Source: a virus. Taken from it: 64,000 nucleotides of DNA. Position numbers and translations under genes: made by a program. Below the pieces are notes generated by a model. It ran no database searches, was not told the DNA's origin, and saw only the letters and a list, made by a program, of their open reading frames with translations. The stretch covers positions 64,001 to 128,000 of IMG/VR virus record IMGVR_UViG_3300044213_000170. The stretch is one strand, 5' to 3'. Shown piece after piece: positions 1-64,000 of this stretch (within the stretch, counting starts at the first letter, position 1; every line of letters begins with the position of its first letter).

Positions 1-286
1 TCCTAAGTAATTCTTGTCCGGCACCTTTGGTGTAACTCCATATAGTGTAAAATACCATAGTGTCTAAATCAATCGACGGATTCAACAGATCGTCTTCATT
101 AGACGGAACCCCGTGACACAACTTTGTACACACCATTGCTTTAACTTGATTATCATCGTCATCAAGTAATGCATAAACAAAGCGGTCAATGCCAAATCGG
201 AATTCATGAGGTATATGCGGCCTTACTGGGTCCTCGTTGAGATGTTTTGATAACGGATCATCTATTCCGGTCAAAGTGTAAATCAT
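1..286 (-). CDS. Hypothetical protein, 3' end outside the window (MIYTLTGIDDPLSKHLNEDPVRPHIP...)
   Basis: Manual translation from ATG at 286, open to the window edge; not in the ORF track. Confidence 0.65.
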   Translation of the reverse strand, partial: MIYTLTGIDDPLSKHLNEDPVRPHIPHEFRFGIDRFVYALLDDDDNQVKAMVCTKLCHGVPSNEDDLLNPSIDLDTMVFYTIWSYTKGAGQELLR

Positions 287-329
287 AATTTATTTTACTG
301 TTAATAAAGTCAAATGTCAACCTTGCAAC

Positions 330-1076
330 TTACGATTTAGTTGCCATTAGTTTTTTGATTAACCATACACTATAATCGTTTATGTTGCCCGAGCCGTAAT
401 CATACAATCCAGGAGTGTCATGATGGTTTTTATGTAAAAATACCGGGTTGATAAATCTAGCTGCCCACGATACATTGACTGGAATAGGCACATTATCCGG
501 TCCGAATGTATGCCCGAAACTATTTAATAAACATAACTTATGGAAGTTCAGAATAGCGCCCAACAACACAGAAATAAAAATAAAATTCGATAAGGCAAAC
601 AATATACCAAAGAAAGTCACTGGTATTATGGAATTATACTTTCTCAGATTTTTCATCCATTTGTACTCTCTTGCCAAATCCTTAACTATAAATGCGTTAC
701 TTGAACTTGAGTGATCGTCTAAGAACCAGCCGTAATATGCATACCATCGGCCGTTTTTTAATGTATGGGGATCTCGATCTGTGTCACTAAACTTGTGATT
801 CGTTCTGTGAGTTGCTACCCAAGATACCGGGTCCCCCACTAAGGAACATAAATTAATTGCTGTTACTAACGGTGTAACCCACGGTTTAGGTGTAAATGCT
901 TTATGACTCAACATCTTATGATAGCCCGCACTGCTAGCGAAATCACAAATAAAAAATACCATCACAGCACTTAATATAACATAAAAATTAATGTCGATGA
1001 ATATTAATCCCAATATCAATGCTAAATGCATTAATGGGATTATAAACTTGTAAAGATAGCTGGGTTTGTATTTCAT
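330..1076 (-). CDS. Membrane fatty acid desaturase-like protein (delta-9 acyl-CoA/acyl-lipid family)
   Basis: His boxes HKMLSH, HRTNH (variant), HKNHH; hydrophobic TM segments; SDTDRDPH motif. Confidence 0.85.
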   Translation of the reverse strand: MKYKPSYLYKFIIPLMHLALILGLIFIDINFYVILSAVMVFFICDFASSAGYHKMLSHKAFTPKPWVTPLVTAINLCSLVGDPVSWVATHRTNHKFSDTDRDPHTLKNGRWYAYYGWFLDDHSSSSNAFIVKDLAREYKWMKNLRKYNSIIPVTFFGILFALSNFIFISVLLGAILNFHKLCLLNSFGHTFGPDNVPIPVNVSWAARFINPVFLHKNHHDTPGLYDYGSGNINDYSVWLIKKLMATKS

Positions 1077-1792
1077 TTTTTTAATAGGTTGACTAGTATG
1101 TTTCCGGCGTCTAACATATAAAATTTATCACCGAAAACAGGATCTGTAGGCTTGTCATGATGTTTGTCATGAATCCATTCTCCGCCTAGCGGCAATATAT
1201 ATTCCATATACCATTTGTTAGTTGCACCGGTCGAATTGTGACTAAATGTGCGATGAATGCCTTCTACTAGATGTAAAGTAAACCAAGGAACTAGTAACAT
1301 CCATACTGTCAATTTAAAATTAATAAGAGTTAATAGCACCAGCGGAATTAAAGTAAACAACACAGCATTTCTTCTTACCATATCATGACGATCATTATAA
1401 AACCATTTAGCATTCGCTGCATAGCGCAAACTAGTAGGATTTTTATAAAACGCTGTCAGAATTCCTTTAAGGCCTTTGATGTGGGTGTCCCGGTCAGTAT
1501 CTGCGTGTGCATGGTGTGCGGTATGTAAAAAACTCCAGCTAATCGGACAAGCAAATCCATAAATCATGGGAAATAGCGAAAACCAAAACATAGTATTTGG
1601 ATTGGCATCAAATGCCCTGTGGCAAAAATATCTATGAGTAACTGCACTGAAAATACTAATTGTAATAACGTGAATAATTACGGATACCAGAAACCAGTTC
1701 CACTCCCATATAAACAAGCTGTATAAAAATCCTAAGGCAGATACCCAATATAGTGCGGTGGCTTTTTTATTATCTAATGTAAACATATTCAC
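1073..1792 (-). CDS. Membrane fatty acid desaturase-like protein
   Basis: His boxes HRYFCH, HTAHH, HDKHH; ADTDRDTH; GEW motif. Confidence 0.88.
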   Translation of the reverse strand: MNMFTLDNKKATALYWVSALGFLYSLFIWEWNWFLVSVIIHVITISIFSAVTHRYFCHRAFDANPNTMFWFSLFPMIYGFACPISWSFLHTAHHAHADTDRDTHIKGLKGILTAFYKNPTSLRYAANAKWFYNDRHDMVRRNAVLFTLIPLVLLTLINFKLTVWMLLVPWFTLHLVEGIHRTFSHNSTGATNKWYMEYILPLGGEWIHDKHHDKPTDPVFGDKFYMLDAGNILVNLLKK

Positions 1793-2502
1793 TCCTTAAT
1801 AACTTCACTTCTGTATACTTTTTTAGTCGGTGTTACTGCGCTGATTATTTCCATAGTATCGACTGTACGCATAACTGTCAACCCGGGATGTATTAAACAT
1901 CCTTGTTTTAAAATCAAATCGTTTTTACTATTGCTGGGTTTTAATACTCTACTGCCTATTCCAACATAGACGTCGTCTTCAAGTGTGATAAAAGATGCTA
2001 CGATAACGCCTCGTTGAAGTACAATATTATTACCGTAATTGCTGTGGTGACCTAATATTGTTCCTGCTTGAAATGCACAATAATTTCCTATTTTGGTGTA
2101 TGCCGACAATATAGAATTAATACCAAAAAAATTACCTTTGCCGATAGTAGTAGCGCGGTTACTTAAATTAGCACTAGGATGTATAAGGTTAATGACGTTT
2201 AACGAATATTGTTCTGCAAGAGCAATGAAATTTTTTCGTTTATCGGCATCTCTATCCATCCCATACACCCAATTACTGCCAACGAACCAATTGTAATTGT
2301 CTTTTTCTTTTTCAAAATCAAAAGTTTTTTCGGAATATTTAACAGGAATGCCACTGATTGCATCAGTATTACCATAATAATCGCTATCCATTATAGCTGC
2401 AGATACTCCTCCCAATTCTTCGTATAAATCTGCATATAAAAATATTGCAGTATTAGATCCCATTAATATTAACGGTTTTGAAAAATCAATTTTATTGTTC
2501 AT
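1789..2502 (-). CDS. Hexapeptide-repeat (LbH) acyltransferase, NeuD/PglD-like
   Basis: NLIHPSA followed by IGKGN/IGNYC/LEDDVYVG hexapeptide repeats. Confidence 0.8.
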   Translation of the reverse strand: MNNKIDFSKPLILMGSNTAIFLYADLYEELGGVSAAIMDSDYYGNTDAISGIPVKYSEKTFDFEKEKDNYNWFVGSNWVYGMDRDADKRKNFIALAEQYSLNVINLIHPSANLSNRATTIGKGNFFGINSILSAYTKIGNYCAFQAGTILGHHSNYGNNIVLQRGVIVASFITLEDDVYVGIGSRVLKPSNSKNDLILKQGCLIHPGLTVMRTVDTMEIISAVTPTKKVYRSEVIKE

Positions 2503-3305
2503 GGCCGGCTCCTGTCATGAATCTTTGTAGCCAGTAAAGGAATTAAATATTTTGCAATGTCAAATTCGTACCATCGTTCGCTATCATGAAATCTACCTGG
2601 CGCATGGTGATGATTATTTTGTAGTGCTCCACTGCCTTGCCAGAATATCCAGCTCAACCACCAAATATTAGTACTATGATCGCCGTTGTCATAACGTTGA
2701 CTACCTATTCTGTGGGCAGCAGAATTTGTAATACAAGTGAAGTGCCATCCTATAAACCCGGCCAAGCCCATACTAAAAATTAAAATTCTGAAATCTATTA
2801 GAGCTAAAATTATAGCCAAACCCCACCAAATAGATATTTTGTATTTTTCTAATCTCGGATAAAATTTATCTTTCAGCAAGTGACGGGTGGCCATTAATAC
2901 TGGACTGCTTATTTTTATAGTGGAAAGATACCAACCCAAGTATGCGTGAAAAAATCCTTTTGTAGGAGTATGAAAATCTTTGTCAGTATCACTAAAAGCA
3001 TGATGTATGATGTGAATACTAGCGAATCCCATAGGGCTACCGAAACCACCCATCAATGCCATAATGCTAAAAAATTTTGCAACTAGCGGATGGCATTCGA
3101 ACGTTTTATGTGCAAAGTATCTATGTAAAAAAATGCCTTCGCCTATTACATAAAATAAGAGCCAAGAAACAAAGGTCAATAGTAACCAGTAATAGCTTGC
3201 AGTATAATAAAGATATACAATCGACGATATGGCCAGTATATGTTGCGGAACTATTACTAAAAGAAAAAATCTCAATAAGGATGTGGTGTTTGAATTATGT
3301 GACAT
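2499..3305 (-). CDS. Membrane fatty acid desaturase-like protein
   Basis: His boxes HRYFAH, HIIHH, QNNHH; SDTDKDFHTP; NSAAH. Confidence 0.88.
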   Translation of the reverse strand: MSHNSNTTSLLRFFLLVIVPQHILAISSIVYLYYTASYYWLLLTFVSWLLFYVIGEGIFLHRYFAHKTFECHPLVAKFFSIMALMGGFGSPMGFASIHIIHHAFSDTDKDFHTPTKGFFHAYLGWYLSTIKISSPVLMATRHLLKDKFYPRLEKYKISIWWGLAIILALIDFRILIFSMGLAGFIGWHFTCITNSAAHRIGSQRYDNGDHSTNIWWLSWIFWQGSGALQNNHHHAPGRFHDSERWYEFDIAKYLIPLLATKIHDRSRP

Positions 3306-3710
3306 GTCATGAAAAATCTAATTAGTTATTTTACTATGAGTTATCAGAGATGTCAATTCTCTGCATACGGTCGGCGTTCCAAGCATATGTATGTTGGTAA
3401 AAAGGTCACTACCTTAGGCGTCAAATTAAACCCGACGTCGATTCGATTAATCGGCGCTACTGCAATATTATTTAGCAAATGTCTGTTTTTTAGAAAAGAT
3501 TCAGACTTTTAATCATTATATCATATTAGATAACATAATATCATGATATAAATATTTTTGTGAAAAGATACAGTAATTTAACCCCGCAGGGTCTACATTT
3601 TCACTTATCACTGAGTGATACTGGTGTTTGTTGTATCATCGTTTATGATGTGTTTGGCGATGATACCGTAATACGATTTTTTACCAGTTCAGTAGATGCA
3701 CTTAGATTTG

Positions 3711-4103
3711 TCAACAATCTCTGACCCAGCTGCCGGTGTCTTTATAACTATATTCAAAACTATAATCTGGCCAAGCATAAGATACCCAAGATTGCTCAGA
3801 TGTCTGATTAAATTTAAAATCAAAATCTGCGTCCCAATTACCTTCGGGATCTATATTAAAACTAAGAACAGCATTTAGATCACAAGCCAAACGATGACCT
3901 AGTTCGTGCATATCAAATGTCGGCTCGTAAGTAATAGACATCTTATAAGGATCGATTGCTCTCCATAGAGTTCTGAATAACGGCCAAACTTCATTCATTA
4001 CGCTATTGGCAAATTCTCCCCGATCAGAATTGATTATGTTATAGTTAAATTCTTTTGCGGGCGTGGCTTGGCTAACGTTGCCATAGATCGGGCCATAACC
4101 CAA
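3711..4103 (-). CDS. Hypothetical protein (start uncertain; may be frameshift-linked to the 4034-4240 ORF)
   Basis: 130-aa ORF with a TTG start. Confidence 0.4.
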   Translation of the reverse strand: MGYGPIYGNVSQATPAKEFNYNIINSDRGEFANSVMNEVWPLFRTLWRAIDPYKMSITYEPTFDMHELGHRLACDLNAVLSFNIDPEGNWDADFDFKFNQTSEQSWVSYAWPDYSFEYSYKDTGSWVRDC

Positions 4104-4325
4104 TCTTTACTTTCACTGGATGTATCTGCTGGGATTGGTAATGTTTCGATTGCTTTCTTTTCGACTATAGGAATCGATTTATTAAATTTTTGCATAGCGA
4201 ATTTTAAGCGATAGTTTTTTTGTGACAGGATTACTATCAACCCCGAACATACAGCCCATCCCGCGTTTCGTATGTTGCGGAAGCAGAAATTCTATTCTAA
4301 TAGAGGTGCGGGTCTGCTCTTGTAT

Positions 4326-4931
4326 TTACATTGTAGGACCGTTACCGTTACGGAAACCGACTTCGCCGCCTTCTTCTCGAATACGTTTAATAACATCTTC
4401 AAATAAGATAGGTGCAAAGTCTGGAAGTTGTTCTACGCAAACACAATGGTAACGAACATCGTTCTCATCGCTGTACAAAATTTCTCCAGTCCTGGCATCA
4501 ACACCGCGAGCCCGCTTAACACGATTTGCGTGTAAGTGCCCGTGAATGTTGGTGCCAAACCGACCTAAGCTATCACTGTGTACAGGAATATGGCTTAAGA
4601 TCATACCGTCCATAACGTGGTAAGCACGAAGTTCACGGAAGTATTGCCTGTACTCGTCATCCTTAAAGATGTCGTGGTTACCACGGATTAAAACTTTGTC
4701 GCCGTTTAAGCGGGCTAATGTACTCATGGCCTTACGGTTGATAACAACGTCACCTAAGTGATAGACCTTGTCTGTGGGCTTGACTCTTTCGTTCCAAGCC
4801 TTGACCATAGCCTCATCCATCTCGGCAGGATCAGTCCAAGGACGTAATTTTGTAACACCGTCGTTACGTGTGAAGCGACATACACCTGCGTGACCAAAGT
4901 GTGTGTCGCTTACTAAAAATACACTAGGCAT
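4326..4931 (-). CDS. Calcineurin-like metallophosphoesterase
   Basis: SDTHFGH, HLGD, GNHD, SH and HGHLH motifs. Confidence 0.9.
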   Translation of the reverse strand: MPSVFLVSDTHFGHAGVCRFTRNDGVTKLRPWTDPAEMDEAMVKAWNERVKPTDKVYHLGDVVINRKAMSTLARLNGDKVLIRGNHDIFKDDEYRQYFRELRAYHVMDGMILSHIPVHSDSLGRFGTNIHGHLHANRVKRARGVDARTGEILYSDENDVRYHCVCVEQLPDFAPILFEDVIKRIREEGGEVGFRNGNGPTM

Positions 4932-4957
4932 ATTCGTTTCCTTTATCTTTAACCAGT

Positions 4958-5242
4958 TTATCGCTTCACAGGCTTGATGCCATCAAACCCCCAATCATCA
5001 AGTGCTTGATTGTAGTGCCAGTTTTCGCCAAACTCATCATCTTCGTAGTAGACATGTTCACTGTTGCCAGCACGATCCACATCGTTTTTATCGTAGCCGT
5101 AACTGTCGTATCCTTCAGGATCGTATTGGTGGTAAGTAACTTCATTTTCACCAGTATACTTGCGCCACCAATCTTGATCCTTCATGTATGCGGCAGTAAC
5201 AGTAGGGCTATACTTTCCACGCATTTTATCCTCACTTATCAA
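4958..5242 (-). CDS. Hypothetical protein with YDxxGYD repeats
   Basis: ORF packed in the operon. Confidence 0.7.
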   Translation of the reverse strand: MISEDKMRGKYSPTVTAAYMKDQDWWRKYTGENEVTYHQYDPEGYDSYGYDKNDVDRAGNSEHVYYEDDEFGENWHYNQALDDWGFDGIKPVKR

Positions 5243-5594
5243 AATAGCTTTTGTCGGCGAACTTCTTTTTCAAGCGTTCGTATTCTTTGCGCTCTTTTTC
5301 TTCTTTAGTTGCCTTCCATTCTTTAGCCTTTGCTTTGGCTTTCTTTTCTTCGGCCATACGCTTGGCAAACTCTTTGTCAGTTTCAAGACGGCGTTCCCGC
5401 AACTTCAGTTCTTTGCCACCATCGTATCCATAACTCGTAACATTAAAGTAAATGTCACGGCCTTCATATTCCTTTTTGAAACTTTCTGCAGCTTCGATTA
5501 CTTGATCGGGAGTCTTTCCATTAAGAATATCATCGAAGTCAACATATCCATCGACTCCGCCAACTTCAACATCTAAAATTTTACGCTTACTCAT
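5232..5594 (-). CDS. Hypothetical protein
   Basis: ORF with SD-like AGGA upstream; charged C-terminal helix. Confidence 0.75.
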   Translation of the reverse strand: MSKRKILDVEVGGVDGYVDFDDILNGKTPDQVIEAAESFKKEYEGRDIYFNVTSYGYDGGKELKLRERRLETDKEFAKRMAEEKKAKAKAKEWKATKEEKERKEYERLKKKFADKSYFDK

Positions 5595-5608
5595 TTCCTA
5601 ACATCCTC

Positions 5609-6277
5609 TTACCAAAGTAATTCAAAATTACCCGCTAATACTTTTTTGGTACTAGCAGCCTTATCTGTTCTGTGATCCTTAACAACATCGTCTTGGAATC
5701 TGTAGGTGCGGATTTTGTCGCCCCGCATACCAGATCCGACTTGTTGCTTTCTATCACTTGCTATTGTATTATTATACTGCCTTTTTACCAAATTGTCAAC
5801 CGTTTCTAAGATAGTACTTTTTGCTTGGTCTAGGCTGTTTTGACGGCTACGGCATTGTGCTGTGGCTGTTATGCCCGTAGGGATATGAGTTATCCGGCAA
5901 CTGTTTTGGTGTTTGTTGCGATGTTGCCCGCCGGCACCCGTGCCCGAATACCATTCTATTTTTAGATCAGCATCCATCACCTTTATCTTTGGTGCGCTTT
6001 GGTCTATGACTGCCACGGTCACGGTGCTAGTATGGACTCGACCCTTTCGTTCCGTTGGAGGTATACGCTGTATGCGATGTCCCCCACACTCGTTTTCTAA
6101 GCCGGATAAATCAGTACCCTCGACAAGTATATGAACTTCGCCAAGATATTCATTTATCAGGCGGGTAGTTCAGCCCTTGCTGTGTGCGAATTTAATGTAG
6201 GCCTGTGCCAAGTCTTTAACAAATAACTTACTGTCCTCACCGCCTTCTGCGGCTCTGATCTCCAATGTGCGTTTCAT
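5609..6277 (-). CDS. Class I peptide chain release factor-like protein (RF1-type PxT motif, GGQ, lacks domain 1) with an in-frame TGA at codon 36
   Basis: ATG at 6277 (TAATG overlap with the upstream stop) is in frame with the 5609-6022 ORF: MKRTLEIRAAEGGEDSKLF...SKG*TTRLI...ECGGHRIQRIPPTERKGRVHTSTVTVAV...SGTGAGGQHRNK...KIRTYRF; TGA at 6170-6172. Confidence 0.85.
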
Positions 6278-6504
6278 TATACTCTCTCCTTTTTAACGCG
6301 GCCTATTCGGCTTGCTTTGTTCCAATCGTATTTAACACCATCTGGGCAAAAACCGTCTTTAACAGAGTCTACTCCAAACTTACCAACAATTTCAAAGTTG
6401 TCACCGACAATTCTTACGAATTCGTTCATGTGCTTGGCAACATTCATTGCCTCATTCAAAGTTAAAACCTTTAAGGTTTCTTCCTTACCTATTATCTTAA
6501 ACAT
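6277..6504 (-). CDS. Hypothetical protein (likely start MFKIIG at 6504)
   Basis: TAATG-coupled to both neighbours. Confidence 0.7.
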   Translation of the reverse strand: MFKIIGKEETLKVLTLNEAMNVAKHMNEFVRIVGDNFEIVGKFGVDSVKDGFCPDGVKYDWNKASRIGRVKKERV

Positions 6505-6713
6505 TACCAATAACTTCTTTCGTATTCGGTTAGGTTGTCTTCTTGAGTAGCAGCCTTCATTAGTTTTTGGAAATCCATTCTCCAACGGCGCTCGTACTCT
6601 ACCTGATGCTCTAATCTTTCTTTTTCTTGTTTTAAAGCTTCATTACATTTCTTGAACTTGTCTAATTCAGTTTCTAACCGTTTAATCTTCTTTTCTTCGG
6701 GTGTTTGTGCCAT
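6504..6713 (-). CDS. Small coiled-coil hypothetical protein
   Basis: SD AAGGAG upstream; coupled to the next gene. Confidence 0.7.
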   Translation of the reverse strand: MAQTPEEKKIKRLETELDKFKKCNEALKQEKERLEHQVEYERRWRMDFQKLMKAATQEDNLTEYERSYW

Positions 6714-7638
6714 TAGATATCTCCTTTACTTTCCAACCCATTGAACTCTTTATATCACCAGAAATCAACTTCGATATATTCCCAATCTTATGCTTTTCTT
6801 TCATTTCAACTCTGGTACATTTTTCGATGAGTCCCGACTCGTGTGTAAATTCATAAATTCTTTTATCTGCCTTGACATGGTTTAAACCTTCTCGGGTATT
6901 TCGTCCCTTGTTCCAGCCATCTTTTATGGCTTGCGATCTTGTTTCTTTAAACTTAGTATCTTTCCACAAATTCAACATTTTAGTTTTATTTCTTTCTTTG
7001 GCAGCGGGAGTAGTCTGAGCCAGTTTAGATGATATTCTGTGTTTTTCTTTCACTATAGGATCTGCCATTGTCAATGCCCGTTTTGACAAAACTTCGGGTT
7101 TATTTTGAACAACTTTTTGAATGTCACTGAGTTCCTTTTTCTTTTTTGGATCATTCATTGTTTTAGTTATCGCATCTGTCACTTTTACTCGATACGATTC
7201 ATTGTTCCACCTTGCTTTTGCTACTTCACTTTTTTTCTTCTTTATATCTGGTCTACTCTGTGCTTCTTTCTGTCGCATTGATCTAAGTTCTTTTGCCCCG
7301 GGTTTTTGCCACATATCTTTGGCAGTTTGACTACTCATTCCACCTTCCAACCCATCTTCATTTTTTAAGTTCGCCCAATCATTAGATTCCACTATATTAA
7401 ATAGTTCCGAAAAAAATAATGCGAATTCTTTCAGATCATCGGGGTCATAAAATAGTTCGCTAACCCATTCAGTTATTACTTGTTGCGTTCCATACTTTTT
7501 AATATGTGCTGTCCACCTTACTCCCGATCCGTTATATTTTAAGTAATTCGCCCTGGTCGTTTTACAAAAATAGCGTAGCCCAGTTATCGTATGTCTCTTT
7601 ACCATCAATCTAGTTGGTTTAAATAGTTTATTTTTCAT
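6682..7638 (-). CDS. Free-standing GIY-YIG-like (Seg-type) homing endonuclease with basic DNA-binding repeats
   Basis: N-terminal LMVKRHTITGLRYFCKT...YNGSG...WANL; K/R-rich repeats; TAAATA just upstream. Confidence 0.7.
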   Translation of the reverse strand: MKNKLFKPTRLMVKRHTITGLRYFCKTTRANYLKYNGSGVRWTAHIKKYGTQQVITEWVSELFYDPDDLKEFALFFSELFNIVESNDWANLKNEDGLEGGMSSQTAKDMWQKPGAKELRSMRQKEAQSRPDIKKKKSEVAKARWNNESYRVKVTDAITKTMNDPKKKKELSDIQKVVQNKPEVLSKRALTMADPIVKEKHRISSKLAQTTPAAKERNKTKMLNLWKDTKFKETRSQAIKDGWNKGRNTREGLNHVKADKRIYEFTHESGLIEKCTRVEMKEKHKIGNISKLISGDIKSSMGWKVKEISNGTNTRRKED

Positions 7639-7646
7639 AAACTTAT

Positions 7647-8063
7647 TTATTCCGAATAAGTCAACCCCAACACTTTCATCATCTTGTGCTTGACTAGCAG
7701 GTTGGGGCTACGAAAAGCCTCGGCATCCTGAAAGCCCATCATTACACCAACCTCTGCCACAGCACCACTGCGGCAAACACCGGCGTGGCAATGAACAACC
7801 ACATCACTACGATTAAGCAGAGCCTGCTTGAGTATCAACACCAAACTATTTGCTTGATGGTCATTGATTTTGAAGTCATCGTCAAAAGGATCATCACGTT
7901 CTGCATCTAAGAATTGAAACTGATGAATACTACCGAACTTGTGCAATGGTGTAGGGAACTCCATACACGGGTCAACAATTTGGATCAATACACTATTTTC
8001 ACCAACATTAATGTGATGACCTTTTGGTATATCTCTAAGTGCTACGTTTTGAATCCAAGGCAT
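7647..8063 (-). CDS. Protein tyrosine/dual-specificity phosphatase-like protein
   Basis: HCHAGVCRS (HCxxGxxRS) P-loop. Confidence 0.85.
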   Translation of the reverse strand: MPWIQNVALRDIPKGHHINVGENSVLIQIVDPCMEFPTPLHKFGSIHQFQFLDAERDDPFDDDFKINDHQANSLVLILKQALLNRSDVVVHCHAGVCRSGAVAEVGVMMGFQDAEAFRSPNLLVKHKMMKVLGLTYSE

Positions 8064-8112
8064 AATTTAAACTCCTAAGTAGTATTATAGCATCAATTTG
8101 AATTAAAAGCAA

Positions 8113-8146
8113 CCAAAAAAAAATCCCGGAAATCCCGGGATATTTA
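8113..8146 (-). terminator. Probable intrinsic terminator after tRNA-Gly
   Basis: ATCCCGG inverted repeat followed by a U-run on the minus strand. Confidence 0.6.
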
Positions 8147-8149
8147 AAG

Positions 8150-8225
8150 TGGAGCGGGATATCAGGTTCGAACTGACGACCTAGTGCTTGGCAAGCACTC
8201 GCTCTACCAACTGAGCTAATCCCGC
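8150..8225 (-). tRNA. tRNA-Gly(GCC)
   Basis: Cloverleaf, loop TTGCCAA, encoded CCA. Confidence 0.95.
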
Positions 8226-8234
8226 AAAAAATCT

Positions 8235-8310
8235 TGGTGCCCCTTGTCCGACTCGAACAGACCACCTACTGATTACAAATCAGTTGCTCTACCAGATGAG
8301 CTAAAGGGGC
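8235..8310 (-). tRNA. tRNA-Thr(TGT)
   Basis: Cloverleaf, loop TTTGTAA, CCA. Confidence 0.95.
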
Positions 8311-8440
8311 TAACAGATCAATTTGACAACATAACATAACATAATATATCATAATACGTAAATTGTTCGTCTCTTTACAGAGTGTGTTGTTAAATTGTCT
8401 TTACTAACTATTTATTAAAGAAAAATCTATCGTTAAAATT

Positions 8441-8530
8441 TGGCGGAGCGACTGGGAGTCGAACCCAGTCACCGTCTTTCAACGGTGTACGGATTAGCAA
8501 TCCGCTGCCTTACCGTTCGGCCACCGCTCC
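8441..8530 (-). tRNA. tRNA-Ser(GCT)
   Basis: Cloverleaf with long variable arm, CCA. Confidence 0.95.
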
Positions 8531-8549
8531 TATTATCATATTATTTATT

Positions 8550-9388
8550 GCTCTGCATCCCTCGGCGGTAATTATACCTCTCAAGCCTTTTGCCGTCACT
8601 TGAAATATACAGGCATGACCCATATACTCCATCAGGTTACTTGACTATCACAGAGGCCGCCACCCGCTTCCCGACAGGGACCGTTCACGCATTGCCAGCG
8701 GCCTTTTGGTTCGAAGACTACCACCCGTGGGGCACGACCACCACTTCTCCTTCATCCGGGTCAGACTAGCTCAGCGTTACCCGAGCGGGTTCTTTCTCAG
8801 ACGCCACCGTTCTTTAGCGGCGTCTGATATTTTCTTCTTCTGTTCTTCAGACATTATTTTGGATCTTGTCTCCCAAGACTTTTTTGTTGTCTCACTTAAC
8901 TTTTGTCTAACTTCTTCAGTGTGGCAATTTGGGTAGCTACGTCTTTTATTAGCGTTGCTTATTTTTTGTCTAGTTTCAACACTAGTAATTTTTCCTCTTT
9001 TCGAACTACCTTTTTTCCAATTAGATTCTGGTGAAGTTCCTGAAGAACCTTCACCACCATTAGTCATATTCTTTAATATGCCTGTTCCTAAATCTTGTCT
9101 TCCATATTTTGAAATTAATTCAGTTTCTAAGTTAAATGCTTCCTGTTCAGACAAATTTTCATGTAACAGAACTATTCTCTTATAGTTTTTTGGAGTATGA
9201 ACTCCCCTACCATTAACACGATGCTGTTCCCAGGCACGCCGTTCTTTACCCTTACCAATATAGTAAGGTGAACCATCTTCTCTTAGATAAGCATAAACAT
9301 AGTATTCATTCATACTATTATTTATGTCAACCGGGTCATACCACCATCCTGCGGGTCACAGTATCTGCTGATTAGGCAGAACGTCTTT
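8550..9388 (-). ncRNA. Putative structured ncRNA split by a GIY-YIG ORF
   Basis: GC-rich non-coding segments 8550-8776 and 9325-9388 flank the ORF; possible long-range pairing GGUAUGACCC/GGGUCAUGCC across it. Confidence 0.5.
8777..9313 (-). CDS. GIY-YIG homing endonuclease with NUMOD3-like repeats
   Basis: YYVYAY...PYYIGKG...R...E...N; ETRQKIS/EEVRQKLS repeats. Confidence 0.9.
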   Translation of the reverse strand: MNEYYVYAYLREDGSPYYIGKGKERRAWEQHRVNGRGVHTPKNYKRIVLLHENLSEQEAFNLETELISKYGRQDLGTGILKNMTNGGEGSSGTSPESNWKKGSSKRGKITSVETRQKISNANKRRSYPNCHTEEVRQKLSETTKKSWETRSKIMSEEQKKKISDAAKERWRLRKNPLG

Positions 9389-9424
9389 AAATATTTCTAA
9401 CTTATATGTATTATACAAAATTAA

Positions 9425-10783
9425 TCATTTTTTGTCAATTAACTTTTGCAAATCTTCTGCCATTCTGTCCAGCACATCATAATTATGCATTCGATCTTGC
9501 CAATATGTAGTTATATCATTGTACAAACCGCTTTGTGTTCCGTATTCGCCCCATCGCCAATCACTACCGTCATATGGGACATATACCCAACACGTTTTAC
9601 CTAATGCACCTGCTAAATGAATCGGTGCACTGTCAATGCTAATTATTAAATCAAGCTGATCTAAAAATTTTGCAGTATCGTTAAAGTCAATTAACTTGGG
9701 TGTAACATCGATTATATTTAATTTACTACGAGCGACTTCTCCTTTGTCAATTATGTTAGCTTGTAGACTAACATAAGTAATGTCTTTAGGAAAATGGTCA
9801 AACATACTCAATGTCAAACTTCTATTTTTGTCATTGATATGTCTGGGATTACCTCGCCACGCTAACCCGACTTTAAATCCTGCGGGCAACTGTGGTACGT
9901 CACAATCTGCGGCCTCGAGATAAGCAGGAGGACTACCCCACCCGGTTTCTACTCCCAACGCATAAGGTATACTCATTTGGTATAACCAAAAATCGTATTT
10001 ACTAGGATCAATATTTTCGTAATCGCTAGTAATAGTTACGTTTTCACAAGTGTTGGAATTTTTAAATAATTTTTCTAACGCTTGTTCACACCCATAAGTC
10101 ACGTGACTTGCTACCTTACTCAAGGGTTCTAAATATCTAAAGAATTGAAGTCCGTCGCCGAACCCTTGCTCTTTACTGACAAATATCCTGGCACCTTTAA
10201 TGCTTTCTGGGTTGCCGTCCCATAAGGGTAATCTCCCCTTAACGTAACGGTCACTAAATTTTTCAGGTTCTGTTCGAAGATTCCTGTTTTCGTGCAATCT
10301 CCAGCCATCTTTAAAATTGCCAAGCCTTAATTCCACCAATCCCCAATCAAACCAAGATTTATAATGATCGGGCATTATATCTACTGCTTTTTTGTAATAA
10401 GGGATAGATTCTTTTTGTTTATGCATTCTGGATAATGCATATCCGATATTTGTGTAAAACTCAGGAACATTGTTATTGATACGAGACCCACGAGTCAACA
10501 TGTCGATGGCTTCTATATATCTGCAATTTTGTAATAACAGATATGCATACGAAAACATAAAGTTATAACATTGTGGGTGTTTTTCGTTCTGTATCAAAAT
10601 TTTAAAAATTTGTTCGGCCTTAACATAGTCTTGATCGGTTAATGCTTGTTTAGCCTCGATATACATATCTTCAGGGGTTTTTATCTGACTTTTAAGATTG
10701 TCAGAAATAGCTGCTCCGGCTTGATTAATGGCTTTGATTATTTGGTCAATATACGGTTGAATATCTGTCACTTGAATCTCCAA
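9425..10783 (-). CDS. TPR-repeat protein with C-terminal glycosyltransferase-like (GT9-type) domain
   Basis: TPR helices, EQGFGDGLQF, VGLAWRG, LDLIISIDSAPIHLAGALG, DWRW. Confidence 0.85.
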   Translation of the reverse strand: MEIQVTDIQPYIDQIIKAINQAGAAISDNLKSQIKTPEDMYIEAKQALTDQDYVKAEQIFKILIQNEKHPQCYNFMFSYAYLLLQNCRYIEAIDMLTRGSRINNNVPEFYTNIGYALSRMHKQKESIPYYKKAVDIMPDHYKSWFDWGLVELRLGNFKDGWRLHENRNLRTEPEKFSDRYVKGRLPLWDGNPESIKGARIFVSKEQGFGDGLQFFRYLEPLSKVASHVTYGCEQALEKLFKNSNTCENVTITSDYENIDPSKYDFWLYQMSIPYALGVETGWGSPPAYLEAADCDVPQLPAGFKVGLAWRGNPRHINDKNRSLTLSMFDHFPKDITYVSLQANIIDKGEVARSKLNIIDVTPKLIDFNDTAKFLDQLDLIISIDSAPIHLAGALGKTCWVYVPYDGSDWRWGEYGTQSGLYNDITTYWQDRMHNYDVLDRMAEDLQKLIDKK

Positions 10784-10837
10784 TACAATTTATATTTACT
10801 TTTTTTAAATTCGACTCAAATCATATTAAATAGTTTT

Positions 10838-11116
10838 ATGTCAAAAGATCGAATCCCAATAAACTTACGTCGCAGAGTCTTAGAACGAGACGGGCCGCAT
10901 TGTGTTTATTGTGATGAGGATTTAACTGACAAAGAAATACATATGGACCATGTAATACCCGAATCACAAGGAGGTCCTACAACATATAGCAATTTACAAG
11001 TTACTTGTCGTAAATGTAATTTAGCCAAAGGCATATTAACCGAAGACGAGTTTGTTACCAGATTGAGAAATAGAGCTTGGAATATTCTCAATCGATTAGG
11101 CACACCAAAAAATTAA
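10838..11116 (+). CDS. HNH endonuclease (likely start MSKDRI at 10838)
   Basis: RDGPHCVYC...DHVIP..GG...NLQVTCRKCN. Confidence 0.85.
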   Translation: MSKDRIPINLRRRVLERDGPHCVYCDEDLTDKEIHMDHVIPESQGGPTTYSNLQVTCRKCNLAKGILTEDEFVTRLRNRAWNILNRLGTPKN

Positions 11117-11745
11117 GGTTGCTGAATAATTATATCTTTATACTTTTCTTTAAAAGTAATAAAATCTGGATTGCTAGGCAAAATTAAACTAAACAATACT
11201 CGCGTAGATTCGATATTTTCTACACTATGATATGTTTGCACATCAAATGAATGCCAAGTATTGTACGGCAAACACACATCAAAATTTCGTGTAAGTTGGT
11301 CGTAAGTAAGATTCTCAGCAGCTGTCAAGTCGGTTCCTTTTCGTTTTTCATTAAAGAAACAAGTTCGAACATTGTCGCCGCCTGTTTGTAGAATATAATT
11401 AATGCTAACTTTACGTGCCCTGTCACAATGTGGTGGGCTTTCGGCTAGTCTATCACCATATGTATTTGATAAGTTTGCTACTACGGCTTTAACTTCCTCG
11501 CCGAAAAATACACTATAAATATTTCGAATTTCTTGTTGTAGCTGGTCCGGTATGGGTACTCTACCATATGCTACACTTATCGAATGAATCTCATTGCTGT
11601 GAAATTCTTCTAACCATTTTTGTCCTTCCGAATCCGGCGGAATTGCCATTGCGAATTTAGTAAGTTGGTCAGATATTTCAGTGGACAAAGGAGGCAAATT
11701 TAAATATACCAGAAGGTTGTTCATTTTTGCCGCCACCATACTCAA
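11113..11745 (-). CDS. Hypothetical protein, possibly 2OG-Fe(II) oxygenase-like
   Basis: PHCD...HSV...R pattern. Confidence 0.5.
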   Translation of the reverse strand: MSMVAAKMNNLLVYLNLPPLSTEISDQLTKFAMAIPPDSEGQKWLEEFHSNEIHSISVAYGRVPIPDQLQQEIRNIYSVFFGEEVKAVVANLSNTYGDRLAESPPHCDRARKVSINYILQTGGDNVRTCFFNEKRKGTDLTAAENLTYDQLTRNFDVCLPYNTWHSFDVQTYHSVENIESTRVLFSLILPSNPDFITFKEKYKDIIIQQP

Positions 11746-12308
11746 ATTAGATTTTCATTTTGCAAAATATCAACGATATTTTTGATCAATTCAATTTCAG
11801 TGCGGACATTCAATTCCAACACTTTATCATTGATACTTTGCTTTTCCTTTTTAAGTCCTAGCATTTCCTTACGGAATGCGTCAATATCTGCTTGGTCCAA
11901 GACCCCGGTGCTAACAGTGTCATGGTAACCGTATACACGGCTTGACTTCTCAGAAGATGCAATCTTTTGCAACTTACCTGCAACTACATCAAGATGCTCA
12001 GCAACTTCGCCTTCAACAAAACCTTTAAGGTGGCCGATGCGCTTATCGATATACGCAGCTTGTGTGAGCAGATCGCTTACACCGCTTTCAACATTGGCAC
12101 GACCAACGGCACTGCGGATTGCATATAGCGCCTTTGTCAGCTCGTTGCGGCGAGTATCCCCTTGTAATACTTGTGCCCGAGCGGCAACTAGTTCGATCCC
12201 TGGATTTTGGAATTCATTGATCGAAATCGAAGTCTTAACTTCGACGGTCTTGATTTGATCTTGAATTGCAGTTTGCAGTGCATTTGCTTTGCGAAGTGTG
12301 ATTTTCAT
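11742..12308 (-). CDS. Hypothetical helical protein (likely start MKITLRK at 12308)
   Basis: SD AAGGA upstream of the ATG at 12308. Confidence 0.75.
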   Translation of the reverse strand: MKITLRKANALQTAIQDQIKTVEVKTSISINEFQNPGIELVAARAQVLQGDTRRNELTKALYAIRSAVGRANVESGVSDLLTQAAYIDKRIGHLKGFVEGEVAEHLDVVAGKLQKIASSEKSSRVYGYHDTVSTGVLDQADIDAFRKEMLGLKKEKQSINDKVLELNVRTEIELIKNIVDILQNENLI

Positions 12309-12871
12309 TTGATATTCCTTTTTGTAAAAAACAGTGAGTGTATGGCAAGTAAATAGCCGGACAATGTGCAATAAACATTATCAGGACCATTACAGCCGCT
12401 GTCGATAAGACAATGTGCAAAAGACAGTGATCTTAATTTTTCCAGGGTCAACAAACAAGGCTTTCGCCGTAATATAAAGCTGGGTCACTAAGATACGAGA
12501 GTAGTCATTAAAAGCCCTTTTCAAGAGGATTTTAACGTTTCGCTATCCCTAATCTCCACACACTAACCGGCTAGTTTTTAAAAACTAGCAAAATTTAATA
12601 ATCATAGTATATACTATAAAGTGTTAAGTTCATAATATTTTGGTTAAATTGATATCAATTTAACCAAATATAGGATTTGCAAGTAGTTCCGCCTCCCTCA
12701 TTCGGAACCATTTTACCAGTATTTTCTGTGAAGCCCGGGACTGGTTAGAGGTACGTATTAACAATAGTTACTTGAAGTTAATGTCGGTATCCCGATGCAT
12801 TTCTTCTCACAAGGTTTTCGACGCCTTGCTTTCACTACATATACACTTGCAAAATTTGTTGGTTTATTAAA

Positions 12872-12997
12872 CCATATAAAAATACACTCAATATCAGTTC
12901 CTTGCTGGCACAAAGATCCTTTCGCCCCTGCCAGGGGACCGAAGTAGTTACCGCTTTTAGGCACGGCACTTGCCCCGTCAAGCATACTTTTATATGG
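12872..12997 (-). ncRNA. Stem-bracketed small RNA, unit A
   Basis: 17-bp terminal stem CCAUAUAAAAGUAUGCU/AGUGUAUUUUUAUAUGG; G-U pairs work only on the minus strand. Confidence 0.55.
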
Positions 12998-13158
12998 CAA
13001 CAAACTAATGCGATGGGATTCGAACCCAACCCTGCTCCCCTTTCGGCAATTCATCCACCCCTGCAAGGGTTTCAACTCTGCGTACTCGCTTCGCTGTGCT
13101 ACCAGCACACCACACAACCTGTCACAATCCATTGCAGTGTCTTGTGAGCAGTCTTGTA

Positions 13159-13246
13159 CCATATAGAAACACACTACCTACGCTCTCAGTCGTAGCCCAC
13201 CCGTGGAACCTTCGATCAACTCCGGCCTAAGTGTGTTTTTATATGG
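13159..13246 (-). ncRNA. Stem-bracketed small RNA, unit B
   Basis: Stem CCAUAUAAAAACACACU/AGUGUGUUUCUAUAUGG. Confidence 0.55.
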
Positions 13247-13462
13247 TTAGTTCAAAGTCCCGATACAGGCATGACCCATATGACACTTTTTATCCGCTTA
13301 ACCGAGCCGGTGCGTTATTCACGGTGCGGCAAAATTAAGTTTCAGAACTAGCATATTTCTGGTCTGGGACTCGAACCCAGTGCGTGAACGGCTTCGCTTC
13401 AGGTAACGTTACCTCCTTAGCACTTACTAACACAGGTTAATTAAGCCAACTATTAAAGTTAC

Positions 13463-13549
13463 TGGTGAGACAGGTGGGGATCGAACCCACACGGGCATAA
13501 AGCCGCCAGATTAAAAGTCTGGTACCGCAACCATTTCGGTGTCTGTCCC
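13463..13549 (-). tRNA. tRNA-Lys(TTT) with atypical long variable arm
   Basis: Anticodon arm CCAGA-CTTTTAA-TCTGG, about 15-nt variable region, CCA. Confidence 0.8.
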
Positions 13550-13553
13550 ATAT

Positions 13554-13628
13554 TGGTCCTTGCTCAGAGAATCGAACTCTGTTTTTCCGGGTAAGAGCCG
13601 GGTACTTCGCCAGCAAAGTTTAGCAAGG
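13554..13628 (-). tRNA. tRNA-Lys(CTT), atypical
   Basis: Loop CTCTTAC, T-arm, CCA; non-standard position 8. Confidence 0.75.
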
Positions 13629-13723
13629 ATGGCTTGTATTAAAATTATCTTTAATGTCTCACAACTTATTAAAGAGTTCTTTAATGTGCCATCCCAAGAC
13701 CAATACGGAGTCTAAGGATGACA

Positions 13724-13747
13724 CTATCGTTTCGTTGAACGTTTCAT
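13724..13747 (-). promoter_or_regulatory. Mini leader ORF MKRSTKR-UAG followed by a hairpin (13686-13724)
   Basis: SD AAGGA, ATG at 13747, TAG at 13724-13726; sigma70-like promoter at 13775-13803. Confidence 0.6.
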
Positions 13748-13854
13748 GTCATTTCCTTTTGCGTTAAAAATATTATTATACAACTATCATGGTCAGTTGT
13801 CAACCGAATTTGTATGTGTTGTTTTCGCACAACACATAAAGCGGGGTCTGTTCT

Positions 13855-14226
13855 TTACTTCTTCAATGATTCTATTGTAGTAAGCAATTCCCTCCATAGC
13901 TTACTAGGATTTTCACCCTTATTAAAATCCATCAATGCCATATAAGTTTCTTGACTACCTTCTGGAATCTTGAAATAGATATTAGCATAGGTGTAATCAA
14001 AATCATCGTCTGCATCATGGCTGTACCATGGGTGTTCTGACATCTCATCAAAAACATCTTCATAGTCTTCACGGTTACCGCCACCATTACGTGTATGAAC
14101 AACAATGAAACCATCTTCCATATAGACATTACGAAAACGACCAAAGTCAGCCTTCGTCTTGCCTAACAAGGACAATAGCTTGTCACTGTCAGGATTCATT
14201 CCAAAAACTAGATTATACAATGACAT
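13855..14226 (-). CDS. Hypothetical protein
   Basis: SD AAGGAG, 123 aa, TRNGGGNR motif. Confidence 0.8.
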   Translation of the reverse strand: MSLYNLVFGMNPDSDKLLSLLGKTKADFGRFRNVYMEDGFIVVHTRNGGGNREDYEDVFDEMSEHPWYSHDADDDFDYTYANIYFKIPEGSQETYMALMDFNKGENPSKLWRELLTTIESLKK

Positions 14227-14245
14227 ATTGTCTCCTTTGTAAATG

Positions 14246-14321
14246 TGGTAGGTCTTACTGGAATCGAACCGGTGGTCTTCACCGTGTCATGGTGACGATT
14301 TAGCCTCTAATCTAAAGACCT
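14246..14321 (-). tRNA. tRNA-Val(GAC)
   Basis: Cloverleaf, loop ATGACAC, CCA. Confidence 0.9.
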
Positions 14322-14325
14322 ATTG

Positions 14326-14472
14326 TTAATCTAATCCGTTACCACTAGTGGATAAGGACGACTTTTGTTGTCTACGCAAAGCCTTATTAGTTTTGCGATG
14401 TGAACCTGCTTTTCTCATTAATGCTAAGGCAACGAAGCGGTTACGTTGCTTGACAATGTTTACTCGCTTCAT
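14326..14472 (-). CDS. Small basic protein (MKRVNIVKQRNRFVALALMRKAGSHRKTNKALRRQQ...)
   Basis: Manual translation, 48 aa, SD AAGGA upstream. Confidence 0.55.
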   Translation of the reverse strand: MKRVNIVKQRNRFVALALMRKAGSHRKTNKALRRQQKSSLSTSGNGLD

Positions 14473-14491
14473 TATGTTTCCTTCATTAAAT

Positions 14492-14567
14492 TGGTTGCAG
14501 AGGAGGGAATCGAACCCCCGACCTCCAGGTTATGAGCCTGGCCAGATACCGCTTCTAACACTCTGCG
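14492..14567 (-). tRNA. tRNA-Met(CAT), initiator-like
   Basis: C1:A72 mismatch, CAT anticodon, CCA. Confidence 0.88.
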
Positions 14568-14587
14568 ATTCTATTTATAAAAATACT

Positions 14588-14664
14588 TGGAGGTCTGGGT
14601 AGGATTTTAACCTACGAATCAACTGGTTTGCAATCAGTGCCATTAAACACTCTGGTACCAGACC
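14588..14664 (-). tRNA. tRNA-Cys(GCA), atypical T-loop
   Basis: Loop TTGCAAA, U73, T-loop TTAAAAT. Confidence 0.8.
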
Positions 14665-14670
14665 ATAAAA

Positions 14671-14740
14671 CTATTATGAAACACACTAACCCGCTTGGCT
14701 ACCCTAAAAAGGACCGCGCTTCCAATGCGTTTTACAATAG
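14671..14740 (-). ncRNA. Stem-bracketed small RNA, unit D
   Basis: Stem CUAUUGUAAAACGCAUU/AGUGUGUUUCAUAAUAG. Confidence 0.5.
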
Positions 14741-15635
14741 TGCCTAAGGTTGAGATTACACCTTAAGCCAACAGCACCTCGAGCATTATAGTACGCCTTG
14801 CGAGCATACCTTCTCTCGACATCCACATAAGCCATTGCTGTACCTATGTCTGCTATCAGCATCGCCGTTTTAAGTCAGGCAGTAGACTTGACATCATATG
14901 CTATTCTACGCTTTCTATCCCGTTGAACTTGCGGTCCATTAAGCCTTGCGAGCTACGAAACTTCTTGCATAAACAGTTTTTACCTTGCGAGTTACGACTG
15001 ACTGAATTACCTTGCGGCTCCAGTATTAGATGCTTTTCACATATGACCGAGGCAGTCTTTGCATTTTAATCGTTAATTGGATTTGAACCAATAGTCGACT
15101 CCTTAACAGGGAGTTGCGTTACCATTACGCTATAACAACCTACTGCGATGAGCTGCCTCTGTTGCTACACAATCTTTTGGACTGCATAATACAACTCACC
15201 ACGTACCTTTTGTCTTGCGGACTACTCAGTCGTCTTTTGCGATCATTGTCGGGTCTCGGCTTTCGCGTACCTCCAACAACCACTCAAACTGCATACAAGC
15301 CCTTAGGTGCAACCCCTTGGACAAGTATACTACCCTTTCTCATACCAAATAACTGAATTGGTTTCGTAGTGAAGTCAGCACCACCTGTTACTTTCCATCT
15401 ACTCAAGTTCCCATCCGTCGAAACTTCAGGCTTGTAAGCAGACGTTCTTTCCACTACATTCAGCGTCTCTGTTACCACCACCGGTCTTATCAGTGATGGG
15501 CACCTCGCGGTGCTGAGCAGGCTTGTTTATCTGAACTATTACTAGCGGACTTATGTAGGCATACATCCTTTGGCTCCATCGCTGGAGTTATTCTTCGTAA
15601 ACGGCAAGCCGCCTACAGGACAATAAACTGCCCTA
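14740..15635 (-). ncRNA. Large structured ncRNA, probably GOLLD-type
   Basis: About 900 nt without a credible ORF inside a tRNA array; many CGCAAG (GNRA) hairpins; 3' hairpin containing GUAAUCUCA; family assigned from recall, not from a search. Confidence 0.65.
15068..15139 (-). tRNA. tRNA-Asn(GTT)-like cloverleaf embedded in the large ncRNA, no CCA
   Basis: GTTGTTA/TAACGAT acceptor, D-arm GCGT-AATGGTA-ACGC, ACTCC-CTGTTAA-GGAGT, T-loop TTCAAAT. Confidence 0.65.
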
Positions 15636-15845
15636 AAATCTTGTTTGTTCTGTGTCTTGCACTATTTGCCTAACTCAACAGCTTTACTCGAGTTTACTGT
15701 TTATTGCGTCGGTTACATAACGCTTGATCATGCCTCTGTGCTTGCAAGGCACAGAACAAACAAGATTTACAAAATTTACTTTTTAAAGAACAAACTTAGT
15801 TAATTTCTAACTAAGAATCTATTGTAGCAAATTATATAAAATTTG

Positions 15846-16022
15846 TCAACCTATGGGGCTTTTGACGATCCAGCCCAGTGCATGTAAGTTCAAGAAAGTA
15901 CTCCACATAGTCATTGCAAACAATCCGATTTTTACAACAATGTTTAACCAGCCCCTGGTGCTCCAGCGCACCAAGAAATAGGTAAAGATCATGCCCGACA
16001 CAGCGAAATACCAGTTAATCAT
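15846..16022 (-). CDS. Small membrane protein (MINWYFAVSGMIFTYFLVRW...)
   Basis: Manual translation, 58 aa, two hydrophobic segments, own sigma70-like promoter. Confidence 0.55.
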   Translation of the reverse strand: MINWYFAVSGMIFTYFLVRWSTRGWLNIVVKIGLFAMTMWSTFLNLHALGWIVKSPIG

Positions 16023-16094
16023 TTGAAAGCGCCTTTAGTTAATCAATACGAATATTATAGTCCCAAAACGATTTATAGTCAACTTGGTTTTATA

Positions 16095-16130
16095 TAGTAC
16101 TAAAGTACTAGTACTAGTACTTTAGTACTA
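16095..16130. repeat. Perfect 36-bp palindrome built from five AGTACT units
   Basis: TAGTACTAAAGTACTAGTACTAGTACTTTAGTACTA is its own reverse complement. Confidence 0.9.
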
Positions 16131-16135
16131 AATTT

Positions 16136-16210
16136 TGGCCCGGCGTACAGGAATCGAACCCATATTCGTGGTGTAGAAGACCACTGTATTATCCATTATA
16201 CTAACGCCGG
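16136..16210 (-). tRNA. tRNA-Arg(TCT)
   Basis: Cloverleaf, loop CTTCTAC, CCA. Confidence 0.92.
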
Positions 16211-16214
16211 ATTC

Positions 16215-16290
16215 TGGTGGTCGGAAGAGCACTCGAAGCTCCACATTCCTCCTTATGAGGGAGGCTCTCTTCCTCTTAAGATATCCGACC
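16215..16290 (-). tRNA. tRNA-CAT (Met or Ile2)
   Basis: Loop CTCATAA, CCA. Confidence 0.85.
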
Positions 16291-16472
16291 ATAATATTTG
16301 TTAAGCTGGCTCACTTTGAGCACCTTCGTCCTCCACGGACGCTAGTCTTATGCCATCCTTGTTGAATCAGTCTCCGCAGGGCCCATTGGCTACCTATCAA
16401 CAATTCATCGCGTCCCTTGCTCGTACCCGTCGGTAATTACTCAGGCTTTCGTTTAAACTACAGCTTAACAAA

Positions 16473-16580
16473 TATCATATAGAAACACACTGGTGTCCTT
16501 GCTCCTCCAGGATGACACTCCTGTCCAAATGAGGTTTATGACCGGCTTGTCGATCAGCAACAATGTGTTTTTATATGATA
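16473..16580 (-). ncRNA. Stem-bracketed small RNA, unit C
   Basis: Stem UAUCAUAUAAAAACACAUU/AGUGUGUUUCUAUAUGAUA. Confidence 0.55.
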
Positions 16581-16744
16581 TCGAAGATGGGAATCGAACC
16601 CACTAACTACCGGTGCGATGCCGGTTGTGCTACGCTCATTATACAACAAGTTTGTTCCGTTTGCAACCGGACTCGCTATATAACTTGGCACTAACTTTCC
16701 ATGTCGTTTTCTTCATTACCATATAGAATGTGTTTTTATATAAG

Positions 16745-16822
16745 TGGAGCACAGGGAGGGATTTGAACCCCCGGTTTTAGGGATTTGCAATCCCTTGCAT
16801 TGGGCCACTCTGCCACCTGTGC
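16745..16822 (-). tRNA. tRNA-Cys(GCA)
   Basis: Cloverleaf, U73, CCA. Confidence 0.93.
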
Positions 16823-16830
16823 ATATTTTA

Positions 16831-16906
16831 TGGTAGCGACGGTGGGACTCGAACCCACGATAAACTCCGTATGAAGGAGGTACATTAGCCGCTATGCTAA
16901 ATCACT
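16831..16906 (-). tRNA. tRNA-Met(CAT), elongator-like
   Basis: Loop TTCATAC, CCA. Confidence 0.85.
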
Positions 16907-16913
16907 ATATTTT

Positions 16914-16989
16914 TGGTGCCGCCTCCCGGGATCGAACCAGGTTCCATGGATTTTCAATCCACCGCAATGACCACATTTGCTAAAGCGGC
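16914..16989 (-). tRNA. tRNA-Phe(GAA)
   Basis: Cloverleaf, CCA. Confidence 0.93.
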
Positions 16990-17148
16990 AATGTAGATCG
17001 GGAGCCTAACTATCCTCCTGGGAGGACTCGCTAGATTGTCTCGAATAGGCAAGTTTATCTACCACGAATAGCCATCTGTTGTTGTCGCATAGCTAAGTCA
17101 CTATGCTAGGCTAGGTGGGACTCAAACCTATCGTCTATCCCTTAAACT

Positions 17149-17223
17149 TGGGGTATCGTACCAGGATCGAACTGGTGATAGCGGAATCACAACCCGCGGT
17201 TTTACCACTAAACTAACGACACC
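17149..17223 (-). tRNA. tRNA-His(GTG)
   Basis: G-1:C73, loop TTGTGAT, CCA. Confidence 0.93.
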
Positions 17224-17231
17224 ATATCAAT

Positions 17232-17308
17232 TGGCGCGACTGGAGAGATTCGAACTCCCGACACCTGACTTCGTAGGCCAGTACTCTATCCAACTGAGCT
17301 ACAGTCGC
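17232..17308 (-). tRNA. tRNA-Arg(ACG)
   Basis: Cloverleaf, CCA. Confidence 0.95.
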
Positions 17309-17314
17309 AAAAAA

Positions 17315-17391
17315 TGGCCCGCCCTGACGGACTCGAACCGCCAACAACTGATTTCGAAGACCAGGACTCTATCCAGTTGAGCTAAAGGCGG
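17315..17391 (-). tRNA. tRNA-Arg(TCG)
   Basis: Cloverleaf, loop CTTCGAA, CCA. Confidence 0.93.
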
Positions 17392-17400
17392 TCTAAATAT

Positions 17401-17475
17401 TGGCAGGGGGTTAGGGAATCGAACCCTATCACCTACGGTCAAAGCGTAGTATCTGCTCCAATCGATTTACCCCCA
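17401..17475 (-). tRNA. tRNA-Gln(TTG)
   Basis: Loop CTTTGAC, unpaired 1:72, CCA. Confidence 0.85.
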
Positions 17476-17559
17476 ACTGATCTGAAGTGTTGCTTATTCT
17501 ATACAATGTACAATATAAGCAACAGTTTGTTGGTCTCGCATAATGCGAATTATAAAACT

Positions 17560-17636
17560 TGGCGACCCCGGATGGATTTGAACCACCGACATTTGGTTTT
17601 GGAGACCAACGTTCTGCCAGACTGAACTACGGAGCC
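17560..17636 (-). tRNA. tRNA-Trp(CCA)
   Basis: Loop CTCCAAA, G73, D-stem GTTC/GAAC, CCA. Confidence 0.95.
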
Positions 17637-17643
17637 ATTAAAT

Positions 17644-17734
17644 TGGCGGAGGGCTAGAGAGTCGAACTCTAAAGGCGCTATTAACGCTCGGCGGTTTTCA
17701 AGACCGTTACCGTCACCAATCGGCTTGGCCCTCC
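17644..17734 (-). tRNA. tRNA-Ser(TGA)
   Basis: Long variable arm, loop CTTGAAA, CCA. Confidence 0.9.
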
Positions 17735-17860
17735 ATTTTGTGATTGTCGTTACGGGGTTTACCGTACCTGAAACTAGTCCCACCGCTTGCCAATCTTACT
17801 GAATGGACCTATAGACTTATGTGGCGCTTCCGTGCATTCTCATTACACTATGACAAAACT

Positions 17861-17938
17861 TGGCGCAGACCAAAGGACTCGAACCTTTGCGGGAATCTAG
17901 AATGCGGAGGACATGCCCCCTACCCCTCCATTATCTGC
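17861..17938 (-). ncRNA. tRNA-like RNA with acceptor stem, T-arm and CCA but remodelled D/anticodon half
   Basis: GCAGAT/GTCTGC-GCCA and GGTTCGAGTCC present; no canonical anticodon arm. Confidence 0.55.
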
Positions 17939-17945
17939 ATTAACT

Positions 17946-18021
17946 TGGTGCCGTCGCCATGAATCGAACACGGGACCTTCTCATTACAAGTGAGTTGCTC
18001 TACCAACTGAGCTACAACGGC
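17946..18021 (-). tRNA. tRNA-Thr(TGT)
   Basis: Cloverleaf, CCA. Confidence 0.95.
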
Positions 18022-18030
18022 TTTAATAAA

Positions 18031-18109
18031 TGGCGCACCGTACGAGATTCGAACTCGTGATCTCCGCCGTGACAGGGCGGCGCCTTAGGCCAGACTGAGC
18101 TAACGGTGC
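18031..18109 (-). tRNA. tRNA-Asp(GTC)
   Basis: Cloverleaf, CCA. Confidence 0.93.
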
Positions 18110-18114
18110 AAATT

Positions 18115-18190
18115 TGGCGCTCGGTAGGGGAATCGAACCCCTCTTCCCGCCGTGAAAGGGCGGTGTCCTAGACCGATAGACGAACCGAGC
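18115..18190 (-). tRNA. tRNA-Glu(TTC)
   Basis: Cloverleaf, CCA. Confidence 0.95.
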
Positions 18191-18272
18191 ATAATATCTT
18201 GAGACGGTGGAATCAAACCACTCTAGTCAGCATCTTCTCTGTGAAGATGCCCGTAATCATACTCCTCAAAAT

Positions 18273-18339
18273 ACTATATGTAAGTACACTACTCATCGGC
18301 TGTGCCATTTGACTGTTCGGCAATGTACTTGCATATAGT
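18273..18339 (-). ncRNA. Stem-bracketed small RNA, unit E
   Basis: Stem ACUAUAUGCAAGUACAUU/AGUGUACUUACAUAUAGU. Confidence 0.5.
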
Positions 18340-18455
18340 TTAGGGCTGTGGTCACTTTCGACTTAACATTTAACTAAGGCTTTCTTTATGCATTTATATC
18401 CTTAGCACCCTTCTTAAACATTATTATAAAAGAAAATACTTTTATTGTCAACTAT

Positions 18456-18541
18456 GTAGTGGATGCGGTTGGAGTCGAACTTACTCATCCGAAGAAACTG
18501 GGTTACAGCCAGCCACACCTCTCCAACTGTGTCGCACTTCC
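18456..18541 (-). pseudogene. Degenerate tRNA-Tyr(GTA), paralog of the adjacent gene
   Basis: Shares D-loop and variable-arm sequence with 18549-18634; broken T-stem, no CCA. Confidence 0.7.
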
Positions 18542-18548
18542 ATTAATT

Positions 18549-18634
18549 TGGTGGGTAAGGATGGATTCGAACCAACTCATCCGAAGGAAAGAGATTTACA
18601 GTCTCCCGCGCCTCTCCAACTGCGCCGCTTACCC
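18549..18634 (-). tRNA. tRNA-Tyr(GTA)
   Basis: Long variable arm, loop CTGTAAA, CCA. Confidence 0.92.
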
Positions 18635-18714
18635 ATAGTACATATTATATCGAAAAAAATAATTTTCGTCAACTAAAAAAAAAATAGCCGTAAACTTGTT
18701 AAGGCTATTTTGTT

Positions 18715-18789
18715 TGGTGGAGGATAGCGGGGTCGAACCGCTGACTGAAGCTTGCAAAGCTACCGTGTTCCCAACTATACCAATCCCCC
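18715..18789 (-). tRNA. tRNA-Ala(TGC)
   Basis: G3:U70, loop TTTGCAA, CCA. Confidence 0.93.
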
Positions 18790-18800
18790 CGATAACTTAT

Positions 18801-18974
18801 TTATTCTTCTTTGCCACGCTTGGTGGACTTTGCCAACCGATTATTAGTTTCAATCATCTTAGTATACATTTTGAAATACTCGCGACGATCGGTATTGTTT
18901 AAAATCCTTGCAGCACGGCGCTTAACCGCTTTAGGCATTTTTATTGCTTTAATGTCATATCCTCTACAGGTCAT
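18801..18974 (-). CDS. Small basic protein (MTCRGYDIKAIKMPKAVKRRAAR...)
   Basis: Manual translation, 57 aa. Confidence 0.55.
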   Translation of the reverse strand: MTCRGYDIKAIKMPKAVKRRAARILNNTDRREYFKMYTKMIETNNRLAKSTKRGKEE

Positions 18975-19049
18975 TTTATTTCTTTCAAAAATAATTAATT
19001 GTAGTTCAGTGTCCTCAGGTTTATCACTGATGTTTAGACGTTCAGAGCC

Positions 19050-19200
19050 GGACTTCCTAACGTCGAGTTCTTCCAGGACTTGTTACTCGGGCTACTAAGC
19101 CAGGTGCTCCTTTTCAGCTACCGCCCAAAATGGACAGTGGGGAGTTGAACCCCCTCCTGCTTTACACTAGTTCAACGTTCGAACATCTTACTAATGTGCT
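19050..19200 (-). ncRNA. Y-RNA (YrlA)-like RNA with a permuted tRNA-like domain
   Basis: T-arm, closed acceptor-like hairpin and D-like arm in that order, enclosed by a helix with one bulged pyrimidine. Confidence 0.5.
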
Positions 19201-19224
19201 TTTCACTTGCTAACACTACAAACT

Positions 19225-19300
19225 TGGTCTCCGTAGAAGGATTTGAACCTTCACCGCATGGTCCCAAACCATGAACGCTACCGGGTTACGCTATACGGAG
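19225..19300 (-). tRNA. tRNA-Pro(TGG)
   Basis: Cloverleaf, loop TTTGGGA, CCA. Confidence 0.93.
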
Positions 19301-19731
19301 TTTATACTTTTCAACATAATCGTCTATAATGGGCTGAACCTCATTAACATAACGACTATGAACATAACTATGATGTGTAGGACATAAAGGAACTAAATTC
19401 GCAGGTTCATTGTTATCATGGTTGTGATCGTGATGATGCACTGCTACAATTTTATCTTCCTCACACACTACACACTTTTTATCGTGGTGTAAGAAGCAAA
19501 TGGATTGATACTTTTCGCCCTTCCAATTACCGTTACTTTCACCACTTCTAAAATGCTTGTTTGAACAACTTCTACTGCAAGTACCTTTAGAGTTCTTGAA
19601 GTCCTTAATAGGGGTCGAACATACTATACATTCTTTTATATTAACAGGATTTAGATAACAATTATCCTCGTGCCGTTTAATATTTTGTGGTTCGTTTCTT
19701 TACCGCAGTATTGACAATTAATATGTTTCAT
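19286..19731 (-). pseudogene. HNH homing endonuclease with a 1-nt frameshift near 19690
   Basis: MKHINCQYCGKET... then, in another frame, NIKRHEDNCYLNP...CSRSCSN...CVVC...VHHHDHNHDNNEPANLVPLCPTHH; stop lies inside tRNA-Pro. Confidence 0.75.
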
Positions 19732-19800
19732 ACATTTATTTATCATTTAGCGCACAGAATGAGATATTCTCAAACAGACTGCTCTACACTCCGAAATCTC

Positions 19801-19876
19801 TGGTAGGACGTGACGGTCTCGAACCGCCGACATTCACGGTGTAAACGTGACGCTCTACCAACTGAGCTAACGTCCT
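19801..19876 (-). tRNA. tRNA-Val(TAC)
   Basis: Cloverleaf, CCA. Confidence 0.95.
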
Positions 19877-20029
19877 ATATCTTTTACTTATGTTTATTAT
19901 ACAGACACAAATAATAAATGTCAAATAATTTTTGCAATTTCCGGTGCAAAAACTGCACTTGCAAATGCTATATAAAATAATAATATCAACATACTCTAAT
20001 CCTCTAGACTATAGTATATTTAATATGTA

Positions 20030-20103
20030 TGGAGCGGAATATCAGAATCGAACTGATGACGTCTGCTTGGAAGGCAGTGGTTTTACCATTAAACTAATCC
20101 CGC
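20030..20103 (-). tRNA. tRNA-Gly(TCC)
   Basis: Cloverleaf, CCA. Confidence 0.95.
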
Positions 20104-20113
20104 ATTTTATTCT

Positions 20114-20190
20114 TGGTGCCTTGACCTGGATTCGAACCAGGGACCTACGCCTTATCAAGACGGTGCTACTACCAGCTGAGCTATCAAGGC
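20114..20190 (-). tRNA. tRNA-Ile(GAT)
   Basis: Cloverleaf, CCA. Confidence 0.93.
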
Positions 20191-20195
20191 CAATT

Positions 20196-20280
20196 TGGTG
20201 CCCCCCAAGAGACTCGAACTCTCACGCCTTGCGGCGCTGGAACCTAAATCCAGTGCGTCTACCAATTTCGCCAAAGGGGC
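20196..20280 (-). tRNA. tRNA-Leu(TAG)
   Basis: Long variable arm, CCA. Confidence 0.95.
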
Positions 20281-20289
20281 AATGATGTT

Positions 20290-20366
20290 TGGCTCCTCGA
20301 CGTGGGCTCGAACCACGGACATCTTGATTAACAGTCAAGCGCAACTACCAACTGTGCTATCGAGGA
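20290..20366 (-). tRNA. tRNA-Asn(GTT)
   Basis: Cloverleaf, CCA. Confidence 0.95.
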
Positions 20367-20415
20367 ATAAAATTCAACAGTATATATTATATATGCGATA
20401 TAAATTTGCTGTCAA

Positions 20416-20516
20416 GTATTTTAGAACACACTAGTGATTCGACCTAGTAAATGGGCCCGCCACAATAGTTTATCGTTCTATCGGCCGAGTTATTCGTCTA
20501 ATGTGCTCTAAAATAC
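20416..20516 (-). ncRNA. Stem-bracketed small RNA, unit F
   Basis: Stem GUAUUUUAGAGCACAUU/AGUGUGUUCUAAAAUAC. Confidence 0.5.
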
Positions 20517-20693
20517 CTTCTTATTAAGAAGATATGTTAGGGTTGTACCCTAACCAGTTATCTGTACTTTGCTGTTATCGCCAGCATTTCATCCAACTGT
20601 CCGCCCATTTGTCACATTTTATATGGCGTTGTGTGCTGGCTCGCGTTGCCTTATCACGCCGAAAATTAACAATAGTCAATTTTCTTTTTACAT

Positions 20694-20728
20694 AAACAAA
20701 AACCCCAGGGTGTTTAATCCTGGGGTCC
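20694..20728 (-). terminator. Intrinsic terminator of the putative attenuator
   Basis: GGACCCCAGG-AUUAAACAC-CCUGGGGUUUUUGUUU. Confidence 0.85.
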
Positions 20729-20751
20729 TTAGAGTGGTTGTAGTGTTGTTT

Positions 20752-20895
20752 TTACGCTACAATGTCCCCCTGGACCCCGATCTTAATCTCCGGTGTACGA
20801 TCATTATGATTTCCAGTAACCATACACCAAGAGGCAGACATCGCCTGTCTCTGTTTGGCATAAAAGTTTACTGATGATGATAAAATCGTGTTCAT
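20752..20895 (-). CDS. Putative attenuator leader peptide containing all 20 amino acids
   Basis: MNTILSSSVNFYAKQRQAMSASWCMVTGNHNDRTPEIKIGVQGDIVA*; contains GGGGUCC, complementary to the terminator 5' arm. Confidence 0.7.
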   Translation of the reverse strand: MNTILSSSVNFYAKQRQAMSASWCMVTGNHNDRTPEIKIGVQGDIVA

Positions 20896-20905
20896 GATGT
20901 TTTGT

Positions 20906-20934
20906 ATTATATGTTATTTATACTTTGTTGTCAA
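20906..20934 (-). promoter_or_regulatory. Consensus sigma70 promoter with an embedded TATAAATA
   Basis: TTGACA-N17-TATAAT ending 10 nt before the leader ATG. Confidence 0.85.
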
Positions 20935-20975
20935 GAAGTTTTGATTATGTTGTAAAAATACAACAAATTAAAATT

Positions 20976-21060
20976 TGGTGCGCCTAGCCGGAATCGAACC
21001 AGCATGACCGAAGTCGGGAGATTTTAAGTCTCCTGTGTCTACCTATTTCACCATAGGCGC
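20976..21060 (-). tRNA. tRNA-Leu(TAA)
   Basis: Long variable arm, CCA. Confidence 0.95.
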
Positions 21061-21129
21061 ATTTGTTTTGCAATAACTCTATTGTAGCAATATTTCTATT
21101 TATTGTCAACAATATTTTGTTGTTATTTT

Positions 21130-21221
21130 TGGTACCAGCGGAGGGGATCGAACCCTCTCAAGAACGCTAATCTGGCGCTAAAAGTCTTATAAGGACTCTC
21201 TGACTTCCAAGTCTCGCTGGT
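21130..21221 (-). tRNA. Atypical tRNA with TAT (Ile) anticodon and long variable arm
   Basis: ACCAGCG/CGCTGGT acceptor, tiny D-loop, loop CTTATAA, CCA. Confidence 0.75.
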
Positions 21222-21226
21222 AAAAC

Positions 21227-21303
<77 letters not shown>

Positions 21304-21320
21304 GATTTTTCTATTATATG

Positions 21321-22295
21321 TTATTCTGCATTTATTGTCAATGACAAATTATTTATTGCATCTATCTGCTGAAATCGTAAATCCATCTTAGTAAACATAG
21401 AAGTATCTTGTTCGATTAAAATGCATCGACGATTTTTGTTAGATGCAGCAATACCAGTGCTTCCACTGCCCGCAAAAGTATCCAACACCATATCACCAGG
21501 TTTGGATAACAATTCAATAAAGTACTCTAACACTTCAGTAGGCTTTTGTGTGGGATGAATTTTATCTTTGCCCAATCCGCCGCTATAGGTAATTGTGTTA
21601 GGAATAACACATTCGATCAATCCGTTTGATCTTTTGCGATCAGCCAACATCTTTTTACTATCAGCTAATGCCTTAGCAAACGCCTTGTCGATTGGTATAC
21701 CTTGAGAGATATATTTGTATACGATACTGCTGACTTTGTCTGCCGCCGCATAACGCTCAACCATAGATCCTTCAGTCGCATCTGCATTAAATGTTCTAGA
21801 GCCCTTGGGTTTAATGCCGAACAAAACGTATTCACAGCCACTTACTGGATTTACTCGACGATTGAATGGGACTGCTGCAGGTTTTTTCCAAGTCCATACA
21901 CGCTTAGACTCAAACCCAGCGTCGTTCATTGCGGTAATGAGATAACTTAAATATCTATCACTGATAAAAATTGCAAAACTTCCGCCCTTACGAAGTTTTG
22001 TAAACCACATCCTTGCCCAATCATTTAACTGTTGTTGGAATTCTTCATGACCAACATCGTCCCAGTCGTTATCAAATTCTTCACTGAAATTTTGATTATG
22101 GATTGTTGTTTTATTTTTGCCGGTTTCCTTGTCGAGCCAAATTGGATTTGCACCGTTTTTACTGATATTGTAAGGCGGATCTGTCAACAACAAATCAATC
22201 GAAGAATCGGGTATTTGATGTGCAATTGTCAAACAATCGCCGTTTAATCTAGTAATCATAAATGTGATTATACAATAATTTGGATTTATTGTCAA
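21321..22295 (-). CDS. DNA amino-methyltransferase (N6-A/N4-C, beta class)
   Basis: DPPY precedes HPTQKP and DTFAGSGSTG. Confidence 0.92.
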   Translation of the reverse strand: MTINPNYCIITFMITRLNGDCLTIAHQIPDSSIDLLLTDPPYNISKNGANPIWLDKETGKNKTTIHNQNFSEEFDNDWDDVGHEEFQQQLNDWARMWFTKLRKGGSFAIFISDRYLSYLITAMNDAGFESKRVWTWKKPAAVPFNRRVNPVSGCEYVLFGIKPKGSRTFNADATEGSMVERYAAADKVSSIVYKYISQGIPIDKAFAKALADSKKMLADRKRSNGLIECVIPNTITYSGGLGKDKIHPTQKPTEVLEYFIELLSKPGDMVLDTFAGSGSTGIAASNKNRRCILIEQDTSMFTKMDLRFQQIDAINNLSLTINAE

Positions 22296-23779
22296 TATAC
22301 TATCATAAACCCTGGTAAATTATTACCGGGCATATGACTAGGGGCGTGATATTGGAATTTAAACTTTAAATCGGTGAACGGTTTCGCTGATGCAACTACT
22401 CCCCCCTCATCAGTGATATCCAATCTCCCCAAATATGCAGAACTTTGATTGACTACATTGGTCATCATTTTTGCATATTCTTCTGCATCAGGTCCTTTGG
22501 TCACTGCATTTAACGTGCCAACACCCAATGCATAAGTTAATATGTCTGTTGCAGCTTTAACTGGATTAGCTTTGAAACTAGGATATCCTGCTTCTTTTTC
22601 GGCGGCCTTGTCTTTTTTCATACCCATATAGAACTGACCGTCGGCAGGTAATCCTACAGGTCTTCCCCAAGGACCAGCAACCATTATTGGATAGATTGCC
22701 TTTAAGAAATCTCCGTAGTCTGTTGCACTATTGCCTTTTACTAAGGATTTCACTAAATTTTGAAGTGACGTCCAGTTATCAAATTCTCCGCCAAGGATCT
22801 CTACGGCTTTTTTATATTCAGGAATCTTAACAAAATTTGCAGCTTTTACCAACTTATCGACGTTCTTGCCGCCGGCATTAGGATGATATGCTTTAAATAA
22901 AGCAAATAGCTTTTCTTGTGTACTATCTTTCTTAATGGTTTTTTCAAAGTTATCCATTAAATCACTAATACTTCTGAAGCTAGTGCCACTACCTGTTAAA
23001 CTTTTAACACTAAACTTTGTAGAACCAACAATTACATCAACTAAAGGAAAATTGCCCTCGGCCGGAAATTCAATTGATTGATTGCCTTTAGCAAACATTA
23101 TAGGTGCTAATATTTCTCCAAAGTCTACACTCAATTGATTTCTTGCTCTATCAGTCAAATGTCGATTTACTTCCGGATCTAATGTAGTGTTGCCGCCACT
23201 GGCTGCTACATTAACTAAACCCAATAATATTTGCATTAATTCGGGACGAGTTTTTGTTTTTGCTAAGACTGCTTGTTGCGTAGCAGATATTAATTCGTCT
23301 TTTGTATATATTTTACCGGCTAACCCTAATGTTGTAGGTGTAAACTCTTTAATGCTTACACTAACGCCAGTCTCATCTGTCTTTGCACCAGAGCTAGCAA
23401 CAACCAGTGTATAAATTACTGTATTAACTACATTGTCCGCAGTATCATTGCCTTGTGGAGGTTTATTTGCTGATATAGGAGTGGCGCTTGTTTCGAAACT
23501 TAGAATATTGTTTCTATATTTGCCGCTGATTGCAGCCTGTTCAGGTTCTATTGGCAGGGAATCTAATCCATGCGATTGAAAATATTGCTTAATCGCTTGT
23601 TTCTCTGCTCCGAATATACGAATATAAAATACAGGGCTAATATTTTTTTTCTCCACTGCAAATCTGTAGTCAGGCAGTTGTTCTTGCAAATTTTTTGCAA
23701 GAGCCTGTGTTTCTGCGCGGGTCGCATATCGCGCCGCTACATCTAATTCTTCAGATATTGTTATTTCGTTAAATCTCAT
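22292..23779 (-). CDS. Hypothetical protein
   Basis: 495-aa ORF; TAAATA upstream; possible PD-(D/E)xK-like pattern (E..D..SVK). Confidence 0.75.
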   Translation of the reverse strand: MRFNEITISEELDVAARYATRAETQALAKNLQEQLPDYRFAVEKKNISPVFYIRIFGAEKQAIKQYFQSHGLDSLPIEPEQAAISGKYRNNILSFETSATPISANKPPQGNDTADNVVNTVIYTLVVASSGAKTDETGVSVSIKEFTPTTLGLAGKIYTKDELISATQQAVLAKTKTRPELMQILLGLVNVAASGGNTTLDPEVNRHLTDRARNQLSVDFGEILAPIMFAKGNQSIEFPAEGNFPLVDVIVGSTKFSVKSLTGSGTSFRSISDLMDNFEKTIKKDSTQEKLFALFKAYHPNAGGKNVDKLVKAANFVKIPEYKKAVEILGGEFDNWTSLQNLVKSLVKGNSATDYGDFLKAIYPIMVAGPWGRPVGLPADGQFYMGMKKDKAAEKEAGYPSFKANPVKAATDILTYALGVGTLNAVTKGPDAEEYAKMMTNVVNQSSAYLGRLDITDEGGVVASAKPFTDLKFKFQYHAPSHMPGNNLPGFMIVY

Positions 23780-23912
23780 AATGAATGTCAGTTTAGTTTA
23801 TTTATTAAAAAACGTCAAGTTTGAAAATCTATTTCCCATATCAGTAGAAACCATAGGTTTTGTGCAATGCAACATAAATATATTAGTAGAAACACTGATA
23901 TAGGATAAGCAC

Positions 23913-24086
23913 ATGACAAAAATTATTAAAAAAATTAAAATGATTATTTCAAAAAGTCAGTCTCTTCAGTCTGACCTAGAACTTTATATTTCTAAACGTC
24001 GGCCAACTAACCAAGTAGATGTAGAACGTGCAATTACTGACTTTTATCGCCAAGCAGCAAGAGGCGGATATAATGTATTTCGTTGA
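23913..24086 (+). CDS. Small hypothetical protein (MTKIIKKIK...SDLELYISKRRPTNQVDVE...)
   Basis: Manual translation, 57 aa, SD AGGA. Confidence 0.5.
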   Translation: MTKIIKKIKMIISKSQSLQSDLELYISKRRPTNQVDVERAITDFYRQAARGGYNVFR

Positions 24087-24258
24087 AATCTAATGGCATT
24101 TTATTTTTCTATCTTGGAAGATTAATCAGAAAAACAAGGACTATAACCATGAAAAATATTAAAGAATTCATTAATGAACTCGTTTATTTTGTACAGCTTT
24201 TTAAAAATAATTGGAAGCTAAAATTTACTGATATTTTACGGAACGAGTAAAGCATTAA

Positions 24259-24282
24259 CAAAAAGGGGCAATGCCCCTTTTA
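24259..24282. terminator. Bidirectional terminator
   Basis: AAAAAGGGGCAATGCCCCTTTT. Confidence 0.7.
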
Positions 24283-25032
24283 TTTTCTTTCTATGTCTTC
24301 TTCTATACAACTATCCCCGTATTGTATCTCTACTATTTTACAGGGCCAATCGTATGGGTTAATCAATTGATGCCAATGACCGACGGGTATATATACGCTC
24401 ATGTGTTGTTCTAGTTCTTTTGAGGGCAATGTATAACCATTATTCATCATGCTGTTTAATAGACATTTGCCCTCACTAACTAACCAAAATTCATTACGCT
24501 TAAAGTGTCGTTGCATACTTAGACTGCTGTACGGGTCAATAGTCAATTCCTTTACTTTACATCCATCTACTTCGTGTAATACACGATAGTATCCCCATTG
24601 ACGTTCTGTTTTTGGTGCTTTCCATTCTTGCAATATCCAGCTACTACTATTGGCTTTATTTTCGCCGCCGACGCCGAACATGAAAAGCACACCTTTACAA
24701 ATCATCTCAGGGATATTCAGTGCGGTTCGATCTCCCCCATTTGCAAAAATAATTTCATCGTTAGGATATTGGGTTTGCATTGCCCGAATAAACTCACAAG
24801 CACTGCCGTCGGCATCATCAAAGCCATATGCCGCATCAACTACGTCGATCGAACTAACGATTAGTTGTCGTTCATACAGTGGCATAAAGCTGCGGCCTTT
24901 CTTACGCTCAAGCCACTGATCGCTATTAACGCCTACTATAAGTTTATCACCAAGTGCTTTTGCCGCTTTAAAGTAAGCAATATGTCCGCTGTGTAGCGGA
25001 TCGAATCCGCCTGTTGTAAGTACTATTTTCAT
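24280..25032 (-). CDS. Cytidylyltransferase-like domain fused to a cupin (mannose-6-phosphate isomerase-like)
   Basis: TGGFDPLHSGH (HxGH), ANGGDR, ERQWG, LSMQRH..RNEFW. Confidence 0.88.
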   Translation of the reverse strand: MKIVLTTGGFDPLHSGHIAYFKAAKALGDKLIVGVNSDQWLERKKGRSFMPLYERQLIVSSIDVVDAAYGFDDADGSACEFIRAMQTQYPNDEIIFANGGDRTALNIPEMICKGVLFMFGVGGENKANSSSWILQEWKAPKTERQWGYYRVLHEVDGCKVKELTIDPYSSLSMQRHFKRNEFWLVSEGKCLLNSMMNNGYTLPSKELEQHMSVYIPVGHWHQLINPYDWPCKIVEIQYGDSCIEEDIERK

Positions 25033-25036
25033 AATT

Positions 25037-25489
25037 TTACAGTGTAATATCTTCCATCCCAGCAGTTCTTAGTCTGCTGATGTGACCTAGCATAAAGTTT
25101 TTACTTTCTATGCCTTTCATTAGTCCCAACCATTTATTGCGTACCAGTGCAACTTCATTTATAAGAGTTTCATAATCGATTACTTCATCCTCACCGTCGA
25201 CATACTTTTCAGCATCTCGACTGGTCAATGCTCGATTATAGTTTTCAAGATATTTTTGAAAATGTTTTTTACGAATTTTCTTAAGTTGAATATTCAAATA
25301 ATTCAATACTGCTTCAATTTCTTGCAATTGATTAAACCGATGCTCAGTTATACCAGGAAGATCCGAAATACTTCTTTCTAATCGCCCTCGCACACCACAA
25401 TCGAGTTTAGCTTCCTGTAGTTCATTTTCGTAATAATTAATGAACTCAGGAAGATTACCGATGTCTTGAACTATTTTATGATACCACAT
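25037..25489 (-). CDS. uvsY: Recombination mediator UvsY-like protein
   Basis: Helical, 150 aa, YVDGEDE...LRTAG, next to uvsX. Confidence 0.7.
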   Translation of the reverse strand: MWYHKIVQDIGNLPEFINYYENELQEAKLDCGVRGRLERSISDLPGITEHRFNQLQEIEAVLNYLNIQLKKIRKKHFQKYLENYNRALTSRDAEKYVDGEDEVIDYETLINEVALVRNKWLGLMKGIESKNFMLGHISRLRTAGMEDITL

Positions 25490-25725
25490 TAGTCTTCGTA
25501 GTCGTAATTTTCATCATCAGCATCGTCGTCGAAATTACCAGCATATTCGTCATAACTACGTTTAGTATATGTATCGATTGATGCAAACTCTTTTAACGAG
25601 TTGTCATCTAGCATATCAACTAACATACTCATGATAGTATCACTGGCTTCTTGCCGATCTTTTGCAGGAATATATTGTTTAAGGGTAGAATATACTTCGC
25701 CCAATACATCAACTTCTATAGTCAT
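25489..25725 (-). CDS. Hypothetical acidic protein
   Basis: Coupled ORF. Confidence 0.75.
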   Translation of the reverse strand: MTIEVDVLGEVYSTLKQYIPAKDRQEASDTIMSMLVDMLDDNSLKEFASIDTYTKRSYDEYAGNFDDDADDENYDYED

Positions 25726-26795
25726 TGTTCTTCCTCTTGGGGTTCTTCGGCAGTCACGGTCGATTGTCGATGGGGATTTTTGCTGAAATCTTCCATAACC
25801 TGATCCAATGTGCCATCTTCATTTCGTTCCCATGCTTTTCGGAATTGTTTGATAATGGTACCGTCTGCTAATGTATATTTAAGACTATTGCCTTCTTTCT
25901 GCAATAAACCTTTAGATTCGATCATATCAACTAATCCGCTGTAGGGGTTCATTCCGGTTTCATAAGGGATTTTAATTTGGACTGATTCAAAAGGTTTCGC
26001 ATATCGTGTTTTCATAATCTTACAAGCGGCACGAATACCTTTAACTTCGCTGACTTTGTTGCCATCTTCATCCTCTTTGAGTTTAAGTTTACGCATTGCA
26101 ACAACGATAGAGCTTGCATAGATAAAGCCCTGACCACCTGAAATCTTGTCATCAGGATCAAACATATCCTGTGATGCGTAGGTGTGGTTAGTTGCAACGA
26201 GTCCGATATTCAAATCACCGATCATATTCACACAGTTACGAACAAGAGCAGTCAGTGCCTTTGGCTTACGTCCCATGTCACCCTTCATATCACCGGCTTC
26301 GAACTGATTAACGTCTGTTGGTGTCAACATCATACCCAATGAGTCAAGTACAAACATAACCTTTGGGCGACTATCTTCTGGCAGTGCCTTATACTCTTTA
26401 ACAAAGTCACTGATCAACTTAGCAACGTCGTCAATCATCGCTACGTTAAGTTTAAGAAGTTTATCTTCGGAAGTATCTACTCCCAAAGCATGTAACCAGG
26501 CCTCGTCTAATGCATTTTCTGTATCGACGAGAATAACATAAATTCCCTGTTCTTGTGCATTCTTGACTAAGTTTCCACTACAGATAAATGATTTACCTGC
26601 GCCCGATTCACCCGCAAATACTGTTACTTTACCTAACGGTACTCCTTTATTAAAATCGCCGCTGATAAGATAGTTTAGTGCATAATTATTTGTAGAGATC
26701 CAAGTGTCTGGATCGCGGAATCCGATACTGATTCCATCGATGCTTTTTGTAATATTTTTTCTAAATTTACTTACATCAAAAGGTTTAGTTGCCAT
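25722..26795 (-). CDS. uvsX: RecA-like recombinase UvsX
   Basis: GESGAGKS Walker A, DTE, VLDSLG, NHTY, SGG. Confidence 0.93.
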   Translation of the reverse strand: MATKPFDVSKFRKNITKSIDGISIGFRDPDTWISTNNYALNYLISGDFNKGVPLGKVTVFAGESGAGKSFICSGNLVKNAQEQGIYVILVDTENALDEAWLHALGVDTSEDKLLKLNVAMIDDVAKLISDFVKEYKALPEDSRPKVMFVLDSLGMMLTPTDVNQFEAGDMKGDMGRKPKALTALVRNCVNMIGDLNIGLVATNHTYASQDMFDPDDKISGGQGFIYASSIVVAMRKLKLKEDEDGNKVSEVKGIRAACKIMKTRYAKPFESVQIKIPYETGMNPYSGLVDMIESKGLLQKEGNSLKYTLADGTIIKQFRKAWERNEDGTLDQVMEDFSKNPHRQSTVTAEEPQEEEQ

Positions 26796-26990
26796 GATTA
26801 GTTTCCTTAGTTAATTTTTAATATGTAGAGACAAATAGTTGTCTGTATTCCTATATAGCATTTTACGATATTCAAACAATTTAGTCGATAATCCCCGGAA
26901 TTTTCGAAAACTAATTGCAATTTCATGTTACATTTACAATAGAAATGTAGGGGACCGTCTCCCCTACAAGACACAAGCTAACAATAATAA

Positions 26991-27998
26991 TTATTGTTTC
27001 TGACGGTTACGAATTTGTGCTAAGATGTCCATGGCATTTTTACTGCCGCTGGCTGCAGGGGCAGTTACTGCCGGTGCAGAATCTTCTGTATCAAACGGAG
27101 GATTTTCTTCTACTGCTGCTGTAGGTAGTGGAGGTGTGGATTTAGTTACTACAGGAGTCGATGCTGGAGCCGCACCTGCATCACCACGCATATTATTCAA
27201 CTCGGTATTCATCATACCTGAAGGTTTGTAGTATGCACCCCAACGTTCCATATCGTATGGCTCACCATCTACAGATGCTTCGAACATCTCTTTGATGATC
27301 TTCAATTCGACTTCACTTGGTTTCTTAGGCAAAAAGTCTGCCAAGTTATACAAACCAAATCGCTCAATGGCTTGAAGTTCATCAGTAGTCAATGCATTTT
27401 CGCGACGTGCCCAAGTACTAGTACTATAGTCGGCGTATCCACCTTTCGAAGTTTTCTTGATGTTGAAATCAAGTCCTGCTTCGTAATCAGTTGGCATATT
27501 TTCTAACTCTGGATCCATCAATGCATTTTTAACCAAGTTAAAAATCTGTGGACTAATAACAAAACGACGAATTGGATTCTCTGGGGTTTTGTCGTCACTT
27601 AGCGGGTTCTCACGAACGAAGCCTTGGAACAAGTAGCTTTTCTTTTTCCAATATTTACGACCCATTTCCTCGAGTGCAGGATCTTTAAACCAAGTACGCA
27701 CTTCTGCCAGAACGGGACAAGATTCTTGCCACATTTCAACGCATGGTACTTGTACAAAAGTTGGTTTACTATCCGGTTGACCTTTGATGCCAGCGAATGG
27801 CAATTTGATCATTAATCGCTCGACCCAGAAAAAACTATTTTTATCATTTGCGTCAGGGAGGAAACGTACACGAGCGGTAGTTCCTTCTGCGATATTCCAA
27901 TGGGCGTAAATGCCATTGTCACCGCCTTGAGATCCTTGTGGACCTTTGTTTTCTTGTGCTGCCAATTTGGCGCGAATTTCTGCTAAAGATGTGGCCAT
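26991..27998 (-). CDS. gp32: Single-stranded DNA-binding protein, gp32-like
   Basis: VRFLP, CPV, GLDFNIKK...GYADYSTS; flexible tail. Confidence 0.85.
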   Translation of the reverse strand: MATSLAEIRAKLAAQENKGPQGSQGGDNGIYAHWNIAEGTTARVRFLPDANDKNSFFWVERLMIKLPFAGIKGQPDSKPTFVQVPCVEMWQESCPVLAEVRTWFKDPALEEMGRKYWKKKSYLFQGFVRENPLSDDKTPENPIRRFVISPQIFNLVKNALMDPELENMPTDYEAGLDFNIKKTSKGGYADYSTSTWARRENALTTDELQAIERFGLYNLADFLPKKPSEVELKIIKEMFEASVDGEPYDMERWGAYYKPSGMMNTELNNMRGDAGAAPASTPVVTKSTPPLPTAAVEENPPFDTEDSAPAVTAPAASGSKNAMDILAQIRNRQKQ

Positions 27999-28153
27999 AA
28001 TATTTCTCCTTAAAAAATGCCATAATGTTTTGTGCCTAGATATAAACTTGCACCGTGCAAGTATATAACAATAATATTTAGCCTGTCAAGACAAAAAGTA
28101 AATTTTTCTTCCGGCACAGATTTAGTATAGCTGTGCTTTCGGTTAAAATCAAA

Positions 28154-29536
28154 TTATTTGGTTAAACCTGCCAAACGTTTAAGTATGCTGAATGATTCTT
28201 CGCTTTCGTGCACTGCTGCACTCATTCTGCTCAAATCCCTATCGTTGGTGCTGGCGCCGTAATTGCTTCTGGGATCCTGGACTGTCATTTTAGGAATTTC
28301 CATTTGAGCAGATAATATTACATTTTCTGCACGATCCACTTCTTCTTTACTCTCGAAATAATATACACCATCTTCAACTCGATATTCGAATCCCCATTCA
28401 TCCAATAGTTCATTTAATTTTTCATCAACGGTATCATCTGTTTCAAATTCAGGATGTTGTGTTGTATAGGGTTCAGGATTGTCTATTTTACTCAATGGGC
28501 TACTATTTTCTTCGAGGCTGTTGGCCCAAGCTTCGAATTCTTCGCCTACTTTGTCGCTATGTGATTTGTATGCGCGATGCACGATAGGCAATGCATCCAA
28601 TAACCGATCATCAAATACACGTTTGACAAATCGTTCTTTTAATGCATCCATATCAAATTCTTCTTCATCTAATACTTCAGGGGTCCACAATGCACGATAT
28701 TGTTCATATCCTCGTTGACCTCTGACTGTAAATAAATCTCTATGTAGTTTACCATAATGATCTATTGCAGCTTCAACCATCACTTGAGTTTCTACATCGT
28801 CAAATTTGCGACCTCGCATATTGCGTACAAAATGCTTTAGCGAATTCATTTCACTAATCAATTTGCTAATATGTTTGCCGAACTCGTCATGAATGGCGCC
28901 ACCGTTTTTAACGTGACGGGCATATGCGCGGGCCCCATTGACTGTGGTGCCTTCGGGTAGTCTAAAACGTTCTCCAAGGGAATTCTCGACGTAGAAACAT
29001 TCGATATTACGACTTCTTGCGCCGGGCTTTGTTTCGTCCACAATGGGTTTGCTATGTCTTGCTATGATTCGAACGTTTTCTAATTTTTGATAACTGCTGC
29101 GACTAGTACCATAAAATTTGTTTTCATTTAAGTTTACATCGTCTGAAGAGACAACCTCTGCATCTTTATTGGCGTGCTTTAAGTCACGCAAATTTAGCCC
29201 GCTTTTTGCAATATCTCTGATATCAAAACTATCAAAACTGTTTTGCATCGAGAAACGGCGTAGACCACGTAAAAACTGGTACCAATTGTTTTTAACTTCT
29301 TCGGGCATTTCTGCGTCGATTTCTTTGTCAAAATAAACTTTTAAAGTTTGATTGTCGACCATGCTAATGGTTATGTTTCCGTAATTTTTCCCGTTATCCA
29401 CATAGTCGAAGTTAAAGAATCTTGCCTTTGTAGGATCTACAGTACTTTTGGCATTTTCGTCGCCGATGTTGATATTCGAAAATCTATTGCGAATTTTATC
29501 AAATAAGTTTTCGGCCGTTTTTTCAATTGCTATCAT
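28154..29536 (-). CDS. Hypothetical, probably virion/head-associated protein
   Basis: 460 aa, TATAAATA upstream, C-terminal LKRLAGL. Confidence 0.7.
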   Translation of the reverse strand: MIAIEKTAENLFDKIRNRFSNINIGDENAKSTVDPTKARFFNFDYVDNGKNYGNITISMVDNQTLKVYFDKEIDAEMPEEVKNNWYQFLRGLRRFSMQNSFDSFDIRDIAKSGLNLRDLKHANKDAEVVSSDDVNLNENKFYGTSRSSYQKLENVRIIARHSKPIVDETKPGARSRNIECFYVENSLGERFRLPEGTTVNGARAYARHVKNGGAIHDEFGKHISKLISEMNSLKHFVRNMRGRKFDDVETQVMVEAAIDHYGKLHRDLFTVRGQRGYEQYRALWTPEVLDEEEFDMDALKERFVKRVFDDRLLDALPIVHRAYKSHSDKVGEEFEAWANSLEENSSPLSKIDNPEPYTTQHPEFETDDTVDEKLNELLDEWGFEYRVEDGVYYFESKEEVDRAENVILSAQMEIPKMTVQDPRSNYGASTNDRDLSRMSAAVHESEESFSILKRLAGLTK

Positions 29537-29578
29537 AGTATAGTATTTATAAATTTATGCAAATCCATATGCTGCAAA

Positions 29579-31141
29579 TTAAAGCATAATAAATGGCATA
29601 GGGGTTAACAATTCTGATTCGTCTTTTAACTTTTCATCTACATTAGGATCAAAATCACGAATTACGCCGGCCATTCTGACTGCTAATAGCATACTCATGA
29701 CTAGGTCGTCTGTTTCACCGATCTTTGCTGCAAAACTGCTGCCTGCTGCAACAAACGTTTTTAACTCGCTGATCAGTGGTTTGCTGGCTAAATGTAATTT
29801 TTTAGTTTCTATTAGATTCTTAAGTTTGCTGCACGCACTGATTTTTGTTTTATGCGTAGTATTAAATCCTTTTCGATATCTGCGTGTTGCACCAGGTCTC
29901 CCCGGTTCGCTTAAAAAGATACCTTTAATGTTTTCTTCTCCGTATTCGTCAATGGCTATTAAAGCTGCTTCGCCCAATGTATTATTCTCTACACTATAAT
30001 ATACATCCGTTTCTGACCCAGTTTCATCTGAAATATATTTCACAATCTCTGCAAGTATTTTTATTTGTTGTTGTACAGGAGTCTTATTATGTTGCCATTC
30101 TCCTATTTGCAACATTGATGGCATTTCTAATATTTGTATGGCCGACGGATCTCCCCCTGTACCTAAACTCGGGTCAAGTGCTACACAATATAAATGATTT
30201 TTAGATGGTTTTTTATACCAACGCACTTGTCCTTGTTTTAACACTGGATCTATACCGGCCATTTCTGTTAAGAATAAAGGATTGATCAACGTTTCATCAT
30301 AAATGATGAACTCACATTCAATCTCTCGACGGAATCGTTCTTCTCCTAATTGAGATTTCATGCTCGCAGCCCACGCAGTGTCCCTGTCAGGATGTTCTTG
30401 CCATTTACTTCTGTATGCTTTAAATCCATTGACTCCCACTTCAGTTTCATTGCCAAACTCATCTTGCGTTTTATTTGCCTGTCTCCATATTTGTGCAAAT
30501 TGATCTTCGTCGCTGTTAGGAGTAGAAGTAATGATACATTTACCGCCTGTTGCCAATGTAGGGCTAATAGAAGTCCAAAATTCAGATGCTATTGTTGGTC
30601 GCACGAATGCAAACTCGTCACAGTATAATAGTGATATCGACATACCACGACCTGTGTTTTCTGTTGTTGTAGCACTTACTATACGTGACCCGTTGTCGAA
30701 ATCTACACTGCCTTTATTATAACTAGTAACACCTGCTCTTATAAAGTCAGGCACTGCTTCATATGCATATCGAATGCGTTGCATAATTTCTTGCGAACCT
30801 GTATATTTGTGTGCAGCAACCAAAATTGTACTGTCCGCCACAAACATTGCATACCATAACAAATACCCCGCGGCGGTAGTAGATTTACCCGTTTGGCGCG
30901 GCATTAAACTAATAGAATATCTATTTTTATGATATGTTTCGATTAGTCTGGTTTGATACGCATACGGCACATATTTCATCCGGCCACGAGTCGGGTGCTG
31001 TATGTAAAAATAATTATTTAGGAAATAATCGGGCCCAGTGTCAGGATCTGCACATTTTGCAAATTCAATTACCTGCGCTTCGGTAAAACTTTCAATTTGA
31101 TTCGGTTTTTTGATTAGGACCGATTCGAGTGGTTTTGCCAT
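29579..31141 (-). CDS. gp17: Terminase large subunit (likely start MAKPLE at 31141)
   Basis: YQ motif, PRQTGKST, LLYCDE, TSTPN, DPSLG, ENN, DDLVM. Confidence 0.95.
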   Translation of the reverse strand: MAKPLESVLIKKPNQIESFTEAQVIEFAKCADPDTGPDYFLNNYFYIQHPTRGRMKYVPYAYQTRLIETYHKNRYSISLMPRQTGKSTTAAGYLLWYAMFVADSTILVAAHKYTGSQEIMQRIRYAYEAVPDFIRAGVTSYNKGSVDFDNGSRIVSATTTENTGRGMSISLLYCDEFAFVRPTIASEFWTSISPTLATGGKCIITSTPNSDEDQFAQIWRQANKTQDEFGNETEVGVNGFKAYRSKWQEHPDRDTAWAASMKSQLGEERFRREIECEFIIYDETLINPLFLTEMAGIDPVLKQGQVRWYKKPSKNHLYCVALDPSLGTGGDPSAIQILEMPSMLQIGEWQHNKTPVQQQIKILAEIVKYISDETGSETDVYYSVENNTLGEAALIAIDEYGEENIKGIFLSEPGRPGATRRYRKGFNTTHKTKISACSKLKNLIETKKLHLASKPLISELKTFVAAGSSFAAKIGETDDLVMSMLLAVRMAGVIRDFDPNVDEKLKDESELLTPMPFIML

Positions 31142-31206
31142 TGTTTTAAATTCCAGTTTCGTGTATAATAAATATTTATGTAAACCAATCACAGTGAGAT
31201 TTCAAA

Positions 31207-31731
31207 ATTTCTGACGTACTTTTATTAAATAGCGACTTTAATCCTATTAGCATTCTGCCATTAAGTGTTATTAGTTGGCAGCACGCTATCAAATTGCATT
31301 TCTTGGATCGTATTACCATCTTAGAGGAATACGACAATTGGGAAATACGTAGTGAATATTTAACTATGAAAGTCCCAGCAGTGGCGGTAACCAAGGAATA
31401 CTTTAAATATAAAAAATCTGCTAAGTTCAGTAGAGCCAATCTTTTCTTACGAGATCTATACCAATGTCAGTATTGCGGAGATACTTTTGATCCAAAAGAT
31501 CTAACGCTAGACCACGTAAAGCCCAGAAGTCGGGGAGGTCTAACTAATTGGGAAAATTCTGTTACTGCTTGTAAATCTTGTAATTGGAAAAAAGGCGATA
31601 AAGATATAAAGCCATTGCGAGCACCATTCAAGCCCGAACTATTTCATTTAATTAACAAATGGAAACAACGGCCAATTACTGTGCGGCATCCAAGTTGGTA
31701 TGCTTATTTGGGGATAGAGCCGTTTAAATAG
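31207..31731 (+). CDS. HNH endonuclease, probably initiated at ATT
   Basis: Frame open from 31198: (I)SDVLLLNSDFNPIS...RDLYQCQYCG...DHVKP..GG..WENSVTAC..CN. Confidence 0.8.
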   Translation: MSDVLLLNSDFNPISILPLSVISWQHAIKLHFLDRITILEEYDNWEIRSEYLTMKVPAVAVTKEYFKYKKSAKFSRANLFLRDLYQCQYCGDTFDPKDLTLDHVKPRSRGGLTNWENSVTACKSCNWKKGDKDIKPLRAPFKPELFHLINKWKQRPITVRHPSWYAYLGIEPFK

Positions 31732-31933
31732 GCTTTTCCCCGGTAAGATATGGTCTTGCAAACCAGAGTTTAAACCAGGCCTCTGTGCCTGGTTTAATTT
31801 TATGCTCTCGTTGTAATTTGGCTTTTTCTGTTCCAGTATAACTTATGTTATCCGGTTGGCCGATTTTATATTCTTGAATATTTGGGCGATTAGTAATGCC
31901 GGCTAGCAATTTAAGTTGTTGTAAATCATCCAT
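31724..31933 (-). CDS. Small hypothetical protein
   Basis: LKLLAGI, IKPGTEAWFKLWF. Confidence 0.75.
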   Translation of the reverse strand: MDDLQQLKLLAGITNRPNIQEYKIGQPDNISYTGTEKAKLQREHKIKPGTEAWFKLWFARPYLTGEKPI

Positions 31934-32319
31934 TATACACCGTATTTGTTCTTTTTCTTTTTAGATACAGGACTGACTTTATTTACATTGCTTAATTCTT
32001 CGCTGCGATTAGAACTTAATCGCTTGACTTTGCCTGCGCCTACCATTTTAGCTGCCGCATTAACAATTTCTAATTCTTCGTCGGTATACGCACTCAATAA
32101 CGGATCTCCCGCGATCGCTCCTGTTGCAGCTGTAGGGAAATCCGGTGCACCGGCCATGGCCAATCCAAAACGATATCCGGCATATGGATTGCCATTTGAT
32201 TTATTTTGACTAATTCCAGGGACGCTCATTGCCCCTTTGATGGCCGCCACTTGTTGACTATCTAACTTTTCAAAATTAGCAGGAATATCTCCTTCAGTTA
32301 AAATTTCCGAAATCTTCAT
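31933..32319 (-). CDS. Hypothetical protein (possible internal head protein)
   Basis: N-terminus MKISEILTE. Confidence 0.7.
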   Translation of the reverse strand: MKISEILTEGDIPANFEKLDSQQVAAIKGAMSVPGISQNKSNGNPYAGYRFGLAMAGAPDFPTAATGAIAGDPLLSAYTDEELEIVNAAAKMVGAGKVKRLSSNRSEELSNVNKVSPVSKKKKNKYGV

Positions 32320-32747
32320 TTTTTCTTTCCTTCCGCCAGACCCTGCTGTGCTTGTTCAGCGGATCGAATTCGTTGCAATAAATGTTGCATTGGTGATTCT
32401 AAACTACGAGCACGACGTTCTGCATCAGTTAAATTCTGATCACGGTCTGCGTATTGCCAATTGCTACCACCTAACGATTCATATTCTTTTTTCATATTAT
32501 CGTATTCGGCTTTTAGTTTTGGTAATGATGCAATTAAATTCGAAATTTCTTTTTCTCTAGCTAACGCACGACCTCGGTCATCCCTTGCAGCGACACGTTC
32601 TAATCCACGACTTCGCTTATCAAATTTTGCTTTTGCTGCAGCACGTTGTTCTGCGCTAGGTGCAAATGCAGCGCCCATGCCTGCTTGTGCTTGTTGCATG
32701 CTTGCTTTTTTTCGATAATTGCCCAGGGTGACTTCGTTTATTTTCAT
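32316..32747 (-). CDS. Hypothetical protein (possible internal head protein)
   Basis: N-terminus MKINEV. Confidence 0.7.
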   Translation of the reverse strand: MKINEVTLGNYRKKASMQQAQAGMGAAFAPSAEQRAAAKAKFDKRSRGLERVAARDDRGRALAREKEISNLIASLPKLKAEYDNMKKEYESLGGSNWQYADRDQNLTDAERRARSLESPMQHLLQRIRSAEQAQQGLAEGKKK

Positions 32748-34471
32748 TTTTGCACCTTTATACTCTGATATTCTTTATATACATTTTCACGCATTGCTAA
32801 CGGATTATCGCTAAATCTTGCAGCGCCGTGTTTATGCATAGTTTTCTCTTGCCCGGCAACTTCTCCGTTACCGCCTTTTAATTGAACATCTGTATTAAAT
32901 ACTTCTTCCTCGGGGGTATTTGCTAATTCCTCTTCATTTGGTTCATCAACAGTATCATTAGCTTCAATTACCGGGTACTCTTTTCCATCGACTTCAAATG
33001 AATCTTTGTGCTGTGCTTTAGCTTTAGCCAGTTTACCGCTGAATTCGTTGCCCTCTTCCATATCTTCTTCGTCGGCAACCTCAACTTCAACAGGTTGATA
33101 TACTTGTTGTGGCTGACTATTACCCAATCCTGCCAATTTCAATAACTGTGCTAACTTAACCGCTTCATCACCTTCTGCATTAACGCTAACATTTTGGTGG
33201 CCGTCATTGTCCATATTCATGCTAATACTAGTATGTCCTTCTTCGTGGCCGCCCTCACAACCACATTCCATCATACCACATTCTTGACATACCTCTGACT
33301 CTTCTTCATTGCCAGTTTCTTCTACCCCGGCTAGTTTTAACATTTCGTCTAGTTCGGTATCATGTTTTGGTTTTTTTCCGGTCTGAGGAAGATTCAATTT
33401 CTTTTGCATTTGTTTGATCATCTCTTCGTCGCTGGGATGACCTAACGTATCTAATACTTTCTTACCTGTTTTTTTTGCTAGGTCGGCAACTGTACCTGCA
33501 ATACCTTCGTCGGCTAAACTACGCTCATATTGATCCGTATAGTTTTCAAATGCACTTTTCTTAGGACGACCACGGCCGCGCTTAACTACCGTTACGTTTT
33601 CGCTGTCATCAGTTTCACCTGTCTTAGGATCATACTTACGTGTATAAATCGTGCCACCGGTTGTTGGGTCTGCTTTCTTATCAAACTTTCCAGTGCCTGC
33701 ATTTGTACGGGATTTGACTGATTTCATCATGTCTTCCCAACCTTCAGAAATTTGTTCTGTAGTCATACCGCTATCGACTAAAGTTTTAACAGCAGCAATG
33801 GCTTCTTCTACTTTACCTGCATTGTGTGCCTTCCAAGCGGTGGCATAAGCAATAGATTTTTCTTTTGGTGTTAGTTTACCGTCTTTAGCATATGACTTCT
33901 TAATATGTTTAACCATGCGCTCTGCTTTTGCTCCTGGTGGTGCAACTTCTGCCATCTCACCTTCTACCTTTGGCAAATTCTTTAACATAAATGATTTAGC
34001 TTGACGCTGTTTTACGTTTTTCATTTGACGCATAAATTCTTGTTCAGGCTCATCACGATTATCTAGATCATCAAAATCATAATCAGCAGCACGATTCATA
34101 GCATCATAGGCTTTATTAATAGAACGATTTGCTAGACGATCATAGTTTTTAGCACGGATCTTGTCAACAATACCTTCTTCGACGCCTTGCTCTTCGCCTA
34201 GTTTTTTGCCTGCGGCGGCGGCGTGCTGGAATTTTTCTTTGCCGTATTTTTTACGTCCAATACTTGCTGCAACTGCTTCGGGATCTTTTGCCCCGCCTGC
34301 TTTAGCTGCGGCAGCGACTTTCTTAAAGCCCATATATTTTTCATTTAACTGACCCTCCACGGTTTCCATATTTTCCGCCAATTTAGATTTGGCTTTTGGT
34401 GTTTCTGTTTTAGGCTGTGCGGCTTGTTCGACTGCGTGTAGCTTATTCAAAATATCATACATATTATTCAT
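32744..34471 (-). CDS. Hypothetical charged modular protein (scaffold/internal-protein-like)
   Basis: 575 aa, repeated (V/L)xE junctions, LKLAG twice, AT-hook-like KRGRGRPKK. Confidence 0.7.
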   Translation of the reverse strand: MNNMYDILNKLHAVEQAAQPKTETPKAKSKLAENMETVEGQLNEKYMGFKKVAAAAKAGGAKDPEAVAASIGRKKYGKEKFQHAAAAGKKLGEEQGVEEGIVDKIRAKNYDRLANRSINKAYDAMNRAADYDFDDLDNRDEPEQEFMRQMKNVKQRQAKSFMLKNLPKVEGEMAEVAPPGAKAERMVKHIKKSYAKDGKLTPKEKSIAYATAWKAHNAGKVEEAIAAVKTLVDSGMTTEQISEGWEDMMKSVKSRTNAGTGKFDKKADPTTGGTIYTRKYDPKTGETDDSENVTVVKRGRGRPKKSAFENYTDQYERSLADEGIAGTVADLAKKTGKKVLDTLGHPSDEEMIKQMQKKLNLPQTGKKPKHDTELDEMLKLAGVEETGNEEESEVCQECGMMECGCEGGHEEGHTSISMNMDNDGHQNVSVNAEGDEAVKLAQLLKLAGLGNSQPQQVYQPVEVEVADEEDMEEGNEFSGKLAKAKAQHKDSFEVDGKEYPVIEANDTVDEPNEEELANTPEEEVFNTDVQLKGGNGEVAGQEKTMHKHGAARFSDNPLAMRENVYKEYQSIKVQK

Positions 34472-34484
34472 GATTTAAATCCTA

Positions 34485-35075
34485 TTATTTGACCGGTGAA
34501 GGTATCTTGTTTTGTTTACTACCAACAGGGCTTAATTTTCCTTGTGGCATATCTGATGTTGTTTTTGCAGCCTGTGTTTTACCGCCTGCTGCTGTTGGCA
34601 TATGGTATGCACGAGCATTCATTAATTCTTTCATTAAGTTTTCTACTCGTTCCTCGCCCACTAATCCTTTGGAATCTTCTGCTTTTAATTCTGGTGTGTC
34701 TAATACAACATCACCATCCGGATTGCTAACTTCTTTGCCATCCATGATGGCTTCGATTGGGTGATCTGCAGGAGTGACGCGAATAGCAGATGGAGCGCAA
34801 CAGCCACATTCTGCAATTGCATTACGAATTTGATCATCGTTTGCTGGATAACAAACAGTAATGTCGAACATATTAATTTCGACTGGCCCCATATTCGGAA
34901 ACATTGGGCTTTCTTGAATTGGTAAACGTTTTGTATCAGTGATGGTTTCTACTTTATACACTCCCAATGATTGTTTAATCTTGGATTTCATTTCGTTAGT
35001 CATTTCACAGGCCAAACGAACTTTAAAAGTATAAGTTTTTTTGCTTTCCATCAAGTAAGATTTAAAAGACTTCAT
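34485..35075 (-). CDS. Hypothetical protein
   Basis: N-terminus MKSFKSYLME. Confidence 0.75.
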   Translation of the reverse strand: MKSFKSYLMESKKTYTFKVRLACEMTNEMKSKIKQSLGVYKVETITDTKRLPIQESPMFPNMGPVEINMFDITVCYPANDDQIRNAIAECGCCAPSAIRVTPADHPIEAIMDGKEVSNPDGDVVLDTPELKAEDSKGLVGEERVENLMKELMNARAYHMPTAAGGKTQAAKTTSDMPQGKLSPVGSKQNKIPSPVK

Positions 35076-35111
35076 AGTGATTCCTATTATAAGATATTTA
35101 TTCGAATTTGA

Positions 35112-35603
35112 TTATTTTTTCTGTTGTTTCAGAATTTCCGTCAACAGAGTATTACGATCTATTACAGTTCCCTCGCCTTCAATGGGGTTTGGAAGTGCAG
35201 TGCCTGATTGTTTTGCCTGCTGATCTAATCGCATCTTTTTCAACTGTAAATCGACCATTTTTAGCTTTTTATCTAGTTTAGCTTGTTTAGCAGTGATAGC
35301 GTGACCTAATAACGTACCAGCAGTTTGAAATACCACTCCGCTAAATCGAGCCTCCATGGCCATACCCAAATCCATTAAATCATTGAATTTATCTTTGGCT
35401 AATTGTGCTAGCTCGTCCATTTCAGCATCGCTGGATTCCAATCCCCTTACACCCGGCAATGCTTGATCAATCTTGTCTATAGTATCGTCGATGTCTTTAA
35501 AAACTTCTTGTTGTTCTGCCAATTGAACACTGGCTTGCTCGGGGGTTAGATCATCCGGCAGATTTTCAGGTAAATTAAATAGTTCGGTAAGTTTTTTAGT
35601 CAT
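35112..35603 (-). CDS. Probable terminase small subunit
   Basis: Helical 163 aa with C-terminal DRNTLL; context. Confidence 0.55.
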   Translation of the reverse strand: MTKKLTELFNLPENLPDDLTPEQASVQLAEQQEVFKDIDDTIDKIDQALPGVRGLESSDAEMDELAQLAKDKFNDLMDLGMAMEARFSGVVFQTAGTLLGHAITAKQAKLDKKLKMVDLQLKKMRLDQQAKQSGTALPNPIEGEGTVIDRNTLLTEILKQQKK

Positions 35604-35617
35604 ACCAATATTTATAG

Positions 35618-36046
35618 TTATTTAGTGCCAGCAAATATTTGATTTTCGTTAATAACTCTAAACTTAAGTCCATTTTGTTGACAAAACGTAGCCGCTGCTT
35701 GCCATTTACAGTGGTTTAATACTACCGCAGCTTTGTCCCTTGCACTTTTGGCAGCTTCCATTGTGGTTTCCTTGCTGGGCTTAATTTCTACGATTTCACC
35801 GTGTGTCACGCCATCCTTATCTTGATATATTACCAAAAAATCCGGCACATAAATTGTCTTTTTTTTGGTAAAAGGATTTATATAGCTGATATGTATGGCT
35901 TCGCTGGCCCATTGTAATATACTAGGATTATCGTCCAGAAATCTCATCATAGTCAATTCCCAAGAACTTCTGTAATGAGGCTTTTTCTTCCCTATGTATT
36001 TTTCTGGTTTTTTTGGCTCGTAAAATCCGTTTGCAAACTTGGCCAT
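35618..36046 (-). CDS. gp4: Head completion nuclease, gp4-like
   Basis: PEKYIG, YRSSWE, WASE, YVPDF, EIKP, KWQAA. Confidence 0.88.
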   Translation of the reverse strand: MAKFANGFYEPKKPEKYIGKKKPHYRSSWELTMMRFLDDNPSILQWASEAIHISYINPFTKKKTIYVPDFLVIYQDKDGVTHGEIVEIKPSKETTMEAAKSARDKAAVVLNHCKWQAAATFCQQNGLKFRVINENQIFAGTK

Positions 36047-36050
36047 ACAA

Positions 36051-36428
36051 TTACCATATTACAGTTCTTGCTACGTGTCTGTTGGGCAGATGAGTATTTA
36101 CTATGCCTAATAAACTAGTGGTTACCCTAGAACTATTCAAGTATAATGCCAATGTGCTGTTTAGCATATTTGCAGGCAACAACTTGAACTGTTCTAGTAC
36201 CTTAAGCGGATCTTCTCTGTTTTTTTGAGCAGTATTAATTACTGTTTGTGCTAATAATTGTGCACTTTCCTTATTACCAGTAACTTGTTCAAACCAGCTT
36301 AAAATAGCATCATCGGTGTTAGACGATACTGTGTATGCCGGAGTATAATAATTTGAAAAAAACTCAGTAGTAGAGTTTTGTGCATTAGTATTTAAATTAC
36401 TAGGTTGTGCTGGGTTATATGTTGTCAT
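36051..36428 (-). CDS. Hypothetical protein (likely start at 36428)
   Basis: ORF in the structural operon. Confidence 0.7.
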   Translation of the reverse strand: MTTYNPAQPSNLNTNAQNSTTEFFSNYYTPAYTVSSNTDDAILSWFEQVTGNKESAQLLAQTVINTAQKNREDPLKVLEQFKLLPANMLNSTLALYLNSSRVTTSLLGIVNTHLPNRHVARTVIW

Positions 36429-36433
36429 AAAAT

Positions 36434-38710
36434 TTAAGCCGAGTAATCCCCGGACCAATCTGAAGCTGTAGTTGTGGCATCAGCTCCGCCACCTGCTACA
36501 ACTGTATCATTATTTACTGCATTTGGAATTGCAGAATCCTGATTATTGCTGACTACTGCGGTGTCGGGATTGATTCCCGAATTACTGAACACGGTGCTGG
36601 TCCAATTGGTTGCTGTAGGTGCTTGCACTTGAGTAAAATTTCCCGATGCATCTTTGAAATATTGAGAACCGTCTTGATATGTTATTGTGCCAGATCCGTC
36701 ATTTTCGTAAACAGAACTCACAACGTTCTGATTGGGATTGTTTGCATTAAATCCGCCGGTGCCGAACGTAGATCCAACGAAATTGCTGATACTGCCAGTT
36801 ACACTATTAAATCCTTGGCTTATGCTATTCGCAAAACCATTAGCAATAGGTTGTAAAGTATTATTAATTAATTTACCAGTAACTAATCCTGCAGCACCGC
36901 TTATACCTGCTGCCACAGTTTTACCGATTGCACTTTGACCTAAAAATCCGCCAGTCAATCCTTGATATAAAGATTGTCCTGCCAATGCTCCGCCTACTAA
37001 ACCTGCTGTTCCTGTTAAACTGTTGACTATCTGTGCAGATGTGCCGCCTACTGTTGTAGTAATACCAGTAGTGGGATTTGTGTAGTAGCTTACTCCTCCA
37101 GCGAATGTTTGGCCAGTTGACGAAATCAAAGCACCTGTATTTTGCGGCACTGCTGGGTTTTGCAGTACATTTGGATTATATGATGATCCAGGGATCAACC
37201 CAACCTGATTACCATTTGCATCTTTTGTTACTACTGTTCCATCATTGTATGTTTGCTGCGATACAACATTTCCTTGAGGGTCCGTAATTGTTTGTGTGCT
37301 TTTTAAATTATCTGTCGGGCTATTGGGATTATATGTACCGTTAGCTGTAGTAAAGACCGATGTAGTGCTAATTTGTTTTCCGGTAGGATCAAGTACTGCT
37401 ACAGTCTGTTGATTTGTAATTGGTTGTCCTGCACTATTAACATAAACATATGAACCGCCGGACCCTTGGACCGTGTATACCGGTGCCTGCCCCTGAGACT
37501 GGAAAACACCAGTAACTACTCCTTGTACCCATTGATTTGATACCTGTTGCCCTGTTTGTAACAACCCGCCAGCTGCTGCGCCTGCTATTCCACTTATTAC
37601 ATTTGTTGGGGATGGTAACATACCGAAGTTTGTGGTCGGTACACTAACAGAATTGCTGAATGCACTATTGATTGCTTGACTAACTGCACTAATTCCGATA
37701 CTACCCAATGTTTGTGCTGCTAAATTTTGAAAATTTGTGCCTTGTAAATTCTTTATTAAATTCGCAATATTATTTGCGGTCGATAATAAATTAGATCCGC
37801 TTGAGCCGTCAGGTCTTGCCAAGTCCTTAGTACCACTATTTAATGCACCGAGTAAACCGTTGTCATTATAAATGTTAGTTACGCTGGTGCTAATTGGACT
37901 TTGTACATCATCATAATGTATAGTAGCAAAGCCCTCGACATCCAATGGATTTATATAACCTGTTTTGTACTTGACTGTTTCAAACGTAATAGTCATGGTA
38001 TTCTCTAATAGACCAGTACCGTCGACATTACTATGCTCGCCGTGACGCCAATCTGTTATGATAGGATTTATTAATTCGTATTCAGTAAATCTTTTATTAT
38101 GTAAACTAAAAAGTTGTATACTTTTAAAAAACGGTATATTACTACCATTTCTAGTAGTGTACCCCCATTTCGAAGTAGGTCTTCCAGCATAAATTCCTGT
38201 CTGCTGTTTAAAACCCGAATAAGGATTTGTCAGTGTAGCAGTTGAAGAAAATAAACTATTATCTGTAGAATAATCGCTATCTCGGTAATAATATGTATAG
38301 TAATCGTTCCACAGGCCTGTAACGGTATCGGCGGCATCATCATGAAAAGTTATACTAACTGGATCGTATGATATGTGTGTTTGTATAACATTTTTCCTGT
38401 TATAAGAATTCAAAGTTTTTGTGTCGATTTTAAATTTTGGTAATTCAACTCTTTTAGCTAGCATGCCTGCTTCTAACTGTTGTAAGCTAGTTTGACTAGA
38501 TACTGTTGATCCTGATATTGTGTTAGATAATGTAGATAAAAACCCCGCCGGTAAATCGGAATTTATTTGCAGTCTGACGTAATATAAAAATGCCTGTTTA
38601 GGCGATAACTTGTAATTATCAGCTAAAAAAAGTTTTGTAGCGTGTTGATAATCGTGTGTCCACTGACCTTGTGTAAGTGGTTTTAAATCGGCATTATACA
38701 GAGTAGACAT
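36434..38710 (-). CDS. Tail-tube-like baseplate protein (gp48/gp54-like) with long G/S/T/N-rich extension
   Basis: N-terminal tube-fold motifs (VELPKF, YDPVSITFHDD, TMTITFE). Confidence 0.6.
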   Translation of the reverse strand: MSTLYNADLKPLTQGQWTHDYQHATKLFLADNYKLSPKQAFLYYVRLQINSDLPAGFLSTLSNTISGSTVSSQTSLQQLEAGMLAKRVELPKFKIDTKTLNSYNRKNVIQTHISYDPVSITFHDDAADTVTGLWNDYYTYYYRDSDYSTDNSLFSSTATLTNPYSGFKQQTGIYAGRPTSKWGYTTRNGSNIPFFKSIQLFSLHNKRFTEYELINPIITDWRHGEHSNVDGTGLLENTMTITFETVKYKTGYINPLDVEGFATIHYDDVQSPISTSVTNIYNDNGLLGALNSGTKDLARPDGSSGSNLLSTANNIANLIKNLQGTNFQNLAAQTLGSIGISAVSQAINSAFSNSVSVPTTNFGMLPSPTNVISGIAGAAAGGLLQTGQQVSNQWVQGVVTGVFQSQGQAPVYTVQGSGGSYVYVNSAGQPITNQQTVAVLDPTGKQISTTSVFTTANGTYNPNSPTDNLKSTQTITDPQGNVVSQQTYNDGTVVTKDANGNQVGLIPGSSYNPNVLQNPAVPQNTGALISSTGQTFAGGVSYYTNPTTGITTTVGGTSAQIVNSLTGTAGLVGGALAGQSLYQGLTGGFLGQSAIGKTVAAGISGAAGLVTGKLINNTLQPIANGFANSISQGFNSVTGSISNFVGSTFGTGGFNANNPNQNVVSSVYENDGSGTITYQDGSQYFKDASGNFTQVQAPTATNWTSTVFSNSGINPDTAVVSNNQDSAIPNAVNNDTVVAGGGADATTTASDWSGDYSA

Positions 38711-38727
38711 ACAAATATTTATCTCAA

Positions 38728-38753
38728 TAAAAAACCCACTCGAAAGTGGGTTT
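38728..38753 (-). terminator. Intrinsic terminator after the tail tube gene
   Basis: AAACCCAC-TTTCGA-GTGGGTTTTTT. Confidence 0.8.
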
Positions 38754-38770
38754 AAGTAGTTAATGCCAAT

Positions 38771-39385
38771 TTAACCAGTAATGGTTGTACCGTTTCCACG
38801 TGGAACACTAGTACCAACACCGCCACCAGTTGTTTGCATAGCGTTATCCATGCGAATCGACATAGTAATAGTCATTGGCTCATTATTAGCATAACTTGCT
38901 TCGTTGTAGTTAACATCAGTTAAGAAACAACCATATAATTCCCAAGCCTCTAATATTACTGGTTCGTATGCACCGTTCGATCCGTCTAGCATTTCAATTC
39001 GTGCAGTGAATTTATAGTCGATACCAGAACTTGCACTAGCTTGTTCCATAAAATCAAACTGCTTTTGTAATTGTTCGCCAACCAAACGACTTACATTGCC
39101 GCCTGCGTCATCACGTAATACCACTTGTGCAGCTTGCCATACTGGACGACCTGCCAAGTATACGTGGCTGTTATATACTGGAATATCAATCGCTTCCATT
39201 TGAACTTGTGGGCGTGCAAAACTTACAATTTGTTTAGTAAGTTCTGTAGTAGGTGTAGTAACACCAAACTTATCAAAACTTCCTCTAAAACGAAACTGCA
39301 ATTTTGGCATCAACAAGCCCTGGGCCGAAGCACTTTGGTTTCCGCTCAACGGTACTGTAAATTTTGTTAATGATGAAACTGCCAT
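38771..39385 (-). CDS. gp19: Tail tube protein
   Basis: FRFR, YLAGRPVW, WELYGCFLTDVNY; follows the sheath gene. Confidence 0.85.
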   Translation of the reverse strand: MAVSSLTKFTVPLSGNQSASAQGLLMPKLQFRFRGSFDKFGVTTPTTELTKQIVSFARPQVQMEAIDIPVYNSHVYLAGRPVWQAAQVVLRDDAGGNVSRLVGEQLQKQFDFMEQASASSGIDYKFTARIEMLDGSNGAYEPVILEAWELYGCFLTDVNYNEASYANNEPMTITMSIRMDNAMQTTGGGVGTSVPRGNGTTITG

Positions 39386-39389
39386 TTTA

Positions 39390-42300
39390 TTATGCTCCTG
39401 TTCCTACTGTTGTTGCAGGTGCTATGTTGCTACTTTGTAACTGACCTGCGGCTACTAACCTAATAGGAATGTAAATAAACTCAACATCCTTGGTCGGTTG
39501 TACTGCAATATCTACCCATAATTCGTTACGATCGATACGAGTTGGCGTATTATTGCTGCTATCGCAAACTACTAAGTAATCTGCTACACCTCGTTTAGCA
39601 ACTAAATCATTCATTATGCCGCTAACTACAGCAGTAACGTTCTTTTGTGTAATCGAATCATTTGGTTCAAATAAGAACGGACGACTCACAATGTTTAATT
39701 GTTTTCTAATATAATTTACTAATCGTGCTACGTTAATGCGATCCAAACTACTTGGGTTACCTGCTAATGTCTTTTGACCGTATATTACTAAACCTGCACC
39801 TGGCAAGTTAGTTAACGGATTGATTTTATTAGCATACATAACATCGCGTAGTCCCTGGGTAATACCTGCAGAAATAAAAGCGCCTGATGCTCCGTCTACG
39901 TAACCGATAGCAGATATGTTATCTACTATACCTCTACGTGTACCTGCCGGTGCTATCCAAGGATAACTTGCATTGTCGCTATTTAAAATTGCTTTTAATA
40001 CTGCATGACTTGGAGGTACTACAATAATATTTCCAGATAGGTCAGTAGTTTGCCCCGATGGATAATATACCCCAACGTATGGGTCAGTAACTGATAATGC
40101 TGTTTCACCTGTTGCATTACTACCAGCGGCATTTGATGCCCAATTTTGAATTGCTGTTTCTGATGCAGGCAATCTGAATGGAGTATCACCGATGACAAAT
40201 GCTGTATTGCCTTTATCGTTGTTTAACGTTGCCATATAAGGCATCAATTCTGGATAACCAGGACATGCTATTAAATTAAATTGCGTTGCATCTTCTCTCA
40301 ATGAAGTGCTGCTATCAATTGCTGCTGTTAATGCTGCAATTACAACACCGCGCTGGGCTTTACGACCAAAATTTGGGATTGATTCAGGCTGATATCCAAC
40401 AACAGATACCCAAGTACTTTCTACGGCAGGTATCACTTGATTTGGATATGCCGACGCTGTAAAGTACATAGACTTAAATTGTTTTACATTAAACCCGCTA
40501 GCTCTTGTATTAAACAATAACATTCCGCGTGGATGTAATGTTGGATCTGGCGCATCTAAATCTACATAACTGCTTACAGCTAATTCTGCCATACTAGGCA
40601 TATCATCTAATGCAGGATCTACGTTGCCGCTAGTTGCCCATCGAGCATCAGCAAAGATAATGCCATTTTGACTTACGCTATCAGTATTGCTAATTGCTAC
40701 CCATTTGTCAATTCCAGATACACGTTCCCATCTATTAATCTTTGGGAAATTTTCTACATCGCTGGTATCTAGCCATAGATCACCATAAACCAACGCATTC
40801 CCGTTATCTTGGGATGCAGGGCTACTAGATCTTACTATAATGCCGTTGGCATTTGTATTTGATAAATTATATCCACGAACATCTGCGGTAACAGTTCTAT
40901 ATCCTGCCCAAGCAGAGCCAGTGTTGATCATAATATCAACACGAGAAGGAGAATTGAAATACCAATTGGTATTGTCAACTGGCTGAGATACAGGCGCCGT
41001 AGGCGATGCATAATAGCCTGTCGAACACAGAGGTGCCCAGTTAGATATCAAATATGACATATCATTTGTGGCACTAAGATATGTATTAGTCGATGTAGCA
41101 TTAATACCAACGTTAGCTAAAGGTGTTCCGGTTATATCCTGTACACCAATATCACCCCCAGTTACATGTGTTATAGTAACTGCACCCGATACCGTAATAG
41201 CAGCACTTACATTAGGCATATCTGCTGCAACAATTGCCCTTACTAATCCAGACGGACTAGCTGTAGTTACTGTTATTCTCTTAGATAGAAAATTTCCAGA
41301 ACCAGTCGAATAATATACATCAAATTGGTCATTAACGCTTGGATTAAGAACCACAGGAGTAGTTGCGGTTGCAACTGTTGGGCCAGCATTTTTTCTATAG
41401 AAAAACTGACTTCCTACAGTTGGATACAGATTTAACTCAACTTGAACATCCGCAAACATTGTGCCCACTGGAATGTTTAATCCACCACCAGTGGGATCAA
41501 AAATATGAGTAGCAGTCGATGCATTAGATGTGAAAACTGTTAGTTCTACTGGCACCCAACTATTAGTTGGTGCATTAAACTGCTTTACTACTGGTGCATA
41601 TCCGTTGCCGATTATGCTGGTCTTATGCCACACACTGCCCGTAGGACGGCCTTGGCCTAGTGTGATATCAGTTGTTTCAAAATGCGGTACCTTATAGTAC
41701 GGACCAACACTTAGAGCAGCACCATAATAAATGCCAGGTTTAATTCCTAAATCTCTCAATGCGAAACCCACATGATCGACAATATTTAATTTGCCATCAA
41801 CATGAGTACCGTCACTGGTTGCAGTATGGATTGCTGTAATAATCAATTGGGTGGTGCTACTAACCCTAGCAGAAACACCGGTGATCGATGCTGCATTAAT
41901 ATATCCTGCAACTGTTGCTAAACTATCGCCTATATTTAAACCAATAGTTTGGCCGTTTACAGAAATAGTTGCACTTGCAGTGATTACGCCGTCGGTACTA
42001 GTAACTGTTCCTGTAACTGTAGGAACACCTTGTTCCCAACCAATATTGCCTACTAGTTGCCACGTATTATCATAACGTTTGCAGAAAATATGATTGTGAC
42101 CAGTAGTTACTACTGCAACATAAGATCCGATCGTACCAAAAGATGTATCTGGACCTAAATCATCATCTGCGGCATCACCTGTAAATACTCTTTGCTTATC
42201 ATAATCAACAAATACCGTTTGTTGTTCAAACATCTGAGTAGATGCATTCCACTCAAATATACCGAAATTTGTATCAGCTGTATCAAACCAATATGTGCCG

Positions 42301-42695
42301 TCAACAGGACCGTTTACTGGACGGATAGATGTACCAGTAAGTTCTGCTAAATCGACATCTGCACGTTGAACATAGATGTTATTACTTACACCTAGCGCAC
42401 TGTAAGCCGCCAATAAACCATATTCGTTTTGTTCGCCGGCATTGATCGACGATCCTGTCGATGATGTATTAAATATTGGATTGCCGAACGTGTTAACTAA
42501 GTCACGTTGGCTTGCAATATTATAAACTGTGCCTGCATTTTCTTTTAATGTGCCGCTAGCATAAGCTGTGCCGCCTGGCGCAACTTTATTTTCTGCTGTG
42601 GCTAATAATACGTATGCTGTACTTCCGTTAGTAGATGGAGCATAATTGCTCTGATCTGTTACACTAACTTGTACGCCTGGAGAAACTAATGCCAT
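39390..42695 (-). CDS. gp18: Contractile tail sheath protein
   Basis: MALVSPGVQV, PWIAPAGTRRG, GQKTL, RINVARL, FEPND. Confidence 0.95.
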   Translation of the reverse strand: MALVSPGVQVSVTDQSNYAPSTNGSTAYVLLATAENKVAPGGTAYASGTLKENAGTVYNIASQRDLVNTFGNPIFNTSSTGSSINAGEQNEYGLLAAYSALGVSNNIYVQRADVDLAELTGTSIRPVNGPVDGTYWFDTADTNFGIFEWNASTQMFEQQTVFVDYDKQRVFTGDAADDDLGPDTSFGTIGSYVAVVTTGHNHIFCKRYDNTWQLVGNIGWEQGVPTVTGTVTSTDGVITASATISVNGQTIGLNIGDSLATVAGYINAASITGVSARVSSTTQLIITAIHTATSDGTHVDGKLNIVDHVGFALRDLGIKPGIYYGAALSVGPYYKVPHFETTDITLGQGRPTGSVWHKTSIIGNGYAPVVKQFNAPTNSWVPVELTVFTSNASTATHIFDPTGGGLNIPVGTMFADVQVELNLYPTVGSQFFYRKNAGPTVATATTPVVLNPSVNDQFDVYYSTGSGNFLSKRITVTTASPSGLVRAIVAADMPNVSAAITVSGAVTITHVTGGDIGVQDITGTPLANVGINATSTNTYLSATNDMSYLISNWAPLCSTGYYASPTAPVSQPVDNTNWYFNSPSRVDIMINTGSAWAGYRTVTADVRGYNLSNTNANGIIVRSSSPASQDNGNALVYGDLWLDTSDVENFPKINRWERVSGIDKWVAISNTDSVSQNGIIFADARWATSGNVDPALDDMPSMAELAVSSYVDLDAPDPTLHPRGMLLFNTRASGFNVKQFKSMYFTASAYPNQVIPAVESTWVSVVGYQPESIPNFGRKAQRGVVIAALTAAIDSSTSLREDATQFNLIACPGYPELMPYMATLNNDKGNTAFVIGDTPFRLPASETAIQNWASNAAGSNATGETALSVTDPYVGVYYPSGQTTDLSGNIIVVPPSHAVLKAILNSDNASYPWIAPAGTRRGIVDNISAIGYVDGASGAFISAGITQGLRDVMYANKINPLTNLPGAGLVIYGQKTLAGNPSSLDRINVARLVNYIRKQLNIVSRPFLFEPNDSITQKNVTAVVSGIMNDLVAKRGVADYLVVCDSSNNTPTRIDRNELWVDIAVQPTKDVEFIYIPIRLVAAGQLQSSNIAPATTVGTGA

Positions 42696-42790
42696 GTTTC
42701 ATATCCTCATAAACTATAAAGATATTTATTAAATATCTAAAAAAATACAAGGTTGTGTTGCCCTTTGCAAAGGTTTGGGTAAATATAGCT

Positions 42791-43138
42791 ATGAAAAGAC
42801 CACTTTGTTTAGTCTGTAATCAAAATTTGGCTGCTGTAAACTATATAAAGAATAGTCAATATCACTACAGAAAAATGTGTGATAGTTGTATTCGAAAAGG
42901 TAAAAAGATAAAGGCCGTTCCGGCTTGGTTTAGAGCCGGATATCGAAAAAAGCAAATCTGCGAATGGTGTGGATACAAAGCAAAATACTTAGATAAACAA
43001 ATGACAGTTTATCATGTTGATGGGAATCTAAAAAATGTTTCGTCTCAAAATCTTAAGACAGTATGCCTTAATTGTCGTATAGAACTTGCACATAGCCATC
43101 TGCCATGGAAAGAAAGTCCTATTATACCAGACTTTTGA
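42791..43138 (+). CDS. Zn-finger/HNH-like protein
   Basis: CxxC pairs; HVDGNLKN...NLKTVCLNC. Confidence 0.7.
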   Translation: MKRPLCLVCNQNLAAVNYIKNSQYHYRKMCDSCIRKGKKIKAVPAWFRAGYRKKQICEWCGYKAKYLDKQMTVYHVDGNLKNVSSQNLKTVCLNCRIELAHSHLPWKESPIIPDF

Positions 43139-43724
43139 GCTCGGCGTATAATTCCTCAATTGACCCGTTATTATCAATAATTGCATCAAAATTTGTAGGT
43201 GCCCAGCTATACTCGCTTGCATGAATATTAGGATAACATTCTTTCATTAATTGCGGCGCCGATCGTGCAGTATGAAACCAATCGGGATCTCTTCCCCTCG
43301 AAATTCTAATCATTTTGCCGCCTGCTTGTCTAATACTATTAATTTCGTTCGGAAAACGACAGTCAGTAATAACAATATTATCCGTTGCATTACGTAGTCT
43401 ATTTTCCAAGCTAGCAATCCACATATCGTCATGAAACCCGACTCTGATAACTTCTGTCCCCCATAATTGTAAGACTAATCGGGGTGTCAACTCCGGCATT
43501 CCCAGTCGTGCGGCCCACCAAGTATCAACGGTTTCTCGCCATTCTCTTGCTTGTGCTGTGCGGCCTTCTAGTAGATCTCTATCCCATCCGAATATATTCG
43601 AAACTGCATCTTTAAGAGTACTAGCAAAACTTTCTCTCCGAAACCCGTGAAAATTAACCAAGTAGTCTGCCGCAGTATCTTTGCCTGATCCGATTAACCC
43701 AACCAGTCCAATAATTGTTGTCAT
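43122..43724 (-). CDS. gp1: Deoxynucleoside monophosphate kinase
   Basis: GLIGSGKDT, FASTLKD, TPRLVLQLWGTE, DCRFPNE, HASE. Confidence 0.92.
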   Translation of the reverse strand: MTTIIGLVGLIGSGKDTAADYLVNFHGFRRESFASTLKDAVSNIFGWDRDLLEGRTAQAREWRETVDTWWAARLGMPELTPRLVLQLWGTEVIRVGFHDDMWIASLENRLRNATDNIVITDCRFPNEINSIRQAGGKMIRISRGRDPDWFHTARSAPQLMKECYPNIHASEYSWAPTNFDAIIDNNGSIEELYAELKSLV

Positions 43725-43791
43725 AAATTACCCTGTGTATGTCAAGTATTTTACACAGATTTAAATTCTTGTCAACAATTAATGAGTTAGT

Positions 43792-44952
43792 TTATCCAGT
43801 AATCCAAGTTAACGGTTGAGAACCATCAACATAGCGTTTCAATTCCTCTTCGAGCTTTTCCATTTCGGCTTGTGCTTCCTGCATCAATGCGGCTCCATTT
43901 AACTGTGACCCGCCTTGTGGTCCTGCTACCGAACTAAACTTGCCACGTGCTTGCCCTAAAATGCTCTTAGCAAATGCCAATGAGTATTCTTGTAACCAAG
44001 GATATACTTGCGGATCACTCAATAGCATACTGTCTGGTTTTTGGTTATATACCCAAAGCAACACACTTTCAGTACTAATGTTTCCGTCTACCTCGGGACT
44101 CCAAACTTTTGTTTGTCGTAAACTATAGCCAGGGGCAACTTCAGTTGCACCCAGACTCTGAGTTGCTATAACTGTTATCACTGTACAAGAACCGTCCACA
44201 CTTGCTACAGTGTATTGACCGCTATATCCCGCAACCGGACATTGTTCTATATAAATTCTATTGCCTGCCGCTATAGTAACTGGGTTACCTAACGTAAGGG
44301 TAATAGTGCTACCTATAGCAGTGCCGTTACTGGTTATTGTACTGATATTTAAATAGGTGTGGCCGTAATCGGGTATTTTACGAAGAACTGTGAGTTTCTT
44401 CGTTACTTTATTCCAAGTATAATTCATGTAACCACCAAACATAGTCATAGCTAATTTTTGATAGTCAACGAACAGTTCATAATTTAACAAACCACCAACA
44501 CGGCCTGCTACCAACATATATGTATTCAAATAACCACTAGCAAATGGTTCAAATTGACTGGCAGTTGTACCTGTAGTACTGCCGATGCCTCTACGGAAAA
44601 TTTGTCTAACATCCGTTATGTAACTAGGCAAAATATATTCTTGAACTTCGGGCAGTAAATTTAAAAATACATAGCTTTCTTCTGTTGAATTTTGTGCTTT
44701 TTGTCTGTACTTTGTCAGTGCTTGTTTAATCGAAAGCTCATAATGTTCTTTGTCTAATTCAACATCAACAATTTGATCACCTAAGCGCAAACGAATATAA
44801 TCAATCATTTCGTTACGAAGTTGATTAAGTGTGTGAATTTGTGCATTAACCTCTATGGCACTATCTTGGCTGATAGGGCCCGGGCCGCCGAGATTTTCTG
44901 TCTCTATAGAGAAACTAGATGTTAACCCTGGTTGTATCTGTAATGATGGCAT
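43792..44952 (-). CDS. gp13: Neck protein gp13-like
   Basis: RLGDQIVDVEL; W..EY.LA..K..LG..RGKF...PQGG..LNG. Confidence 0.85.
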   Translation of the reverse strand: MPSLQIQPGLTSSFSIETENLGGPGPISQDSAIEVNAQIHTLNQLRNEMIDYIRLRLGDQIVDVELDKEHYELSIKQALTKYRQKAQNSTEESYVFLNLLPEVQEYILPSYITDVRQIFRRGIGSTTGTTASQFEPFASGYLNTYMLVAGRVGGLLNYELFVDYQKLAMTMFGGYMNYTWNKVTKKLTVLRKIPDYGHTYLNISTITSNGTAIGSTITLTLGNPVTIAAGNRIYIEQCPVAGYSGQYTVASVDGSCTVITVIATQSLGATEVAPGYSLRQTKVWSPEVDGNISTESVLLWVYNQKPDSMLLSDPQVYPWLQEYSLAFAKSILGQARGKFSSVAGPQGGSQLNGAALMQEAQAEMEKLEEELKRYVDGSQPLTWITG

Positions 44953-44996
44953 AAATTATATCCTATTAACCGTATTTAGCTAATAGGATACAATAC

Positions 44997-46148
44997 TCAT
45001 TCGACTTTTAACAATAGAATATCTGTGTTAATTCGGCCATTCATTTTAATCTCAGTGGCTTTGATGTCTTCGAGGAATTTACGCAATTGTACCTTGCCCG
45101 TTTTTGCAAATTCTTTAAGTTTTTCGTCGGGTTTACGTAGCGTTTTGCACACACTTTTGTCTGCGTCAAATCCTGTTATTGTTGTACCTTTGATTCCCAA
45201 AGTTTGGTAGCTGGCCGCAACATACTTACCCAATTTGCGAGTTTTGGCATTATAGATCCACAATGCACTTGCGCCCACAACGTCTGCAGGATTTATACTG
45301 ACAATCTTGAGTTCTTTATTTTCTTTGGCAAATTTCAGTTTAGCAACCAATTTTTCTTTACTGGGTGCTTTTTTAACTCTTGCTTTTTTAGTGGCTTTTT
45401 TAACACCACGATATTGTTCGATCGCCGATAACAAGTCCGAGATCCACGAAATACGGCGTTTGAAATCAGCGGTCTTATAATGGGAATATGCCTCTTTAAG
45501 TTGACTATCTGTTTTTGCCTGTGCTTGTTCCAGCTCTTCTTTACGTTTACTGTAAAGACTTTCATATTTGCTCAATTGACTTTGAACAATATTTTTGTTG
45601 GTGAGCCAGTCATAAAACTTAACAGAGCTCAGGTCATCATACTTTCCTTCAAGTTCTCCAATGAGCTCCGAGGTTTTTTCTGCCAGTCTGTCCTGGATAG
45701 TAGGTTTATACACTGCTGGTTCAGCGGCTTCGGCGTGAAGCACTTGCTCGGGCTCCGCTGTTGCAATTGCTTCTAATATGCATTTGTCCAAGAATTCGAT
45801 ATGCCGTGGTCGAAAATGCATCCCGGCTCGATGTGCCATAACGAGGCTACACGCCGTCATAGGAATACTACGGTCCGACGACCGTTCAAATGCACGGATT
45901 TCTTCTTTGGAAAACTCCGATGCAGTTTTCATCCACTCGACGACATATTTTTTGGTATCTTTTTGACTGTAATAATAATTGTAGTAATAAAAACTTCGAC
46001 GAAGTAAGTTATCAAATTGATCCTGTGGCCAATCTTTCGATTCTTCGGGCCACTGAGGCTCTGTCCCAGTGTACTTTTCATCTAAAAAATGGCCGCCCCT
46101 GGGCTTGCTTACTTTAGTTTTAATTTTGATTCCAGCTACAACCGCCAT
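44997..46148 (-). CDS. Hypothetical phage protein
   Basis: 383 aa, own sigma70-like promoter, KTLRKP...NGRIN. Confidence 0.75.
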   Translation of the reverse strand: MAVVAGIKIKTKVSKPRGGHFLDEKYTGTEPQWPEESKDWPQDQFDNLLRRSFYYYNYYYSQKDTKKYVVEWMKTASEFSKEEIRAFERSSDRSIPMTACSLVMAHRAGMHFRPRHIEFLDKCILEAIATAEPEQVLHAEAAEPAVYKPTIQDRLAEKTSELIGELEGKYDDLSSVKFYDWLTNKNIVQSQLSKYESLYSKRKEELEQAQAKTDSQLKEAYSHYKTADFKRRISWISDLLSAIEQYRGVKKATKKARVKKAPSKEKLVAKLKFAKENKELKIVSINPADVVGASALWIYNAKTRKLGKYVAASYQTLGIKGTTITGFDADKSVCKTLRKPDEKLKEFAKTGKVQLRKFLEDIKATEIKMNGRINTDILLLKVE

Positions 46149-46219
46149 AATAATACCCTTTAAGTTGTTTATCTAACCATTATTATAACAGAGGCGGATA
46201 TTTTTGTCAAATACAAAGG

Positions 46220-47494
46220 CTATGTGGGTTTTGGAATGTCAGATTCTGACATTACTACTATATTAGTAGCATCCCGGATCGTATTGTCCATTACTTGTTT
46301 TAGTTGATCAAATTTTCCCAAATATGCATTCATAGTTTTATGGTAATTAAACATCCAGTCTGTGTTCATCGAATCCAAAGTTTGAGCGCATTCTAAGAAA
46401 AAATCGTGTCTGTTGGATAAAAAATCGTTGGTCGAGGAAGTTGTGCGTATATAGCCATCTCCCCATCCCCACCCGTCTATTTTATCGATTCCACTTTTCA
46501 TCAATATAAACTCATTATCCTTGCAAGGGTAAAATCTATAGGTCTGATGTGTATAATAAAAATCCGGACGGGTTTCTATTACTTGATCATAGACAAAATT
46601 GTTGGCTATTTCGTAATCTTTTTTTAGTTGTTGTGCTTTTTTGGCCAAATAAGATAAATGCAAATGTCTCCATAGGCCCCGTGCTTCGCCATTATTAATT
46701 TGGGGGGTGGTGAAATCGCTTACTGTTTGTTCATCTACTATTTCGAGTCCTTTTAGTAACGTACCAAAATATACAGAAATATCATCAATCCTTAATTCCT
46801 TTGTATCAGGAGATCGTCGAAATGTTGGAGTTACAAAATCAGATTTTTTCCAAGTAACAAAATAATAATCAACCTGTTCTGCCATAGAGCTGAAAAAGTG
46901 CATCATATTAGCTCTGCACAATAAAAATGTTCTATAGTGCCCGACTAGCAAAACTGCTATGCGTTTAAATCTATAAGGTTTAACAATTGCTTTTCGATAA
47001 AAATCAGTAAAGTTGCTTTCTAATTCATTAATTTTTCTGTTTATTTCTTCTAGTTTTAAAATATTTGAAAAATTTATAGATGCTATATTACTGCGATTTT
47101 CTTTTTGTTTAACCAGTAATTCATCGTGCCGAGCGGTTACCTGTCTCTCAGACTCAGTCACTAGTAGTTCTTGTTGTTGCAACTCAAGTGTATATTTGTC
47201 GAGCTGTAATCTAATATTGTCTATGGTCAATCGTATAGCAGACAATTCCAATCGGCGTTCACTAAGATCAAGTCTGTCTGCTCGTGATTCTAACTGATCT
47301 TTTTCAATTTGTATGCTTTCATTATCTAATTCAGAAGTCTGCCCGTTTGATAGCTGCCATATTTCTAAATTCTGTTTTTGACCGATTAATTCTTCCAGTT
47401 CAAGATGCAATTCTTTGGCTTTTTCGGTCAACCCAGGATACCAAAGTGCATTTGTATCAACCACTTTTCGCCTAAAAAATTGTCGTTCATTCAT
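46220..47494 (-). CDS. Coiled-coil protein with C-terminal GT-like domain
   Basis: Heptads, then IAVLLVGHYRTF...YDQVIETRPD. Confidence 0.6.
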   Translation of the reverse strand: MNERQFFRRKVVDTNALWYPGLTEKAKELHLELEELIGQKQNLEIWQLSNGQTSELDNESIQIEKDQLESRADRLDLSERRLELSAIRLTIDNIRLQLDKYTLELQQQELLVTESERQVTARHDELLVKQKENRSNIASINFSNILKLEEINRKINELESNFTDFYRKAIVKPYRFKRIAVLLVGHYRTFLLCRANMMHFFSSMAEQVDYYFVTWKKSDFVTPTFRRSPDTKELRIDDISVYFGTLLKGLEIVDEQTVSDFTTPQINNGEARGLWRHLHLSYLAKKAQQLKKDYEIANNFVYDQVIETRPDFYYTHQTYRFYPCKDNEFILMKSGIDKIDGWGWGDGYIRTTSSTNDFLSNRHDFFLECAQTLDSMNTDWMFNYHKTMNAYLGKFDQLKQVMDNTIRDATNIVVMSESDIPKPT

Positions 47495-47498
47495 AATG

Positions 47499-47750
47499 TT
47501 ATCCTAGTAGCCGGCTAAATGTTAGCCACTGATCGAATGTTTCTATAGCATTTTCCAACGATAGTTCAAGTTGATTTAGTTTGGCAGATTTGATATTTCG
47601 TCGACGACATTCCACCATTTCATTGGTTATTTCAAAAATAATATTTTCACAACTTCGGTACAGTTTCAATAAATCCCGCTTATGGTTGTGGTTTTCCGTA
47701 GCGCGAATTGCTCGAGCCATTCGATCTAATGTTGTTTGAAGTTCAGTCAT
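47499..47750 (-). CDS. Hypothetical protein
   Basis: ATG at 47750 after TAAATA motifs. Confidence 0.65.
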   Translation of the reverse strand: MTELQTTLDRMARAIRATENHNHKRDLLKLYRSCENIIFEITNEMVECRRRNIKSAKLNQLELSLENAIETFDQWLTFSRLLG

Positions 47751-47826
47751 CTTTGTATTATATTTAGTATTTAGTTTATTATTTATAGTCAATTTGACTA
47801 TAAATACAATATATTTGGGACCAGAT

Positions 47827-49200
47827 ATGCCAAGATTAAGTATGTGGCGTGACAACCACTCCAATGATTATAAGTTTTTTGACCGTAGAATTTCGGAAGA
47901 ATTTACCATCGGCGGTACCGGTATTTTACTACACAAATACTTAGGTCCGCAAACAAATACCGCTGCAACTGCATATAGTTTAACATCAGACGCAGTAACT
48001 GGAACCAATTCCCTTAGTTTTGCTAACGTTTCATTGATAGAAGTAGGGCAGACTATACAAGGCATTAATATCGATACAAATACCACTATTACTAAAATAA
48101 ATGTAGCAGCAAACACTGCAACTATCAGTAGTTCGTTAACTGGCAATATTGCCGGCGGCACTCCTGTAAATGTTTATTGGAACGATGCTACTAAACCCAA
48201 TTATACTACAGATAGCGTATTAAATATTCAAGATTTACTGTTTTTAGAAAATAGAGATAGAAAATATGATACTAGTGTGTATGCGTTAAGAGGAATTTAT
48301 ACCGTAAGTGATAACGATTGGGACTTGACTCAATTTGGTTTAATGTTAAGTACCGATACTATTGTTCTTACCTTTCACTTAAATGATACCGTGGCCTCTA
48401 TAGGTCGAAAGTTAATGAGCGGAGATGTAATCGAATTACAACACAAAAAAGATTACTTCCCATTAAACGATGATTTGCCAGCTGCATTAAAAAGATTTTA
48501 TGTTATTCAAGATGTAACATTTGCGGCAGAAGGCTTTAGTCAAACTTGGTGGCCACATTTGATCAGGATCAAAGCCAAACCAATGGTTAATTCACAAGAG
48601 TACAAAGATATTCTGAATAGCATTACTACAGTTGGAACTCCGACTGGAACACCAATCGGCCAAGTAATGTCAAACCTTGCCAAGTTAGGCGAAATCAACG
48701 ATGCTGTATTAGCACAAGCAGAAATTGATGTTCCAGTAAGCGGTACTGATATCAATTCAATATATAATGTTACATTGGACCCTAATGGTTTACCAGGTGA
48801 TCCAACCGGATCATCGCTGAAAAATCTATCAGTTAATAGCACAAATAAACTGGCCAGAGCAACTACGCCGGATGCAAATATCCCTGCCTATTTGGGCGGT
48901 GACGGGTTGGCTCCCGACGGGTATCCTGTAGTACAGAGCACCAGCTTCCCCACAAATCCTAAAATCGGAGACTTCGTGTTACGTACAGATTTTGTCCCTA
49001 ATAGATTATTTCGATTCGATGGTGCACGTTGGAATAAAATAGAAGATAGTGTCAGAACAAATACTACTCCGGGACCAGCTAATGCAACCCAACACGGTAG
49101 ATTTTATAATGACAATAGTACATTTACTGACTTGGAAGGACAAACGCAGCCAACAAGACAAAGCCTTAGCAAAGCACTTAAACCCAAAGCAGATAATTAA
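47827..49200 (+). CDS. gp14: Neck/head-closure protein gp14-like
   Basis: DLLFLENRDRKY, LTQFGL, GDVI; context; TATAAATA at 47799. Confidence 0.7.
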   Translation: MPRLSMWRDNHSNDYKFFDRRISEEFTIGGTGILLHKYLGPQTNTAATAYSLTSDAVTGTNSLSFANVSLIEVGQTIQGINIDTNTTITKINVAANTATISSSLTGNIAGGTPVNVYWNDATKPNYTTDSVLNIQDLLFLENRDRKYDTSVYALRGIYTVSDNDWDLTQFGLMLSTDTIVLTFHLNDTVASIGRKLMSGDVIELQHKKDYFPLNDDLPAALKRFYVIQDVTFAAEGFSQTWWPHLIRIKAKPMVNSQEYKDILNSITTVGTPTGTPIGQVMSNLAKLGEINDAVLAQAEIDVPVSGTDINSIYNVTLDPNGLPGDPTGSSLKNLSVNSTNKLARATTPDANIPAYLGGDGLAPDGYPVVQSTSFPTNPKIGDFVLRTDFVPNRLFRFDGARWNKIEDSVRTNTTPGPANATQHGRFYNDNSTFTDLEGQTQPTRQSLSKALKPKADN

Positions 49201-49211
49201 CAGGACAACCA

Positions 49212-51029
49212 ATGGCTTATCAATCTTTTTTTTATGATCAACAAATACGTAGATACATTATCCAATTTATCAGGATACTAAGCAATCTACAAGTGGAATT
49301 TGGCAAGGATCGAAACGGGGTAACTGCTTTACAACGTGTACCGGTCGTCTACGGTGACAGCAGTCGCCAAGTTGCAAGTATTATTCAAAACGGCAGTGAA
49401 AACTATATGAACAGTTTGCCGGCCATGGCCGTTTATATAGGCGGGTTCGAGTACGACCGAGGCCGAGTTATGAATCCCACATATGTAGATAAGCTGAATC
49501 TCCGAGAAAGAATATATGATCAGCAAACCGGAGAATATGGCACTACCCAGGGCGATACATATACAGTCGAACGATTAATGCCAGTCCCTTATAAATTAAC
49601 ATTGAAGGTAGATGTTTGGACTAGTAATACCGAACAAAAATTACAAATTTTAGAACAACTCTGCACATTATTCAACCCAGCACTGGAAATTCAAAGCACA
49701 GATAATTATGTCGACTGGACTAGTATCACTTATATTTTACTGACTGGTGTCAATTGGAGTAGTAAACCTGTTCCTACCGGTACTGATTCTCCTCAAGTTG
49801 AAACTGCATCACTGACGTTCGAGCTACCGATGTTTTTAAGTGCTCCGGCCTTGGTTAAAAAATTAGGAGTCATACAAAAAATTGTGGCCAATTTGTACGA
49901 TGCTAACGGAGATATCAACAATGCAATCTACAATGAAGGTAATTTATTATCCCGCCAATATTTTACTGTATTGAATTATGGTATAATACTATTAGAAAAT
50001 AGAATCAAATTGGTGCCTACAACCAATCACGTAATAGATAGATTGGGTGAACAAATCGTCAAAGAAGTAACCGAAGATATAAAAAATAACGTGTCTGTTG
50101 CCTTAACAGATACCGTGGGATTAGAACCAGGTATGTTTATTAGGGGCCTATCTATTACCGGTGCTGGCAATATCACTACTTCGATTGGTAGCACCATTGT
50201 TAATGGTATTCAAACTAACTTTTTATCCGATTTAACCCCGAATGTAGTATTATATCATGACGGAAATAGAGTTGGCACTGTAAGTTCTATTTCTAGTAAT
50301 ACCGAACTAATATTAACTGCAAATAGTCTAATAGATGTAACAACCTCAAATACGTTTACTTACACAGACCATTTTACAACGTATACAGGAAATGTAACTA
50401 TATCAAATATTTCCGGTGATGTTGTTCGATCTACTGGTCGTATTACTGCAAATATCGGAGATAAAATTGCATTTACCAGCTATCCCGAACAACTAGGTGA
50501 TGATCCGCAGTGGCGAAATGTAATAAATGTTTACGGTAATCTAGTCAACGGTTCTAGTAGAATTAGCGTGGAATTAGATTCCGGCGCAGAAATAGTAGGC
50601 ACAGTGGCATATAATCCGTACGATGCAACTGTATTGTTATGGAATCCTGATTTGGATACTATTCCAACAAATACCTTAGACCCGATTAATGCCATCATTG
50701 ATCCAATGTCTAGCAGACCTAATAGAGATTTACAAAATCTAGTAGAAGGTACCAGATACCTGTTGGTCAATGACTATATAACAGCCGCAGGCGAACAGCC
50801 AATTTATAACTGGATGGGGGTTGACAATACTCCGCTGATAGCGTATGCTAACGATATTATTCAATATCATGGCAATCACTGGATCGTTGCGTTTAAAAGC
50901 GATAGCGAACCAACTACGCAATACGTTACAAATATGACCACTGGTATCCAATATAAATGGGACGGAAGTCAGTGGACTAAGAGTTATGAGGGGTTTTACC
51001 CTGCAGGAAAATGGCAACTAATACTATAA
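49212..51029 (+). CDS. gp15: Tail sheath stabiliser/terminator gp15-like
   Basis: FFYDQQIRRY, VPVVYG, MPVPYKL, QILEQL..LFNP. Confidence 0.85.
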   Translation: MAYQSFFYDQQIRRYIIQFIRILSNLQVEFGKDRNGVTALQRVPVVYGDSSRQVASIIQNGSENYMNSLPAMAVYIGGFEYDRGRVMNPTYVDKLNLRERIYDQQTGEYGTTQGDTYTVERLMPVPYKLTLKVDVWTSNTEQKLQILEQLCTLFNPALEIQSTDNYVDWTSITYILLTGVNWSSKPVPTGTDSPQVETASLTFELPMFLSAPALVKKLGVIQKIVANLYDANGDINNAIYNEGNLLSRQYFTVLNYGIILLENRIKLVPTTNHVIDRLGEQIVKEVTEDIKNNVSVALTDTVGLEPGMFIRGLSITGAGNITTSIGSTIVNGIQTNFLSDLTPNVVLYHDGNRVGTVSSISSNTELILTANSLIDVTTSNTFTYTDHFTTYTGNVTISNISGDVVRSTGRITANIGDKIAFTSYPEQLGDDPQWRNVINVYGNLVNGSSRISVELDSGAEIVGTVAYNPYDATVLLWNPDLDTIPTNTLDPINAIIDPMSSRPNRDLQNLVEGTRYLLVNDYITAAGEQPIYNWMGVDNTPLIAYANDIIQYHGNHWIVAFKSDSEPTTQYVTNMTTGIQYKWDGSQWTKSYEGFYPAGKWQLIL

Positions 51030-51442
51030 ACCAAGGGTGTGGCAGTTTAATTTACTGTACATCTACCCATCGATATCTATTTTTATTACGTAACAACGGC
51101 AAAACTAAAAACACGTGGGGGCTTGTTGGTGGCAAAATCGAAGCCGGAGAATCGATTCAAGACGGCTTAATCAGAGAGATTCGAGAAGAATTGGGCGGAG
51201 AAATTCGTGATGCTAAAATAATACCCATAGAAAAGTATACTAGTGATAATAATAAATTCGTATACCACACATTCCTAATTAAAGTGGAGCATGAATTTAT
51301 TCCGTACTTAAACAATGAACATAAAGGCTACTGTTGGGTTCCGTTAGATGACTATCCGAAACCGTTACATCCCGGTGTTTATAAAACAATAAAAATAGAA
51401 CGTAACAGATCGAATATTATTCAAGAAACATCAGTTGATTGA
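51011..51442 (+). CDS. Nudix hydrolase
   Basis: GGKIEAGESIQDGLIREIREELG Nudix box. Confidence 0.92.
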   Translation: MATNTINQGCGSLIYCTSTHRYLFLLRNNGKTKNTWGLVGGKIEAGESIQDGLIREIREELGGEIRDAKIIPIEKYTSDNNKFVYHTFLIKVEHEFIPYLNNEHKGYCWVPLDDYPKPLHPGVYKTIKIERNRSNIIQETSVD

Positions 51443-51978
51443 GACGACTGTTTAGTAAAAAATAATTGTATACTAATTCTAGGTTCAGGTGCAGCTAAAG
51501 TAACCATTGTGGTTGAATGCCAGACTGGCGGTTTGAACCAAGCCATACTATTATGATAAGGGAATATCCACCCCTGTTTTCCGGGCATTTCAGGATCATC
51601 ATATAAAAATAATCCTCCCCAGTTCCAATTCCAATTTCGATTTAAATAAATGGTGCTACTTAATCGATTTGTATCTTCTGGTGCATCATGATGCCAGTTA
51701 ATTTGACTGCCGGGCGGCCATATATGCATAAACACCGTTAAATTATCCATGTTGCCAAAATCTTCATGGACTTCATTTGCATATTTTTCCCAAAAATAGT
51801 TTTTATATTGGTCTAATGGTAAAACAAAGACTCCGCTGTATGCCCCAGTCTCGAGTCCTTCTCCCCATCTACCCATATAATTAATTTCGAAACTAGCTGA
51901 ACCTTTTTTACTGGCTAGGTAGTCATGAAATTCGTTTACTTTGTCCGACTCTAAAAAATTATATCTATTATAAATCAT
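51421..51978 (-). CDS. 2OG-Fe(II) oxygenase (prolyl-hydroxylase-like)
   Basis: WHHD...IYLN..W..WGG...WH...RISIQ. Confidence 0.88.
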   Translation of the reverse strand: MIYNRYNFLESDKVNEFHDYLASKKGSASFEINYMGRWGEGLETGAYSGVFVLPLDQYKNYFWEKYANEVHEDFGNMDNLTVFMHIWPPGSQINWHHDAPEDTNRLSSTIYLNRNWNWNWGGLFLYDDPEMPGKQGWIFPYHNSMAWFKPPVWHSTTMVTLAAPEPRISIQLFFTKQSSQSTDVS

Positions 51979-51987
51979 GTTTTTTAT

Positions 51988-52545
51988 TTACCACTGGGTG
52001 CTGATAAAGAATAACTGAAATAATCTACCGTCATTTATATCTGTACCAAAATAATCTAAACTACTATGAAAGATATTTCCTCTATACATTGCTAATCGAT
52101 TATACTTATTACCTATTTTATCAACTAAGTCCCACTTTGTCATGTCCTGGGATTCGTATAATCGATCTCCCATTTCGTCTGATGTCAATGCGCCCGTTGC
52201 TTTGTGGCGAAATAATCCTGTGCCCCCTGTTACAGGTGCATCGGGAGTTAAGTAGCAAACTGCGGCCCACGTATTATGATGGTCACTATGTATCCAGCTA
52301 CGATCCTGTGCAGTAGTTAACTGAAAGCTACCAGTGAAACCATCCGTGTCGTGCCAATTGGTTACTTCTCCGCCGTGATTCCAGAGGATAGTTTGAATAG
52401 CATCTTTAAGACTTTGATCTAAGAAACTTTTAGTTCTACTACCCGGATAGTTGCCCGAAATGGTGAATTCTTGTGCTATTGCAAAATTCCTAACTTGATC
52501 AGGATTGCTATAAAAATCATCTACTACGATTACATTAGTTTTCAT
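51988..52545 (-). CDS. 2OG-Fe(II) oxygenase-like protein (DUF6445-like)
   Basis: VVDDFYSNPD, WIHSD, YNRL..Y....FHS, RLFQLFF. Confidence 0.75.
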   Translation of the reverse strand: MKTNVIVVDDFYSNPDQVRNFAIAQEFTISGNYPGSRTKSFLDQSLKDAIQTILWNHGGEVTNWHDTDGFTGSFQLTTAQDRSWIHSDHHNTWAAVCYLTPDAPVTGGTGLFRHKATGALTSDEMGDRLYESQDMTKWDLVDKIGNKYNRLAMYRGNIFHSSLDYFGTDINDGRLFQLFFISTQW

Positions 52546-53335
52546 TGAAAAATTTCCCTTCTATTAGACTTTCTATTCTTTGATGTATACTATTTTCCCA
52601 GTACGGTCGAGATAAATTATAATTTTCTTCGATGTAAGGTAACATTTTATTGTAATCATCGGGTTGAAGATTGTCGAATATTTTTTCTAATTCTTCAATC
52701 GTATTGAATTGCAATATTCCATTTATATTAAAATATTTATCTATATTTGTACACCCGTAATATATTGGAACTGTTTTTGTTGCAAAACAATCTAATAATT
52801 TTTCGCTGTACATATTTGGCATTACTTGGTTCTCAGTGACGATATGGAATTTAGCATTAGTAAAGAATGAATTTTTATCAGCAACCCGAGGAGGACTACG
52901 ATGCCAATACCAGTCAAATGGTCCTATATTTGTTTTTTTTCCAAAACGATCCATGATCATAAAACGCATCCGATGTTCTTTAGTCCATATTTTACTACTC
53001 ATCAAAAATGTTATTTGATCTTTTTTGTCTAATATTAAACCACTATCAACCCACGTGCCTACTGGACAAAATTCTTGGCTATTAGGTAGTGTTAAAATCC
53101 TGGGATCGTATGCTAATATCAAATCGTAGTTTGTGTGGTGTTGTTGCACCATTTGCCAAAAGTCTAAATATAATGCAGGAGGTTCGCACTGAACTAATAC
53201 ATTGATATCTGCTGTGGCATCTGCATAAACATTATCAAAACAAATACTTACTTTCTTAGGAAATAATTTTGTAAACCCGTGATTAAAGTGGCCGCTATAG
53301 CCGGGCAAATATCCAATTTGGTTAATGACCCACAT
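52535..53335 (-). CDS. Glycosyltransferase, GT10 (fucosyltransferase)-like
   Basis: FHIVTEN...YSEKLLDCF..KTVPIYYG. Confidence 0.8.
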   Translation of the reverse strand: MWVINQIGYLPGYSGHFNHGFTKLFPKKVSICFDNVYADATADINVLVQCEPPALYLDFWQMVQQHHTNYDLILAYDPRILTLPNSQEFCPVGTWVDSGLILDKKDQITFLMSSKIWTKEHRMRFMIMDRFGKKTNIGPFDWYWHRSPPRVADKNSFFTNAKFHIVTENQVMPNMYSEKLLDCFATKTVPIYYGCTNIDKYFNINGILQFNTIEELEKIFDNLQPDDYNKMLPYIEENYNLSRPYWENSIHQRIESLIEGKFFNEN

Positions 53336-53336
53336 A

Positions 53337-54194
53337 TTATCCTGCTGTTTTTATAATTCTACTAACTTGTTTAATTGTATTGCTAAACACAATCGCAGCA
53401 TTGCTGAAATTACTATCCCTACAAACTAATCCGCCGCACCGCGCAAGAGTCATTGCTTCCATAAAACTTTCTTGCCAATATTTCTTTCGAAAGAACATAT
53501 CATATTCCCAACCCCACTGCGTTATGCCTGTTATTTGTTCAGTAGGTAATCTTAGTAAATTAGGATAATAACAAATTATACTACGATATCTGTTCTCCAT
53601 CTTAACAAGACTCTCTACATTATCTGTAGATACATATAGACGTTCGTATATCCCAGTCTCAAGTTCTTTATCAATGGCCTTACAGTAATCTTCATAAGTC
53701 ACTGTACCATAATTTGTTTGGGCCGCCATGGTAGTCATTCTGACATGAGCGCCCAATACTTTTTCATTTATACGAACCAATTTACATAAGTCATCTACTC
53801 GTGTTGTTATTTCGTTTTGTATATGAATTTTATTCAACACTCTTTTATAATCCGCTAACCGTGGACTGTTTTCAATAGAATCTAATCCGCTATACGTTTT
53901 ACCAATAGGTAAAAATCCCCCGTCAACGTAACTGGAATCTATTTTCTGATCCAATACATAATTCATTATATGTTCGTATGGTTTTTCGATTCCGTACATC
54001 TCCATTGTTGAGCGATTACGAACGATATGAGCTACTGCTTCTTGTAAGAATTCGTCGTCATTTGTATGTTCACTGAATGGGCTTAATCGAAGTACCACAT
54101 TATCAAACTCTATATCCGCTAGGGGGATAATTCCGGATTGTAAAAAACGGCTAAATGGACCGCCGCCAGGCATTGTAAAAATATAATTACGCAT
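53337..54194 (-). CDS. Glycosyltransferase, NodZ/O-fucosyltransferase-like
   Basis: LGAHVR, LYVSTD, LARC...SNFS. Confidence 0.7.
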   Translation of the reverse strand: MRNYIFTMPGGGPFSRFLQSGIIPLADIEFDNVVLRLSPFSEHTNDDEFLQEAVAHIVRNRSTMEMYGIEKPYEHIMNYVLDQKIDSSYVDGGFLPIGKTYSGLDSIENSPRLADYKRVLNKIHIQNEITTRVDDLCKLVRINEKVLGAHVRMTTMAAQTNYGTVTYEDYCKAIDKELETGIYERLYVSTDNVESLVKMENRYRSIICYYPNLLRLPTEQITGITQWGWEYDMFFRKKYWQESFMEAMTLARCGGLVCRDSNFSNAAIVFSNTIKQVSRIIKTAG

Positions 54195-55017
54195 TTTTAG
54201 TTATCGAATATTTGTCAAAGATATCACTGATAGCATCGATATAGAAAATATCATTACTTTGACCGAATGTTAGGTTAAAATATTTAGTTGCTGTAGAGTC
54301 TATCGGAACTTTTGCCGATGGGCGATAATAATCATTATTATTGTTTATCTGCTCGGCAGGGAAACCTAACATCGATAAAATTTGATTACCCATGTGAAAT
54401 ACCAAATCAGTCGTAGGATGGTTGGTGCTATCAAAAAGATTTGTTTTAGTAAAATTATCTGCAATATAATCAACAACTTTAATATCAGTAATTAGCTCCT
54501 TCAGCTTGAGATACTTGATGTCCGCATCAAATCGTTGTTTATACAAAAAATCAATTTGATTATTAAGATACTGCTGGATAATTTGATTTTTAGTTAGACC
54601 GCGATCAATTAAATCGGTGATGGGTTTTTGGTTGCCTACTATCGATCGTAATGGTTGATTGAAATTATCTGAACTATCTATGGTTGTAGTTACTAGTATA
54701 GGCCAAAAAGATTTTACTAATATATATGGAATAGTTATGGATTTAGCAGAAGATTTTAGAAACGGTTGAATACTTTTTGTAGAATTACCACCGTACTCGT
54801 CCCCAAGTGGCTGATGTATAAAAAGATCTGCCTTTTTTAAATTTGCGAGATGATCCGACCAAGTCAAAAACGATCTGTTAGCTCTTATTAAATCATAATT
54901 CTGTACTACATCTACTATTTGATATTCATTAGTAAACTGCGTCGACTGCATAAGGACGTCATAGATCATTCTTCCTTGGCAAGTAGCATATATCAACGCA
55001 ATTTTTTTCTGAGTCAT
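54187..55017 (-). CDS. WcbI-like polysaccharide biosynthesis protein
   Basis: ATCQ, ADLFIHQP, LFDSTNHPT. Confidence 0.75.
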   Translation of the reverse strand: MTQKKIALIYATCQGRMIYDVLMQSTQFTNEYQIVDVVQNYDLIRANRSFLTWSDHLANLKKADLFIHQPLGDEYGGNSTKSIQPFLKSSAKSITIPYILVKSFWPILVTTTIDSSDNFNQPLRSIVGNQKPITDLIDRGLTKNQIIQQYLNNQIDFLYKQRFDADIKYLKLKELITDIKVVDYIADNFTKTNLFDSTNHPTTDLVFHMGNQILSMLGFPAEQINNNNDYYRPSAKVPIDSTATKYFNLTFGQSNDIFYIDAISDIFDKYSITKNA

Positions 55018-55020
55018 AAT

Positions 55021-55989
55021 TTATAGTGTGTTCATCCAATGATCGATCATTTCGTCAATCATTGATTCAAATGTGTATTTTGGTTTCCAATTTAATTGTT
55101 GGCGAATATCAGTGCTGTCGCCACGAAGATATCTAAGTTCTTCTGGTCGCATGAATTTTTCATTCTGGACTACATAGTCCTCATAATTCATACCCAATGA
55201 CTTGAAGGTATATTCACATAATTCTCTCACCGTGTGACTTTCACCAGTGGCCACTACCCAATCCCTTGCTTCGGCATTATTTGTAATTGCATGGATGGCA
55301 CGAACATAATCATAGCTATGACCCCAATCTCGGCTGCTATCCATATTACCTAATTCTAATGTATTTGTTAACCCTTTTTTAATTTCAACCGCAGTTTTAA
55401 CAACTTTATTAGTAACAAAATTGGTGCCTCGACGCGGGCTTTCATGATTGAACAAAATACCATTACAAGCATGAAGTTTATAAGCGGCACGATAATGTCT
55501 TGTTAAATTAAAAGCCGCTAGTTTACTGATTCCATACGGGCTTACTGGCACCATCGGAGTAGTTAATCGTTGTGTTTGATCTGGATCGATACTGTTACCA
55601 AACATTTCGCTGGAACTGGCTTGATAATATTTTGCTTCAGGGCATAGTTGCCTGTAATAATCAAGCATATACAAAACACCCATGGTATTTGTTTGTAGGG
55701 CAAATGCAGGCATATCAAAGCTGATACGAACATGACTCATTGCACCCAAGTTATAAATCTCGTCCGGTTTCACTTTAGAAATAACTTCGTGTAAACTCAG
55801 CGGATCCGTTAAGTCTCCGTAATGTCGAGTAATATCCTCATTAATTTTTTCTAGTCTAGAACTTTGATTTTCGGGCACACTGTGTCTGCGAACAATGCCG
55901 TGAACTTCATACCCGAGTTCTAGTAGATATTCTGATAGATAACTACCATCTTGTCCGGTAATACCTGTTATTAGTGCTTTTTTTGTCAT
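55021..55989 (-). CDS. gmd: GDP-mannose 4,6-dehydratase
   Basis: ITGITGQDGSYL, QASSSEMFG, PVSPYGISK, ILFNHESPRRG, RDWGH. Confidence 0.97.
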   Translation of the reverse strand: MTKKALITGITGQDGSYLSEYLLELGYEVHGIVRRHSVPENQSSRLEKINEDITRHYGDLTDPLSLHEVISKVKPDEIYNLGAMSHVRISFDMPAFALQTNTMGVLYMLDYYRQLCPEAKYYQASSSEMFGNSIDPDQTQRLTTPMVPVSPYGISKLAAFNLTRHYRAAYKLHACNGILFNHESPRRGTNFVTNKVVKTAVEIKKGLTNTLELGNMDSSRDWGHSYDYVRAIHAITNNAEARDWVVATGESHTVRELCEYTFKSLGMNYEDYVVQNEKFMRPEELRYLRGDSTDIRQQLNWKPKYTFESMIDEMIDHWMNTL

Positions 55990-55990
55990 T

Positions 55991-56686
55991 TTATTTCTTC
56001 CATAATTTCTTTTGACTCAGATCTGAATAATTTTCATATCCGCCACAATCTGGTGTATCTTCTGCTACTTGGTCCATTAATATAATACCCCGAGCTGCAT
56101 CCTCCGGGGTCATATACATATGCCAACCACAAATGTCTGTATCATCATCCCATTGGCTTACTGCCATATCTCTGCCGTCATATCTGGCCTTAACTAACCA
56201 ATCGTAAGCATCTTTGTCGTCTGTTAGTATCATTCCGCCTCGTCCGATTGGGATACGTTTTTTGATTTGGAAACTGACCACATGAAATCCGCCGGCATAC
56301 ATTCCTTTTTTCCAACGTGTTGCTGCATCCCATATAGGATAAGGTTTAAGTTGATATATACCCGACCATTGTTCATCTCTGAATGTAGGATTACAGCCTG
56401 CGTGGCGTATATTCATTGGAACACTCTGATATGTTTGTTTAGGAATCTCTACGTCTCCTGTAGCATTCAAATACTTTAAACTCAAAAATAAACCGTTAGT
56501 GCAACAATCAACACTTATTCCATATTTTGCACCTGCGAATTCGGCCACTTTCTGTTCAAATATTTCAACTACATCGCGAGGGTCATTCCAATTATATCCT
56601 AACTGTTTAACTAAATCAAGTTCTGGGCGTTGAAATTCTTTCGGTAATTTGCCCGATGGCCAACTATTAAATGGGTTTGTTGTCAT
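55991..56686 (-). CDS. DegT/DnrJ/EryC1/StrS sugar aminotransferase (short; perosamine-synthase-like)
   Basis: FEQKVAEF, WDAA, SFQIKK (PLP Lys), GGMILTDD. Confidence 0.85.
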   Translation of the reverse strand: MTTNPFNSWPSGKLPKEFQRPELDLVKQLGYNWNDPRDVVEIFEQKVAEFAGAKYGISVDCCTNGLFLSLKYLNATGDVEIPKQTYQSVPMNIRHAGCNPTFRDEQWSGIYQLKPYPIWDAATRWKKGMYAGGFHVVSFQIKKRIPIGRGGMILTDDKDAYDWLVKARYDGRDMAVSQWDDDTDICGWHMYMTPEDAARGIILMDQVAEDTPDCGGYENYSDLSQKKLWKK

Positions 56687-57206
56687 AATGATATCCTAGT
56701 TTTTCTGCGTATTCATATGATTTGTAAGAATCGCGAGTCTTAATTGGTTTTGCTGGATTACCGACATATATGGTCCAGGGCATTGTGTCTTCTTTAAGTA
56801 AGCTGTTAGCGCCTAGAACACTACCTTCGGCCATTGTGACTCCTGGCAGTATTACACTGTTAGCTAATGCTCCGCTAAATCTTCTTAAAGTAATTGCGGC
56901 AAGATGTTGCTGTTCTTTATACTCATCCGGTATGAGTGGTCCTACTAGGCCCTGCCCAACGAATGTTTCACTTCCGCATACATACTTACTTCCAACGCTC
57001 ATAAAACAAAAATCTTCTACAATCAGTCCTGTAGTTTTCCCGCCTATAACAGCAACGTGAGGACTAACGTGTACATAATCACCTATTGTCAGCTGAGTGG
57101 TACAATAAAAAAAACTGTCTATTGCTACTCGATTACCAATTTTAATTAATTCGGGTCTTCGAAATTCTGCACTTGGGCTGATATAAACATCACTGCCAAC
57201 TATCAT
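56667..57206 (-). CDS. Hexapeptide acetyltransferase
   Basis: LbH repeats; ILPGVT..EGSVLGANS; GNPAK. Confidence 0.88.
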   Translation of the reverse strand: MIVGSDVYISPSAEFRRPELIKIGNRVAIDSFFYCTTQLTIGDYVHVSPHVAVIGGKTTGLIVEDFCFMSVGSKYVCGSETFVGQGLVGPLIPDEYKEQQHLAAITLRRFSGALANSVILPGVTMAEGSVLGANSLLKEDTMPWTIYVGNPAKPIKTRDSYKSYEYAEKLGYHYDNKPI

Positions 57207-57613
57207 AAAAATGCCTTGTCCATTGCCTGGCCTTGGTATGGCCCTGTTTTATATTCGTAAACTACGGTATCATCTTCAAGAATCAAATAAGTATGACCGC
57301 CTTCGAAGGTCATGCTACAATCACCTTGATTAATAATTACTTTTTCAAGTAAGGCTCCGTTGGTGTCAAATAAACTACATTCCACACTGCCTTTTATAAC
57401 TACCCAAGATTCTTGAGCAATGACTTGGGGTCTTGGTGCAGGTTTCCAGATGTGCTGATGTGGTTTAAAAGTTTTTCCTTTTTCCATTCTCAATGTTGCC
57501 AATTGGATAAATTGATCTTCTGGGGCAACTTCGGTCCTGTCACTGATTTCTTCATATCTGTGAACAATGTGTAATAATTTTTGAGGGTCAATTTTACTGT
57601 AAATTTTATACAT
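57203..57613 (-). CDS. Cupin protein (WbuC-like)
   Basis: PHQH, QE, GGH, EYKTGPY. Confidence 0.75.
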   Translation of the reverse strand: MYKIYSKIDPQKLLHIVHRYEEISDRTEVAPEDQFIQLATLRMEKGKTFKPHQHIWKPAPRPQVIAQESWVVIKGSVECSLFDTNGALLEKVIINQGDCSMTFEGGHTYLILEDDTVVYEYKTGPYQGQAMDKAFL

Positions 57614-58661
57614 GATAAAAATCCATATGTTTAAGTTTTTGTAACCAAGTATCAAATTGTTTATGCACTACTTCGTCACTGAATTTACTCTCTGCCCACT
57701 CTCTGCAAGCACGAGGATTTATATTTTTTATGTTGTTTCCTGCTTCTAGAAAAGTTTTAAAGTCTTTGCATCGATAACCGGTGACACCTTGTTGTACAGT
57801 ATCAACAAATCCGCCCCAATCTGTGGTTATCACTGGCGTCCCCGATAGCATAGCTTCTACTACAATATTCCCAAACGGTTCTATATAATGTGTTGCGGCA
57901 ATCAAACAACTTGCTTTTTTTAACAGTTCTTTTCTTTGTTCAACGTTAACATAACCAACACATTCTACGTGAGCAGGAATGCTTGCATACCCCAAGTCTT
58001 GAAGACTGCCGGGTCCTGCAATTACTAATTTTTTACCTAATTTTTCTGTAATTTGAATTGCCAAATGTATGCCTTTATCTTGGCTTATTCTGCCCAAATA
58101 AACAAAATAATCCTCTTTGTCATCACAGAATTCAAACTCATTCACCGTGAACGCATTAGGAATCACTGCGTCCCACCAACTGGGTTGCAACATTTGTTGG
58201 TAAAGTCCATTGTAGTAATGCATTTGGCTATAACTAGTAAATCCCTTGTATGGTGCAAACACACACTCTAATAGATAACCTATACTAGGTTCCACTATTT
58301 TTAAATCCATGTGCTCTTTTACTGCTGCTTGATGACTTATTCCATAAAAGCAAAGAACCATATCACCGGGTTGTTTAACTTTATGTAATCGATCACTGAC
58401 CCTATTGCAAAACAGTTGAGTATATGCAGGGTGTTCTTTCATCATTGCACCTTCATGAGGTGGCGGTAATTCTTTGTTAGTTATTGCCGAAAAGTGCTCA
58501 CAATCCACTTCGCTACTTTCATGACCGTAATGAATCATATTATAGTCATATTGCTTCATATTTTCAATGAATTTGCTTACTGCGATATTAAATGGCTCCA
58601 TCCTATATTTAGGATTAGTTATGCCGTAAGGGTTTGCTAATATATGTAAAGTCTGTGTCAT
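57606..58661 (-). CDS. Glycosyltransferase family 4
   Basis: GRISQDKG, EPFGNIVVEAMLSGTPVI. Confidence 0.9.
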   Translation of the reverse strand: MTQTLHILANPYGITNPKYRMEPFNIAVSKFIENMKQYDYNMIHYGHESSEVDCEHFSAITNKELPPPHEGAMMKEHPAYTQLFCNRVSDRLHKVKQPGDMVLCFYGISHQAAVKEHMDLKIVEPSIGYLLECVFAPYKGFTSYSQMHYYNGLYQQMLQPSWWDAVIPNAFTVNEFEFCDDKEDYFVYLGRISQDKGIHLAIQITEKLGKKLVIAGPGSLQDLGYASIPAHVECVGYVNVEQRKELLKKASCLIAATHYIEPFGNIVVEAMLSGTPVITTDWGGFVDTVQQGVTGYRCKDFKTFLEAGNNIKNINPRACREWAESKFSDEVVHKQFDTWLQKLKHMDFYHV

Positions 58662-58743
58662 ACTATTTGATTATAGTACTATTTACTCTATAATTCAATT
58701 GGATTTTTGAATTTCTTGTTACCTATATGTTCGAATTTTTAAT

Positions 58744-58779
58744 CAAAAAAAAGTAACGCTACCGAAGTAGCGTTACTTA
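58744..58779 (-). terminator. Intrinsic terminator after the fibre gene
   Basis: AAGTAACGCTAC inverted repeat plus U-run. Confidence 0.8.
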
Positions 58780-58816
58780 GAGCTTATGTTATGTTAGATA
58801 ACAATCCAACTTTGGA

Positions 58817-61800
58817 TTATAGTCTACCAATAACAACCTCGATGATGCCTGTTGTGCCGTTAAAGTCCTCTAGGGCTTTACCGATTACAGTACCAATCTT
58901 TGGATTAGCTTCAGCACGGGCCATTCCGTTACCAGCTGCAACCATCATATCACCTTTGCGTACTGTGCCTGTTACAAAACATGGTACACGACCGTGTAAT
59001 GCAACATCAGCTACGTACTCTGCATCCAACTCACTGTTCATTAAGTAAGATGGATTTGTAGTGATAACCCCTGCTACAGTTGTTACCATATCTTCAGCCG
59101 CTAATGTAACTTCATTAGTACCTCCGAAGCAAACTACTGTACCTGGTTGATAACGAGCATCTGCTACATAACGCTCTGCCAAGTCAGCGTAACGAGCGTT
59201 AACTGCTGTAACGTTTAATACGTTTGTACTTGGATTATAGTAGAAGCTACTAGCACCGTAAGCAGTTTGGTTAGAACCAGTCGCGCTTACAAATACTGGA
59301 TAGTAGTTTGCGTTTGTAGTTGTTGCTGTTGCGTTGATAATAGTGCTTGGACCTGCTGGACCTTGTGCACCAGTTGCACCTGTTGGACCTTGTGGACCTT
59401 GTGGACCTGTTGGACCTTGTGCACCTGTTGCACCTGTTGCACCTGTTGCACCTGTTGCACCTGTCGGACCTTGTGGACCTTGTGGACCAGTTGAACCTTG
59501 TGCACCTGTTGCACCTGTTGGACCTTGTGGACCTTGTGGACCAGTTGGACCTTGTGCACCTGTTGCACCTGTTGCACCTGTCGGACCTTGTGGACCTTGT
59601 GGACCAGTTGAACCTTGTGCACCTGTTGCACCTGTTGGACCTTGTGGACCTTGTGGACCAGTTGAACCTTGTGCACCTGTTGCACCTGTTGCACCTGTTG
59701 GACCTTGCGGACCTTGTGGACCAGTTGAACCTTGTGCACCTGTTGCACCTGTTGGACCTTGTGGACCTTGTGGACCAGTTGAACCTTGTGCACCTGTTGG
59801 ACCTGTTGCACCTGTTGCACCTGTTGGACCTTGTGGACCTTGTGGACCAGTTGAACCTTGTGCACCAGTTGCACCTGTTGGACCTTGTGGACCTTGTGGA
59901 CCTTGTGGACCAGTTGCACCAGTTGAACCAGTTGCACCAGTTGCACCAGTTAGACCTTGTGGACCTTGTGGACCTTGTGGACCAGTTGAACCTTGTGCAC
60001 CAGTTGCACCTGTTGGACCTTGTGGACCTTGTGGACCTTGTGGACCTGTTGCACCTTGTGCACCTGTTGGACCTGTGCTACCTGTTGCACCCTGTGGACC
60101 TTGTGGACCTTGTGGACCTTGTGGACCTGTTGCACCTGTTGCACCTGTTGGGCCTTGTAGACCTGTTGCGCCAGTTGCACCCTGTGGACCTTGTGGACCT
60201 TGTGGTCCTTGTGGTCCTGTTGCACCAATTGGACCTTGCGGACCTGTACTACCTGTGTTACCAGTTGGACCCTGTGGACCTTGTGGACCTTGTGGACCAG
60301 TTGAACCTTGTGCACCTGTTGGACCTTGTGGACCTTGTGGACCAGTTGAACCTTGTGCACCTTGTGGACCTTGTGGACCTTGTGGACCTGTGCTACCAGT
60401 TGCACCTGTAGGACCTTGTGGACCTTGTGGACCAGTTGAACCTTGTGCACCTGTTGCACCTGTTGCACCTGTTGGACCTTGTGGACCTTGTGGACCAGTT
60501 GAACCTTGTGCACCTGTTGCACCTGTTGGACCTTGTGGTCCTTGTGGACCTTGTGGACCTGTGCTACCTGTTGCACCTTGTGCACCTGTTGGACCTTGTG
60601 GACCTTGTGGACCAGTTGAACCTTGTGCACCTGTTGGACCTTGTGGACCTGTACTACCTGTTGGACCTTGTGGTCCTTGTGGACCTTGTGGACCTGTGCT
60701 ACCTGTTGCACCTTGTGCACCTGTTGGACCTTGTGGACCTTGTGGACCAGTTGCACCTGTATTACCAGTTATACCCTGTGGGCCTTGTGGACCTTGTGGA
60801 CCTTGTGGACCTTGTGGACCAGTTGAACCTGTATTACCAGTTATACCCTGTGGGCCCTGTGGACCTTGTGGACCTTGTGGACCTTGTGGACCTGTTGCAC
60901 CTTGTGCACCTGTTGGACCTTGTGGACCTGTTGCGCCAGTTGGACCTTGTGGACCTTGTGGACCTTGTGGACCAGTTGAACCTTGTGCACCTGTTGGACC
61001 TTGTGGACCTTGCGGACCAGTTGAACCTGTATTACCAGTTATACCCTGTGGGCCTTGTGGACCTTGTGGACCTTGTGGACCTTGTGGACCAGTTGCACCT
61101 GTATTACCAGTTATACCCTGTGGGCCCTGTGGACCTTGTGGACCTTGTGGACCTTGTGGACCTGTTGCACCTTGTGCACCTGTTGGACCTTGTGGACCTG
61201 TTGCGCCAGTTGGACCTTGTGGACCTTGTGGACCTTGTGGACCTGTTGCACCTTGTGCACCTGTTGGACCTTGTGGACCTGTTGCGCCAGTTGGACCTTG
61301 TGGACCTTGTGGACCTTGTGGACCAGTTGAACCTTGTGCACCTGTTGGACCTTGTGGACCTTGCGGACCAGTTGAACCTTGTGGACCTTGTGGACCTTGT
61401 GGACCAGTTGAACCTTGTGCACCTGTTGGACCTTGTGGTCCTTGTGGACCTTGTGGACCAGTTGAACCTTGTGCACCTGTTGGACCTTGTGGACCTTGTG
61501 GACCTTGTGGACCTGTGCTACCTGTTGCACCTTGTGCACCTGTTGGACCTTGTGGACCTTGTGGACCAGTTGAACCTTGTGCACCAGTTGCACCTGTTGG
61601 ACCTTGTGGACCTTGTGGACCAGTTGAACCTTGTGCACCTGTTGGACCTTGTGGACCTTGTGGACCAGTTGAACCTTGTGCACCTGTTGGACCTTGTGGG
61701 CCAGTTGAACCTTGTGCACCTGTTGGACCTTGTGGACCTTGTGGACCTGTTGCGCCAGTTGGACCTTGTGGACCTTGTGGACCAGTTGCACCTGTATTAC

Positions 61801-64000
61801 CAGTTACACCCTGTGGACCTTGTGGACCTTGTGGACCTTGTGGACCTGTTGCACCTTGTGCACCAATTGGGCCTTGTGGACCTTGTGGACCAGTTGCACC
61901 TTGTGCACCAATTGGGCCTTGTGGACCAGTTGCACCTTGTGCACCTGTTGGACCTTGTGGACCAGTTGCACCTGTTGGGCCCTGTGGACCTTGCGGACCT
62001 GTCGAGCCTTGTGCACCAGTTGCACCAGTTGCACCTTGTGCACCTGTTGGGCCTTGTGGACCTTGTGGACCTGTATTACCCTGTGGGCCAGTTGGACCTT
62101 GTGGACCAACAACACCTTGTGGACCTTGTGGACCTTGTGGACCTGTATTACCCTGTGGGCCAGTTGGACCTTGTGGACCAACAACACCTTGTGGGCCCTG
62201 TGGACCTTGTGGACCTGTGTTACCAATCGGGCCTTGTGCGCCTTGTGCGCCTGTGTTACCCTGTGGGCCCTGTGGGCCTTGTGGACCTGTGTTACCAATT
62301 GGACCTTGCGGACCAGTAGCACCTGTTGGACCTTGCGGACCAGTAGCACCTGTCACACCCTGTGGACCTTGTGGACCTTGTGGACCTTGTGGACCAATTG
62401 CTTGGATTTGACTATATGTTGCACCGTCATTGGTAAATTCCCAATGCTTTGCAGATTCATTCCAACGTAATTGTACCGCAGCATCGTCGCCGCGCATTAC
62501 TCGGATGCCTGCGTTCATTGTTGGGGTACCTGTAGTGAAATCGCTGTTCAAATCAACAATATTATCTGCGACACTTAATGTAGTAGAATGAACTGTAGTT
62601 GTTGTACCGTTAACAGTTACGTTACCACTGATAACCAAATCGTCATTAACAACAACACGACCTGAACCAGGTGCAGTTAATGTTAAGTCAATATTTGCAC
62701 TACTTGTAAGCTGATTGGTATGAATTCCTGTACTAAATGTAATAGGATTGCCATCGGTTGATGTGAAATTTTGACCACCTTCTAACTGCAATGTACCTGC
62801 AATTTGAACCGTTGTGCCGGTTGATCCTAACTGTAATACGCCTGTTCCCGATGTAGAAATACGTATATTTTGGTCAAGATCGGCAGTAAAGTTCATTGTC
62901 GAATCTGTACTATGAAGAACTTCAACTCCATTAACATATAAAGAACCGGGACCCACATATACATCTTTCCACTGATGTGATAAGCTACCTAAGCTGTAAG
63001 TAACGTTTGCACTTGGTATAATGTTACCATCAAAGTTTGACATATATACTTTCGTTGCACCGTTTGCCCCAGCATTAACAGTATTAATTGCGGCTGCTAA
63101 ACTGCTTTCAGCAGCTTCAGCACGACTTGTTTCTGCAACAATATTAGTTGCATTTGTTGCAATCGAGCTTGCTAAACTACTTTCTGCACGTTCAGCACGT
63201 GTAACTTCTGTGGAAACTGCAGCACCTAAACTACTTTCAGCAGCTTGTGCACGACTTGTTTCTACTGCTACATCAGCGGTAATAGCTGTACTTAAATTGC
63301 TTTCAGCGGCTTGTGCACGGCTTGTTTCTACTGCTACTGCGGCAGTAATAGCACCTGCTAAACTACTTTCAGCAGCTTGTGCACGACTTGTTTCTACTGC
63401 TACATCAGCGGTAATAGCTGTACTTAAATTGCTTTCAGCGGCTTGTGCACGGCTTGTTTCTACTGCTACTGCGGCAGTAATAGCACCTGCTAAACTGCTT
63501 TCAGCGGCGTGTGCACGACTTGTTTCTACTGCTACATCAGCCGTGATAGCTGTACCTAAACTACTTTCAGCGGCTTGTGCACGACTTGCCTCTACTGCCA
63601 CTGCGGCAGTAATAGCACCTGCTAAACTGCTTTCAGCTGCTTCGGCGCGACTTGTTTCCGCTAAAACATCAGCACTGAATGCAAGACTGTTATTATTAAC
63701 AGTTAATGTGCCAGATGCATCGCGTAATGTAAGTGTACCAATACCAACGCTGGAAGCCGCATTAATGGCAGGTGCAAAAACCGAAGTAACTGCAAAGAAA
63801 ATTGCAGTACCTGTAGTTGCTTGTGTTAATTCGATCTTTGCTGTATTGTTGTCAACTATTACAATGTTTGCAACCAATAAGTTATGATGTGAATCATAAA
63901 CAAAATATGCAAAGTTTGTAGTGTCGAAATTATGTGTAACGGTCCATTCTGTACTTGCTGTACCCTGGGTATGGACATAAGCAGTTTGCTTACTTCCAAT
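58817..64000 (-). CDS. Large collagen-like tail fibre, 5' end outside the window
   Basis: Frame open to the window edge; about 1000-aa G-X-Y tract; C-terminal YADLAERY...GRVPC..G...KGD domain typical of fibre chaperones. Confidence 0.88.
59345..62400 (-). repeat. Collagen (Gly-X-Y)n 9-bp repeat tract
   Basis: GGTCCACAA/GGTGCAACA units encoding [15 protein letters not shown]. Confidence 0.97.
63100..63670 (-). repeat. 66-bp (22-aa) tandem repeats, [20 protein letters not shown]-type
   Basis: Roughly 7-8 near-identical copies. Confidence 0.9.

Follow-up and report, generated by a model that had tools for sequence, protein, structure and literature searches.

Stop-gated release-factor genes are represented by prfB, the textbook case of translational feedback, and by one case in the giant viruses of amoebae, the release-factor gene of Mimivirus; these two are the closest published cases to the gene described here. 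Programmed low-level readthrough of UGA by tRNA-Trp is also a feature of coliphage Qbeta A1. For prfB, a survey of 8160 bacterial motifs contained none that uses TAG (10.1101/2024.09.24.614795). In Mimivirus and Megavirus, the gene for an eRF1-type factor combines readthrough of a conserved UGA with a frameshift; insertion of Trp has been proposed, near-cognate reading of UGA by tRNA-Trp being known, and the viral tRNA-Trp carries a Hirsh-like A in its D arm (PMC3521657). Likewise, phages with altered genetic codes encode class-I release factors: RF1 genes were found in TGA-recoded 'Jade' phages and RF2 genes in TAG-recoded Lak and Agate phages, the genes themselves being written in the standard code and aiding a late code switch (10.1101/2021.08.26.457843). 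A survey of huge phages reported RF1 and RF2 genes as well and mentioned neither in-frame stops nor readthrough in them (PMC7162821). Our full-text literature searches yielded no description of gated RF1-type release-factor genes in phages.

The window, i.e. the whole stretch of 64,000 nucleotides analysed here, derives from a large freshwater phage and carries a gene for a shortened RF1-type translation-termination factor. The gene belongs to a large, phage-specific and seemingly undescribed family in which the same gating principle is at work, and in the clade of the window the gate consists of UGA readthrough with a covarying downstream hairpin and not of a frameshift. The ORF runs from 6277 to 5609 on the minus strand and comprises 222 codons with a single internal stop, a TGA at codon 36 (6172-6170) in the context GGC-TGA-A, the terminal stop of the frame being TAA (Table 1).

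Compared with prfB, the gene is likewise a class-I release-factor gene with an early in-frame UGA, whose full-length product depends on non-termination at this codon, and sister phage lineages even use GGAGG, a 3-nt spacer and CUU UGA at the junction corresponding to the UGA of the window. In contrast to prfB, however, the window gene stays in frame over GGC UGA ACU and has no slippery CUU, it possesses a 3' hairpin instead of a 5' SD, and the site is located in domain 2 rather than in domain 1. Moreover, the product is of the RF1 type and should not read UGA, so that the loop would not be closed on the factor itself, and TAG occurs in 12 of 163 phage genes, compared with none of the bacterial prfB motifs. 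The Mimivirus and Megavirus gene resembles the window gene in encoding a viral termination factor that requires readthrough of a conserved UGA, and the tRNA-Trp of the window also has U11-A24. Whereas that factor is of the eRF1 type, belongs to a virus of eukaryotes and needs readthrough and a frameshift in one gene, the phage gene encodes a truncated bacterial RF1 type and has a single UGA followed by the covarying hairpin. With the Jade, Lak and Agate phages, our phage shares a class-I release factor encoded by a large phage genome, but this genome is not recoded and it is the factor gene itself that holds the only in-frame UGA. In Qbeta, readthrough extends a complete coat protein into a second product, whereas here it makes the only functional product, and this product is a termination factor.

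The original prediction described an RF1-like factor devoid of domain 1, with PPT and GGQ motifs and a coupled in-frame ATG ahead of one TGA, an anatomy that translation, Pfam and NCBIfam confirmed. On the conceptual readthrough protein (P0001), Pfam detected PCRF at profile positions 103-194 only, plus RF-1, and the NCBIfam models ranked prfA (197 bits) above prfB (122) and prfH (44). The prfA models (TIGR00019 / NF001859) scored 195-197 bits, which is below their equivalog cut-offs of 400-423, and covered model positions 107-339 only. Based on this match pattern, the product is an RF1-type class-I release factor reduced to domains 2-4. The N-terminal three-helix bundle forming domain 1 is absent, the alignment to RF1 structures starting at residue ~88-112, and an encoding of domain 1 as a separate gene was rejected, as the contig contains no second PCRF match. 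The AlphaFold (AF2) model, with a pLDDT of 84.5, comprises a strand at residues 2-11 and a helix at residues 14-33 and shows residues 1-35 as an integral strand and helix of domain 2. Foldseek aligned it to ribosome-bound T. thermophilus and E. coli RF1 with a TMq of 0.88.

The stretch encoded upstream of the UGA includes the GGED helix tip, the reader of the first stop-codon base in RF1. Further RF1 determinants are retained as well, namely the Q before PxT, the Thr of PxT and the HTST motif, while an RF2-type SPF is lacking. Throughout the family HRIQRIPPTERKGRVHTST shows no variation, and it aligns with HRVQRVPVTE..IHTST in the RF1 of T. maritima. From these motifs we predict specificity for UAA and UAG. 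In the alignment with T. maritima RF1, codon 36 falls on a Trp ('KGW'), matching the Trp-like position assigned to it originally. Of the functional proposals made at that time, a sensing of low RF2 or high tRNA-Trp is kept as a prediction, whereas ribosome rescue found no support, because the codon-reading elements are all kept, unlike in ArfB and PrfH, and no RtcB-type family occurred among the neighbouring ORFs scanned, whose matches were a phosphoesterase, a DSP-like phosphatase and unknowns. PrfH is likewise devoid of domain 1, and GGQ is common to PrfH, ArfB and the phage factor. The score against the PrfH model TIGR03072 was 43.9 bits compared with a cut-off of 166.65, however, and the phage factor retains codon-reading motifs that are absent from stop-codon-independent rescue factors.

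Table 1 Features of the gated release-factor gene and the phage tRNA-Trp, in window coordinates
Feature	Position	Strand	Basis and remarks
Shine-Dalgarno-like AAGGAGAGAG	6282..6291	minus	Read from sequence; AGGAG at 6290-6286, 5' of the start
Start ATG	6277-6275	minus	Overlaps the TAA (6279-6277) of an upstream 102-aa ORF, as TAATG
Codons 1-35, first strand and helix alpha5 of RF domain 2	6173..6277	minus	Translation, AF2 model
Gate codon UGA, codon 36	6170..6172	minus	Conserved-Trp position of cellular RF1
Spacer of 7 nt (ACUACCC) from UGA to hairpin	6163..6169	minus	Alignment A2; base after UGA is A
Conserved RNA hairpin, 16-bp interrupted stem, variable top	6101..6162	minus	Folding, covariation, synonymous entropy
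Codons 37-222, remaining domain 2, domain 3 (GGQ), domain 4	5612..6169	minus	Pfam, NCBIfam, Foldseek
PPT, codons 73-75, RF1 'PxT' position within HRIQRIPPTE	6053..6061	minus	Invariant in alignments A1 and A3
GGQ catalytic motif, codons 116-118	5924..5932	minus	Translation; invariant in A1 and A3
Terminal stop TAA	5609..5611	minus	TAA ends 141/163 unique family genes
Phage tRNA-Trp(CCA)	17560..17636	minus	ARAGORN; normal 5-bp anticodon stem, U11-A24 in the D stem

The conservation of the gate TGA is far beyond chance. Among IMG/VR loci with 67-96% protein identity, the aligned codon was TGA in 80/80, each gene having one internal stop, and in a codon alignment of 81 CDS (75 unique) the W36 position was TGA in 81/81, whereas W109 and W222 were TGG in all of them. 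More distant members, with 58-67% identity, retained TGA in 86/86 loci, as did 7/7 contigs from Logan, NCBI and ENA assemblies, and all 88 unique proteins of the window's clade require one UGA readthrough. We looked for TGG at this codon in the close homologs, and every relative had TGA. Purifying selection acts on both sides of the stop with dN/dS values (Nei-Gojobori) of ~0.1 (codons 1-35, 0.10; codons 37-222, 0.135), and upstream of the TGA 35/35 third positions are variable. A nucleotide-level search of the phage collection gave no match.

Pseudogenes are usually recognised by a single internal stop, and a dead or dying gene, or else an assembly or sequencing error, would leave such a trace. 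The same codon recurs, however, in more than 100 independent contigs (IMG/VR, Logan, NCBI, ENA), with exactly one stop per gene, purifying selection on both flanks and a conserved cis element. The comparative data, in particular the invariant TGA and the selection on either side, exclude error and pseudogenisation, and we assign this explanation a negligible probability.

Uninterrupted 222-aa database proteins with W at the gate position turned out to be code-4 gene calls, 7/7 fetched contigs requiring TGA=W, and database forms of 163-187 aa are shortened calls that start at varying codons 3' of the stop. As gene callers either cut these genes short or apply code 4, the family is currently misannotated in the databases. 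The short calls would also be what is expected of a split protein, in which no readthrough takes place and the 35-residue peptide associates with a C-terminal fragment that has its own start. Their starts, though, differ among relatives (codons 41, 44, 48, 61), the first in-frame start after the UGA in the window is a GTG at codon 86, and the alignment contains no conserved start codon or SD adjoining the UGA, which leaves a split protein hardly credible.

The synonymous-codon entropy, with a mean of 0.72 over the gene, drops to 0.28 at codons 36-45 and to 0.37 at codons 51-60, and these two low-entropy stretches pair with each other, codons 39-45 with codons 54-59. The resulting stem begins 7 nt after the UGA, alignment columns 32-50 pairing with columns 75-93 (window 6162-6101). 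Covariation was computed on 67 distinct sequences: 93.4% of the cells were paired, compared with 28-47% for slid partners, and 33 cells showed double changes, compared with 9 ± 2.4 in shuffles, none of 500 shuffles reaching 33. Among the compensatory changes in the stem are two positions at which A-U is replaced by G-C and one at which it is replaced by U-A. The hairpin of the window has an MFE of −22.7 kcal/mol with a z of −2.6, and distant members, differing in primary sequence, fold into the same long-range stem architecture. In these distant clade members a slide by +1 pairs equally well, indicating a register drift of 1 nt that renders the fixed-column test less clean there; a fixed register across the most distant members was thus only partly supported. 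Rfam returned no match at the hairpin, including no SECIS match.

The base following the UGA (+4) shows a bias as well. At 138 gate UGAs family-wide it was A in 79, C in 32, G in 27 and U in none, whereas genuine TGA stops of this genome have U at +4 in 13/49. U at +4 has been described as the strong-termination context in bacteria (PMC5289835). Judging from these alignments, both the non-U +4 base and the hairpin are selected parts of the signal, and the hairpin may exert a stimulatory role. The locus therefore displays what characterises programmed readthrough, a conserved stop with an in-frame coding signature beyond it and conserved 3' context or RNA structure, and also what characterises a prfB-type gate, a conserved early in-frame stop in a release-factor gene under selection on both sides. 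The claim that the full-length protein needs readthrough is upheld by the selection on both sides, the invariant TGA, the lack of a conserved internal start, and the 3' context together with the hairpin. At the level of sequence evolution, the gate is well supported as a real, conserved recoding device.

The genome uses the standard code and is not recoded, as stated originally. Under code 11, 88.6% of the 145.4-kb contig is covered by ORFs of at least 100 aa, and treating TGA as a sense codon brings no greater gain than doing so with TAG. A crude gene caller yielded 186 stops in the contig, comprising 116 TAA, 58 TGA and 12 TAG, UAA ending 62% of this phage's genes, and the release-factor gene is the sole convincing TGA-interrupted gene. 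Since the CheckV completeness of the contig is ~42%, we additionally read G001 (354 kb) and G002 (364 kb), two complete relatives in which this gated gene also occurs. Code 11 fits either genome with a coverage of 0.88, and both contain a tRNA-Trp(CCA). Across the window genome, G001 and G002, 30-41% of the genes end in TGA, and ARAGORN detected neither a tRNA(UCA) nor a tRNA-Sec in the contig (G000) or in the two relatives. The marks of code 4 are absent: in-frame TGAs are not spread over many genes, TGA and TGG are never interchanged within the gene, and there is no tRNA(UCA) among these three genomes.

These data bear on a decoding of UGA as sense by dedicated machinery, be it a suppressor tRNA, a local code 4, selenocysteine insertion with a SECIS-like hairpin or A-to-I editing to UGG. 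On the surface, the UGA with its downstream hairpin looks like a bacterial SECIS, and with the contig partly complete the tRNA could lie elsewhere. Yet the complete relatives of 354-364 kb lack such tRNAs too, TGA ends about a third of the genes while other genes are not TGA-interrupted, cellular homologs have Trp and not Cys at this position, and the hairpin has no Rfam counterpart; the constancy of TGA within the gene runs contrary to code 4. The GGC-UGA-A context differs from the UACG loop used by TadA. Dedicated decoding is thus very improbable.

In all three genomes the release-factor gene lies beside or inside a large tRNA array on the same strand. The phage tRNA-Trp(CCA) is likely the near-cognate decoder of the gate UGA. 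A UGA-reading tRNA design employs a 4-bp anticodon stem (PMC13092985), a possibility rejected for the phage tRNA-Trp, whose stem has the normal 5 bp. Its Hirsh-like A24 is present in the window and in both G001 copies; as G002 has G24, A24 is not a family-wide requirement and remains a lead. Two further tRNA calls are atypical. The tRNA-Ile(UAU) of 92 nt (21130-21221, minus strand) combines an anticodon stem of 6 bp and a D loop of 4 nt with a long variable arm; the tRNA-Lys(UUU) of 87 nt (13463-13549, minus strand) also has a long variable arm, together with a D stem of 3 bp. Neither has the anticodon UCA, and we rejected both as hidden suppressors.

Several other features were observed in the tRNA regions. 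Both complete relatives encode an amber-anticodon (CUA) tRNA, at G001:C1:174391-174465 (L391) and G002:C1:363408-363482 (L301), the latter drawn with a 4-bp anticodon stem by ARAGORN, and a permuted tmRNA gene is found nearby in both; TAG ends just 5-7% of the genes in these genomes. G002 has an extra tRNA call with an 8-nt anticodon loop ('tttc'). In the window, a homing-endonuclease-like ORF (phrog_314) is situated among the tRNA genes (8777-9313, minus strand), and a strong intrinsic-terminator-like hairpin with a T8 tail (8123-8141, minus strand) directly follows the last tRNA of the array, a tRNA-Gly (8150-8225), on its 3' side. Because of this terminator-like hairpin, the release-factor operon is probably a transcription unit separate from the tRNA array. 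Beyond the window, the plus strand of the genome at C1:129436-135463 contains same-frame ORFs split only by TGA and running opposite to most genes, a pattern that probably does not reflect recoding but arises as an antisense artefact from a repetitive (collagen-like) gene.

Judged from these comparative sequence data, we consider it rather likely that the gene encodes a domain-1-less RF1-type factor whose synthesis is gated by programmed UGA-to-Trp readthrough, tying its output to RF2 activity. Most ribosomes would stop at the codon-36 UGA through host RF2 and release a 35-residue fragment without the GGQ domain. A minority would insert Trp by means of a near-cognate tRNA-Trp(CCA), either host- or phage-encoded, which would restore the ancestral Trp and give the 222-residue factor, and the hairpin would stimulate this event from the mRNA entry channel. 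Low-level UGA-to-Trp readthrough would be the only route to the full-length protein, because the frame is kept, the ancestral residue is Trp, a cognate suppressor tRNA is lacking from the genomes scanned and near-cognate reading is established. Because RF2 and tRNA-Trp compete at the UGA, the output of the factor should rise when RF2-dependent termination becomes limiting, and an extra factor reading UAA and UAG would relieve RF2 of UAA stops. As an RF1-type factor should not read UGA, such a gate would perform cross-sensing and not the self-sensing of prfB.

We also analysed the wider family. A search for prophage or cellular copies among 185,579 bacterial and archaeal species genomes had ordinary RF1 proteins with at most 45% identity as its best matches, indicating that the family is phage-specific. 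The next-nearest phage homologs (~39% identity) are domain-1-less PPT proteins encoded in phage genomes of 595-735 kb, each interrupted by one or two in-frame TGAs, located in the same region but at different codons. In three of the four 40-kb neighbourhoods examined for these huge-phage relatives, TGA-joined ORFs were not in excess; the fourth, L174, was ambiguous. In a third lineage, the first 34 residues are encoded in frame 0 and end in GGAGG GGU CUU UGA, the rest following in the +1 frame. This prfB-type cassette sits at the junction matching window codons 35-36, and some members have CUU UAG instead. The earlier idea that the stop serves as a sensor receives strong comparative support from these sister lineages, in which a prfB-like +1 frameshift occupies the same spot.

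A survey of 76 loci retrieved with one frameshift-lineage protein comprised +1 frameshifts at CUU UGA (31 loci), CUU UAG (13) and CUU UAA (1), genes with two in-frame UGAs (17) or one (11), and three uninterrupted genes, namely L232/L233 (IMGVR_UViG_3300005974_000004, 3300025354_000003) and L243. Counted on 163 unique conceptual proteins, one UGA readthrough is required in 102 and two in 18, while a frameshift occurs at UGA in 29, at UAG in 12 and at UAA in one; the remaining protein, an RF2-like outgroup, has no gate. Since nearly every examined gene has an internal stop, the gate is probably a built-in sensor of stop-codon-reading capacity and not the sign of a broken gene. In the maximum-likelihood tree the window falls inside a clade of 88 rows, all with one UGA readthrough, and among the UGA frameshifters a switch to a UAG gate occurred on at least five occasions. 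A second gate position was also observed: in L270, L272, L275, L276 and L282 a CUU UAG cassette follows ..GFAHLCL, where relatives have an in-frame UGA ('SI-UGA-L.G'). Different recoding mechanisms thus make use of the same two codon positions.

These gate types bring in the main competitor of the RF2-sensing model, a factor that reads its own gate codon. As in prfB, the phage factor itself would read UGA (and UAG), its abundance ending its own synthesis and its scarcity permitting readthrough. Such self-autoregulation is in line with the true prfB-type cassettes of the sister lineages and with the repeated swaps between UGA and UAG, during which the HRWQRVPPTE recognition loop stayed unchanged, a behaviour most easily explained if one factor reads both codons; UAA, which both host factors read, is nearly never the gate. 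Indeed, the interchange of UGA and UAG in the sister lineages fits a reader of both codons, or a gate indifferent to the codon, better than a strict RF2 sensor. On the other hand, the known RF1 determinants are all kept, the SPF motif is missing and the profile scores favour prfA over prfB, so that we regard self-autoregulation as unlikely. We know of no natural bacterial-type factor that reads all three stops. The far-reaching form of this idea, in which the factor reads UAA, UAG and UGA, all gates of the family are self-autoregulatory and the hairpin would be the first RNA structure found to tune bacterial UGA-to-Trp readthrough, appears equally doubtful.

The gate could also be a constitutive dose limiter, the UGA and its context fixing a low yield of a protein harmful in excess without sensing anything. 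Readthrough necessarily cuts the output, the serial gates of some lineages cut it further, and Jeudy et al. proposed a buffering of overexpression for the Mimivirus gene (PMC3521657). A weak RBS or promoter would suffice for this purpose, but AGGAG is a strong site here and the start is coupled. Furthermore, the maintenance of the stop across 58-96% identity, the re-invention of frameshift cassettes and the avoidance of UAA point to a signal that release factors read, and the yield of any stop-codon gate depends on release-factor activity anyway. A pure dose limiter is therefore improbable, to about the same degree as self-autoregulation.

Should the RF2-sensing model be correct, large phages would keep track of how much termination capacity an infected cell has and supplement it, and a working release factor could dispense with domain 1 in vivo. 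The family would also supply natural, compact and tunable UGA-readthrough and amber-frameshift cassettes for synthetic biology.

Besides the gate, the release-factor gene contains a perfect sigma-70 consensus (TTGACA, 17 nt, TATAAT) at window 5771-5799 on the minus strand, spanning codons 160-169. Of 75 unique relatives, 43 have the complete motif, which coincides with a second dip in synonymous diversity, its codons being strongly fixed: D161 is GAC in 61/61, N169 is AAT in 66/66 and Y168 is TAT in 59/65. The motif thus appears to be selected at the nucleotide level and is probably a promoter for the genes downstream.

What the first reader, a model, noticed from the sequence alone, without database searches (positions are those of the whole stretch)
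12872..20516. Dispersed family of small RNAs with a conserved 17-bp handle and unrelated payloads
Seen: at least six units (12872-12997, 13159-13246, 14671-14740, 16473-16580, 18273-18339, 20416-20516; collapsed remnant near 16719-16742) share a terminal stem of the type ...AAACACAYU/AGUGUGUUUC.... The stems show compensatory changes and G-U pairs that work only on the minus strand. Four units have an A/C mismatch exactly 10 bp from the inner end. The enclosed 30-90 nt payloads are GC-rich and differ from each other. Known: RNase III cuts stems of this length, and rRNA processing stalks have similar CACU/AGUG ends. Inference: a cassette system releasing variable small RNAs (guides, antisense RNAs or decoys) from the tRNA transcript. 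It is not CRISPR, since the repeats are inverted and dispersed.
Basis: partly seen in the sequence, partly recalled or inferred. Interest (0 to 1): 0.72.

Follow-up and report, generated by a model that had tools for sequence, protein, structure and literature searches.

The report
Stem-clamped small RNAs in phage tRNA array
Between the tRNA genes of this uncultured lake phage lie six small RNA genes, each a different folded RNA closed by the same nearly invariant 17-19 base-pair stem; hundreds of related phages wrap more than 160 different RNA inserts in this stem, no catalogue or paper that I could search describes it, and its function is unknown.

Summary
Six units and one collapsed remnant share the closing stem 5'-(NCC)AUAUAAAAACACAYU...AGUGUGUUUCUAUAU(GGU)-3' on the minus (tRNA) strand.

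A covariance model built only from other phages' units finds five of them (E 2e-11 to 4e-6), always scoring higher on the minus strand.

The stem is widespread:
- 245 units occur in 120 IMG/VR phage loci.
- 93% of stem positions pair, and 13 of 18 pairs show two-sided changes.
- G-U wobbles fit only the tRNA sense.

About 60% of units begin on the CCA of the preceding tRNA, and many end at G1 of the next tRNA. GOLLD RNA is directly followed by a unit in 6 of 7 loci.

The inserts fall into 166 sequence families. Within a family they are conserved with compensatory changes. The same family turns up in different neighbourhoods.

There is no Rfam match, no match in cultured phages, and almost none in bacterial genomes.

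Best reading: stable small RNAs cut out of tRNA-array transcripts, with the stem as a shared processing and stabilising module. Host RNase III plus tRNA-end maturation is inferred, not shown.

A Ro60-like gene sits in some arrays but is not universal.

This scan found the same family before in other lake phages.

The parts
12871..12998 (-). Unit U1: clamp stem around a 92-nt insert. The stem has three G-U pairs that work only on the minus strand, and position 7 is A-U.
   Evidence: Fold -46.2 (minus) against -31.3 (plus) kcal/mol. Found by the weight-matrix plus pairing scan. The insert is about 85% identical to the one in L090, with changed but still pairing inner stem.
13158..13247 (-). Unit U2: canonical clamp (ACCAUAUAAAAACACACU ... 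AGUGUGUUUCUAUAUGGU) around a 54-nt insert; A.C at position 7.
   Evidence: CM R1 56 bits, E 1.8e-11. The insert is identical over about 46 nt in L003, L125 and L126 apart from 4 of 8 bases of one apical loop, while the flanks are unrelated.
14670..14741 (-). Unit U3: 36-nt insert. It begins 6 nt after the 3' end of the GOLLD match and ends 6 nt before tRNA-Cys.
   Evidence: CM R1 41.2 bits on minus against 15 on plus. The same GOLLD-then-unit arrangement occurs in 6 of 7 GOLLD loci.
16474..16579 (-). Unit U4: 70-nt insert, directly after a tRNA-like T-arm element (16581-16650).
   Evidence: CM R1 38.6 bits, E 3.9e-7; fold.
16718..16744 (-). Collapsed remnant: full 5' arm followed directly by the outer part of the 3' arm, abutting the 3' end of tRNA-Cys (16745-16822).
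   Evidence: Sequence. CM R1 15.6 bits, E 0.2. Units with 4-9-nt loops exist in other phages.
18273..18339 (-). Unit U6: 31-nt insert, variant stem (ACUAUAUGCAAGUACAUU...), C.A mismatch at the family's mismatch position. It lies about 85 nt downstream of a 12/12 promoter.
   Evidence: CM R1 40 bits on minus against 28 on plus; promoter at 18451-18423.
20415..20517 (-). Unit U7: 67-nt insert, fully paired variant stem with G-U pairs. It ends where the -35 box of the next promoter begins.
   Evidence: CM R1 34.7 bits on minus against 12.1 on plus; promoter at 20415-20386.
14747..15202 (-). Context: conserved 3' domain of a GOLLD RNA enclosing tRNA-Asn (15068-15139). Unit U3 follows it directly.
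   Evidence: Rfam RF02032, 223 bits, E 6e-62.

Best explanation
Each unit is a gene for a small structured RNA that is transcribed with the phage tRNAs and GOLLD from the minus-strand promoters. The shared 17-19-bp stem is a common scaffold. It pairs the 3' trailer of the upstream RNA (starting at its N73-CCA) with the 5' leader of the downstream RNA, and so brackets the insert.

Inferred steps:
- The long AU-rich duplex, with its conserved A.C mismatch, is cut by a host double-strand-specific nuclease, most plausibly RNase III.
- Where a tRNA follows, RNase P cuts at its G1.
- Exonucleases then trim the upstream tRNA back to CCA.
- The inner 9-10 bp stay as a nuclease-resistant clamp on the insert.

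So the stem would serve both as a processing signal for its neighbours and as a stabilising, possibly protein-binding, handle for the released RNA. The inserts are the functional and fast-exchanging part. Some of them carry tRNA-elbow-like T-loop and D-loop motifs and may act like Y RNAs or other tRNA mimics in the contest over tRNAs between phage and host.

Shown: the structure, the strand, the junction geometry, the conservation, the modularity and the distribution. Inferred: the cleavage enzymes, the stability of the product, and any activity in trans.
For: Structure and strand:
- 93% of cells pair, 13 of 18 pairs change on both sides, 0 of 500 shuffles reach this, and slid controls give 29-61%.
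- Wobbles fit the tRNA sense: position 15 is U.G in 170, C-G in 46 and U-A in 14 units; position 6 is A-U in 172, U-A in 41 and G-C in 9.
- The model scores higher on the minus strand for every window unit.

Transcription:
- All 2012 tRNAs in the loci lie on the strand of the stem's RNA sense.
- Ten promoters matching at least 11 of 12 positions in the array all lie on the minus strand.

Junctions:
- 134 of 230 units start on the CCA of a called tRNA, and 49 end at G1 of the next tRNA.
- 45 of 92 further units follow a non-tRNA element that ends in NCCA.
- GOLLD is followed within 3-7 nt by a unit in 6 of 7 loci.

Inserts are selected, not spacer:
- There are 166 families among 245 units.
- Within families there are compensatory changes and conserved loops.
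- The U2 insert is conserved while its flanks are unrelated.
- T-loop-like and D-loop-like words are enriched.
- GNRA tetraloops occur among the predicted hairpin loops.

Independent sample: loci fetched through a neighbouring protein, not through the stem, also carry units, all best on the gene strand.

A host enzyme is plausible: no RNase III gene was found in 23 unit-bearing phage records, 7 of them at least 90% complete.

Precedent: T4 has two small stable RNAs that abut tRNA-Arg in its tRNA cluster.
Against: - There are no RNA data. No discrete RNA, end or cleavage has been observed.
- RNase III has little sequence specificity, so it does not explain why the stem sequence, and not only its pairing, is nearly invariant across loci of 34-48% G+C that form 92 nucleotide clusters. 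That pattern points to a sequence-specific partner, which was not identified.
- Units with only a 4-9-nt loop exist, so the stem may have a role without any insert.
- Only two of the window's six inserts (U1, U2) have known relatives. For U3, U4, U6 and U7, conservation could not be tested.
Confidence: 0.55

Rival explanations
1. The units are Y-RNA-like partners of a Ro60-type protein. The conserved, mismatch-bearing stem would be the protein's docking site, and the insert would be the effector module, tRNA-like in some units. This would tie the phage tRNA array to RNA quality control or repair.
For: - A 470-480-aa protein (Pfam DUF2828 + DUF7788, PHROG 850 'RNA-binding protein') lies inside the array in 12 of 120 loci.
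- Its AlphaFold model (pLDDT 70) matches Ro60 of Thermus phage phiLo (E 6e-8, TM 0.55), D. radiodurans Rsr and human Ro60.
- In L028, L069 and L094 a unit follows this gene directly, and in L020 a collapsed one does.
- The architecture of a terminal stem plus a variable module, with T-loop-like and D-loop-like motifs in some inserts, parallels YrlA (PMC4201824).
- The arrays also hold a PNK-like kinase and phosphoesterase genes.
Against: - Only 1 of 7 unit-bearing genomes that are at least 90% complete has the DUF2828-type gene, and none has a TROVE gene.
- Neither gene type was found in the 145 kb held for this phage, which is about 42% complete.
- The Ro-binding motif GNCGAAN0-1G is absent from the stem and present in only 6 of 158 insert representatives.
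- The Rfam evalue scan of the array (E up to 1) returned no Y-RNA-family match.
- The adjacency amounts to about two independent arrangements.
Confidence: 0.15
2. The stem is mainly a cis-acting punctuation hairpin for maturing or insulating the neighbouring tRNAs and GOLLD. It would sequester the CCA end and set cleavage sites, and the inserts would be tolerated passengers without a function of their own.
For: - The stem starts at the CCA and ends at G1.
- It follows GOLLD, which has no tRNA-type 3' processing signal of its own.
- Empty units with 4-9-nt loops exist.
- There is a strong preference for sitting behind tRNA-Lys(UUU), Gln(UUG) and Glu(UUC): 109 of 134 CCA-fused units.
Against: - Inserts are conserved with compensatory changes and conserved loops while the flanks diverge.
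- Most tRNA-tRNA junctions in the same arrays do without a hairpin: 854 spacers are 12 nt or shorter.
- Runs of up to five or six units occur with no canonical tRNA between them.
Confidence: 0.15
3. The units are DNA-level mobile or recombining cassettes. The two arms would be terminal inverted repeats (MITE-like), or short homology blocks that let co-infecting phages swap inserts. RNA folding would be incidental.
For: - The same insert family appears in more than one flank context for 35 of 49 multi-member families.
- 49 different inserts sit behind tRNA-Lys(UUU).
- Syntenic sites in related jumbo phages hold different inserts.
- Contigs in the metagenome runs break at the arms.
Against: - Arm changes are compensatory, and G-U-type changes fit one strand only. 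That is the signature of selection on an RNA fold, not on a transposase site.
- Units occur only in tRNA arrays and only in the tRNA orientation.
- No direct target duplication is seen, and the internal sequences are unrelated.
- No transposase-like gene was among the 20 commonest neighbouring ORF families that were annotated.

Shuffling through the arms is probably real, but as a consequence of the repeats and not as their purpose.
Confidence: 0.1
4. The units are decayed tRNA genes whose acceptor stems happen to be similar.
For: 17 of 166 insert families contain a T-loop-like word, often 4-8 nt before the 3' arm. The inner 7 bp could be read as an acceptor stem.
Against: - Most inserts are 30-60 nt and have no tRNA arms.
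- ARAGORN and the Rfam tRNA model do not call them.
- The stem is 17-19 bp and far more conserved than pseudogenes would be.
- Inserts show purifying selection.
Confidence: 0.05

Closest known systems
Phage T4 small stable RNAs rnaC and rnaD (species 1 and 2) in the T4 tRNA cluster
   Same: Small non-tRNA RNAs of unknown function, encoded inside a phage tRNA cluster, that abut the 3' end of a tRNA or each other within 1-6 nt. Many unit-bearing phages are T4-like, with RegA, clamp loader gp44/62 and DsbA near the arrays. That RNase III takes part in T4 tRNA-cluster processing is my recollection of the older literature and was not checked here.
   Different: T4 has no clamp stem: model R1 finds nothing in the T4 tRNA region. 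T4 has two fixed RNAs, not a shared scaffold with more than 160 inserts.
Bacterial and phage Y RNAs (YrlA/YrlB, Yrn1; phiLo Yrl1/2) with Ro60/Rsr
   Same: Modular design: a 5'-3' terminal stem with a helix irregularity plus a variable module, tRNA-like in some. A Ro60-fold gene sits in some arrays with a unit right behind it (PMC4201824, PMC12135203).
   Different: There is no GNCGAA/CGAA Ro-binding motif in the stem, no Y-RNA-family match in the Rfam scan, and the Ro60-like gene is absent from most complete unit-bearing genomes and from the part of this genome that is held.
RNase III processing stalks (rRNA operons, T7 early transcripts)
   Same: A duplex of about two helical turns formed by sequences that flank a mature RNA, with an internal mismatch, inside a polycistronic RNA-gene transcript.
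   Different: Those stalks are conserved in pairing, not in sequence, and they enclose one fixed product. Cleavage here is untested.
MITE-like repeats that fold in RNA (for example Neisseria Correia elements)
   Same: Short dispersed units with inverted-repeat ends that form hairpins in transcripts. Correia RNA hairpins are cut by RNase III (from memory, not checked here).
   Different: MITE copies share their internal sequence, insert in many contexts and both orientations, and have target duplications. None of this holds here.
GOLLD RNA (Rfam RF02032)
   Same: It occupies the same niche (lake phages, tRNA arrays) and is physically adjacent: a unit follows the GOLLD 3' end in 6 of 7 loci.
   Different: The units are separate small hairpin RNAs outside the Rfam model. 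The one cultured phage with a GOLLD-like match, Sinorhizobium phage Phosso, has no unit near it.

Membership tests
Y RNA (YrlA-type, Rfam) | Terminal stem formed by the 5' and 3' ends, enclosing a variable module | tested here: met
Y RNA (YrlA-type, Rfam) | Ro/Rsr-binding motif GNCGAAN0-1G (GGUCCGA in animals) in the 5' strand of the stem | tested here: not met
   The stem consensus lacks it. Only 6 of 158 insert representatives match anywhere. Motif as given in PMC4201824.
Y RNA (YrlA-type, Rfam) | Encoded next to a Ro60/Rsr (TROVE) gene | tested here: not met
   No TROVE or DUF2828-type gene was found in the 145 kb held for this phage. One or the other occurs in only 6 of 23 related records, and in 1 of 7 complete ones. 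The genome is about 42% complete, so absence is not proven.
Y RNA (YrlA-type, Rfam) | Match to the Rfam covariance model | tested here: not met
   No Y-RNA-family match at E up to 1 across 12400-21400
RNase III substrate | Duplex of roughly two helical turns | tested here: met
   16 conserved pairs plus 2-3 outer pairs with NCCA/UGGU give 18-19 bp
RNase III substrate | Staggered double cleavage leaving 2-nt 3' overhangs | not testable with these tools
   No RNA runs hold this sequence
MITE / terminal-inverted-repeat element | Copies share their internal sequence and have direct target-site duplications | tested here: not met
   166 insert families among 245 units. The flanks continue the palindrome (NCCA/UGGU) instead of forming a direct repeat.
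MITE / terminal-inverted-repeat element | Insertion in varied contexts and in both orientations | tested here: not met
   Units occur only in tRNA arrays, and the wobble pattern and model scores favour the tRNA-sense orientation
CRISPR array | Direct repeats at regular spacing with unique spacers | tested here: not met
   The arms are inverted, the spacing is irregular (4-247 nt inside units, kilobases between them), and the stem is essentially absent from 185,579 species genomes
tRNA | Cloverleaf recognised by ARAGORN or Rfam RF00005 | tested here: not met
   No unit is called as a tRNA
T4 rnaC/rnaD-type stable RNAs | Sequence or structure similarity to the T4 RNAs | tested here: not met
   Model R1 finds nothing in T4 68-76 kb, and the folds differ. 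Only position and context are alike.

The most novel reading that the evidence does not exclude
The clamp stem is a phage-specific universal adaptor. A sequence-specific partner, either a phage or host protein or the GOLLD nanocage itself, would recognise the invariant mismatch-bearing helix. This would turn the tRNA array into an expression and delivery platform for a large, rapidly exchanged repertoire of structured effector RNAs, such as tRNA mimics, decoys or inhibitors aimed at host tRNA-targeting defences. That would be an RNA-cassette system without a described counterpart.
Probability: 0.3. Interest if true: 0.9.

Novelty: new variant of a known kind. Interest (0 to 1): 0.74.

Why it matters
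Phage tRNA arrays are now seen as counter-defence loci against host nucleases that cut tRNAs. These arrays also carry a large hidden repertoire of other structured RNAs: at least 166 insert families in about 1 Mb sampled. All of them are mounted on one conserved stem and lie next to the enigmatic GOLLD RNA.

If the inserts act in trans, this is a major unexplored class of phage non-coding RNAs, with a ready-made handle for pulling them down, and possibly a natural scaffold for expressing stable small RNAs.

The near-invariance of the stem sequence predicts a specific binding or cutting factor that has not been identified. The stem is also a simple search key for finding these arrays in metagenomes.

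Tried and rejected
- **RNA evidence:** no RNA holder is listed for this stretch. Laying DNA contigs of four freshwater runs gave short contigs that break at the arms, and no clean filled/empty alleles.
- **Rfam:** no match to any unit at the gathering threshold or at E up to 1. A near-threshold Dicty_Class_I_RNA match in L028 is an unrelated hairpin.
- **Cultured phages:** blastn of U2 against INPHARED found nothing at E up to 10. The low-complexity filter may hide the AT-rich arms.
- **Literature:** full-text search for the arm sequences found no paper.
- **Antisense or guide idea:** the longest exact complement of any window insert to the phage's own transcripts is 9-12 nt, against a shuffle mean of 10-11 and a maximum of 12-14.
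- **Anticodon-loop decoy idea:** the 7-nt loops that fit YUNNNRN are mostly T-loops.
- **Phage-encoded RNase III:** none in this phage or in 23 related records.
- **PF04308 RNase H-like gene:** it lies in or near arrays in 16 of 23 records, but is absent from one complete genome and from the part of this genome that is held, so it is not a universal partner.
- **Relatives of the window's inserts:** exact-word searches for the U4 and U7 inserts found none. BLAST of all six window inserts against 41 syntenic jumbo-phage loci found none.
- **Extra copies elsewhere in the genome:** candidates at window 8381-8395 and genome 33651-33665 have no partner arm.
- **T4 rnaC/rnaD:** no shared stem.

Full report
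**Context**

The window comes from a 145.4-kb viral record that is about 42% complete. It was assembled from a freshwater metagenome. Its relatives are jumbo phages of about 360 kb.

From about 21300 down to 12500 the minus strand carries a dense RNA-gene array:
- 31 of the window's 34 ARAGORN tRNAs, all 34 on the minus strand;
- a GOLLD RNA at 14747-15202, at 223 bits, enclosing tRNA-Asn;
- several tRNA-like elements that the tRNA finders do not call;
- ten promoter-like sites matching at least 11 of 12 consensus positions, all on the minus strand.

All six units fold into a long terminal stem, and the minus strand gives the lower energy in five of six; U2 is slightly lower on the plus strand, -28.3 against -27.4 kcal/mol. 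In RNA sense the stem reads 5'-(N)CCAUAUAAAAACACAYU-[insert]-AGUGUGUUUCUAUAUGG(U)-3'.

A scan of the whole 145-kb genome for either arm found copies with a partner arm only inside the array.

A covariance model built from 41 units of other phages, with no window sequence, recovers U2, U3, U6, U4 and U7 at E 2e-11 to 4e-6. It recovers the collapsed remnant weakly (E 0.2) and nothing else in 64 kb at E below 1. Every unit scores higher on the minus strand. U1, with a 92-nt insert, is found by a position-weight plus pairing scan that gives no hit in shuffled sequence.

**The stem is a widespread, conserved RNA-level structure**

In 114 of them the partner arm lies 4-140 nt away.

These loci are dense tRNA arrays, with 1978 tRNAs in 1.04 Mb. 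In every locus all tRNAs lie on the strand that corresponds to the window's minus strand.

The loci are diverse. They form 92 clusters by megablast and range from 34 to 48% G+C.

On 41 non-redundant units:
- 93% of stem cells pair;
- 13 of 18 pairs show changes on both sides;
- no shuffle out of 500 reaches the observed values;
- sliding the partner columns drops pairing to 29-61%.

Position by position:
- position 6 is A-U in 172 units, U-A in 41 and G-C in 9;
- position 15 is U.G in 170, C-G in 46 and U-A in 14;
- position 7 is A.C in 152, G-C in 30 and A-U in 16.

The wobbles are pairs only in the tRNA sense. This is selection on a folded single strand, not on a double-stranded DNA site.

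The stem is essentially confined to phages. A two-arm pattern finds only two short freshwater MAG contigs among 185,579 species genomes, and one of those contigs holds three units. In five complete genomes of 160-176 kb, the 1-4 units lie within a few kilobases of each other.

**Junction geometry**

Of 230 units, 134 begin exactly on the CCA of a called tRNA. Of these, 65 follow tRNA-Lys(UUU), 27 follow Gln(UUG) and 17 follow Glu(UUC). A further 49 units end at G1 of the next tRNA, mostly Met or His.

Of 92 units with neither a called tRNA nor another unit upstream, 45 still begin with NCCA.

Units can also follow one another with spacers of about 5 nt.

GOLLD is followed by a unit within 3-7 nt in 6 of 7 loci, this window included. 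In the seventh locus a tRNA follows instead.

The units therefore behave as members of the RNA-gene array, packed like tRNA genes. The stem joins the trailer of one RNA to the leader of the next.

**The inserts are many, selected and exchangeable**

The 245 units fall into 166 insert families.

Families with several members show conserved loops and compensatory stem changes.
- The window's U1 insert is about 85% identical to one in L090.
- U2's insert is identical over about 46 nt in three other contigs. The exception is 4 of 8 bases in one apical loop. The sequences outside the stem are unrelated.

T-loop-like (GGUUCGA) and D-loop-like (GGUAGC) words are enriched in the inserts. GNRA tetraloops occur among the predicted hairpin loops.

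The same family appears in different neighbourhoods for 35 of 49 multi-member families. Forty-nine different inserts sit behind tRNA-Lys(UUU).

In 41 loci fetched through a neighbouring protein (57-81% identical), 15-16 carry units on the gene strand. None of the window's inserts has a relative there. Turnover is therefore fast while the stem stays.

**What cuts or binds the stem?**

No phage-encoded RNase III was found.

A Ro60-fold protein (DUF2828 + DUF7788) lies inside the array in 12 of 120 loci, and a unit follows it directly in three or four of them. Its model matches phage phiLo Ro60 at E 6e-8. However, only 1 of 7 complete unit-bearing genomes has the gene, and it was not found in the part of this genome that is held. 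The published Ro-binding motif is absent from the stem.

A PF04308 RNase H-like gene is common near the arrays (16 of 23 records) but is not universal.

Many unit-bearing phages are T4-like: RegA, clamp loader and DsbA genes lie near their arrays. Some arrays also hold a PNK-like kinase and phosphoesterase genes.

No universal partner was identified. Host RNase III, together with RNase P and 3' trimming, is the most economical processing route, but this is inference.

**Comparison with known systems**

The closest analogues are the small stable RNAs rnaC and rnaD of the T4 tRNA cluster, which share position and context but have no shared stem, and the Y RNAs, which share the modular design but fail the defining tests.

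MITE-like, CRISPR and pseudo-tRNA readings fail on tested features; see the membership table.

I found no Rfam family and no paper containing the arm sequences. The GOLLD literature that I read mentions tRNA islands but not these hairpins.

Earlier notes of this scan describe the same family in three other lake-phage genomes. My results agree with them. They add the GOLLD adjacency count, the bias in upstream tRNA identity, the Ro60-fold test with its negative phyletic result, and a protein-anchored independent sample.

**Verdict**

This is a real and widespread phage RNA family that appears to be undescribed. Its architecture is shown. Its processing and function are inferred only.

Noticed in passing
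window 14747-15850 (-): GOLLD RNA. The Rfam 3' domain lies at 14747-15202 and encloses tRNA-Asn (15068-15139). The probable variable 5' domain reaches up to an 11/12 promoter at 15849-15821 and contains a 26-bp hairpin (15636-15661 with 15743-15768).
   Followed up: partly
window 12998-13158, 13340-13460, 16581-16650, 17000-17149, 17840-17945, 18195-18270, 18460-18545, 19130-19220 (-): G+C-rich stretches with T-arm-like GGGTTCGAA-type motifs that ARAGORN and Rfam do not call as tRNAs. They may be non-canonical or permuted tRNA-like RNAs. The last one gives a faint tmRNA-end match.
   Followed up: no
L020:2091-3527, L028:10840-12258 and 10 further loci: A Ro60-fold protein (Pfam DUF2828 + DUF7788) is encoded inside phage tRNA arrays. 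Pfam's TROVE model does not detect it. The top structural match is Ro60 of Thermus phage phiLo.
   Followed up: yes
L017:2976-3629 and homologues (34 of 120 loci; 16 of 23 long records): A PF04308 (YkuK-type RNase H-like) gene of unknown function lies in or beside the tRNA arrays of T4-like lake phages. Metallophosphoesterase, dual-specificity phosphatase and AAA_33 kinase genes accompany it, which suggests an RNA end-healing or repair theme.
   Followed up: partly
window 19286-19740 (-): A fragment of an HNH endonuclease gene, apparently broken, inside the tRNA array between tRNA-Val and tRNA-Pro.
   Followed up: no
window 16092-16133: A 42-bp near-perfect palindrome made of GTACT-type repeats, lying just after an 11/12 promoter and just upstream of tRNA-Arg. 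It may be an operator or a protein-binding site.
   Followed up: no
L049:812-1112 and L001:926-1123: Related arrays also hold a permuted tmRNA (Rfam RF04321, 98 bits) and a group I intron (57 bits).
   Followed up: no
L124:9001-9314 (Sinorhizobium phage Phosso, record 33567-33880): An unannotated GOLLD-like stretch (67% identity to the window's GOLLD) in a cultured 469-kb phage. No clamp unit lies nearby.
   Followed up: partly
L122 (contig binned as Candidatus Planktophila) and L123 (Komeilibacteria MAG contig end): These are the only 'bacterial' genome contigs with clamp units. L122 is 1.5 kb and holds three units, so it is probably a phage fragment binned with the MAG. It may also hint at the host.
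   Followed up: no

Follow-up and report, generated by a model that had tools for sequence, protein, structure and literature searches.

A short transcription unit in a viral genome probably acts as a ribosome-mediated transcription attenuator, and its leader open reading frame (ORF), which encodes all 20 amino acids, would serve to probe the whole decoding apparatus. The unit was found in a stretch of 64,000 nucleotides, referred to here as the window, from an IMG/VR record of 145.4 kb; as this record is estimated to be 42% complete, the genome is probably that of a giant phage, an uncultured one from freshwater. The window carries 34 tRNA genes on the minus strand, together representing all 20 amino acids.

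Current explanations of the near-complete tRNA sets of large phages invoke codon usage and evasion of the tRNA-cleaving defences of the host. A complete leader wired to a terminator in front of RNA genes would imply that the phage measures decoding capacity and responds to it, and this bears on why large phages carry such tRNA sets and when they use them. In the literature searched, we found neither a leader of this kind nor any control of a phage tRNA array described, and the design principle of a probe ORF for the whole translation apparatus was not found described for any attenuator. If the more far-reaching reading given below, a universal decoding sensor in a homeostatic loop, is true, this would be the first case of a regulator under selection to include all 20 amino acids, and viral tRNA genes would have their first known control. 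The element could also find use as a compact synthetic translation-stress sensor. A further outcome of the work is a pointer to a widespread and covarying non-coding RNA (ncRNA), which is proposed to be always under the control of the leader switch.

The leader unit and its relatives

Both the perfect sigma-70 promoter and the almost leaderless 47-codon ORF of the initial annotation were recovered (Table 1), the peptide being exactly as quoted there. The leader ATG is located 10 nt past the -10 hexamer, leaving a 5' UTR of only about 3-4 nt, and no Shine-Dalgarno sequence was found before this ATG. Reading of the translation agreed that all 20 amino acids appear by codon 36, and that W, C, H, F, Y, L, P and E are used once each. 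The strong terminator noted shortly past the stop codon was found to start 23 nt after the TAA and to be composed of ACCCCAGG, a 9-nt loop, CCTGGGGT and then TTTTTGTTT, with a hairpin stability of about -13 kcal/mol as estimated by folding. The consensus terminator scan missed it because of the 9-nt loop, the loop limit of the scan being 8.

Table 1. Features of the leader unit and its surroundings in the window
Feature	Position	Strand	Basis or remark
Sigma-70-type promoter	20906..20934 (TTGACA 20934-20929, 17-nt spacer, TATAAT 20911-20906)	minus	12/12 match
Leader ORF, 47 codons and TAA, all 20 amino acids	20895-20752	minus	ORF list and sequence reading
Hairpin P0, mid-ORF, closed by CCAA:UUGG, holding the sole Trp codon	20827..20858	minus	MFE folds
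Predicted antiterminator stem-loop P1-P3	20722..20778	minus	per-sequence folds and covariation
P1, GGGGUCC:GGACCCC	20778-20772 (codons 40-42) with 20728-20722	minus	exact complement
P2, GGGG:CUCU	20770-20767 with 20734-20731	minus	per-sequence folds
P3, UGUAG:CUACA	20761-20757 with 20743-20739	minus	per-sequence folds
Stop codon, in apical loop of antiterminator	20754-20752	minus	per-sequence folds
Intrinsic terminator	20728-20694	minus	5' arm GGACCCCAGG (common to P1), 9-nt loop, 3' arm CCUGGGGU(UU), U tract UUUUUGUUU
Conserved structured ncRNA, directly behind terminator	20660 to about 20420	minus	motif and stem covariation in relatives
Next perfect sigma-70 promoter	20386..20415	minus	12/12; feeds tRNA-Asn (20366-20290) and the rest of the array behind it
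Three tRNA genes, Met-CAT, Ile-TAT and Leu-TAA, upstream of leader unit	20976..21303	minus	tRNA scan

The earlier statement that the unit heads the tRNA array stood in part: tRNA-Asn and the array follow downstream, but tRNA-Met, tRNA-Ile and tRNA-Leu precede the unit. A same-strand tRNA within 500 nt upstream was detected in only 18 of 117 relatives, and the window is atypical in this respect. The gene predicted by ARAGORN as tRNA-Ile (21130-21221, minus strand; anticodon TAT at position 31) measures 92 nt, an unusual length for tRNA-Ile, and no Rfam tRNA match was obtained there at the gathering score. Further along, a GOLLD RNA (Rfam RF02032, 223 bits) is situated at 14747-15202 on the minus strand in the middle of the tRNA array, with a tRNA-Asn gene (15067-15140) nested within it. 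Seven perfect 12/12 sigma-70 promoters are interleaved with the tRNAs on the minus strand over about 9 kb (13775-22295); when promoter-like sites of any quality were counted, 30 were found versus 22.7 in shuffles.

The first relatives were reached via a neighbouring 495-aa protein, near which the same unit was present with a diverged peptide. A 28-nt terminator pattern then matched 107 viral contigs, in all of which the whole unit was present, and a second scan using only a 17-nt motif inside the ORF matched at least 120 stretches, with many new ones among them. The set of leaders consists of 138 distinct peptides of 35-53 residues from uncultured viral contigs, with a median pairwise identity of 36% for the first 78; the sequences are related, and the counts of homologs given below are not counts of independent events. 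In 130 of 136 homologs, the 120 nt preceding the start codon contain a promoter with at least 10 of 12 consensus positions. In 38 homologs, the window included, the ATG follows the end of the -10 hexamer by 6-10 nt, as expected of a leaderless or near-leaderless mRNA.

When the window unit and two relatives were compared by blastn with 50,697 cultured phage records, no match was obtained. Among 185,579 species genomes, the sole match was a 6.2-kb contig (L195, JBBAKF010000113.1) binned with a Polynucleobacter sp. MAG. On this contig stands a complete unit whose 48-codon leader is at 20/20, with the ncRNA and tRNA-Tyr behind it. The contig probably derives from a phage and was grouped with the MAG in binning; Polynucleobacter is thereby weakly indicated as a possible host. 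Rfam models at gathering thresholds detected only tRNAs and GOLLD, the leader unit and the downstream ncRNA giving merely sub-threshold noise. On the 357-kb contig L022, a divergent unit near the end of the locus has kept the promoter, P1 (GGGGUUG:CAAAACCCC) and the terminator; its ORF has 30 codons with only 13 amino-acid types, and the unit is possibly a degenerate or differently tuned variant. In the leader of L186, the 3' switch region is apparently deleted, the ORF continuing into the downstream sequence and the terminator being absent.

Amino-acid content of the leader ORF

The complete content of the 47-codon ORF, stressed in the initial annotation, was correctly read, but in a lone ORF it is not rare enough to be significant: the phage amino-acid frequencies give a probability of about 1.5% for 20/20. 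Likewise, 1.46% of 2462 other ATG-ORFs of 35-53 codons in the related loci are complete. The significance of 20/20 comes from its retention throughout the family. All 20 amino acids were present in 122 of the 138 distinct leaders, 19 in another 14, and fewer in the remaining 2. When residues were shuffled within alignment columns, a procedure that preserves the conservation at each alignment position, the number of complete leaders was 24.7 on average and 39 at maximum over 1000 shuffles. For the first 78 leaders, 68 were complete, whereas 1.5, 3.5 and 9.9 would be expected under proteome, pooled family and uniform amino-acid frequencies, respectively. Among the new peptides found by the ORF motif only, 56 of 65 stood at 20/20, truncated peptides being included in this count.

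For Cys, His, Phe and Tyr, the position shifts from leader to leader while the presence is nearly constant. In the first 78 leaders, Cys is spread over 30 alignment columns, none of which holds it in more than 13 sequences; it is absent from none of these leaders and occurs exactly once in 61. His, Tyr and Phe are distributed over 18, 22 and 21 columns, respectively. W, C and H are single in most leaders, and codon runs were not detected in any. The set of amino acids is already full upstream of P1 in 124 of 137 leaders, the usual sole Glu codon being located about 11 nt before P1. As judged from these alignments, the amino-acid completeness of the leader is under selection, and is kept up by compensation within each leader sequence. 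Such compensation is intelligible only for a translated ORF in which each amino-acid type matters, and we infer that the leader ORF is translated.

With respect to codon choice, 42 of the 47 leader codons are matched to the phage's own tRNAs versus a fraction of 0.89 in its long ORFs, indicating no enrichment. A TnaC-like arrest peptide, with a conserved Trp followed by Pro, was considered and rejected, as the homologs differ in the spacing from Trp to Pro, which ranges from 11 residues to 15 or more.

Alternative helices and the RNAs behind the terminator

Without the 3' arm of the terminator, every homolog folds into a three-tier stem-loop consisting of P1, P2 and P3, the last of which has the stop codon within or beside its apical loop. 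For the 3' domain of 78 sequences and for the P0 region, no structure came out of RNAalifold on MAFFT alignments, in which rows were misaligned; pairing was counted on explicit structures and per-sequence folds. On structure-blind MAFFT alignments, P1 was 97.1% paired with 15 double-change cells versus 2.2 in shuffles. For P1, P2 and P3 together, 85% pairing was observed versus 20-49% with the partners slid, and 45 double-change cells versus 19.3 +/- 4.5, none of 500 shuffles being as high. Both the completeness and the complementarity of GGGGUCC to the terminator 5' arm GGACCCC, which had been noticed in the window and is exact there, persist in the relatives, the helix being kept with compensatory changes. 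A second pairing proposed at the same time, between CCAGGG and the 3' arm CCCUGG, is not conserved among the relatives and had to be abandoned; those G residues make the antiterminator helix P2.

GGACCCC can pair either with GGGGUCC in the antiterminator or with CCUGGGGU in the terminator, and these two helices are mutually exclusive. The terminator stem varies among the relatives in a compensatory manner (CCCUAGG:CCUAGGG, CCCUGG:CCAGGG, CCCCUGG:CCAGGGG). In about 45 leaders the shared strand has U in place of the fourth C; about 40 of these have A as the P1 partner, and the partner in the terminator is A or a G.U wobble. By this comparison, the shared strand covaries with two alternative partners, the P1 strand and the terminator 3' arm. 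The antiterminator and terminator states differ little in energy, the median of E(anti)-E(term) being -3 kcal/mol, which favours the antiterminator; the energies of the two states in this window are -31.9 and -32.2.

The stop codon is located between the two P1 strands in 137 of 137 leaders, 11-41 nt past the first G of P1, despite the variation in ORF length and phase. The GGGG of P1 is in reading phases 2, 0 and 1 in 52, 14 and 8 homologs, respectively, and the codon-position entropies of 1.20, 1.12 and 1.20 indicate that third positions are not relaxed. The three reading phases and the unrelaxed third positions argue that the constraint on the 3' end of the ORF acts on the RNA and not on the peptide C-terminus. 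Further upstream, the Trp codon within P0 is paired with an upstream strand in 132 of 136 per-sequence MFE folds (median z -2.1); we conjecture from these folds that P0 might be an RNA-polymerase pause hairpin or a ribosome-synchronising hairpin.

The conserved ncRNA motif was identified in 115 of 126 relatives with enough downstream sequence. It follows directly behind the terminator in 31 loci, including the window, and after an ORF of roughly 55 codons in 84. This ORF, which belongs to no Pfam or PHROG family, is absent from the window; in the 84 relatives it has roughly 50-60 codons and a strong AAGGAG ribosome-binding site, examples being L097:9620-9790, L099:3108-3266 and L007:11305-11460. 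Between terminator and ncRNA, a promoter-like site was found in 6 of 115 loci and none in the other 109. Two stems of the ncRNA are 91.8% paired, with 96 double-change cells versus 26.4. Examples of the ncRNA are those of the window (Table 1), L097:9794-9943 and L009:5491-5640. Hairpin 1 has a 7-nt loop of AACGAGG or AACGCGA, the latter in the window, and hairpin 2 a loop of the type GCACU..AAACA / GCAC..AAAA. On the 3' side of hairpin 2 lie an invariant GGGCGG, a hairpin GGAUGAAA / GGCGAUAAC, and a long 'handle' stem with variable inserts. A pseudoknot between a 5' GUG-type strand and the GCAC loop is likely; the 5' strand is inconsistently aligned across the relatives. At 20416-20516 of the window (minus strand), the ncRNA 3' end has a T-arm-like hairpin enclosed by a long stem, GUAUUUUAGAGCACA... 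/ ...UGUGUUCUAAAAUAC. No matching Rfam family was found for the ncRNA.

A same-strand tRNA is present within 1 kb downstream in 107 of 110 relatives, with a median of 13 tRNAs within 3 kb. Together with the completeness and the P1 helix kept in the relatives, this linkage supports the attenuator interpretation of the initial annotation. No promoter-like site was detected between terminator and first tRNA in 71 of 120 loci. As far as gene order indicates, the invariably gated target would be the conserved structured ncRNA, and not necessarily the tRNAs. It had been cautioned that internal sigma-70-like promoters also feed the array, and rightly so, since a 12/12 promoter at 20415 precedes tRNA-Asn in the window, a second respect in which the window is atypical. 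As tRNA-Asn has its own perfect promoter, the downstream tRNAs should be at least partly independent of the attenuator. Judged by this layout, the predicted attenuator certainly gates the ncRNA in this window and can only add to the transcription of the tRNAs.

Proposed mechanism and comparison with known systems

In the proposed mechanism, transcription would start from the unit's own strong promoter, and the near-leaderless AUG would receive a ribosome immediately. P1-P3 would be made up of the last part of the ORF and the next 30 nt, and their 3' strand, GGACCCC, doubles as the 5' arm of the terminator. A lead ribosome keeping pace with RNA polymerase through about 47 codons for all amino acids would cover the 5' strands of P1-P3 and stand at or near the stop codon. 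With the ribosome on P1-P3 as GGACCCC emerges, this strand would pair downstream, and the terminator would form, yielding a leader RNA of roughly 200 nt. If the ribosome lags, is stalled at any codon type or is never loaded, P1-P3 would fold first, and read-through would extend to the ncRNA and, in the majority of relatives, to the ORF of roughly 55 codons; for about three quarters of the relatives it would also include the tRNA genes. The logic would be that of classical attenuation minus the anti-antiterminator. The lag might be caused by shortage of any charged tRNA, by tRNA cleavage or by general damage to translation, so that the natural trigger would be starvation, host tRNA nucleases or general translation failure. 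The P1 5' strand is located at a median of 22 nt upstream of the stop codon. When the stop codon occupies the A site, this strand is at the rear edge of the ribosome footprint, and the blocking of P1 thus rests on steric and kinetic arguments. A ribosome stalled at the sole Glu codon might itself cover P1. A more far-reaching version, to which we give somewhat less than an even chance, is that the leader is a universal decoding sensor in a homeostatic loop. The ncRNA and the full tRNA set would then be made only when host decoding fails for any codon type, for instance under attack by host tRNA-cleaving defences or upon tRNA depletion in the course of infection, and would be turned off once the phage tRNAs restore leader translation.

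No anti-antiterminator (the equivalent of the 1:2 hairpin) was identified, as the folds gave no upstream partner for GGGGUCC and P0 does not contain the P1 strand. An untranslated leader should therefore also read through, and 'no ribosome' would be indistinguishable from 'slow ribosome'. Failed initiation alone would then give read-through, which is in line with a different and, in our estimate, unlikely reading: that what the switch measures is ribosome loading and transcription-translation coupling in general, and not individual charged tRNAs. Such a gauge would be set off by shut-off of the host, by defences that target ribosomes or by the early/late timing of infection, and its terminator would mainly insulate the array from the strong leader promoter. 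The near-leaderless starts of 38 homologs may respond to the state of initiation, and internal promoters feed the array in this window and in 29 of 109 relatives, both as this reading would have it. A coupling gauge, however, needs no particular amino-acid content, yet all amino acids are kept, the rare ones mostly once and at shifting positions. Completeness with single and shifting rare residues is explained only if the decoding of each type matters.

That the unit is an ordinary small gene or a dual-function small RNA, with the peptide or the terminated RNA of roughly 200 nt as its product and P1-P3 as a stabilising 3' structure beside a normal terminator, appears still less probable. The unit is indeed independent, having its own promoter and terminator, its transcript is strongly structured as a whole (z -4.9), the peptide motifs A-x-W and NDRTPE are conserved, and terminated attenuator RNAs can work in trans according to one report (PMC6614838). 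For a gene product, however, it is difficult that the constraint on third codon positions equals that on first positions, that the peptide is nearly unconstrained in its N-terminal half, that the reading phase of the C-terminal part changes across P1, and that the peptide matches no family in Pfam or PHROGs. Moreover, the 20/20 completeness and the covariation of one strand with two partners would be left unexplained. A function as small gene or small RNA may exist in addition to attenuation. Finally, a chance ORF lying beside a terminator, its composition being without function, is practically untenable: 20/20 is expected at about 1.5% for one ORF and many small ORFs are contained in a 64-kb window, but the family, with 122 of 138 distinct homologs complete at a median identity of 36% (first 78), refutes it.

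The preferred reading, a ribosome-mediated attenuator, invites comparison with the leaders of amino-acid operons. These leaders (trpL, hisL, pheL, leuL, and the multivalent thrL and ilv) carry runs of one to three cognate residues, form a 1:2 anti-antiterminator/pause hairpin, and are followed by biosynthetic genes. The phage unit resembles them in its short ORF, in the antiterminator and terminator with a shared strand and, as proposed here, in the decision by ribosome position and the dependence on coupling of transcription with translation. The affiliation with the attenuator class is consistent with an ORF of 35-53 codons open in 138 homologs, the shared strand, and the placement of the stop codon in all 137 leaders. 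In contrast to the operon leaders, the phage leader has each amino acid about once, gave no 1:2 hairpin in the folds, and would be directed to ncRNA and tRNAs. The Rfam His_leader model gave 17.2 bits for the unit (E 3.2) with a gathering score of 49, which is not a match. The T-box riboswitch is another attenuation system reporting on tRNA charging, and it binds one specific uncharged tRNA directly, without translation. The phage element would share with it this kind of report and the translation-related targets, but would read all tRNAs indirectly, through the ribosome. No match to the T-box models of Rfam was found in the window or 12 related loci, even at permissive E-values.

The rnTrpL/peTrpL system of Sinorhizobium is also based on a terminated leader transcript with a small ORF, but that leader is Trp-specific and resides on a bacterial chromosome (PMC6614838; PMC7968998). 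By analogy, a function of the phage leader in trans is a possibility.

The whiB7 (wblC) uORF of mycobacteria and other Actinobacteria belongs to an attenuator in which stalling leads to read-through, and is the closest working precedent; it is activated by knock-down of genes for 18 of the 20 amino acids, tRNAs or synthetases, and the amino acids encoded by the uORF set which shortages are sensed: removal of its Trp or His codons abolished just the corresponding response (PMC10274678). The whiB7 uORF of M. smegmatis encodes 19 of the 20 amino acids and that of M. tuberculosis lacks several; these uORFs are enriched in Ala and variable in content, and selection for completeness is not reported (PMC10274678). 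Common to whiB7 and the phage unit are a translated uORF, here predicted, a pair of antiterminator and terminator, and a broad sensing of translation stress, here proposed. The two differ in that whiB7 is the gene for a transcription factor in a cellular genome, whereas the phage element is viral and would gate RNAs: ncRNA and tRNAs lie downstream in viral contigs, and Ala makes up 5.9% of the pooled leader residues. Their sequences are dissimilar, and completeness itself is conserved in the phage leader. By analogy, the phage unit would work like whiB7 without being a member of that class.
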